Positions 1 through 17,114 of a stretch of DNA of 17,114 bases are shown here, piece after piece. The position numbers and the translations under genes are program-made. This DNA is from an uncultured archaeon (lineage in GTDB: Archaea; Iainarchaeota; Iainarchaeia; Iainarchaeales; GCA-2688035). The notes under the pieces are model-generated. The model searched no databases. It was given only the letters and a program-made list of their open reading frames with translations, and was not told the DNA's origin. Positions within the stretch are counted from its first letter, which is position 1. The number at the start of each line of letters is the position of its first letter. The stretch covers positions 1 to 17,114 of the forward strand of contig CAYHBD010000032.1 in the NCBI GenBank assembly GCA_964354805.1, in the 5' to 3' direction.

Positions 1-1
1 T

Positions 2-511
2 GAGCAGCAGTGCAAGGCCCCTGGGCAAAGAAATGCCTTCGTAGTCAGCGAACTCATCTTCTGAAATTCCTGCCAATTGAACATACATGTTTTGATTGAG
101 AGAGTGCACCTTAACTTGGAATGAAACTTTCTTCTTCAGCCAACTCTTTGCGATTTCATCTGTAATCAACGAGCTATTTGTTGATGCCACGACCCACATT
201 CCCAAGCCATTTGCATAGTCTACAAGGCCCTCAATGCCTTCGTGCATTAAAGGTTCGCCGCTTTCTGCAATATACCAAGTTTTTGCCCCAAGTTTTGCAG
301 CATCTTTCAGCACTCTTTTGATTTCATCATTGCTTAATTCCTGTTTCTCGGCTTTGCCTGCATCTGCGAAGCAATACAAGCAGTTGTAGTTGCAAAGCCC
401 TGTTGTGCCAATCCCGATTTGCAGCAGCTTTTTGTTTTTAATTGCGTCCTCAATTTCCTCTTGACTGAAGTCAAAGCCCTTTAGAATTGGCGGTTCTTTG
501 TAGTGATGCAT
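2..511 (-). CDS. Radical SAM protein, N-terminal part (runs off the window edge)
   Basis: Hand translation from ATG at 511: MHHYKEPPILKGFDFSQEEIEDAIKNKKLLQIGIGTTGLCNYNCLYCFADAG...ESGEPLMH...STNSSLIT. CxxxCxxC motif, GEP and TN motifs. Not in the ORF track because it is truncated. Confidence 0.9.
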   Translation of the reverse strand, partial: MHHYKEPPILKGFDFSQEEIEDAIKNKKLLQIGIGTTGLCNYNCLYCFADAGKAEKQELSNDEIKRVLKDAAKLGAKTWYIAESGEPLMHEGIEGLVDYANGLGMWVVASTNSSLITDEIAKSWLKKKVSFQVKVHSLNQNMYVQLAGISEDEFADYEGISLPRGLALLL

Positions 512-529
512 CTAATCACTTTGCCTTTC

Positions 530-1111
530 TTACTTCTTTTCCAGCAGCGCTTTGTCAATCGCTTCCATTTTTTCCCTTGCGTCAACCAGGTTTACTTTCG
601 TGTCCTTGCAACCGTCATACAACAGCATGCTGGCCTGGGCGTGGATGCCTGTTCCCCTCAGCCTGTCAAAAGCCATGTTCGCTTCCTCAAAGCAGCAGAC
701 GCCCATGACTGCTTTCGGCTTGTATTTGCGTATCAGCTTTTGAACCATGCTCCCGCCAGGGGTAATGAAAACATCTCTGTAGCCCAATTTTTTCGCTTCG
801 TTAATTAACGCGCTCAAATCGCATGCACCGCACTGCCTGCACTGCAACCCTTCCTCATTGTATTTTGCCTTGCATTTCTTGCTGTTCCGCATGCAGTGCG
901 GCAAAAAAAGAATCCTTTCGCTAAATGGAGTTGCTTTGAAACCGTATTCATTCAGCCTGTTTCTGATTTCAATGTGGGTATAGTTAATCAGCCTCTCCTT
1001 CAACCCAAGCCTTTTCGCAATAGCCTCAGTTGCCATTGCAACATCCAGGTGCGCTGTCCTGTCAACCAGGCTAGCGACAGCATCCTTTATCTTACCGGTA
1101 ATTTTCGCCAT
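530..1111 (-). CDS. DUF116 family protein
   Basis: Motifs ILFLPHCMR, CRQCGAC, FITPGGS and GVCC match the Cys pattern of DUF116. Confidence 0.8.
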   Translation of the reverse strand: MAKITGKIKDAVASLVDRTAHLDVAMATEAIAKRLGLKERLINYTHIEIRNRLNEYGFKATPFSERILFLPHCMRNSKKCKAKYNEEGLQCRQCGACDLSALINEAKKLGYRDVFITPGGSMVQKLIRKYKPKAVMGVCCFEEANMAFDRLRGTGIHAQASMLLYDGCKDTKVNLVDAREKMEAIDKALLEKK

Positions 1112-1170
1112 ACGATAATAAAAACTGGGGCAGAAAAGGTTAAATAACTAAAAGAAAAAAGGGAAGGGGA

Positions 1171-1230
1171 AGGTTAATTGTTTTTTCTGCAATTCCCTTA
1201 GAGGTTAATTGTTTTTTTGCAATTCCCTTA
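1171..1230. repeat. Tandem near-perfect 29-30 bp duplication of the 3' end of the DUF5320-like gene
   Basis: aggttaattgttttttctgcaattccctta (1171-1200) vs aggttaattgtttttttgcaattccctta (1202-1230). Confidence 0.9.
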
Positions 1231-1360
1231 TTCTTTCCCCAACGCCTTTTGCTTCCTTCTCCAAGTATTTTTTGTATTCCTCAAGCATCTCGATTTTCTC
1301 TTCTTTTGTAAGGAAGCTTCTTCCGCCATGATAGCCGCAGCCGCAATCGCCGTAATCCAT
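1205..1360 (-). CDS. Small DUF5320-like protein, 51 aa
   Basis: MDYGDCGCGYHGGRSFLTKEEKIEMLEEYKKYLEKEAKGVGERIRELQKNN. Perfect SD GGAGGTGA just upstream of ATG at 1360. Gly/Cys-rich N-terminus followed by a coiled coil. Confidence 0.8.
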   Translation of the reverse strand: MDYGDCGCGYHGGRSFLTKEEKIEMLEEYKKYLEKEAKGVGERIRELQKNN

Positions 1361-1377
1361 CCAATCACCTCCTGGTG

Positions 1378-1438
1378 TATCGTATATACGATATGATTGC
1401 TTGGGTTTATTTTTTAAATATATCGGTTGTCCGATATA
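1378..1438. promoter_or_regulatory. Divergent promoter with two TATCG-N6-CGATA palindromes, candidate PadR operators
   Basis: tatcgtatatacgata (1378-1393, perfect palindrome) and tatatcgg-ttgt-ccgatata (1419-1438) flank an AT-rich TATA-like core at about 1406-1422. Confidence 0.7.
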
Positions 1439-1440
1439 AT

Positions 1441-1746
1441 ATGCTGCCCGGGAAAGAGCAATGTTGCTGTGACATGAGGGGCATGTTGTCTTTTCTGATT
1501 CTCTTCCTGCTTTCCAAGAAGAATATGAACGGCCAGCAAATTGCTGAGGAAATCGCCGAGAGGAAAGGCAGCTGGCCGAGTCCAGGGACAATCTATCCCG
1601 CGCTGAAGGGCCTGCGGCTGCTTGGCTTGGTCAAGGAAAAAAAAAGCGGCAAAACCGTAACATACACGCTGACAGAGCAGGGCAGGGAAACCCTGCGCAT
1701 TGCAAAGCGCAAATTCTGCCAGACATTCAAAGGCGTGCTGATATAG
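1441..1746 (+). CDS. PadR family transcriptional regulator
   Basis: RGMLSFLILFLLSKKNMNGQQIAEEI...PSPGTIYPALKGL...YTLTEQG is the PadR signature. Start at ATG 1441 or 1474. Confidence 0.9.
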   Translation: MLPGKEQCCCDMRGMLSFLILFLLSKKNMNGQQIAEEIAERKGSWPSPGTIYPALKGLRLLGLVKEKKSGKTVTYTLTEQGRETLRIAKRKFCQTFKGVLI

Positions 1747-1845
1747 CCCTTTTTCCTGAAATAATCAAGGAATTCAGCTGGATAACAATTTTCAAAACAG
1801 AGAAAATCTACTACGCGCCGCAGGCGTGAAGGAAAAAAAGCAATT

Positions 1846-1918
1846 TGCCCCAGCCGGGATTCGAACCCGGATCGCGGCCTTGAGAGGGCCGAGTGCTTAG
1901 CCGTTACACTACCGGGGC
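1846..1918 (-). tRNA. tRNA-Glu(CTC)
   Basis: Acceptor GCCCCGG/CTGGGGC-A, anticodon arm CGGCC-CTCTCAA-GGCCG, T arm CCGGG-TTCGAAT-CCCGG. No encoded CCA. Confidence 0.96.
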
Positions 1919-1988
1919 ATTTTAAGAAAAGAGGGTTAAATATTCTTTTTAAATGAATTAATTTAAAAATTCCTTTGCTGTGCTGGCT

Positions 1989-2468
1989 TTACGATTCCAA
2001 CGGCATTTCAATTCTGTTGCTGTTCGCGCTACCGACAACAAGGCTGTTTGGCTGTGCTGATTCAATGCACAGCAGGGCGCTTGCCAAAACTTCTTGCTTT
2101 GGCTGCAGGGCATCTGTTCTGCAGTTGTTGCATGCAATAACTTTTATTCCTGACCCGAATTTGAGGAATACTTTTTCTGCTACGCTACTGCCTCTGTTTT
2201 TTACTGTTATTTCAATAGCTGTTTCCTGGGGGCATTGCAGCAGTTTTGCCCCATTGCTTACGCTGGCTTCAAGTGTTGTTGGCTGCAAAACAGTGAAAGA
2301 GAGTCCTGCCTGCATGCCTGATTCGTTTTCTGCGTTTTTTTGTTGTGGCTGCTGTCTTGCAGCGCCCAATCCGAATAAGCCGGTTAAATTTTTGTCATAA
2401 AAATAGAAGAAAAGCAATGCAATCGCGATCAACATTGCTCCCAATAAAAACAGCTTGTTTCTGTTCAT
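1989..2468 (-). CDS. Membrane-anchored extracellular protein with a CARDB/Ig-like domain
   Basis: N-terminal hydrophobic segment, then IEITVKNRGSSVAEKV, a CARDB-like motif. Starts 3 nt after the upstream stop, so likely co-transcribed. Confidence 0.6.
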   Translation of the reverse strand: MNRNKLFLLGAMLIAIALLFFYFYDKNLTGLFGLGAARQQPQQKNAENESGMQAGLSFTVLQPTTLEASVSNGAKLLQCPQETAIEITVKNRGSSVAEKVFLKFGSGIKVIACNNCRTDALQPKQEVLASALLCIESAQPNSLVVGSANSNRIEMPLES

Positions 2469-2471
2469 TAT

Positions 2472-4025
2472 TCAGACCTGCATTGAAAGGCTAACGCTAA
2501 GGTTTGCTGCAGCAATTTCAAATGAAAGCGAGTTTGAGTTAACGCTGCCAAGAATACTATCTGCTGTTACGGAGGCGAAAACAGTTCTTTCCCCAACAGC
2601 AAGCATGTTAACATAAATGTCTGCCTGCTTTGTTTCATTCGGCTTTATTTCTGGAATGCTCAGCGTGCTTGTCTCTGTTTGAATCCAATCATTGGACAGG
2701 CCGTTCAATGAAATGCGCAGATTTTTTGCCGCAATCTTGCCGTTGTTTGTTATTGTTACAGTGAATTTTACAACGCTGTTAAGGGGTACAAGGTTTGGGT
2801 TTGAAGGGGCAGCTGCCTTTTTTGTTGGAAAGATTTTTCCGCTTAATGCAATTGCAGCAATGGCTGTATCAGGGGCATTTGAATTTAGCGCATCTCTCCC
2901 AAAGCCTTTGTCCGGGAGCTGCATTCCCTTAAGGCATTGCAATGCGCTATTTGCATCGCGGTTGTAGGCGATTAAAGCCATTGCCCCCAAAGCGGTTGTG
3001 TAAGCATTAGAGAGGCAGCCGCTTGGTTGCTGTTTTCCTTTAAGCCATGCAATTGCTGCATTTATTGCTTGGTTTTTTTCCTGCCCTGCTGCTGCAAAAG
3101 CTACCAGCGCTTCAGCACTGTAATCTTCTGAACTGTTTTGCCCTGCTTTGTATCCAAAGCCGCCATCTGCATTTTGGGCTGAAAAGAGGTAGTCAATTGG
3201 TGTTTTGCTGTTTTTTGTTGGCATAGGCGTGCTTGCTGCAGCGAAAGCAAGTATTGCCCAGGCTGTTGTGTCAACATCGCTGCTGCCCCAGCCACTGAAA
3301 CCAGCGTCGTTTTCTTGTTTTGAGAGCAGAAAGTCAATTGCAGTATTGTTTCCTTTGTTAAAATCTTCAACCGAGAGGCCGTTTGCAATCAGTGCCATTA
3401 TTGAAACGCCTGTGTGCAGTGCATCGCGTTCAAAACCCGGGTAAGCGAAGCCAGCATCTTGCGCTTGGTTTGCAAGCAGATAGCCCTGGGCATTTTGTTT
3501 AACCGAATCATTGCCTGCTGAAAGGTTTAATGCCATTAATGCAAAAGCATTTCCCCAGACAGCATGCGAGCCGATTTGCCCATTGCTGTCTTGGTGTGCT
3601 GCAAGCCAGGTTATTGCATCGTTAATTACAGTCTGCCTTGTTTTGCTCGGCACATCAGCAAAGCCCAATTCGATTGTGTCACCGTTTACTGGAACATAGG
3701 CACTTACTCCAACCGGTGCGAATTCCGCATTCACCCAAAAATGCCAGTATTGCCCTGCTGAATTGTTTATTCCGTTTATTCCGTTGATGAACCAGCTGTC
3801 GAAGGAGGGGTAGTATGTCATATCCATCTGCAGATTGTGTGCTGCAGCAACCTGCATGAATGCATTGAATGCATTTGCGTCGTCTGCTACATTGGTTGAT
3901 TCCTCTATGTCAGTGAATGTGCCAGCTGGGAAATTGTAGATTACCGTAACGTTTTTTGCTGTCGCATGCGCTGCCAGGAAGGAAAACAAAATGAGTAAAA
4001 GAAAACATTTTTTCAACTTGGGCAT
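2472..4025 (-). CDS. Secreted DUF4430 + prenyltransferase-like alpha/alpha barrel + CARDB-like protein (transcobalamin-like domain set)
   Basis: Signal peptide MPKLKKCFLLLILFSFLAAHATA. DUF4430 motif FINGINGI...YWHFWVN...VGVSAY...GDTIE. Repeats WLAAHQDSNG, YLLANQAQDAGF, FLLSKQENDAGF, YLFSAQNADGGF, MQLPDKGF. C-terminal FTVTITNNG...IKPNETK. Confidence 0.8.
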   Translation of the reverse strand: MPKLKKCFLLLILFSFLAAHATAKNVTVIYNFPAGTFTDIEESTNVADDANAFNAFMQVAAAHNLQMDMTYYPSFDSWFINGINGINNSAGQYWHFWVNAEFAPVGVSAYVPVNGDTIELGFADVPSKTRQTVINDAITWLAAHQDSNGQIGSHAVWGNAFALMALNLSAGNDSVKQNAQGYLLANQAQDAGFAYPGFERDALHTGVSIMALIANGLSVEDFNKGNNTAIDFLLSKQENDAGFSGWGSSDVDTTAWAILAFAAASTPMPTKNSKTPIDYLFSAQNADGGFGYKAGQNSSEDYSAEALVAFAAAGQEKNQAINAAIAWLKGKQQPSGCLSNAYTTALGAMALIAYNRDANSALQCLKGMQLPDKGFGRDALNSNAPDTAIAAIALSGKIFPTKKAAAPSNPNLVPLNSVVKFTVTITNNGKIAAKNLRISLNGLSNDWIQTETSTLSIPEIKPNETKQADIYVNMLAVGERTVFASVTADSILGSVNSNSLSFEIAAANLSVSLSMQV

Positions 4026-4066
4026 GAAAACATCGTCTGCCAATGTTTTTAAATAGTTTCTTTAAA

Positions 4067-4084
4067 TGATAATAATCGTTATCA
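4067..4084. promoter_or_regulatory. Inverted repeat TGATAA-N6-TTATCA in the divergent intergenic region, candidate operator
   Basis: tgataa-taatcg-ttatca, immediately next to a TTTAAA TATA-like element at 4061-4066. Confidence 0.4.
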
Positions 4085-4113
4085 AAAAGGGTAATACCTG
4101 AATAGTGGGCTTT

Positions 4114-4209
4114 ATGGATGTTTTTAGGGCTTTGGGAAACGAGAACAGATTGAATTTGTGCTGGGGTTGGTTTGATGGATATTTTTAGGGCTTTGGGAAA
4201 CGAGAACAG
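4114..4209 (+). repeat. 35 bp direct repeat duplicating the 5' end of the ArsR-DUF4430 gene
   Basis: atggatgtttttagggctttgggaaacgagaacag (4114-4148) vs atggatatttttagggctttgggaaacgagaacag (4175-4209), 1 mismatch, 61 nt offset. Confidence 0.92.
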
Positions 4210-4681
4210 GAGGAACATGCTCAAAATTTTGCTGCAAAGGAGAATGCATATTAGTGCATTGGCAAAAGAGCTGAATATTGCTGTTCCTGTTGCATTAAAG
4301 CATACCAAAATTTTGGAAGAGGCTGGGTTTATTGAAAGGACAAGGTTTGGGAATACCCATGTTTTGCAGGTAAAGCAGGAGGCATTGCAGCGGATAAAAC
4401 ATTTGTGGGACTTGTTTGAAAAACCCCTTGTGGTTTCGGTTAAGAAAGGGGCAACAATGTTGGATGCATTGGGCACTATGTCTGGCTTGCAGATTGAAAA
4501 GCAAAAAGACGGGGCTTTAATTACAGCGGTGGATGGGAAAAAGGGCTACTATGTTTATGAGGTTAATGGAAAGCTGGTTGAGCTACCGATAGACTTGTTC
4601 AAGATAGAGAAAAGCATGGAAGTGGAATTAAAGCGCTTGCTGCCCGTTGTCGGGAAGAAAATAATTATCTCAATAAAATAG
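4175..4681 (+). CDS. ArsR-family wHTH regulator fused to a C-terminal DUF4430-like domain
   Basis: N-terminus IFRALGNENRRNMLKIL...HISALAKEL...KHTKILEEAGFI (ArsR). C-terminus VSVKKGATMLDAL...LITAVDGK...YYVYEVNGK parallels TVEKGANAFDEM...FVTSINSV...YWALYVDGK in the neighbouring DUF4430 protein. Confidence 0.85.
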   Translation: MDIFRALGNENRRNMLKILLQRRMHISALAKELNIAVPVALKHTKILEEAGFIERTRFGNTHVLQVKQEALQRIKHLWDLFEKPLVVSVKKGATMLDALGTMSGLQIEKQKDGALITAVDGKKGYYVYEVNGKLVELPIDLFKIEKSMEVELKRLLPVVGKKIIISIK

Positions 4682-4738
4682 GGTTATTTTGGAAAAAAAG
4701 AATTGTTTTGATAAAATGCTTTGCAGGGAAAACCGCTA

Positions 4739-5179
4739 TTAGCTTCCTTCCAGGCGCCATTCAATTGCAGTGTCTTTTTCAAGGGTGATTGCGCTTATCC
4801 CTATTTCGCTCATCTTCCCGTCAACGTACAATGCCCAATATTGTTTTTCTGTTGAGGCAACACTGTTTATGCTTGTCACAAAAGCGCCATACATGGACAT
4901 CTTGGTTTCCACTTCCGCAATCTTGTTCATTTCGTCGAATGCGTTTGCCCCCTTTTCAACGGTTATTGTTTTGTCCAAGACAACTTGGTCGCCTGCCAAT
5001 GCCTTAAAGCTTACTGAAACCGTTTCTTTTCCAGGCTGTGCAGTTGAAGGGCCTGCGAGGTTTTGCGCTGCAATGCTGAATACCAGCCAGATTACAACTA
5101 ATATTGCAAGCCACAGGAATAGCTTCTTCTCGATTTTTGTTTCCTTTTTGGGCTTTGCTGCCGGCTGTGTTTCATCCAT
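4739..5179 (-). CDS. Membrane-anchored DUF4430 (transcobalamin beta-domain-like) protein
   Basis: Single transmembrane helix, then YGAFVTSINSV...QYWALYVDGKMSEIGISAITLEKDTAIEWRL. Confidence 0.85.
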   Translation of the reverse strand: MDETQPAAKPKKETKIEKKLFLWLAILVVIWLVFSIAAQNLAGPSTAQPGKETVSVSFKALAGDQVVLDKTITVEKGANAFDEMNKIAEVETKMSMYGAFVTSINSVASTEKQYWALYVDGKMSEIGISAITLEKDTAIEWRLEGS

Positions 5180-5181
5180 TT

Positions 5182-5715
5182 CTATGCCCTCGCAAAAAAC
5201 CTGAATTTGCTTAAAACAGCTGAATCCTCAAGAGCCGGATTGCTGACTATTGCCCTGTCAAGCAATGGCGTGAGAATCAAAACGAATCCGCTTACAGTGA
5301 GCAGGTGCAGTATTGTGAAGGGAATCTGCCCGATGAAGGCTTGCATGTAGCTCATTCCGAACATTGCTGGACCGAATAAAACGCCTGTTACAAAATCAAA
5401 TATTAGAACGCCGATAACACCGCTTCCCAAATAGTGTTTTAGTTGCACTTTTTTCATTCTCTTATACGTGAAGTGGAATAATATGCCCAAAGCAGCGTAA
5501 GTGCCTGCCGTCACCCAGGTCCAACGGCCTATGCCGCTTGTTATCAAATCAAAGGAAACCATTGTGAGAAAAGCGAATAATGATGCCTGCCACCAGCGGT
5601 TCTGTTTTGCGAATGGCAGCATGCATCCCATTATTGGATCATTGTTTGGAATGAATCGCAGCAGCCTGTAGGCATTGCAGAATAAAATGCTTAAAGCGTA
5701 CTTTAATACCTTCAT
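5182..5715 (-). CDS. ECF transporter S component, probably CbrT/CblT-like and cobalamin-specific
   Basis: 177 aa with about 5-6 hydrophobic helices and motifs RLLRFIPNNDPI, GIGRWTWVT, QIPFTILHLL. Directly upstream of a DUF4430 gene. Start placed at ATG 5715 because the ORF-track extension overlaps tRNA-Met. Confidence 0.65.
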   Translation of the reverse strand: MKVLKYALSILFCNAYRLLRFIPNNDPIMGCMLPFAKQNRWWQASLFAFLTMVSFDLITSGIGRWTWVTAGTYAALGILFHFTYKRMKKVQLKHYLGSGVIGVLIFDFVTGVLFGPAMFGMSYMQAFIGQIPFTILHLLTVSGFVLILTPLLDRAIVSNPALEDSAVLSKFRFFARA

Positions 5716-5798
5716 TTTGCACCAATCCAATAAGATGTTTTCTTTTTTTAAACTTAATTGCCACGGCAAAGATGTTTGAATTGTCGAAAAAAAGGCAA

Positions 5799-5874
5799 TG
5801 CCGGTGGTGGGAATTGAACCCACGGACCTCTCGATTATGAGTCGAGCGCTCTAACCAGGCTGAGCTACACCGGC
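5799..5874 (-). tRNA. tRNA-Met(CAT), probably elongator
   Basis: Acceptor GCCGGTG/CACCGGC-A, anticodon arm CTCGA-CTCATAA-TCGAG, T loop TTCAATT. Lacks the initiator A1:U72 pair and the three G:C anticodon-stem pairs. Confidence 0.9.
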
Positions 5875-5969
5875 ATTCAATAAAATATAGAAAACAAGCA
5901 ATTTTAAATTTAAAGGGGTTTTTGCAAAATATTAAATTTTTGGATAAAAACGGTTTTCGGCTAAGCAAT

Positions 5970-6689
5970 TCAGAGGCTGATTGCTTTTGCTGTTTCGCTC
6001 AGGTCTATCTTGTCCTGTTTGCTGTAGTCAAGCCTGCTTTTCATAACCAGTTTTCCGTTGTGCAACAGAATCCTGTCCGCGTATCCAATGAATAATCCTG
6101 TTTCAAGAACGCCTGGAACATCTTTTGCCTGGAACTCCAGTTCCTCCAGGCTGTATATTTCGTCAACGTTTACATCTATCACAAAATGGTTTGTTTCGGT
6201 TCTGAACGGCTTTCCTGCACCCATTCTCAATTTTGCTTCGCCAAGCTTTTGCAATTGCAGCATTGTTCTTTTCCAGCCGAAAATGCATATTTCAAAAGGA
6301 ATCCAGCCATGCAGCCTGTTCACATAGTTTTTCTCTTCTGTTATGACAATCAAATCGTCCGCGCTTTGTGCAACCATTTTGTCCCTGACAAAGCTGCTGC
6401 TGCCCCTCTTAATGTAATTGAATGCCTTGTCCACCTGGTCAACGAATTCAACAGCCACATCGATTTCGTCTTCGTTTATTGAAGCAAGCGGGATGCCGAG
6501 CGATGCAAGCTGTGCTGCAATATCCCTTGATGTTGCAACAACCTTTACGTTAATGCTTTCTTCCTCTATTTTGAATGCGAGCTTTTTAATAAATTGCTTT
6601 GTGGCAGCGCTTGTCCCGAAAGCAAGCACCATGTTGTCCTTGATGTATTTTGCAACAAGGGCTTCAATTGTCTCTTCCCTCAGCACCAT
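5970..6689 (-). CDS. rpiA: Ribose-5-phosphate isomerase A homologue with degenerate active-site motifs
   Basis: RpiA layout (YIKDNMVLAFGTS, VVATS, IPFEI, TETNHFVID, VPGVLETGLF), but DGADE reads EFVDQ and KGGGGALxREK reads KRGSSSFVRDK. Confidence 0.8.
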   Translation of the reverse strand: MVLREETIEALVAKYIKDNMVLAFGTSAATKQFIKKLAFKIEEESINVKVVATSRDIAAQLASLGIPLASINEDEIDVAVEFVDQVDKAFNYIKRGSSSFVRDKMVAQSADDLIVITEEKNYVNRLHGWIPFEICIFGWKRTMLQLQKLGEAKLRMGAGKPFRTETNHFVIDVNVDEIYSLEELEFQAKDVPGVLETGLFIGYADRILLHNGKLVMKSRLDYSKQDKIDLSETAKAISL

Positions 6690-6750
6690 ATGCTTAATAG
6701 TAATTGCTTTCGGTTATTTAATTTTTTTGTATGGGGAGAAACAGGCTTTT

Positions 6751-8547
6751 TTACCGTTCTAGGCCATTGAATATCAATGTGCAGAATTGTTTGGCGAGTG
6801 TGTTCTCTGCATCAATTATTGATATTGTTTCGGAATCAGTAAGCGGCGTATCAAACCATTTACTCGTTTTGTTCTTTATTACGATTTTCAGCAGTCTTTT
6901 TCCGCTGAACTCAAGTTTGGCCTCCCACTCACTGTCCGAACCTGCCGGGAATTCTTGCGCGTCATAAATTTTTTCCAAATAGCTGCCAACCGAATAACGG
7001 TAATCGCATGCATTTGTTGCGCTTTCCTTATGGTAATAATTTATTCTAATTGTTTTCTTTAATTTATCAGGGAACAAAATATCGCCAACGCTTACTGTCT
7101 GGCCTCCCACAAGCACGCCGCTTTTATTCAAATTGAAGACTGCTTTGTCAGTGTCACATCTTGAGACAGTCAGGGTATATTTTTCGCCGTCCTTGCCCTC
7201 TATATTTGTTAGTATATCAGTGCCTTTTGCATCCAGCCATGTTTGGTTTGAAACCAATTCGATTTTTCCATTGGCTTTGTCAACCGAGGCAACCAAGCTG
7301 TCCGTTGTAAATAACGGAATTATTATTTTATCATCATTGCCTGCGGCAAAAGGCGCATCATTGGTTAATGATTGCGTTGCCGGAATCCCTTCGCCCAAGT
7401 CAATCGTGTAAGACAGTCTTCCCGGCTCTATGTACAATTTGCTTTTGTTTGTTTCCTTATCGTAAAAAATCGTGGCAGCAAGGGAAAACCTTTCACCCAT
7501 ATTTACGTTGGCAGTACTAACACCGTTGTACGTGTAACCTTTATTTGCATATGATTTCAGCGTTTTGTTATTTGCATTAGTTACACTGCCATCAACATCT
7601 GCCCGCAGCACGCCGTTGCCTGCGTCAAATAACGTGCTTTCAATGGTTCCGGAATTCGCACCGCATTTAATTGTTATCCTCTCCCTGCCGCCTGGAGCAG
7701 CCAGGCAGTCCCAATCTGTACTGTTATCGCACGCAACAGGGCAATAGCCGTCGCCCGAAATGCATTGGATTATTTTCTCATGCGTGCAAACGGCTGGAGC
7801 GCCAGCGCACTTATCAACGGTTGACAAATCATTGTCATTGCAATTTGCATCCGTTGTGCATTCATCAGTCCTTTCACAATCAGAATCATTATCGTAATTG
7901 CATCCGCTTGGGCAGTAAGCATCGCCGCTGCTGCATTCGGTAATCAATTCATGGGTGCACTTGTTTTTCGTTCCTATAACGCACTTATCTTTTGTCGCTC
8001 GATCCCAATCGTCGCAATCAGAATCTGTAATGCACTCCTGCGGAGGCGGAACCTCGCAATCTGAATCGGATTTATAACTGCATTGCGTTGGGCAGCAGTT
8101 GTCGCCGGCAATGCACTGGGTTATTTGCTGGTACTTGCACTCCTTTGGAGCACCCATGCAGCTATCAATCGTGCAAGCCTGTAGGTCATCGCATGCTTCA
8201 TCTGAAACGCATAAATCGTCGCTTCTATGAATGCAGACAATTGCATTTGTTTTCTGGCCAACCAGCACTTCAACTGAATCAGCACCCTCGCTGAACATAA
8301 TATAATAGTAATCATTTGCGGAAAAAGTTGGGCCGCATTTTGCAATAAATTCATCAGCCCTGGCTTGGCTCTGCTGCCTGCTTAGGGGGACAAATGTAAG
8401 CTGGGCATTGGGGTGTGCCGCCAAAAAGCTGGCAACACTGGGCGACTGCTTTACTTTTGCCACAATCTCTGTTGTAGGCAAAAGGCAGCCGCTGAAAACT
8501 AGGGCAAGCAATAGAAAAACCATCAAAGGCAGAATAGCTTTATTCAT
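6751..8547 (-). CDS. Cell-surface lipoprotein with three Cys/Asp-rich repeats
   Basis: Lipobox LVFSG-C. Three units of about 57 aa: CxxDxxCxD...TxDxC...C...ITxCxxGDxxCPxxC...DxDC. Beta-rich C-terminal region. Confidence 0.8.
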   Translation of the reverse strand: MNKAILPLMVFLLLALVFSGCLLPTTEIVAKVKQSPSVASFLAAHPNAQLTFVPLSRQQSQARADEFIAKCGPTFSANDYYYIMFSEGADSVEVLVGQKTNAIVCIHRSDDLCVSDEACDDLQACTIDSCMGAPKECKYQQITQCIAGDNCCPTQCSYKSDSDCEVPPPQECITDSDCDDWDRATKDKCVIGTKNKCTHELITECSSGDAYCPSGCNYDNDSDCERTDECTTDANCNDNDLSTVDKCAGAPAVCTHEKIIQCISGDGYCPVACDNSTDWDCLAAPGGRERITIKCGANSGTIESTLFDAGNGVLRADVDGSVTNANNKTLKSYANKGYTYNGVSTANVNMGERFSLAATIFYDKETNKSKLYIEPGRLSYTIDLGEGIPATQSLTNDAPFAAGNDDKIIIPLFTTDSLVASVDKANGKIELVSNQTWLDAKGTDILTNIEGKDGEKYTLTVSRCDTDKAVFNLNKSGVLVGGQTVSVGDILFPDKLKKTIRINYYHKESATNACDYRYSVGSYLEKIYDAQEFPAGSDSEWEAKLEFSGKRLLKIVIKNKTSKWFDTPLTDSETISIIDAENTLAKQFCTLIFNGLER

Positions 8548-8627
8548 TGCTTACAATAAACGCAATTCAGCAATAAAAACCTTTCCATTTTTGAAAATAA
8601 ACCCTTAAAAAGACAGAAAAATGCAAA

Positions 8628-8652
8628 ATAAGCCCAGGCAGGAATTTGAACC
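8628..8652 (-). repeat. Degenerate copy of a tRNA 3' end just downstream of tRNA-Thr
   Basis: ataagcc-caggcaggaatttgaacc vs ataagcctccggcgggaa-ttgaacc at 8672-8696. Confidence 0.6.
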
Positions 8653-8674
8653 AATGAATTGAATTAAAGCTATA

Positions 8675-8746
8675 AGCCTCCGGCGGGAATTGAACCCGCG
8701 ACCCCGTCCTTACCAAGGACGTACTCTACCACTGAGCCACGGAGGC
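8675..8746 (-). tRNA. tRNA-Thr(GGT)
   Basis: Acceptor GCCTCCG/CGGAGGC-T, anticodon arm CGTCC-TTGGTAA-GGACG, T arm GCGGG-TTCAATT-CCCGC. Confidence 0.96.
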
Positions 8747-8786
8747 AGTAAAACAAATTAGGTGCGGAAAACTATTTTAATCTGTT

Positions 8787-10043
8787 TTATTTTTCTAAAA
8801 TTTTTGTAAATTTGCCTAATTCGCTTAATTTTATTTTCCTCTGCTTTCCGCTCTTCAAATTCTTCACAGTAATGCTTTTTTCTTTCAGTTCGTCTTCGCC
8901 GATTATTGCAACGAATGCTATGCCTTTCTTGTCAGCGTACTGGATGTTTTTGCCAATGCCCCTGTTCATCAAATCCATTTCGCAGCTCACGCCGGACTGC
9001 CTGATTTTTGCCGCAATCTGCAGGCATTTTTCAACGCACTTTTCCCCAACAGGCGCAATGAACAATTTTGTTTTGCTTTCAACCAGAATTTTTTTCTCCA
9101 ATGCTTCAAGCAATCTTTCAACTCCGAAGCTCCCTCCAACAGCAGGCGTTGGCGCTCCGCCATACAATTCAACCAGTTTATCATATCTGCCGCCGCCGCC
9201 AACACTCGGGCTGCCTTTAACGCACACCTCAAAAACCATACCAGTGTAATACTCCAAGCCCCTTGCAAGGCGCAAATCAAGGGAAACAAATTTTTCCAAG
9301 CCATTTTCTTTAAGCAATTTAAGCAGCGCTTGCATTTCCTGCAGGGGAACGGTGTTTTGCAATTTCAGCTTTTCCAGCTTGCCGCTTTCCAGTTGTCCAA
9401 GAATTTGTGTGTCAATTCCTTTTTGCTGCAGCTCTTTTTCTACGCCCTGCTTTCCAATCTTTTCCAATTTGTCAATGCTCCTGAAGCAATCAACAACTTT
9501 CTCTTTCTCCACGCCGCAGCTTAATGCAATCTCTTCCAGTAGCTTCCTGTTGTTGATTTTCACAGCAAACTCGCCTTTCTTGAATCCAAGCGCCTGCATC
9601 ACTGCTATTGCAACAGCGATTGTTTCAAAATCTGAAAGCATGCTGGCGCTGCCTACAATGTCCCAGTCCGCCTGGGTGAACTCCCTGTAACGCCTTTCCC
9701 CTGGCCTGTCATACCTGTAAACAGTGCCGATTTGGTATCTCTTGAATGGCTTTGGCAATTGCGGGTTTGATGCAACAACCCTGGCAAGTGGAACAGTCAA
9801 ATCAAAGCGCAGCCCGAGCTCTCTTTCGCTCTTGTCCTTGAAATAGTAAATCTCTTCTTTTATTGCTTCTCCGCCTGAGCCCTTTGCCGCAAGCAGGGCA
9901 AAGTCTTCCACAATCGGGGTTTCCAATGGCTGAAAGCCATAGCTCTCAAAAACCCGCCTGCAGGTGTCCTCTATCCGCTGCTTTTTCTCCGCCCTCTCAG
10001 GCAGAAAATCCTGCATTCCACGAACTGTCTGGAATTTTTCCAT
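8787..10043 (-). CDS. hisS: Histidine--tRNA ligase
   Basis: RGMQDFLP, LRFDLTVPLAR, YRYDRP...YREFTQ, LARGLEYYTG, GGGGRYD, FGVERL and a C-terminal anticodon-binding domain, so not HisZ. SD AGGTGA before ATG 10043. Confidence 0.97.
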   Translation of the reverse strand: MEKFQTVRGMQDFLPERAEKKQRIEDTCRRVFESYGFQPLETPIVEDFALLAAKGSGGEAIKEEIYYFKDKSERELGLRFDLTVPLARVVASNPQLPKPFKRYQIGTVYRYDRPGERRYREFTQADWDIVGSASMLSDFETIAVAIAVMQALGFKKGEFAVKINNRKLLEEIALSCGVEKEKVVDCFRSIDKLEKIGKQGVEKELQQKGIDTQILGQLESGKLEKLKLQNTVPLQEMQALLKLLKENGLEKFVSLDLRLARGLEYYTGMVFEVCVKGSPSVGGGGRYDKLVELYGGAPTPAVGGSFGVERLLEALEKKILVESKTKLFIAPVGEKCVEKCLQIAAKIRQSGVSCEMDLMNRGIGKNIQYADKKGIAFVAIIGEDELKEKSITVKNLKSGKQRKIKLSELGKFTKILEK

Positions 10044-10076
10044 GTTAATCACCTAATTCTTGATTCAAAGTTTTAT

Positions 10077-10946
10077 TTAAACAATTACTTTCTGCAGGCT
10101 GTATTCAAGAATGTCTTCCGCGCCAGCCTTTTTGATTTTTGGTATAATTTCCCTTACCCTCTTTTTGTCCACTGCAACCTTTATTGCATACCCGCTTTCT
10201 CCATAAAGCTCGCTCACTGTCGGGCTTTTCATGCAGGGAAGCACTTTTATCAGCCTTTCAAAGTTTTCCTTTGAAACATTCATTTCAAGCAAAACCTTCT
10301 GCTCAGCCAAAAGCACGCCCTGCAGCAGGGCATTTATTTCTTTTATTTTTTCTCTTTTCCAGTTGTTTTCCCATGCCTGCTTGTTTGCAATCAGCACAGT
10401 GCTTGAGCGCAGCAGCTCGCCAATTATTCTCAGCTTGTTTGCCTTAAGCGAAGCCCCTGTTTCAGTCAATTCAACGATTGCATCAACAAGCAAAGGGCAC
10501 TTTGTTTCAGTTGCACCCCAGCTGAACTCGACTTTTGCGTTTACCCTGTTCTTGCGCAGGTAGCTTTTCGTTACCTGGACAAGCTCTGTTGCAATCCTTT
10601 TTCCCTCAAGACCTTTAACTGAACGAATCTTTGAATCCCTGTTCACTGCCAGCACCCATCTTACATTCCTGTTTGTTTTCTTTGCATACCGCAGCTCTGC
10701 AATTTCCTTTACCCTTGCTTTTGTTTCAATGCACCAGTCCCTGCCTGTTATGCTGGCATCTATCACGCCGTCCTCAACAAAGCGCGGCATTTCTTGGGCC
10801 CTGGCCATCATCAGTTGAATGCTGTTATCGTCTATTGAAGGGAAATAGCTTCTGCCATTAATGTTTATCTCAAACCCTGCCTTTTTGAACAGGTCCAGTG
10901 TCTTCTCTTCAAGGCTTCCTTTCGGTATCCCAAACACAAGCTTCAT
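10077..10946 (-). CDS. hisG: ATP phosphoribosyltransferase, long form
   Basis: [43 protein letters not shown] and a C-terminal regulatory domain. ATGA overlap with the hisI stop and a GGAGG SD. Confidence 0.96.
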
Positions 10947-11939
10947 TTCACAGCCTCCTTTTTGTTGAAAAAGCAACTATACGTGCCAGTATGGCACGCA
11001 TTCCCCCTTTGTTCAACCTTTAGCAAAACCGCGTCCCTGTCGCAGTCAAGCAAAATCTCTTTTACCTTCTGGCAATTTCCAGATGTTGCCCCTTTTTGCC
11101 AAATGCATTGCCTGCTTCTGCTCCAGTATGTTGCCTTGCCTGTTTCAATTGTTCTTTCCAATGATTCCCTGTTCATGAAAGCAAGCATCAGCACTCTGCC
11201 ACTGCTTTCATCCTGTGCAATCGCTGGAACTAGGCCTTTTCCTTTTGCAAAATCCACTGAATTGAATTCCATTATTTCTTGCAAGGAAATTTTTCCGCTG
11301 TAAAAAGCCATTCCAAGCACGCTGTCAAACCCTAAATTCTCCAGTGCAATGATTTCCCGCATGCTGCTTATGCCTCCTGCAAAGCTTTTCCTGTTGCTTG
11401 TTAACCCGCTTAATTCCTTTGCAAAAGCCGTGTTTGTCCCGCTCAGCATGCCCTCCTTTTCAATGCAGGTGAAAAGGAATTCCGAGCAATATGGCTCCAA
11501 TTCTTTCACCAAGTCAAGTGCATTTCTCCCTGTATTTTCTGTCCAGCCTTTTGCCATTACTTCTCCCTCCCAAGAATCAACTGCAGCGATGAAGGCAATC
11601 CCTCCCAAATTCTTTGCTCAGGCTTTGAAGGAACCCTTTGTCAGCTTTTGTGCCGATTATTATTTTTTTTGCACCCCATCCAAGCACTTGCCCTGCCTTC
11701 TTTATGCTTCTTATGCCTCCGCCAACCCTTGCATTTACAACAGCGCAGATTTCTTTGATTGCTTCGCTGTTATCGCCCTTGCCCATGGCGGCGTCTAAGT
11801 CAATCACTTGGACGGCAGGCAACGAAGACAAGGTCTGAGCAAAACGCACTGGCTCTTCTTCCAGCTGCAGCTGTTTCTCCTTTCCCTGCCTTAGCTGCAC
11901 AATTTTTCCATTCATCAAATCAATGCTTGCTATTATCAT
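10943..11939 (-). CDS. hisA: HisA-HisI fusion of about 331 aa, interrupted by a +1 frameshift at about 11588-11594
   Basis: Frame 0 (11939-11577) gives the HisA N-half ([34 protein letters not shown]). The +1 frame gives IAAVDS...KGW...EGMLSG...AGGI and then HisI ([34 protein letters not shown]). Joined product reads EFGRDCL-IAAVDS. Confidence 0.9.
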
Positions 11940-12752
11940 TGTAACACCTCCAATCCTTTGCTTTTCAAATATTCTTTCACCTGCTTAACAGTGAATTTTC
12001 CATAGTGGAAAACGCTTGCTCCCAAAACAGCGCTTGCTTTCCCTTCAGACAGAACCGTATACATGTCTTCAAGGCTGCCTGCACCGCCTGATGCAATCAC
12101 TGGAATTGCAACAGCCTGGCTTATTGCTTTGGTTAAAGCAATGTCAAACCCCTGCTGGGTTCCATCCTTGTCTATTGAAGTGAGCAGAATGCTGCCTGCG
12201 CCAAGTTTCTCAACAGTTTGCGCCCACTCAATTGCATCCAAGCCAGTATTTTTGCTCCCTGCGTTTATGAAGACATTCCATTTGTTTCCAACCTTCTGCG
12301 CGTCAATTGCTGAAACAACGGCGCTTTTGCCGAGTTTTTGCGAAAGCTGCTGCAGTAACCCCGGTTTCTTCACTGCTGCGCTGTTTACGCCTATTTTTGC
12401 TGCCCCTGCTTGAATCAATCCCTTGGCTTCTGCAACGCTTCTGATTCCTCCACCGATTGTTAGTGGAACAGTGCATGCAGCAGCTATTCTTTTCACTGCC
12501 GCAATCCTTGTTTTTCTTCGTTCCACTGTTGCATTGATGTCCAATACGACTATTTCATCTGCCTCCTGTGCGCAGTATTTTAGCACTTGTTGCACTGGAT
12601 CTCCGACCTTTTCCACATTCCTGAATTTCTTTCCCTTCACCAATTCAATCTTTCCATTGCTCAGATTGCAGTCCAAGCAAGGAATGACTTTCTTTATTTC
12701 TCTTTTGGTGAAGTCGCTCACCTTTTACACTTATGTCTATGTTTGAATTCAT
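11936..12752 (-). CDS. hisF: Imidazole glycerol phosphate synthase cyclase subunit; start is either ATG 12752 with a +1 frameshift or the SD-less GTG 12721
   Basis: VIPCLD, GDPV, ADEIVVLDI, GGGIRS, SAIDA, LLTSIDKDGT..GFD, IASGGAG, ASVFHY. The perfect SD GGAGGTGA (12759-12766) serves ATG 12752, whose frame ends after 35 aa at 12645. Confidence 0.93.
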
Positions 12753-12770
12753 CTTGATTCACCTCCAGAA

Positions 12771-12785
12771 TCAGTGATGATGAAG
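12771..12785 (-). promoter_or_regulatory. CTT CAT CAT CAC TGA (Leu-His-His-His-stop) element directly upstream of the hisF SD
   Basis: Read directly on the minus strand, 4 nt before GGAGGTGA. No canonical in-frame start codon between it and tRNA-His. Confidence 0.5.
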
Positions 12786-12811
12786 TAAACCACTTATAGA
12801 ATTAGTTTGAG

Positions 12812-12920
12812 GGCCGGTACCGGGAGTCGAACCCGGGCCTAAGGCTCGCTGTAGCTTTTGCGAGCTTTTTTCTAAAAAGCTCCCACAGGCCTCAATGCTA
12901 GCCACTACACCATACCAGCC
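12812..12920 (-). tRNA. tRNA-His(GTG) with encoded G-1 and a 36 nt intron at position 37/38 (12847-12882)
   Basis: G-1:C73, acceptor GCTGGTA/TACCGGC, anticodon stem GAGGC/GCCTT, T arm CCGGG-TTCGACT-CCCGG. Canonical BHB: central helix CTGT/ACAG, bulges GG|G and CG|A, intron helix AGCTTTT/AAAAGCT. Confidence 0.95.
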
Positions 12921-12923
12921 ATT

Positions 12924-13116
12924 CGCCGACACGCCCGGCGGGTTCGGGTCCGATTGCCTTACGGCAATCCGACGAGCTCGCCTTTCGGCTCGCATTCGCA
13001 GCCCTTCGGCAAAGCCTTTTTTGCTTTCGCAAAAAAGCCTCCTTGCAAAACCTTCGGTTTTGCGAGGTCCCGCAAAAGCAAAGCTTTTGCAGGATGGGAA
13101 AAAAAGCCTCTCGGCT
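12924..13116 (-). other. Dense hairpin array abutting the tRNA-His 5' end (structured leader, ncRNA or palindromic element)
   Basis: Hairpins at 12924-12940, 12952-12969, 12980-12989, 13017-13036, 13041-13067, 13068-13094 and 13105-13116. Four have GNRA loops on the minus strand (GTAA, GAAA, GAAA, GAGA). Confidence 0.6.
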
Positions 13117-13268
13117 GCTTTAGAATTAATTTTAAAGTAATTAAATTTGTTTCTGTTCTGGCAGCTACTTAAATCAAAAGAAAAAGTTTCATTGAATGTG
13201 AAGTAACTCACTTATCATAGCTGTCAATAAGATTTATGGGCGTATTTGTTTTAAAAACCCTTGCCTGT

Positions 13269-13592
13269 TCATCTGGCTCTTGCAATTGCCTCAACTTTCT
13301 TTGGCGCTGTTTCTTCAATCATTCTTGCTTCGAACCGCAGGATGTCTTTTACCATCGGGCTTTTAGTGTTTAATGTAAACAGTTTTGTGTTTCCAAAAGT
13401 CCTTGTGACCCTGATTAAGTCAAGTTCCTGCAGCTTGTGCCAGTGCTTGAATAGGGCGCCCTTGCTCACGCCTGCAAGCTGCTGCACTTCCTTTTTGCTG
13501 TATTCCCCGCCAATATTGTCAATGAATGTGTCAAGAATTCTAATAAACGGGTTGTCTCCAAAAAATCGAACAAGATTTGTTTCCTCGCGCAT
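13269..13592 (-). CDS. Small winged helix-turn-helix protein
   Basis: FGDNPFIRILD...YSKKEVQQLAGVSKGALFKHWHKLQELDLIRVTRTFGNTKLFTLN gives an HTH plus wing pattern. Confidence 0.75.
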   Translation of the reverse strand: MREETNLVRFFGDNPFIRILDTFIDNIGGEYSKKEVQQLAGVSKGALFKHWHKLQELDLIRVTRTFGNTKLFTLNTKSPMVKDILRFEARMIEETAPKKVEAIARAR

Positions 13593-13769
13593 ATTCCGTC
13601 AATTAACTTGCCAAAGGCAAGTCTGTAAAAAACTTACTTTTAAGGTCCATTCAAATAGACTCTTTGATTCGCCAAAAAGAAGGTTGAAAGAGCAGTTAAA
13701 TAAAACAAGCAATTTAAAATTTAAAGGCTTCTTAATATTAATTATAAAATCGTTTTTTGGGTGTTTTGT

Positions 13770-15116
13770 GTGAAGCTTTGGCAGAAGGGAACTGTTTCTT
13801 TGGACAAGAGGATTGAGCGATTTAATGTCGGCAGGGACACTAAGCTTGACCAGCATTTGGTTCAGTTTGACTGCATTGCCTCAATGGCGCATGCAAAAAT
13901 GCTGCAAAAGACCGGGATTTTGAGCGGAGCTGAATTCAAGAGATTGCGAAAGCAGCTTGCTGCAATAATTGAATTGGATAAAAAGGACAGATTTGAGCTG
14001 CAGCAGGAAGACGAGGATGTTCACACAAAGATTGAGAATTTTTTAACAGAAAAATTGGGCGATTTGGGCAAAAAGATTCATACCTGCAGAAGCAGAAACG
14101 ACCAGGTTTTGGTTGATTTGCGTTTGTACAGCAAAAGGCAGCTGCTCTTGATAATAAGAGATTTGGCGCAATTGTGTTCCAATCTGCTCAAGCTGGCTGA
14201 AAGGAATGAATTTGTTGCAATGCCAGGCTACACTCATACAAGGCCTGCAATGCCTTCTTCGGTTGGCTTGTGGATTGCCAGCTTTGTTGAATCCCTTTTG
14301 GATGACCTGCAGCTGCTTTGGTGTGCTTTTGATTTGAATGACCAGAACCCTTTGGGTAGCGCTGCAGGCTATGGCGTTGGCCTGCCTATTGACAGGGCTT
14401 TGACAACCAAGCTGCTTGGCTTCGACAGATTGCAGAACAATGTTTTGTATGTGCAGACCAGCAGGGGAAAGATCGAGTCAGTTATTCTGGGAGCTTTGCT
14501 GCAGGTAAGCGTTGATTTGGGAAGGCTTGCTAGTGATTTGATTTTGTTCAGTTCGCCTGAATTCAATTTCGTTTCATTGCCTGAACAGTTTTGCACTGGG
14601 AGCAGCATTATGCCCCAGAAGAAAAACCCTGATGTCCTTGAGTTAATTAGGGCAAAAACAGCTGCAATGCTGGGCTACTTCATCCAGACAATTGATACAA
14701 TCAAGAGCATGTACAGCGGCTACCACAGGGATTTGCAGCTGACAAAAGAGCCTTTGATGAATGGATTGCATCTTGCAAGGGAATGCATTGACATTTTCTC
14801 GCTTATCATAGAAAAGCTGCAGGTGAATAAAAGCGCTGCTATTAGAGGCTGTTCTCGTGAATTGTTTGCTGCTGACAAGGCGCTTGAGTTAGCCCAAAGG
14901 GGCCTGCCTTTCAGGGATGCTTACAGGGTTATTTCCGAAAGCAAATTTGATTTTGTTGTCGATGCGGTTGAGAACATCAAGAGGAAAAAGCATTTGGGTG
15001 CGACAGGAAACCTTGGATTGCGTAAATTAAGGGGCCTGATTGCAGAGCAGAAGCGGAAAGTGCAGAAGGAAAAGAATGCGTTTGAAAAAAAGATGAATGC
15101 TGTTCTGCGCTTGTAA
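13770..15116 (+). CDS. argH: Argininosuccinate lyase
   Basis: KLW, EDVHTKIE, IHTCRSRNDQV, MPGYTH, PLGSAAGYG, TGSSIMPQKKNPD..ELIR, GYHRDLQ. Start GTG 13770 (or 13761). Confidence 0.97.
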   Translation: MKLWQKGTVSLDKRIERFNVGRDTKLDQHLVQFDCIASMAHAKMLQKTGILSGAEFKRLRKQLAAIIELDKKDRFELQQEDEDVHTKIENFLTEKLGDLGKKIHTCRSRNDQVLVDLRLYSKRQLLLIIRDLAQLCSNLLKLAERNEFVAMPGYTHTRPAMPSSVGLWIASFVESLLDDLQLLWCAFDLNDQNPLGSAAGYGVGLPIDRALTTKLLGFDRLQNNVLYVQTSRGKIESVILGALLQVSVDLGRLASDLILFSSPEFNFVSLPEQFCTGSSIMPQKKNPDVLELIRAKTAAMLGYFIQTIDTIKSMYSGYHRDLQLTKEPLMNGLHLARECIDIFSLIIEKLQVNKSAAIRGCSRELFAADKALELAQRGLPFRDAYRVISESKFDFVVDAVENIKRKKHLGATGNLGLRKLRGLIAEQKRKVQKEKNAFEKKMNAVLRL

Positions 15117-15290
15117 TTTGATTTGAAATTTGGTTGTTTGAAGGAAAGAATTGCAGGGCGCTTGTAATTTTATTTGGTTTTTTTTAAAGAAAGAATTGTA
15201 TGTGCTGTAATTTTTTTTGGGTTGGTTTGGGATTTGGTTTTTTGAAATAAAGAATTGCAGTGTGTTATAATTTTTTTCAGGAGAATTGCA
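15107..15290. repeat. Four degenerate tandem units filling the argH-RSH intergenic region
   Basis: Units begin gcgcttgtaattt (15107, 15158), gtgctgtaattt (15202) and gtgttataattt (15262). Each ends in agaattgya and the first three contain atttggtt. Confidence 0.75.
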
Positions 15291-16978
15291 TGGAGAAGCG
15301 TTCTGATAATGAATTGAAAAAATTGCTTGCGATTGTCAAAAAGAATTACCCTGACTGTGATTCTGCACTAATTCAGAACGCTTTTTTGTTTGCAAAAAAG
15401 GCCCACAGGTATCAAAGAAGAGAGTCCAAACAGCCTTTTTTTATTCATCCTGTTGCAACAGCATTCATTTTGGCTGAGCTAGGGGCTGATAGCAAAACAG
15501 TTGCGGCTGCTTTGCTGCATGATGTTCTGGAGGACACCAAGACAAGCCCAAAACAACTTCGTTCCCTGTTTGGCGCCGATGTTTTAAGGCTTGTTCAGGG
15601 CGTTACCAAATTGAGTAAGCTTGCAGAGCAAAAGCAGAGTGCAAGGGCAGCAGCGAACCTGCAGCATTTGCTGCTTGCGACAACAAAAGAACCCAGGGTT
15701 ATTGTAATAAAGCTTGCTGACAAGCTGCATAACCTGAGAACACTGCGCTTTCTGCCAAGCGAGGACAGGCACAGGATTGCTGCTGAGGCATTGGCTGTGT
15801 ATGCTCCAATTGCTTTAAAGTTGGGCATTCATGCTTTGTATAATGAAATGAGTGGTTTGGCTTTCAAATATTTGAAGCCAGAGATTTACAGCAGTTTGAA
15901 AAGAAGCGTTATAAAAAAAGAGAAAGCAAAGCGGCCTGAAATCAATGCAATGATTGGCATAATCAAGAAGAAAGTTGGCAAGAGCTTTTTGTTCAGCATT
16001 GATGAGAAAACGTTTTTCGCTATTTATTCAAAAATGCAGACAAAGGAGAAAAGCTTGGATGAGGTGCCTGACACACTTGTTTTGAAAATCATTGCGCCAA
16101 CAGTTGCTGACTGCTATTGCCTTCTTGGAACACTGCACAGCCTTTTCACACCCCTGCCTGGAAAAATAAAGGACTACATTGCTTTGCCCCAGCCTAACCT
16201 GTACCAGGCGCTGCATTCAACTGTTCTTGGCCCAAAAGGAACCCCTATGAAGATTCGGATTGCCACAAAAGAGATGCAGGAAATAACAAAAAAAGGAATC
16301 ATTGCTTTCTGGCAGCTGCAAAGCAAGGGAACAGACAAGCTGCTGCACAAAAACATTGCGCTGCTTGCAAAGTTAATGAGCAAAAGCGCTGCTGCCGGAA
16401 ACGAGGATTTTGTCGATGCCCTGAAATCGGATTTTCTGGCAAAAACAATAACTGTTTTTTCAGCAGACGGTGAAGCGATTGAGTTGCCAGCTGGCGCTAC
16501 TCCTATTGATTTCGCGTTTCACTTTGATAAAAAGAGCGCTTTGAGGCTTTGGGAGGTGAAGGTTAATGGAAAATTTGTTTCCCTTTCAAGAAAGCTTGAA
16601 AGCGGTGACATTGTTGAAACAATTTCCTCAAGCGAAGTGCAGGTAAAGGAATCATGGCTGCATTCTGTGAAAAGCTTTGCGGCAAAAAAAGCAATCAAGG
16701 CCTTTTTGCGCTCGCAGCGCGCTTTATGGAAACAAATGCCATCGATTGATTTAAATGTTGAAGTAAACGATGTTGTCGGCGTGCTTGCTGCAATCAGCAG
16801 GGCACTTAGCAGCAATGGAATCGACATCAGGGCAGCGTCGGTTGGAACAATGCCAAACGCAAAATCAGAATGCCACTTCAACCTGGAATTCCCAAGCGCT
16901 GAAAAATTAAGGAAAACAATGGATAAAATAAAGAAAATAAAAGACGTGAAATCAGTAGAGATAATTTACAGGGAATAA
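15290..16978 (+). CDS. Long RelA/SpoT homologue (HD hydrolase, degenerate synthetase, TGS, ACT)
   Basis: AHRYQRR, FIHP, LLHDVLEDT, IKLADKLHN, KDYIALP..YQALHST, LPAGATPIDFA, KVNGKFV, and C-terminal ACT EVNDVVGVLAAI. SD-like AGGAG before ATG 15290. Confidence 0.92.
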   Translation: MEKRSDNELKKLLAIVKKNYPDCDSALIQNAFLFAKKAHRYQRRESKQPFFIHPVATAFILAELGADSKTVAAALLHDVLEDTKTSPKQLRSLFGADVLRLVQGVTKLSKLAEQKQSARAAANLQHLLLATTKEPRVIVIKLADKLHNLRTLRFLPSEDRHRIAAEALAVYAPIALKLGIHALYNEMSGLAFKYLKPEIYSSLKRSVIKKEKAKRPEINAMIGIIKKKVGKSFLFSIDEKTFFAIYSKMQTKEKSLDEVPDTLVLKIIAPTVADCYCLLGTLHSLFTPLPGKIKDYIALPQPNLYQALHSTVLGPKGTPMKIRIATKEMQEITKKGIIAFWQLQSKGTDKLLHKNIALLAKLMSKSAAAGNEDFVDALKSDFLAKTITVFSADGEAIELPAGATPIDFAFHFDKKSALRLWEVKVNGKFVSLSRKLESGDIVETISSSEVQVKESWLHSVKSFAAKKAIKAFLRSQRALWKQMPSIDLNVEVNDVVGVLAAISRALSSNGIDIRAASVGTMPNAKSECHFNLEFPSAEKLRKTMDKIKKIKDVKSVEIIYRE

Positions 16979-17114
16979 AGATATTCTAAGAAAATAGAAA
17001 AATTAAAAGAGAAATAAATTTAATTCAAAGGAAAAATTAAATGTAAAATTAGTTAAACCCCGGCAAGTCGGCAGCTCAAAAATTTAAAAAATTTGCATGA
17101 AACAAGAAAATTAT

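Follow-up and report, generated by a model that had tools for sequence, protein, structure and literature searches.

Introduction

Programmed +1 frameshifting relies on a small set of ingredients. In bacterial prfB (CUU-UGA) the CUU codon occupies the P site, pairing with the 16S rRNA ends about 3 nt upstream, and a slow UGA codon in the A site senses RF2. In yeast-type shifts such as those of Ty1, ABP140 and EST3 (CUU-AGG-C, CUU-AGU-U), CUU precedes a sense codon decoded slowly by a low-abundance Arg or Ser tRNA. The antizyme frameshift is eukaryotic, places a stop codon in the A site and senses polyamines. Known stimulators of +1 shifts comprise a Shine-Dalgarno (SD) sequence 3 nt upstream, in bacterial cases, and a slow A site (PMC5009743). 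Shifting at 'hungry codons', as in starved E. coli, has been described as an error, and a 2016 review knew of no productive use of it under starvation (PMC5009743). In archaea, a -1 shift in fucA of S. solfataricus and the readthrough events for Sec and Pyl were the only recoding unequivocally determined as of 2021 (PMC8037382).

Here we analyse a 17,114-nt contig (the window) from a 1.38-Mb Iainarchaeales genome assembly, 88.5% complete (G000), which carries histidine biosynthesis genes. A sequence-only reading of this DNA had proposed that ribosomes short of charged tRNA-His slip at CTT-CAY-C and thereby produce the biosynthetic enzymes. Our comparisons support that interpretation, and the system they suggest is larger: a four-site cascade that would begin upstream of tRNA-His and use an SD-like stimulator absent from the earlier account. 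We consider it probable that slow histidine decoding drives SD-assisted +1 slips which switch on the his genes.

Results

Gene content of the window

All coordinates refer to the minus strand unless marked otherwise. The genes follow in the order small gene, leader, tRNA-His(GUG), hisF, hisA-hisI, hisG and hisS. The long-form hisG (10077-10946) and the histidyl-tRNA synthetase gene hisS (8787-10052), last of the cluster, are intact. The tRNA-His(GUG) gene at 12811-12919 (Rfam RF00005, 45.6 bits) is the sole tRNA-His found in the assembly; ARAGORN, run with introns, gives it a 36-nt intron at about 12847-12882. A TATA-like box (13249-13257) suggestive of a promoter lies 31-39 nt upstream of the first leader ATG. 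In every one of the 28 loci that have the first site of this leader (site A, below), a similar box, recognized by a loose pattern with no null model, begins 28-40 nt ahead of the leader ATG.

Searches of this 88.5% complete assembly found no hisD, hisB or hisE, and no close match to hisH or hisC; full-length HisD was present in only 3 of 23 family genomes. The G000 hisF is 78% identical to that of the related genome G004 and 55% to that of G009, so the his operon of G000 looks like a rearranged, shortened form.

Several neighbours deserve mention. A 107-aa gene at 13269-13592 is without Pfam or NCBIfam match, appears helix-turn-helix-like by eye and has a paralogue on contig C9. We rejected it as a dedicated regulator, as it has no family match and adjoins the leader in only one other locus. 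On the plus strand, a long RelA/SpoT homologue (15260-16978; HD, RelA_SpoT, TGS and ACT domains) lies next to both argH and the his leader, and G001 likewise has a similar ORF beside argH (L032 4208-5923). This archaeal protein is possibly a second sensor of uncharged tRNA. Behind tRNA-Met, a DUF6580 membrane protein, a DUF4430/prenyltransferase-fold protein and an ArsR-type regulator (2472-5715) form a cluster that resembles a cofactor uptake module.

Four CUU-His sites in series

The sequence-only reading had placed CTT-CAY-C at 11588-11594, 12707-12713 and 12779-12785, and all three were located there. A fourth site, A, lies further upstream at 13197-13203. Leader A (13189-13218) consists of ATG and eight codons (MISELLHIQ) followed by a stop; after six codons it reaches site A, a GUGAG word followed by CTT CAC (13197-13211 in full). 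From there a +1 linker frame of 142 codons (12771-13199) crosses the tRNA-His gene to site B, with neither a stop nor a His codon on the way. Palindromic repeats occur in the linker (12920-13110), and related elements are found near other G000 tRNA genes and within tRNA introns.

Site B (12771-12793) consists of a GUGGU word, CTT, three His codons and a stop. It has no nearby start, and its zero frame reaches 142 codons upstream to site A, which appears to be the only route by which ribosomes could arrive at 12785. The +1 frame leaving site B (12749-12781) is 10 codons long, contains the SD GGAGGTGA for leader C, and ends in an ATGA overlap with that leader at 12749-12752. Leader C (12645-12752) has an SD-served ATG, runs 14 codons to its site and would yield 35 aa if unshifted. 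At site C (12707-12722) a GGUGAG word precedes CTT CAC, and the +1 frame enters the HisF body (11936-12709; TIGR00735, E 3e-85, just under cut-off), which has no ATG of its own; the +1 product is 257 aa long. Finally, site D lies inside hisA (11588-11605): a GGGAGGGAU word, 3 nt, and CTT CAT. The zero frame encodes the N-terminal half of HisA (11577-11939; Pfam His_biosynth positions 1-124; 120 aa if unshifted), and the +1 frame encodes the C-terminal half joined to HisI (10943-11590; His_biosynth 123-227 plus PRA-CH), 215 aa in all, with a stop that overlaps the hisG ATG.

All four sites thus share one layout: an SD-like word, 3-4 nt, CUU and a His codon. At each the zero frame ends within 3-21 codons (4 past site D, 21 past C, 3 past B) and only the +1 frame goes on, as the earlier reading had described for HisA-HisI, HisF and the 10-codon frame. 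Read from 13218 with one +1 step per CTT-C, the path is continuous to the ATGA at 12749-12752; from the leader C ATG, one further step enters HisF. A tRNA-Leu(GAG) gene is present in G000. At every site examined, here and in relatives, the A-site codon is CAT or CAC, and none has a stop codon there as prfB does. A natural control is found in hisA itself: at an in-frame CTT CAA (Leu-Gln, 11624-11630) the +1 frame stops after two codons and SD pairing is weak.

Some of the original reasoning needed revision. The His codon is indeed the first of its zero frame at the three sites listed, and this is uninformative for hisA, since intact relatives have no His before about residue 313. The seventh base of CTT-CAY-C is not conserved (A at site A, T in the hisA of G001); the unit is therefore better written as NYY-CAY with a 5' SD-like word. 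Enrichment of the 7-mer is weak evidence: the window has nine matches where 3.9 are expected, a count attained in 4 of 200 shuffles. Avoidance of CTT-His in coding sequence is not specific either, with an observed/expected ratio of 0.27 against 0.35 for CTT followed by other codons starting with C. The idea that other amino-acid operons would carry CTT plus their cognate codon found no convincing counterpart in G000, where a candidate at carA on contig C22 turned out to be an ordinary SD and GTG start.

A conserved break inside hisA

The hisA break recurs at the same position in ten sequences, as CTT CAT in nine and GTT CAT in one. Protein identity among them is 65-83%, and the two halves are open and conserved. 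As the sequence-only reading had anticipated, break and CTT-CAT are kept in nine sequences while third codon positions vary: all six bases of site D are invariant, against merely 8/115 and 6/80 invariant third positions. A break shared by divergent orthologues, with an invariant site between variable flanks, is what is looked for in a programmed frameshift. The eight best short HisA homologues (clusters) are each exactly 120 aa long, with Leu-His at 116-117. In a midpoint-rooted tree the split genes form one clade (support 100/100) among 33 intact ones, which fits one gain of the split followed by retention.

The two halves also join cleanly. Pfam splits HisA at profile positions 124/123 of 228 with neither gap nor overlap, and an alignment of the joined protein with intact HisA shows equal length across the junction. 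Contigs from three independent runs bridge site D, one identical over 166 nt and two with 27-28 substitutions and no gaps, and contigs of run X2 bridge sites B (12785) and C (12713) without indels. The check for assembly indels thus favours the original observation: misassembly does not account for the break in hisA. One could also picture pseudogenes of a decaying pathway, given that the G000 pathway looks incomplete and the G003 operon degenerate. The same break nevertheless occurs with open, conserved halves across ten sequences, including G009, which has hisD, C, B, H, F, A-I, G and S in a single operon, and contigs assembled independently show no indel; artefact or decay is left with a negligible probability.

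Might the frame be corrected in the RNA, by polymerase slippage, editing or splicing? There is a precedent in an ant endosymbiont, where slippage restores a his gene (PMC5009743). At none of our sites, however, is there a long homopolymer run at the break, and the constraint on His together with pyrimidine-ending P-site codons points to tRNA re-pairing instead. We regard such correction as exceedingly improbable.

The leader and tRNA-His in relatives

Loci were gathered by HisA-HisI and HisG homology rather than by motif, giving 26 tRNA-His genes beside his genes in eight Iainarchaeales families. In 25 of the 26, an upstream ATG is followed after 3-8 codons by [ACG]TT and a His codon, the ATG standing 4-7 codons ahead of site A; the first P-site definition, CTT/GTT, gave 19/26, and ATT was added after the data had been seen. 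With any other amino acid in the A site, the pattern occurs in at most 6 of the 26 loci, and the His version precedes other tRNAs in 4 of 83 cases.

The +1 frame crosses tRNA-His in 24 of 25 loci and the other two frames in none, against a null of 3.3%. Among its 2071 codons there is not a single His codon, compared with 48 and 26 in the other frames. Introns of the crossed tRNAs measure 36, 54, 63, 153 and 51 nt, all multiples of three. At 13 of the 19 loci under the CTT/GTT definition, the frame meets a second site in the correct phase, at a distance of about 230 to 450 nt. The loci are kin and share the tRNA part of the linker, so these counts are not independent trials.

In the reverse direction, one loose genome-wide pattern proved too unspecific and another was used solely to find loci: with the latter, 15 of 16 picked matches lie upstream of tRNA-His, 14 of them with hisS behind. 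The +1 frame crosses the tRNA in eight of these 15 loci and stops before or inside it in the other seven; read-through of the tRNA is thus common and not required.

Homologues of site B exist in G001, G003, G004, G009, G010, G011 and G018. G009 has site B in two copies (L033 16093-16529, -), which share one +1 frame and ATGA and hence would act in parallel. In G018 (L045 1851-2594, -) a slip at site B would lead straight into an Asp/Glu-family amino-acid racemase (TIGR00035). This candidate histidine-related enzyme is encoded between tRNA-His and leader C. Elsewhere the +1 frame of site A holds long ORFs upstream of or at tRNA-His (L134 1686-2882, -; L136 1265-2134, -; L084 8029-9204, -), each of which has a Met of its own around codon 42-46 and is free of His codons over a length of 290-399 codons; those of L134 and L136 match LAGLIDADG_3, and that of L084 resembles L134. 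The zero-frame tails of leader A after His are Cys-Gly-rich or acidic in L034, L040, L046, L131, L146 and L147, and 2-5 codons long in other loci.

First enzyme genes and hisG

The same leader stands before differing first genes. A +1 step from the 14-codon leader C leads into HisD in G009, G005 and G012, into a HisG-HisE fusion in G004, G010, G011 and G018, and into HisF in the window and on the independent contig L127. In G003 (L034 9970-10090, -) the step enters a HisD fragment of 28 codons, behind which lies a hisF without a start; a deletion seems to have occurred here in an operon that is decaying. Other frame changes were seen in hisF of G057 (L035 8412-9172, -), near residues 159-166, and apparently near codon 140 of hisB in G009 and likewise on contig L052.

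The sites were also compared across 29 short-type hisG genes selected by homology. All 29 have a His codon in the +1 phase before the conserved motif, against 7 and 6 in the other phases; 28 are without ATG, and five without ATG, GTG or TTG. The P-site codons are CTT (18), GCC (6), ATT (2), GTT (2) and CTC (1), all pyrimidine-ending. Standard decoding assigns them to G34 tRNAs, and a +1 slip would bring the wobble base of such a tRNA into pairing with the C of the His codon. The GCC-CAT (Ala-His) form, at the hisG starts of L094, L095, L097, L101, L105 and L116, occurs in one family and mostly has a spacer one codon longer.

These genes bear on a reading with no frameshift at all, in which GTG or TTG starts within the motif come under leader control through coupling or hairpin opening, and HisA is made as two half-barrels. 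Many sites do have a GTG or TTG shortly before them in the +1 frame, which we count against our proposal; in the window these are the in-frame GTG at 12721, within site C, and a TTG at 11608. At sites A, C and D a GUGA...UCAC hairpin of 5-6 bp could form over the SD-like word, and the hisA break falls at about mid-barrel (Pfam 124/123 of 228). The half-barrel symmetry of HisA and HisF is well established. Against this reading, five of the 29 hisG genes offer none of the three start codons, and the word in the +1 frame would be TTC and never TTT, with Pro in GCC-CAT sites: the zero-frame His alone is constant. RNA folding at the sites is no better than in shuffles (z -0.64 to 0.61), and a ribosome stalled on the His codon would presumably cover the GTG 8 nt upstream. 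Internal starts are accordingly quite unlikely as an explanation.

The hairpin arms can also be seen as a DNA operator, a GTGA-N6-TCAC palindrome bound by a repressor, with the frames incidental. Sites A and C are near-perfect palindromes and the first site lies just behind the TATA-like box. Yet CAT, not CAC, dominates among the sites, and those with GCC-CAT or a longer spacer break the palindrome; an operator leaves unexplained the ATG phase, the open +1 frame free of His, the intron lengths, the ATG-less hisG and the hisA break, and the small upstream gene stands beside the leader in only one other locus. We judge an operator highly unlikely.

Pairing with the 16S rRNA tail

The 16S rRNA of G000 ends in GAUCACCUCCU. 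Words such as GUGAU, GGUGA and GGAGG end 3-4 nt before the P-site codon and pair better than controls: with this one tail applied to all sites, the mean is -5.8 kcal/mol for 24 hisG sites and -2.1 for 372 control codon pairs. In the window, pairing with the genome's own tail amounts to -3.9 (A) and -4.0 (B), both weak, and to -8.5 and -11.7 kcal/mol at the other two sites. Pairing involves the inner GAUCAC segment of the tail, not the CCUCC segment used by prfB.

Searches for other RNA devices were negative: over 12600-13400 a T-box model found nothing with E of 1 or less, an Rfam scan returned the tRNA as its only match and none to RF00514, and a scan tuned to bacterial terminators found no sense-strand terminator hairpin.

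An SD-like word next to CUU could by itself give basal slips, and Ty1 CUU-AGG-C shifts at about 40% unaided (PMC5009743). The slips might therefore be real and constitutive, setting a fixed low level or stoichiometry with no response to histidine, which would suit a G000 that seems to be without parts of the pathway. On the other hand, the A-site codon is always His while P-site codon and spacer vary, sites occur only on His-related genes in the loci examined, and the linker frame excludes His codons. Constitutive slipping thus seems unlikely to us.

Discussion

The four sites are real and conserved, and very probably programmed. In the mechanism we propose, scarcity of charged His-tRNA would leave the A site empty at CAU or CAC; the G34 tRNA in the P site would re-pair one base on, from CUU to UUC, with its wobble G on the C of the His codon, and pairing of the mRNA with the 16S tail would assist this re-pairing. 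The +1 slip would then lead to the his enzymes, and with plentiful histidine the codon would be read and the ribosome would stop. The predicted route leads from A via tRNA-His to B, from B to the ATGA of leader C, from C into HisF, and through D to complete HisA-HisI.

What the individual sites contribute is more speculative. Sites A and B may act by translational coupling into leader C, may set whether the tRNA is excised or read through, and could conceivably add transcript protection. Site D might gate HisA-HisI and, via the stop-start overlap, hisG as well. The full picture, a serial hungry-codon +1 sensor with read-through of tRNA-His (one transcript giving tRNA-His or enzyme mRNA according to histidine supply) and a new hisA gate in one lineage, is one we lean towards by a modest degree.

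The end-product feedback proposed from the sequence needs a qualification. In G000 a loop on synthesis cannot be closed, since hisD, hisB and hisE were not found and full-length HisD is limited to those three family genomes; the loop there may be partial, or the genes unassembled. Fuller operons of relatives carry the same sites, and in G009, for instance, the loop may be closed.

If true, this mode of control would take its place beside attenuation, T-boxes, riboswitches and uORF reinitiation in the regulation of amino-acid synthesis. It would put hungry-codon frameshifting to productive use, something of which the 2016 review knew no instance (PMC5009743). For archaeal cellular genes it would add a +1 shift to the stop-codon readthrough and the -1 case that alone were established in 2021 (PMC8037382). 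It would also imply that translating archaeal ribosomes scan for SD-like words. In practical terms, many Iainarchaeota his genes would be mis-started or called as fragments, and the cassette would measure only about 15 nt. We found no description of His-gated frameshift control in the literature searched, whose coverage falls short of most subscription journals.

Among described systems, the elementary event proposed here is the hungry-codon shift of starved E. coli. With prfB the his sites share CUU in the P site, the SD-like pairing about 3 nt upstream, a short zero frame and, as proposed from sequence, a slow A site as the sensor and a product made when the sensed factor is scarce. They differ in having a His sense codon in place of UGA, with re-pairing to UUC, so the sensor would be the aminoacyl-tRNA rather than RF2; moreover, the P-site codon varies (GUU, AUU, GCC, CUC), the sites are serial and archaeal, and they control an operon. 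Like Ty1, ABP140 and EST3, they combine CUU with a slowly decoded sense codon; unlike them, they use the codon of the pathway's end product and an SD-like word, which those shifts lack. Antizyme offers a parallel as a metabolite-responsive +1 shift within a feedback loop, and fucA as an interrupted archaeal gene expressed by frameshifting, though by -1 and not gated by an amino acid. The enterobacterial his attenuator (hisL, RF00514) likewise senses charged tRNA-His through translation of His codons in a leader that precedes the his operon. It has a run of seven His codons, compared with one at A, C and D and three at B, which has no nearby start; here a reading frame would be the output, one of the sites is internal to an enzyme gene, and no terminator hairpin was found. 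Altogether, the his system stands outside the prfB, Ty1, his-attenuator and T-box families, with an elementary slip that resembles that of prfB.

Follow-up and report, generated by a model that had tools for sequence, protein, structure and literature searches.

A candidate histidine-sensing +1 frameshift site within the hisA-hisI gene of an uncultured Iainarchaeota archaeon

How can a gene of histidine biosynthesis give rise to an enzyme when its coding sequence is divided between two reading frames? This question is raised by the his operon located on the minus strand of a 17,114-nt stretch of DNA (hereafter the window) from an uncultured archaeon, whose nearest named relatives are Candidatus Iainarchaeum / Diapherotrites (Iainarchaeota). 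The split hisA-hisI gene, of which no second copy was found in the source genome, consists of (i) a zero frame of 120 codons (11577..11939), which has its own strong SD sequence and encodes the N-terminal half-barrel of HisA, including Asp7, and (ii) a +1 frame of 215 codons (10943..11590), encoding strand 5 with Asp121, the C-terminal HisA half and a fused HisI. In the output of annotation pipelines the gene appears as two products, a hypothetical protein of 120 aa and a truncated HisI. Our sequence analysis indicates that the site connecting the two frames is very likely a programmed +1 ribosomal frameshift, and probably one that senses charged tRNA-His; the frameshift would probably let the cell make HisA-HisI under histidine scarcity.

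The frame break and the protein it divides

The start codon of hisA overlaps the stop codon of hisF (11936..12709) in the sequence ATGA, and a second ATGA joins the stop codon of hisA-hisI to the ATG of hisG (10077..10946). The latter overlap was present in every carrier checked (we refer to the genomes sharing the short hisA frame as carriers); overlaps of this type bring about translational coupling in archaea (PMC6728339, PMC10666635). The final gene of the operon, hisS (8787..10043, 418 codons), encodes histidyl-tRNA synthetase. There are no His codons in hisG or hisS, so that HisG (289 aa) and HisRS (418 aa) of the window contain no histidine, and neither does HisC (571 aa) of the related locus L118. 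The divergent flank of the his leader carries, on the plus strand, an argininosuccinate lyase-like gene and a RelA/SpoT-family gene (13761-15116, 15260-16978), the latter assigned through its L118 orthologue; this arrangement is kept in L118 and L120. Archaea do not usually have RelA/SpoT homologues.

In comparison with 25 intact homologues, hisA-hisI contains exactly one base too many, and the surplus base is situated at CTT-CAT, where the original prediction had placed the break. The shift site CTT-CAT-C occupies positions 11588..11594 (minus strand). With Leu116 (CTT, 11594-11592) in the P site, the A site presents either His117 (CAT, 11591-11589) in the zero frame or, if base 11591 is skipped, Ile (ATC, 11590-11588) in the +1 frame. 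The zero frame is terminated four codons past the His codon by a TGA (11577..11579), which in all carriers is built from NTT-GAY of the +1 frame. The +1 frame itself is preceded by a TGA at 11620-11618 and stays open from 11617 to 10943; its overlap with the zero frame amounts to 41 nt, in line with the 40 nt or so anticipated. It had also been predicted that there is no homopolymer at the site, that both frames are HisA-like and that both halves retain their catalytic Asp motifs free of other lesions. All of this held: Pfam His_biosynth matches each half and PRA-CH the tail, Asp7 and Asp121 are present, and hisA-hisI is otherwise unbroken. That His117 is the only His of the 120-codon frame is likewise true, but it is a precondition which does not discriminate between explanations, since all 25 intact homologues also lack His before the site.

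When CATC is read as one step, the two overlapping frames jointly yield one member of a protein family, a 331-aa HisA-HisI. This product covers positions 1-230 of the 231 of TIGR00007, and aligns end to end with that model and with solved HisA and PriA chains. The HisI part scored above the cut-off of its family (NF000768; 162.7 bits versus 126), whereas the HisA part, in spite of full-length cover, remained below the curated cut-off of the HisA equivalog (TIGR00007; 163 bits versus 229). The Asp residues at the ends of strands 1 and 5 and the glycine-rich phosphate sites are present, with motifs as in intact relatives. Judged from its sequence, the reconstructed protein is HisA-like in a working but divergent form, with HisA as its best family and a his-operon context. 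The break sits at the junction of the two HisA half-barrels.

Re-pairing that is consistent among all carriers (on UUC) is obtained only if the ribosome moves by +1 with CUU as the P-site codon. Neither a -2 shift nor slippage at codons 115 or 117 allows it, and these alternatives were rejected. An in-frame CTT-CAA 12 codons upstream (11630-11625, minus strand; codons 104-105) offers a natural negative control, since it lacks conservation and is followed directly by a +1 stop.

Conservation of the shift site and its context

A search of 101 related genomes revealed two further genera with the same short hisA frame. In the protein collection, the short frame is represented by eight clusters from at least three genera (59-92% identity between clusters), each exactly 120 aa long and ending in Leu-His-x-x-x-stop; a profile search yielded no ninth cluster. 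The DNA of 14 loci, representing the eight clusters, contained CTT-CAT in every case. A single-base consensus error, which had been named as the observation that would overturn the prediction, is contradicted by the occurrence of the same break in independent assemblies from NCBI, JGI, ENA and Logan, which represent divergent organisms. Among the contigs from sequencing runs, none of the source strain crosses the shift site; two from relatives (X1 and X6) do so without an indel, and a 151-nt fragment in X2 (depth 2), which gave a gapped alignment near it, was set aside. The carriers occupy one side of a branch with a support of 100/100, and on this phylogenetic evidence the in-gene break is of single origin and was subsequently retained. 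No other in-gene CTT-CAY break was detected in his genes among the fetched loci.

Relaxed selection downstream of the break, the other outcome considered fatal to the prediction, was not observed. The dN/dS values were alike on both halves, with no downstream rise: approximately 0.1 at deep distances (several pairs being saturated) and 0.23-0.27 in comparisons with the two nearest relatives. Such purifying selection on both halves supports the view, already expressed in the prediction, that their integrity argues against decay. Moreover, the variable bases, which fall on zero-frame third positions before CTT-C, fall on those of the +1 frame from precisely this point onwards, and this switch in the phase of silent variation fixes the crossover there. 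Behind the His codon the zero-frame tail is free to vary, in contrast to the +1 frame, which retains Ile-Ala-Ala-(Val/Ile/Leu)-Asp.

The shift site is conserved across divergent genomes beyond the needs of the protein. Codon 116 is CTT in 6/6 lineages, whereas none of the 13 other Leu columns kept one codon and only 1/64 four-fold columns were invariant; the intact homologues have Leu in this column in one case out of 25. The T responsible for the zero-frame stop is present in 6/6 carriers beneath three different residues, compared with 6/17 intact genes.

Upstream of the site there is an SD-like element (11598..11606, minus strand) complementary to the 3' tail of 16S rRNA, which reads GGATCACCTCC in the source genome. 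Its GGAGG (11605-11601) lies 6 nt before CTT, as predicted. The literal GGAGG is not conserved in the carriers but the complementarity is: the 16 nt upstream of CTT pair with the 16S tail at -8 to -16 kcal/mol in the carriers, against a median of -4 in intact genes; as the carriers are kin, the p value of this difference is overstated. The spacing (6-7 nt in carriers) corresponds to the short edge of the initiation spacing of the source genome (peak 7-11 nt). Known shift sites have the SD sequence at 3 nt (+1) or 9-14 nt (-1) (PMC5009743), and the caution of the original prediction, that the distance exceeds the 3 nt of prfB and leaves the role of the element uncertain, was appropriate; a pausing or mild pushing role is possible. 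Folding downstream of the site (z from -0.8 to +1.4) provided no sign of a 3' stimulatory structure.

The source genome encodes tRNA-Leu(GAG), tRNA-Ile(GAU) and a single tRNA-His(GUG). In its long ORFs, the NNT-C junction avoided most strongly is CTT-C (ratio 0.26). A shift-prone sequence would be expected to show such avoidance, but the ratio of CGT-C is almost as low and other causes are possible. A slow A site is known to drive +1 shifting at CUU (PMC5009743).

From these elements the following mechanism can be proposed. Ribosomes would initiate at the SD of hisA and proceed until Leu116 (CUU) occupies the P site and CAU the A site. With histidine plentiful, His-tRNA would decode CAU, and the stop four codons further on would release an inactive half-barrel. 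When His-tRNA is in short supply, the A site would remain empty and peptidyl-tRNA-Leu(GAG) could re-pair on UUC, a pairing that we infer from the presence of the tRNA gene; Ile-tRNA would then read AUC and translation would continue to full HisA-HisI. As the stop codon of hisA-hisI overlaps the start of hisG, expression of hisG may be coupled to the shift. Owing to its strong SD, hisA could escape leader control, which the in-gene gate would re-impose on hisA-hisI and perhaps hisG. All carriers have this strong SD, but many intact relatives have an equally strong one, and a rationale of restored control is thus not required.

Leader gates, histidine as the candidate signal and competing explanations

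The cassette found in hisA occurs three more times upstream of it (minus strand). Leader 1 (13198..13218) begins at ATG 13218 and runs into shift site 1 (CTT-CAC, 13203-13198), whose +1 frame is open for 142 codons, as far as site 2 (CTT-CAT, 12780..12785). The +1 frame of site 2 comprises 10 codons and stops on the ATG (12752) of leader 3 (12708..12752), which ends in shift site 3 (CTT-CAC, 12713-12708); the +1 frame of the latter is hisF. The three sites (13203, 12785, 12713) therefore chain frame to frame, from the +1 frame of site 1 to the zero frame of site 2, then leader 3 and hisF. Inside the +1 frame of site 1 lies tRNA-His(GUG), with a 36-nt intron (12811..12919), the only such gene found in the genome. 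A feature called as tRNA-Ser(aga) when the intron option is omitted is in fact this tRNA-His. The frame across tRNA-His is open in 24/24 related loci, some of them duplicates.

Relatives retain the leader chain, with differing lengths and free +1 residues. At the leader sites the +1 residue is Thr or Ile and the third base is variable, and the A-site codon is still His. GTT replaces CTT at some of them, which fits a general NUU-C slip. Genome G009 (locus L154) has four leader sites in addition to the hisA site, and the latter fits the leader motif exactly. No Rfam leader was matched within 11400-13400. In L135 and L143, downstream of tRNA-His, a His-codon gate enters in +1 an ORF of 235-248 aa that is not a his gene and which we take to be amino-acid racemase-like.

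Among 215 genomes of the phylum, the leader motif ended in His in 63 cases, Gln in 19 and Tyr or stop in 21; outside the family of the source genome the respective numbers were 34, 17 and 19. The motif was derived from that same family and its carriers are kin, and the specificity for His leans on the leader sites. The A-site codon is specific for the end product of the pathway, as expected of an amino-acid switch, but at the in-gene site alone this specificity is weak, because the Ile that follows and re-pairing on UUY allow only His or Tyr codons. As two-fold pyrimidine columns are invariant in 9/31 cases, the presence of C, and not T, as the skipped base is by itself weak evidence. The predicted translated path contains 2 His codons in 1464, against approximately 22 expected, which makes the gates nearly the only points at which the ribosome waits for His-tRNA. 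When the CTT cassette was sought with other amino acids in the source genome, the matches were single, and those recognised (presumably in genes for a release factor and NAD synthetase) were ordinary in-frame coding. Taken as a sequence-based case, these data make it probable that the switch senses histidine.

This reading has to be reconciled with the gene content of the source genome (88.5% complete), which yielded neither hisD, hisB nor hisE, and in which no match to hisC or hisH reached the orthologue level. With the distal his genes not found, the pathway here may not end in histidine, and instead of histidine synthesis the loop may support hisS or the supply of AICAR. The gate also exists in fuller operons, since hisD, hisC, hisB and hisH are kept in L118 (HisA 90% identical) and G009. 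HisE (PF01503), expected to hydrolyse PR-ATP, was not found in three carrier genomes (G000, G001 and G009), of which G009 has hisD.

Several carriers (the window, L111, L120 and L153) have hisD, hisC, hisB and hisH missing or reduced between the leader and hisF. In the window and L111, hisF is joined directly in the +1 frame of leader site 3, and L120 contains a 173-aa hisD-hisB remnant. The hisF of the window (11936-12721) is 54% identical to that of L118 (9234-10004), though hisG and hisS of L118 are more than 90% identical. The window-type hisF was found where hisH is absent (L031, L111, L115 and L120). This distribution of the two hisF types suggests a replacement.

An unlikely explanation, albeit one that deserves attention, is a corrective frameshift of set ratio, in which an old one-base insertion would be rescued with constant efficiency at a shift-prone CUU-C and His would not act as a sensor. 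It draws on the restriction of the in-gene codon to His or Tyr, on the fact that the C alone is not strongly significant, and on the possible loss of the distal pathway in the source genome. It does not explain why the A-site codon is His at leader sites where the +1 residue is free and the third base varies. In addition, a lesion should revert by loss of one base somewhere, and no reverted member was seen within the clade; finally, the affected gene is a his gene and its site copies the leader cassette of the operon.

The position of the break at the half-barrel junction might suggest instead a split gene, in which the half-barrels assemble from two chains, the second starting at AUC/AUU behind the SD-like element or at Met128. 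The distance from this element to AUC/AUU (10-11 nt) falls within the initiation range of the genome, yet the codon is ATC or ATT and never ATG, although ATG would spare the His codon, and the invariant CTT is left unexplained. Met128 (ATG, 11555..11557, minus strand) is invariant in carriers and absent from the 25 intact homologues, and as a possible internal start it could supply a HisI-bearing fragment without a shift. Active HisA is impossible from this start, as the product omits Asp121 together with strand 5, both of which are under selection in the +1 frame. Furthermore, Met128 is placed 19 nt beyond the stop, too far for efficient termination-reinitiation (PMC10666635). A stronger SD before Met128 was considered and rejected, as it did not differ from that in intact genes (p 0.15), and an upstream TTG start is not conserved (absent in L031 and L115-L122). 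We regard the split-gene explanation as improbable.

Correction at the RNA level (transcriptional slippage, editing or a micro-intron) appears more improbable still: slippage has no homopolymer to act on, exactly one extra base relative to intact homologues leaves no room for an intron, and conservation tracks the codon phase, with CTT in the P site followed by His. Assembly error or a decaying pseudogene, to which the loss of operon parts in several carriers and an unrelated frame lesion in hisB of G009 might point, can be rejected almost with certainty, given that independent assemblies from at least three genera within one clade share the break, that both halves are under purifying selection with low dN/dS, that hisA-hisI, hisG and hisS have no further lesions, and that no indel is present where X1 and X6 cross the site.

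The frame break in hisB of G009 (L154, 4400-4450) lies away from any CTT-CAY and represents a lesion or an assembly error. Single frame breaks without CTT-CAY also occur in relatives with intact hisA (hisF of L013 / L161 and hisB of L163) and are probably errors.

Relation to known recoding systems

The proposed programmed frameshift in hisA resembles that of bacterial prfB (CUU-UGA-C) in the P-site CUU, the +1 direction, first-position G:U re-pairing and the upstream SD-like element, as well as in its negative-feedback logic, the full protein being obtained only from shifted ribosomes (PMC5009743). In contrast to prfB, where UGA and RF2 are involved and the SD lies at 3 nt, the A site holds a sense His codon (CAT in all carriers), charged tRNA-His would be sensed, re-pairing would occur on UUC and the SD-like element is 6-7 nt away. 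The gene, moreover, is hisA-hisI, the host is an archaeon, the site is in the middle of an enzyme and the cassette is present four times in one operon. Yeast Ty1, ABP140 and EST3 (CUU-AGG-C, CUU-AGU-U) share the P-site CUU with a slow sense codon in the A site within a coding sequence, but depend on a rare tRNA and a set ratio, whereas the hisA codon names the end product of its own pathway.

A further parallel exists with the attenuation of enterobacterial hisL and pheL, in which a biosynthetic operon responds to amino-acid supply through the behaviour of the ribosome at the cognate codons. In hisL, the behaviour of the ribosome at the His codons of the leader peptide reports the supply of histidine. 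These leaders use runs of codons, hairpins and transcription termination, while here single His codons would switch the frame; the in-gene site has one His codon, no Rfam leader and no 3' fold. Frameshifting in pheL has been judged incidental (PMC5009743). The antizyme +1 frameshift, like the one proposed here, both senses a metabolite and effects the response to it, but polyamines, an A-site stop codon and eukaryotic stimulators belong to antizyme.

In hungry-codon frameshifting (Gallant), as in our model, an A site left empty by shortage of aminoacyl-tRNA provokes the shift. Such events are known as an error or a reporter effect, unlike the hisA shift, which would be selected and required for the enzyme. 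As of 2016 there was no known example of hungry-codon frameshifting used for starvation-specific trans-frame proteins (PMC5009743). Archaeal recoding includes fucA1 (-1), magnesium chelatase (-1, predicted) and the virus HSTV-2 (+1, predicted); a 2021 review lists one tested cellular frameshift, of the -1 type, with no cellular +1 and none tied to an amino acid (PMC8211752). Our literature search, which covered few subscription journals, found no published description of an amino-acid-sensing His-codon frameshift.

Sensor-effector +1 shifting at CUU is already known from prfB and antizyme; new would be the signal that is sensed, the occurrence in Archaea and the serial arrangement. The in-gene copy provides the cleanest evidence, because the junction can be placed to the codon by protein homology, the enzyme can be assayed and intact sister genes serve as a control. 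An old question of the recoding field, namely whether starvation-driven frameshifting can be purposeful, can thereby be put to a direct test, with a clear prediction, using a cassette of about 20 nt. If the proposed mechanism is true, hisA-hisI would be an archaeal cellular gene with a programmed +1 frameshift, and the first in our literature search for which such a frameshift senses an amino acid. For the phylum as a whole, the sequences make it rather likely that his genes are regulated by serial His-codon +1 frameshifts which replace attenuation, and that the clade of the source genome has moved one of these gates into the gene of an enzyme.

Follow-up and report, generated by a model that had tools for sequence, protein, structure and literature searches.

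Genomic setting and gene content of the locus

The window analysed here, a stretch of 17,114 nucleotides, is contig C32 of a 1.38-Mb genome (G000) that is 88.5% complete. The HisS protein encoded on it has its nearest relatives in Candidatus Iainarchaeum and other Diapherotrites records; hence, the DNA comes from a DPANN archaeon within the Iainarchaeota. On its minus strand, the window carries tRNA-His, hisF, hisA-hisI, hisG and hisS, of which the protein-coding genes are arranged as follows (site numbers refer to the sequence motifs described below):

11936 to 12712, minus strand: hisF, in the +1 frame after site 3, open for 258 codons from 12712 to 11936
11577 to 11939, minus strand: 5' half of hisA in the zero frame, joined to hisF by an ATGA overlap and ending 5 codons past site 4
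10943 to 11593, minus strand: 3' half of hisA fused to hisI, in the +1 frame
10077 to 10946, minus strand: hisG, ATGA-coupled, with 0 His codons
8787 to 10043, minus strand: hisS (histidine-tRNA ligase), with its own Shine-Dalgarno (SD) sequence and 0 His codons in 418

Pairing energies of SD sequences were computed against the 3' end of the genome's own 16S rRNA, located on contig C38, and amounted to -13.2 kcal/mol for hisA, -10.1 kcal/mol for hisG and -9.9 kcal/mol for hisS. The proteins of the operon contain 2 His residues in about 1,300, where about 20 would be expected. hisD, hisB, hisH and hisE found no match in this 88.5% complete genome; the his gene order of a relative (G009) is complete (hisD-C-N-B-H-F-A/I-G-S). 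Elsewhere in the window, a long archaeal RelA/SpoT homologue (HD, RelA_SpoT, TGS and ACT domains; window 15260-16978) adjoins argH, and an ORF of 107 residues (window 13269-13592), which appears HTH-like by eye and has no Pfam match, lies upstream of the operon promoter.

A conserved frame break in the leader of hisF

The initial annotation had placed a strong ribosome-binding site and an out-of-frame ATG ahead of hisF and had proposed that HisF is reached by a +1 shift at CTT-CAC. The SD, the 6-nt spacing, the ATG and the 35-residue leader are all present in the minus-strand sequence:

12759 to 12766, minus strand: leader SD GGAGGTGA, pairing at -15.2 kcal/mol with the genome's own anti-SD (the strongest of the cluster), 6 nt before ATG 12752
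12645 to 12752, minus strand: leader ORF of 35 codons, whose zero frame stops at TGA 12647-12645 if no shift occurs
12708 to 12724, minus strand: site 3, read from the sequence, with internal SD AGGTGA, E-site codon CGA, P-site codon CTT and A-site codon CAC

Codon 14 of the leader is CTT (12713-12711) and the next one is CAC (12710-12708). The SD-like AGGTGA ends 4 nt before CTT, as noted before, and pairs at -8.5 kcal/mol. The HisF frame opens just 4 codons ahead of the shifted codon. It is closed by a TAA two codons upstream of GTG 12721, and this GTG, already judged to be without a convincing SD, pairs at only -1.9 kcal/mol compared to -15.2 kcal/mol at ATG 12752. A contig from another, unrelated groundwater sample (X2 record 14) covers 12620-12825 with 9 substitutions and 0 gaps; the frame break at site 3 is therefore biological and not an assembly slip.

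The DNA search over the 23 genomes of the family and the follow-up of leaders brought to light the conservation that the initial annotation had named as a check: an SD, an ATG and 13 codons together with [AG]GT-G[AG]N-NNA-[CG]TT-CAY occur in 9 genomes from 8 genera. These genomes are kin and counts are not independent. The leader is free of indels in 9/9 genomes, more than chance would give: the P-site codon, at position 14, always lies 39 nt from the ATG. The length is thus constant, although the amino acids drift. In each of the nine, the shifted-frame product is the first his gene, namely hisF, hisD (G009, G005, G012 and G003) or a hisG-hisE fusion (G004, G010, G011 and G018), which supports the proposed +1 shift into HisF. 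A TAG directly before the shifted codon shuts the +1 frame in G005 and G003 and thereby rules out a GTG start in both. A GTG start thus cannot be the general route into the gene; in G005, full-length HisD (Pfam 9-410) has its first possible start at codon 15, with a weak SD. In the window's genome, GTG 12721 (product MSDFTK) is in frame with hisF and could leak and provide basal HisF. Intact HisD or HisG-HisE lies behind the frame break in the complete operons of G009, G005, G004 and G010. Taken together, we consider a programmed shift at site 3 highly probable.

The initial +1 residues of hisF are similar to those with which HisD begins in G005 and G012, and they are joined in frame to HisF. 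Given this resemblance and the missing hisD, we infer that a deletion fused the cassette, i.e. leader and shift site, to hisF with retention of the frame. Following from the lack of matches to hisD, hisB, hisH and hisE, HisF of this genome may be a remnant, whose role may mainly be to relay ribosomes towards hisS. Deletions in the remnant operons L016, L092 (G003) and L091 (G012) left a HisD fragment behind the cassette, and hisF of G003 is devoid of the N-terminal catalytic motif.

An open reading frame through tRNA-His

A related motif precedes the tRNA gene at the promoter-proximal end of the operon:

13249 to 13257, minus strand: TATA-like box, recognised by sequence, about 30 nt upstream of the site-1 ATG
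13189 to 13218, minus strand: site 1, a 9-codon mini-ORF with AGT GAG TTA CTT CAC (P-site CTT 13203-13201, His codon 13200-13198)
12771 to 13202, minus strand: +1 frame after site 1, stop-free for 143 codons through a hairpin array and tRNA-His with its intron, with no His codon before site 2
12812 to 12919, minus strand: tRNA-His(GUG) with a 36-nt intron (about 12882-12847), the sole tRNA-His found in the genome

A search without intron mode reads the tRNA gene as Ser, an artefact that disappears in an intron-aware search, which gives His. The site-1 mRNA would probably be leaderless or carry a very short 5' UTR; similar T/A boxes are located upstream of the Cys, Trp and Pro cassettes described below.

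The site-1 motif was found in more than 40 genomes of the order. For a test of the frame, 41 loci from at least 12 families were picked by the motif alone; close relatives among them are not independent. The +1 frame is open across tRNA-His in 37/41 loci, with about 2 expected from shuffled spacers, and frame +2 in only 1/41. Exceptions are the 4/41 loci in which the +1 frame stops before the tRNA, one of them having an ATGA restart. The spacers behind site 1 range from 58 to 1,226 nt, the +1 frame terminates either inside a second site or on the hisS ATG, give or take a few bases, and further His codons are kept out of the +1 tracks. Each tRNA-His intron at these loci has a length divisible by 3 (9/9), compared to about 9/21 of the other tRNA introns in the window's genome.

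A search starting from the tRNA and not employing the motif yielded 12 more loci with variant sites, including the complete genome GW2011_AR10. In these variants the P-site codon is CTT, GTT or ATT and parts of the SD vary as well. All three codons are decoded by G34-A35 tRNAs able to re-pair on UUC; for GTT and ATT, re-pairing in the +1 frame leaves a first-position mismatch. With the patterns employed for this motif, and these only, no match was detected in the 19 genomes of other orders of the phylum, and the same patterns gave none upstream of hisS loci outside the Iainarchaeota. Pattern matches that were out of frame or inside long ORFs were set aside as background (G054, G166, G049, G147, G143, G138, G156, G157, G074, G025, G116, G046, G183 and G187).

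The hairpin array (window 12920-13140) looks mobile and sits within the stop-free +1 track. In contigs of close strains its length differs by a net -105, -3 and +102 nt, each divisible by 3, values that are approximate due to small gaps nearby. LAGLIDADG-like ORFs lie between site 1 and tRNA-His in four loci (L270:3990-5303 of G045, L217, L198 and L209); that of G045 is in the +1 frame, which is open for 438 codons through the tRNA. A tandem pair of tRNA-His genes with a second site between them follows site 1 in L142 (G040).

Four sites in series

The operon contains four such sites, or gates; three copies of the motif lie in the leader region and one within hisA. The hisF site of the initial annotation is real, but it is only one gate of four, and the Cys, Trp and Pro versions had gone unmentioned.

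12771 to 12794, minus strand: site 2, AGT GGT TTA CTT CAT followed by two further His codons and a stop; it lies in the +1 frame of site 1
12749 to 12784, minus strand: +1 frame after site 2, 11 codons, its TGA overlapping ATG 12752 (ATGA coupling)
11589 to 11603, minus strand: site 4 within hisA, AGG GAT TGC CTT CAT, internal SD pairing at -12.6 kcal/mol

The leader at site 2 thus reads His-His-His. The +1 stop of site 2 overlaps the leader ATG in 8 genomes. Pairing of the internal SD is weak at sites 1 and 2 (-3.9 and -4.9 kcal/mol, respectively). hisA is also broken at CTT-CAT in G009 and G001, and three contigs cross the hisA break at site 4 with no gaps.

In the window's genome a hairpin is predicted between site 2 and the leader SD, with the SD unpaired at 0.30 compared to 0.99 without the arm. 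The structure is not conserved among the orthologues and may be a local possibility for hiding the SD. The hisA break (window 11577-11608) coincides with the half-barrel boundary, and a TTG without SD at the break could start the second half on its own. In three relatives (G018, G007 and G014), the +1 frame at site 2 leads into an Asp/Glu racemase-family gene with 0 His codons (L098:1847-2593, L153:5124-5831 and L154), a candidate histidine racemase or related enzyme of histidine metabolism.

Versions for cysteine, tryptophan and proline

A loose scan of the window's genome gave about 60 matches, of which only three combine a TATA-like box with the AGTGAG consensus: the His version at tRNA-His, a Cys version at cysK/tRNA-Cys and a Trp version at tRNA-Trp. 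In the Cys cassette (G000 C28:54196-55260; L272/L273), the site at C28:54196 consists of a Cys codon followed by a stop. Its +1 frame encodes a 68-residue HTH protein, ATGA-coupled to cysK, which itself contains 0 Cys, and tRNA-Cys comes next; the HTH product is a possible regulator whose synthesis would be confined to Cys shortage. Relatives with a Cys version are G003, G010 and G006. The Trp cassette (G000 C2:29594-29863) precedes tRNA-Trp, and its +1 frame stops about 70 nt short of the tRNA; generally, the +1 frame ends before or inside the tRNA at the Trp tRNA loci. A Trp version is found ahead of tRNA-Trp in G012, G017 and G019 (by anticodon also in G015 and G109) and leads at +1 into trpE in G004 and G018. 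Pro versions stand ahead of tRNA-Pro in G011, G023, G037, G043 and G047 and lead at +1 into proC in G069, G070 and G071, with ornithine aminotransferase (rocD) next; loci with tRNA-Pro pairs or proC-rocD are L315, L348, L352, L374-L376 and L379.

The codons for His, Cys, Trp and Pro all begin with C or U, as re-pairing of a G34-A35 tRNA after NUU demands. Among the genomes searched with strict patterns, which looser forms could escape, versions for Tyr, Phe, Ser, Gln, Arg, Leu or a stop codon did not turn up in convincing form, and there is no cassette at argH in the window. Several candidates were rejected: a match at carA (C22) is due to chance, the gene having its own strong SD and a GTG start; the second Cys sites in G010 and G006 are in fact SD and TTG starts of cysK; and the second Cys site in G003 leads nowhere. 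G074 (L351) carries a Leu codon at the same position ahead of tRNA-Pro and is perhaps degenerate. In G013 (L279:1575-2624), two Trp-type sites lie ahead of an FAD oxidoreductase gene with 0 Trp codons.

Proposed mechanism

Starting from the observed frames, their conservation and the match between codon and locus, we propose a programmed, prfB-like +1 frameshift at a hungry codon that senses charged tRNA-His, and regard this as likely; slippage, its rise upon starvation, its stimulation by the SD and the effect downstream are the inferred parts of the model. At site 3, ribosomes would start at ATG 12752 and arrive at CTT-CAC, where the GGTGA upstream could base-pair with the anti-SD of the 16S rRNA immediately past the E-site codon, as in the geometry of bacterial prfB. 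With ample His-tRNA, CAC would be decoded and the ribosome would terminate in the dead frame within a few codons. With scarce His-tRNA, the A site would stay empty and tRNA-Leu(GAG), which is present in the genome, could slip off CUU onto UUC, a move that retains A35:U and adds G34:C, so that HisF is made. On a single transcription unit, four of these gates would follow one another (ahead of tRNA-His, behind it, ahead of hisF and within hisA); joined by stop-start overlaps, they would allow starved ribosomes to proceed across the pre-tRNA, on into the his genes and in the direction of hisS. The cassette would be modular, with its A-site codon swapped to Cys, Trp or Pro ahead of the matching tRNA or enzyme.

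At sites 3 and 4 and at proC, trpE and hisD, the shift would be needed for the protein. As neither site 1 nor the tRNA loci for Trp and Pro encode a conserved protein, the output there is probably ribosome occupancy, which might act by coupling to the next start and/or by shielding T-rich nascent RNA from termination, cleavage or processing. Since the sole tRNA-His and the essential hisS both lie downstream of the gates, a basal leak or independent starts would be required, and as every gene downstream is preceded by an SD of its own, strict multiplication of the gates is not required.

Alternative explanations

The +1 shift could be real and proceed at a fixed rate, yielding low constitutive expression without any sensing of amino acids, a reading we regard as unlikely. 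It would suit the need of the essential hisS and tRNA-His for steady output. It may also draw on the codon usage of ordinary ORFs in the whole genome (G000), in which CTT before C-starting codons is depleted up to about sixfold: CTT makes up 4.7% of Leu-His pairs compared to 23% overall and is equally low before Gln and Arg-CGN, with Pro less depleted. This depletion could reflect slip avoidance or codon-pair bias, and the avoided CTT-C context is perhaps slippery in itself. A fixed rate, however, leaves the codon match (His/his, Cys/cysK, Trp/trpE, Pro/proC) without a reason and offers none for the exclusion of further His codons from the +1 tracks.

Alternatively, no change of frame might occur and hisF might start at GTG 12721, with the leader stalling at its His codon or coupling in the manner of a stalling-type attenuator. 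Every RGTGA brings with it a +1-frame GTG, and in 7/9 orthologues this GTG shares the frame of the gene, yet we judge this explanation improbable: the TAG closes the GTG not only in G003 and G005 but also in many copies of site 1, variants with AGGGAT, AGGAAT or GGCGAG are without a GTG, and SD pairing ahead of the GTG is in every case either absent or between -0.3 and -2.5. Moreover, a ribosome stalled at CAC would cover the GTG, and stalling would leave the stop-free +1 frame across tRNA-His and the break in hisA unexplained.

That the motif serves a transcription factor as a palindromic DNA operator (GTGA-N6-TCAC), with the frames arising by coincidence, seems very improbable. Three copies in the locus do form a 4-bp inverted repeat and a small HTH-like ORF is located upstream, but the arms vary independently with 0 compensatory pairs, variants of the left arm break the symmetry while TTCAY persists, and the right arm becomes TGY, TGG or CCN according to the neighbouring genes. 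The motif is, moreover, locked to the frame, the ATG being in frame with it in most matches and the +1 frame being open in the 37/41 loci described above. A decaying operon or an assembly error, with the leader left over from the start of hisD and the break due to mutation, is scarcely credible for the site itself, as the same break precedes intact HisD and HisG-HisE in the complete operons of four relatives and independent contigs are gap-free at sites 3 and 4, although decay may yet apply to whether HisF is of use to this genome, given the incomplete his set here and the broken remnants in G003 and G012.

Comparison with known systems

The cassette closely resembles prfB (encoding RF2), a bacterial autoregulatory +1 frameshift (PMC12421855, PMC5009743): both have a short zero-frame leader, an internal SD-like sequence and a CUU in the P site, and the cassette would share +1 re-pairing, a slow A-site codon as sensor and a product that relieves the sensed shortage. 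In prfB, the slippery CTTT follows three nucleotides after the internal SD (PMC12421855); the distance is 4 nt here and 3 nt in GGTGAT variants, and the re-pairable P-site codon is CTT, followed by C, here and CTT, GTT or ATT across the loci. In place of the in-frame UGA and the RF2 gene, however, we found CAC or CAT in the A site and hisF, hisD or hisG behind it. Further differences are the sense codon in the A site (His, Cys, Trp or Pro), re-pairing on UUC for His and Pro, the use of the GGUGAU part of the archaeal anti-SD, the arrangement of gates in series, targets in tRNA supply, tRNA synthetases and biosynthesis, and the archaeal host.

With a sense codon in place of a stop, the pause should come from scarce charged tRNA. 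Shifting when the A-site aminoacyl-tRNA is scarce is known as the hungry-codon effect, for which a 2016 review knew no starvation-specific functional product (PMC5009743). The CUU-AGG-C sites of yeast Ty1, ABP140 and EST3 are similar in that a P-site tRNA-Leu on CUU slips +1 next to a scarce A-site tRNA, but they depend on a constitutively rare tRNA (PMC5009743). Frameshifts in the leader ORFs of ermCL and E. coli pheL likewise let ribosomes proceed towards the downstream gene; ermCL, however, senses an antibiotic (a ketolide), and shifting in pheL was judged incidental (PMC5009743). Neither is a conserved, codon-matched cassette. Among archaea, Saccharolobus fucA1 is a chromosomal gene with a programmed frameshift, which differs in its -1 direction, in its heptamer with stem-loop and in lacking amino-acid feedback (PMC8211752); according to a 2021 review, it is the sole case reported for a cellular gene of archaea (PMC8211752).

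Codon-swappable specificity and the readout of tRNA charging would be shared with hisL/trpL attenuators and T-boxes, from which the cassette would differ in that its output is a change of frame and one control codon is enough. In these attenuators and T-boxes, a cognate leader codon reports tRNA charging and controls genes for biosynthesis or aminoacyl-tRNA synthetases, and T-box specificity can be swapped by the codon. As in hisL, cognate codons stand in the leader upstream of the his genes (sites 1-3), but our searches revealed no Rfam leader match, no minus-strand terminator and no conserved fold beyond 4-bp stems that could act as terminator or antiterminator. Rfam matches at E<=1 over 12500-13800 comprised only tRNA, with no stem I, specifier loop or T-box bulge, and no homopolymer run of about 8 or more A/T, as expected for transcriptional slippage, occurs at sites 1-4. 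The cassette would work in the manner of prfB, but it belongs to none of the three classes of prfB sites, hisL attenuators and T-boxes.

Implications

A literature search, with most subscription papers outside its scope, returned no description of an amino-acid-sensing cassette of this kind. New here are the chain of four gates, the frame test with 37/41 open loci and the occurrence of one cassette in His, Cys, Trp and Pro forms, three of them in a single genome; the four codon versions serve as built-in controls, which makes the proposal directly testable. If true, it would represent a +1 programmed frameshift on an archaeal chromosome and a natural amino-acid-sensing frameshift. It would also imply that archaeal ribosomes undergo SD-stimulated slippage and that a tRNA gene is under selection for an open reading frame, and his, proC and trpE genes in these genomes would have been mis-started or miscalled as pseudogenes.

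In a broader view, to which we lean with less assurance, Iainarchaeota would employ a codon-swappable +1 cassette as a counterpart of T-boxes and attenuators that acts through the ribosome and covers at least His, Cys, Trp and Pro. The His gates would be chained, so that starved ribosomes translate through pre-tRNA-His and its intron, and the tRNA gene would double as an mRNA linking tRNA output, synthetase and biosynthesis to charging. If so, the cassette would provide one answer to how regulator-poor archaea with small genomes adjust their supply of amino acids and tRNAs.

Follow-up and report, generated by a model that had tools for sequence, protein, structure and literature searches.

A candidate relay of histidine-codon +1 frameshift gates running through a tRNA-His gene into the his operon of a DPANN archaeon

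The window considered here (the whole stretch of 17,114 nucleotides that was analysed) belongs to the genome of a DPANN archaeon, represented by an assembly of 1.38 Mb that is 88.5% complete and encodes TBP, a protein that was detected only in the archaea among the control genomes. On its minus strand, which also bears all the features described below, it carries histidine biosynthesis genes whose order according to Pfam matches is hisF, hisA, hisG and hisS, with hisA being split and its second half fused to hisI. The hisF gene occupies positions 11936..12721 (Pfam His_biosynth, E = 2e-71), and the second half of hisA together with hisI spans 11939-10943. The two halves of hisA lie in different frames, which meet at position 123/124 of the Pfam model; among the genomes compared, the hisA match contains an internal TGA in G000, G004 and G010 and is divided between two overlapping frames in G001. 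Related-strain contigs from two public metagenome runs are 96-98% identical to the window over 12708-12855, the stretch leading into hisF, with no indel among the differences listed, and the frame relations described below are thus not the product of an assembly error. None of the sequencing runs listed as containing this stretch was an RNA run.

The transcription unit has a conserved TATA box (TTTTTAAAA, 13249..13257), which is situated approximately 445 nt upstream of the Leu-His-His-His-stop element discussed below (cassette 1) and ahead of the first of several short blocks, here called cassettes, that contain a Leu or Val codon followed by His. In 11/11 loci 23-30 nt separate the end of a TTTAAA-type box, which is followed by a conserved TATACATAAGTT-type stretch, from the ATG of this first cassette (ATG0); given this short distance, the message is taken to be nearly leaderless. 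Cassette 0 itself (ATG ATA AGT GAG TTA CTT CAC ATT CAA TGA, 13189..13218) is a near-leaderless mini-ORF encoding MISELLHIQ*, and 19 loci have its equivalent, M-x-S-D/E-L/R-L/V-H and then a stop. An ORF of 146 codons (12771..13211), hereafter the bridge ORF, occupies the +1 frame of cassette 0; it has no Pfam match, crosses an array of hairpins and the tRNA-His gene, and ends in Leu-His-His-His-stop. The hairpin array (12921..13137), which features GNRA-type loops, lies inside the bridge ORF without a stop in that frame and gave no significant match in Rfam. The tRNA-His gene (12811..12920), also inside the bridge ORF, is recovered by the Rfam tRNA model with 45.6 bits and by ARAGORN, which with introns allowed reports His(gtg) with the intron i(38,36). 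It has the anticodon GUG, an encoded G-1, C73 and a 36-nt intron, and is the single copy found by ARAGORN among the 23 tRNAs in the assembly. A Ser identity, the first call made by ARAGORN, was rejected in favor of tRNA-His(GUG) with these features. Also rejected was a tmRNA-like reading of the region as a tRNA with a start-less tag, given that the ATG of cassette 0 was found upstream.

Cassette 1 (AGT GGT TTA CTT CAT CAT CAC TGA, 12771..12794, with the CTT at 12785-83 and the TGA at 12773-71) terminates the bridge ORF, and its His frame constitutes the last 8 codons of the 146. The letters at 12794-12771 of the minus strand are as an earlier note on this DNA, made from the sequence, had reported them. 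That note took the Leu-His-His-His-stop for a leader in its own right, adding the caveat that no start was apparent in the His frame; the frame instead proves to be the tail of an ORF that starts upstream of tRNA-His, and the caveat falls away with the finding that this ORF (13211-12771) is the +1 frame of the ATG-led cassette 0. Nor did its tentative TATA box CTATAAG hold up, since the heptamer is not conserved, the relatives reading TCTAAG, TTGACAG or TTTGAG.

The +1 exit frame of cassette 1 (12749..12793) comprises 14 sense codons and runs from GTG 12793 across the SD GGAGGTGA (12759..12766), which is complementary to the 3' end of the 16S rRNA (GGAUCACCUCCU), up to TGA 12751-49, which overlaps ATG 12752. 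The course of this frame over the SD and its overlap with the ATG had been correctly described in the earlier note, and the ATGA overlaps at hisF/hisA and hisI/hisG, to which it likened the geometry, are indeed present in the sequence. ATG 12752 itself, which had been regarded as the start of the operon, is not in the frame of hisF; it opens an ORF of 35 codons, uORF1 (MNSNIDISVKGERLH..., 12645..12752), to which the SD belongs and in whose +1 frame hisF lies. Within uORF1 there is a further Leu-His pair in cassette 2 (GGTGA GCGA CTT CAC, 12722-12708).

The three consecutive His codons followed by a stop directly before the operon could alternatively be those of a stand-alone leader peptide of the hisL type, in which stalling on the His run refolds the RNA and thereby releases transcription or translation of the operon. 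The minimum-energy fold of G000, which pairs the cassette with the SD, would agree with such an arrangement, but an SD-masking fold is predicted only in G000, in the near twin L097 and partly in G005; it is absent in most relatives, the z-scores are unremarkable, and the spacer of G001 shows no notable fold. Furthermore, neither a start codon nor an SD exists for a short peptide, the frame being that of the 146 codons, and the SD would be covered by the very ribosome that stalls on the His codons. No conserved fold with mutually exclusive terminator and antiterminator hairpins was found, as the earlier note had also stated, and an Rfam search of 12600-13300 at a permissive threshold (E up to 5) recovered neither a His leader nor a T-box, with the matches other than the tRNA being weak (E 0.5-2.8) and far below the gathering score. 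A leader peptide of this type thus appears highly improbable.

Comparison with related loci showed that the core of cassette 1, (A/G)GTG(A/G)-NNN-A-(C/G)TT-CAY, occupies the equivalent position in 13 loci (14 copies) spanning 10 genera or lineages, with the block in the relatives reading AGTGRTTTA-(C/G)TT-CAY; as judged from this comparison, its recurrence is in excess of chance. The exact motif TTCATCATCAC occurs in six genomes of the family, and in this context in G000 and G001 only. When metagenomes were scanned with the 3' end of tRNA-His and the cassette as anchors, only two loci were recovered, one of which is identical to G003 over the stretch compared. The P-site codon is CUU in 11/14 copies and GUU in 3/14. 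Conservation of the His run, which the earlier note had proposed as a check, holds for the cassette as such in the 13 loci, but not for its three His codons, whose number varies from 1 to 3: there are three in G000, L097, G012 and G001, an H-K-H-H sequence in G003, two in G004 and G011, and one in the remaining loci. A stop closes the zero frame at the shift site or shortly past it, namely TGA after the three His codons in the window and, in every copy except one, a stop 0-7 codons past the last His; the exception is the first copy of G009, which has no stop and continues in frame into a second copy. Cassette 1 is absent from six loci that have hisS directly after tRNA-His.

The +1 exit shows equally regular relationships to what follows it. 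It terminates at an ATGA or TAATG on the start of uORF1 in 9/9 loci, and the distances between cassette 1 and cassette 2 (65, 68, 71 and 101 nt) are all 2 mod 3. In G001, which is devoid of uORF1, the exit is 32 codons long, with its TGA positioned directly before the hisF ATG. In G018 it encodes a complete Asp/Glu-family racemase (Pfam E = 1.5e-38) that has no other start codon, and this frame again ends on the ATGA of uORF1, while the same racemase N-terminus follows cassette 1 in G014 and G007. Thus, the +1 frame of cassette 1 is really used in some relatives, although it is product-coding only in these three; in the window it is a 14-codon connector with no functional product.

These relationships bear on the notion that cassette 1 might be a decaying duplicate, with the bridge simply needing to terminate ahead of the SD and neither the His codons nor the +1 exit having a role here. 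The region does look like a shortened copy of uORF1, the SD-like element of the cassette is weak, the number of His codons is variable, uORF1 has its own SD, and the six loci with hisS after the tRNA dispense with the cassette. However, the core is retained across 13 loci and 10 genera or lineages, and the indels in the spacer preserve the phase, such that the +1 frame meets the next ATG in all nine of the loci. The presence of a whole enzyme gene in the +1 frame of G018 and of the racemase start in G014 and G007 also speaks against decay, as does the immediate stop after the His run, which varies among the loci between TGA, TAG and TAA and yet keeps the same position. We therefore regard a decaying duplicate as improbable.

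When the 3' half of the tRNA together with the leader was used as a BLAST query against the order's genomes, cassette 1 and uORF1 proved to be parts of a module conserved in the family, with the order tRNA-His, cassette 1, and then the SD, ATG and a 15-codon uORF1 ending in cassette 2. The family consensus of cassette 2 is GGTGA-NNNA-(C/G)TT-CAY, after which the first gene of the operon follows in the +1 frame. The identity of this gene varies, being hisF here and hisD or hisG in relatives. The metagenome contig L097 has a leader that is nearly base-for-base that of the window over the stretch compared but leads into hisD, and the homology between the two stops right after CTT-CAC, which implies that the module is portable and has the Leu-His pair as its 3' edge. 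No other copies of the uORF1 module were detected in this genome by nhmmer and pattern searches. A covariance model of the module, run against 151 genomes of the order, gave strong hits in the family only, plus one in a cysK leader (G164, 50 bits). The latter has CGG-TGT, with a Cys codon, at the sensor position, but CGG cannot re-pair in the +1 direction, and this leader is regarded as no more than a lead. Hits of this model at 28 bits or below resemble an ordinary SD plus ATG.

The last member of the series, cassette 3 (GGGAGGGA TTGC CTT CAT, 11589..11606), is located inside hisA and has the same build as the other cassettes, without any GTG. Judging from the frames in which they are encoded, the two halves of the hisA barrel enzyme can be joined only through a +1 shift. 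All the cassettes display a match of 5-8 nt to the 16S 3' end GAUCACCUCCU, separated by a spacer of 3-4 nt from the P-site codon. In cassette 1 the GUGA ends 4 nt before the CUU in all copies, and the match, GUGGU or GUGAU, is a weak one of 5 nt. The distance from the SD-like element to the P-site is only 1-2 nt shorter than at the real start sites of the operon, and the arrangement is less strained than that of prfB (see below).

The relationship between cassettes 0 and 1 was analyzed by locating both by motif alone and asking whether the +1 frame of the former is the zero frame of the latter. The bridge is in phase (0 mod 3) and free of stops in 11/11 loci, over inter-cassette distances ranging from 231 to 468 nt. 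In these 11 loci the other two frames of the bridge regions hold 3-14 stops each per locus (165 in total), mononucleotide shuffles of each region left it open in 0-24 of 2000 trials, and the bridge frames contain 0 His codons in 1217 codons as against 17 and 17 in the other two frames; given that the loci are related to one another, these counts overstate their independence and the raw probabilities are too optimistic. Eight further loci, from two more genera of the family (g5 and g8) and two other families of the order (2/8), possess an ATG-cassette whose +1 frame passes through tRNA-His. In 6/8 of them the bridge ends on or beside the start of hisS, with an ATGA, a TGAATG or a TGA four bases before the ATG, and in the other 2/8 it ends in a cassette 1. 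The bridge frame is accordingly open in all 19 related loci, which come from three families. As a control, other tRNAs of this genome were found to sit in chance ORFs of up to 396 nt without these features; hence, ORF length in one genome proves nothing, and in this comparison of sequences it is the phase across genomes, together with the numbers of stops and of His codons, that carries the weight.

The same conservation has to be considered under the possibility that the conserved block is a binding site on DNA or RNA, such as an operator or a protein-bound hairpin (AGUGAU/AUCACU), to which the frames are incidental. An inverted repeat AGTGRT...ATCACT can be drawn in most copies, with G-U pairs preserving the stem. 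Nevertheless, two-sided compensatory changes are absent, RNAalifold applied to the uORF1 module yields 4 weak pairs only, and a binding site cannot explain either the exclusion of stops and His codons over 230-470 nt or the conserved phases, which makes this reading decidedly unlikely. A C/D-box sRNA on the opposite strand (GTGATGA) was separately considered and rejected, as no D box follows.

As read from the DNA, the frames form a chain that extends from ATG0 via the bridge through tRNA-His to cassette 1, the connector, uORF1, hisF and the break in hisA, with each link being a +1 step at a Leu/Val-His pair and with stop and His codons excluded from the bridge. The interpretation we favor, with a probability of roughly 0.55, is that Leu-His-His-His-stop would act as the second of a series of +1 frameshift gates that sense His-tRNA, the relay then proceeding to ATG 12752 and the break in hisA, and that four histidine-codon gates would be present on one transcript, with cassette 1 coming second in the 5'-to-3' order. 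What the earlier note had called a third sensor is, in keeping with that suggestion, a member of a conserved series of Leu/Val-His cassettes with a +1 frame open to the ATGA, but its place in the series would be that of a second gate and not of a third, independent device.

An account that does without frameshifting is that the GTG in each cassette (12793 in the case of cassette 1) is an ordinary start, from which the connector, the bridge and the first gene of the operon are translated, with the Leu-His frame being a by-product. Consistent with this, most cassettes have a GTG or ATG in the +1 frame, from which point that frame is open in most loci; moreover, in G018, G014 and G007 no canonical start other than the GTG is in frame with the racemase. 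However, seven cassette copies from six genomes carry the variant TTA-GTT-CAY, by which the +1 frame acquires a TAG immediately ahead of the shift point. The genomes concerned are G012, G005 and G038 for cassette 0, G004 and G011 for cassette 1, and G003 and G005 for cassette 2. The frames downstream are open in spite of this, and hisD of G005 is intact. As the TAG closes the +1 frame after the GTG while the downstream frames are still open, the cassette GTG is not needed as a start. Furthermore, cassette 0 of G038 lacks any GTG, as does the hisA break, there is no SD ahead of the cassette GTGs, and GTG 12721 is itself part of the AGGTGA element. Initiation at the GTG also leaves both the conserved Leu/Val-His pair and the His-free bridge unexplained, and we consider it unlikely.

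If the frameshift relay is adopted, a mechanism can be proposed in which the conserved promoter (TATA 13257-13249) would give rise to an mRNA starting a few bases before ATG 13218. At cassette 0 ribosomes would read M-I-S-E-L-L-His and, with charged tRNA-His in ample supply, would reach the stop two codons later. If the His codon is slow, the peptidyl-tRNA-Leu on CUU would re-pair one base forward on UUC, and the shifted ribosome would go on to read the 146-codon bridge across the hairpin array and the tRNA-His sequence. At cassette 1, with His-tRNA available, it would read His-His-His and stop at 12771; without His-tRNA it would undergo a +1 slip, cross the SD, terminate on the A-TGA of ATG 12752 and hand over to uORF1. 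The Leu-His pair of uORF1 would gate hisF likewise, and the fourth pair would gate the second half of hisA, with several gates in series sharpening the response. We infer both the slippage of ribosomes at the Leu/Val-His pairs and its dependence on the charging of tRNA-His. A tRNA-Leu with the anticodon GAG could conceivably re-pair from CUU to UUC, where two of the pairs would be Watson-Crick and the third G-U. For the Val variant, GUU, re-pairing on UUC is poor. Ribosomes that enter at uORF1 directly, by way of its perfect SD, could bypass both of the upstream gates.

The purpose of the passage through the tRNA is a matter for speculation: it might keep the ribosome behind the polymerase, delay the processing of the tRNA, or merely deliver the ribosome to the next start. 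More specifically, the passage might prolong the coupling of transcription and translation beyond the end of the tRNA gene, or postpone a cleavage by RNase P/RNase Z that severs the messenger. A bolder scheme, which we rate as rather unlikely, would have one transcript serve both as the tRNA-His precursor and as the his/hisS messenger, the choice between the two being made by the ribosome. Only ribosomes that had slipped at a His codon short of its tRNA would traverse the tRNA sequence, and in doing so they would either prevent termination by the polymerase or hold back the RNase P/RNase Z cleavage that otherwise separates the messenger, such that charged tRNA-His would control the tRNA, its synthetase and histidine synthesis together. 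Three families have hisS directly after the tRNA, and in evolutionary terms this layout may have come first, as a sensor serving the synthetase and the tRNA, with the his genes and the extra cassettes having been inserted later.

If the relay is true, the ribosome itself would be the histidine sensor, acting by way of a change of frame instead of RNA hairpins, and the gates in series would give a steep response. The frame kept open through a tRNA gene would additionally represent a new link between tRNA production and the use of an mRNA. In different relatives the same leader heads hisF, hisD, hisG, the racemase gene and hisS, and since it is short and portable it can be tested by reporters without growing the organism.

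Our literature search found no description of an archaeal histidine-sensing frameshift, and no amino-acid control of archaeal biosynthetic operons. In enterobacteria, the short ORF hisL has a start codon of its own and a row of seven His codons, and its terminator and antiterminator hairpins act on transcription. The system proposed here would resemble it in that the level of charged tRNA-His is signalled to the his operon by His codons of a translated leader, but the leader's own start, the run of seven His codons and the terminator/antiterminator hairpins are all absent. In Firmicutes, hisS and the his genes are controlled by the T-box (PMC9413887), and thus the regulated set (the genes of histidine synthesis and HisRS) and the signal (the charging of tRNA-His) would be the same as here; the T-box differs in being a structured RNA that binds the tRNA directly, and Rfam finds none at this locus. 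In mycobacteria, leaderless poly-Cys short ORFs are reported to attenuate operon expression in response to cysteine (bioRxiv 10.1101/834739). Cassette 0 would be comparable to these as a leaderless mini-ORF at the 5' end of an operon mRNA in which cognate codons sense the amino acid; the mycobacterial ORFs differ in being bacterial, and a change of frame is not mentioned in the abstract.

The nearest analogue for a ribosome that changes frame and continues towards the following cistron is the ermC leader ORF, in which a frameshift induced by ketolides lets ribosomes read into the spacer and thereby activates the next cistron (PMC5009743). There, however, it is an antibiotic that sets off the shift, and the hairpin that becomes unfolded is a defined one covering the ermC start, whereas no such conserved hairpin was found here. 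The slippery site itself is reminiscent of the yeast +1 frameshift of Ty1 and ABP140, which occurs on CUU-AGG-C when the tRNA-Leu slips while awaiting a scarce aminoacyl-tRNA at a 'hungry codon' (PMC5009743). The heptamer has the same form, CUU-NNN-C, with a tRNA-Leu on the CUU. The yeast examples are nevertheless eukaryotic, their codon is slow on account of a rare tRNA and not of a shortage of the amino acid, and they set a fixed ratio of products with no metabolic sensing.

A further parallel is provided by prfB, the gene for release factor 2, which is autoregulated by a +1 frameshift on CUU-UGA-C with an internal SD-like element (PMC5009743). The present case differs from it in that the A-site holds a sense His codon read by His-tRNA and not a stop read by RF2, the host is archaeal, the SD-like element is weak and is 4 nt instead of 3 nt from the CUU, several sites would act in series, and the +1 frame at cassette 1 is a 14-codon connector to the next start. 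As in prfB, a CUU in the P-site could re-pair in the +1 direction, a slow A-site codon would serve as the sensor, a putative complement to the anti-SD lies a few bases upstream, and the zero frame ends at once. The proposed logic would also be that of prfB, with a shortage of the decoding factor raising expression.

The order of promoter, ATG-Leu-His cassette, tRNA-His and hisS recurs at six loci of related archaea, namely L044, L045, L046 and L049 of genus g5, L052 (genome G162) and L061 (G038), and at each of them the +1 frame, i.e. the exit frame after the proposed slip, terminates on or beside the hisS start codon. This tRNA-His-hisS layout is spread over three families and may represent the ancestral form of the system.

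In other relatives the same kind of leader is joined to different genes. Directly 3' of tRNA-His, three genomes carry a gene for a racemase of the Asp/Glu/hydantoin family (L048 760-1518 in G018; L053 in G014; L064 in G007). It lies in the +1 frame relative to cassette 1 (in the window, the Leu-His-His-His-stop site) and in G018 terminates on the ATGA of uORF1, the short ORF that holds cassette 2 (35 codons in the window); a putative link of this racemase to histidine metabolism is possible. In the close strain L097 (roughly positions 2400-3050 of metagenome contig Ga0315275_10076961; cf. window 12708) the leader, from the 3' half of tRNA-His through CTT-CAC, is near-identical to that of the window, yet it is followed by hisD instead of hisF. 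Strain contigs of this kind show 96-98% identity over window 12708-12855. Because the homology between L097 and the window stops exactly past the Leu-His pair, the cassette edge looks, at the level of sequence, like a recombination joint. A further locus, that of G003 (L039/L096), has about 30 codons of the hisD N-terminus 3' of cassette 2, then a stop and then hisF without its first strand, and looks rearranged or decaying.

The 146-codon bridge ORF, which connects cassette 0 to cassette 1, crosses without a stop a minus-strand series of hairpins (window 12921-13137) that are set back to back, have loops of the GNRA type and are located between cassette 0 and tRNA-His. Relatives have different hairpin inserts elsewhere in the bridge, likewise in frame. 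The tRNA gene at window 12811-12919 is a His(gtg) tRNA with a 36-nt intron, as predicted by ARAGORN with introns allowed; without the intron option the program calls it Ser(aga). Its intron in L097 differs from that of the window and is longer, its length still being a multiple of three.

The zero-frame peptides of cassette 0 in seven genomes (G003, G005, G010, G014, G007, G162 and G038) share a Gly/Cys-rich stretch (H-G-C-x-x-C-G...) after the His codon, encoded by a GC-rich tract, which may reflect a peptide, an RNA structure or chance. Separately, this archaeal genome encodes a long RelA/SpoT homologue near the his cluster (window 15260-16978, plus strand), with HD, RelA_SpoT, TGS and ACT domains in Pfam.

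A homologous SD-ATG-uORF module (50 bits) precedes a cysK-like gene in G164, a member of another family (L055/L074, about 1473-1548). At the place of the CTT-CAC of the his leaders it has CGG-TGT (Arg-Cys), a pair whose first codon, CGG, does not permit re-pairing in the +1 frame.
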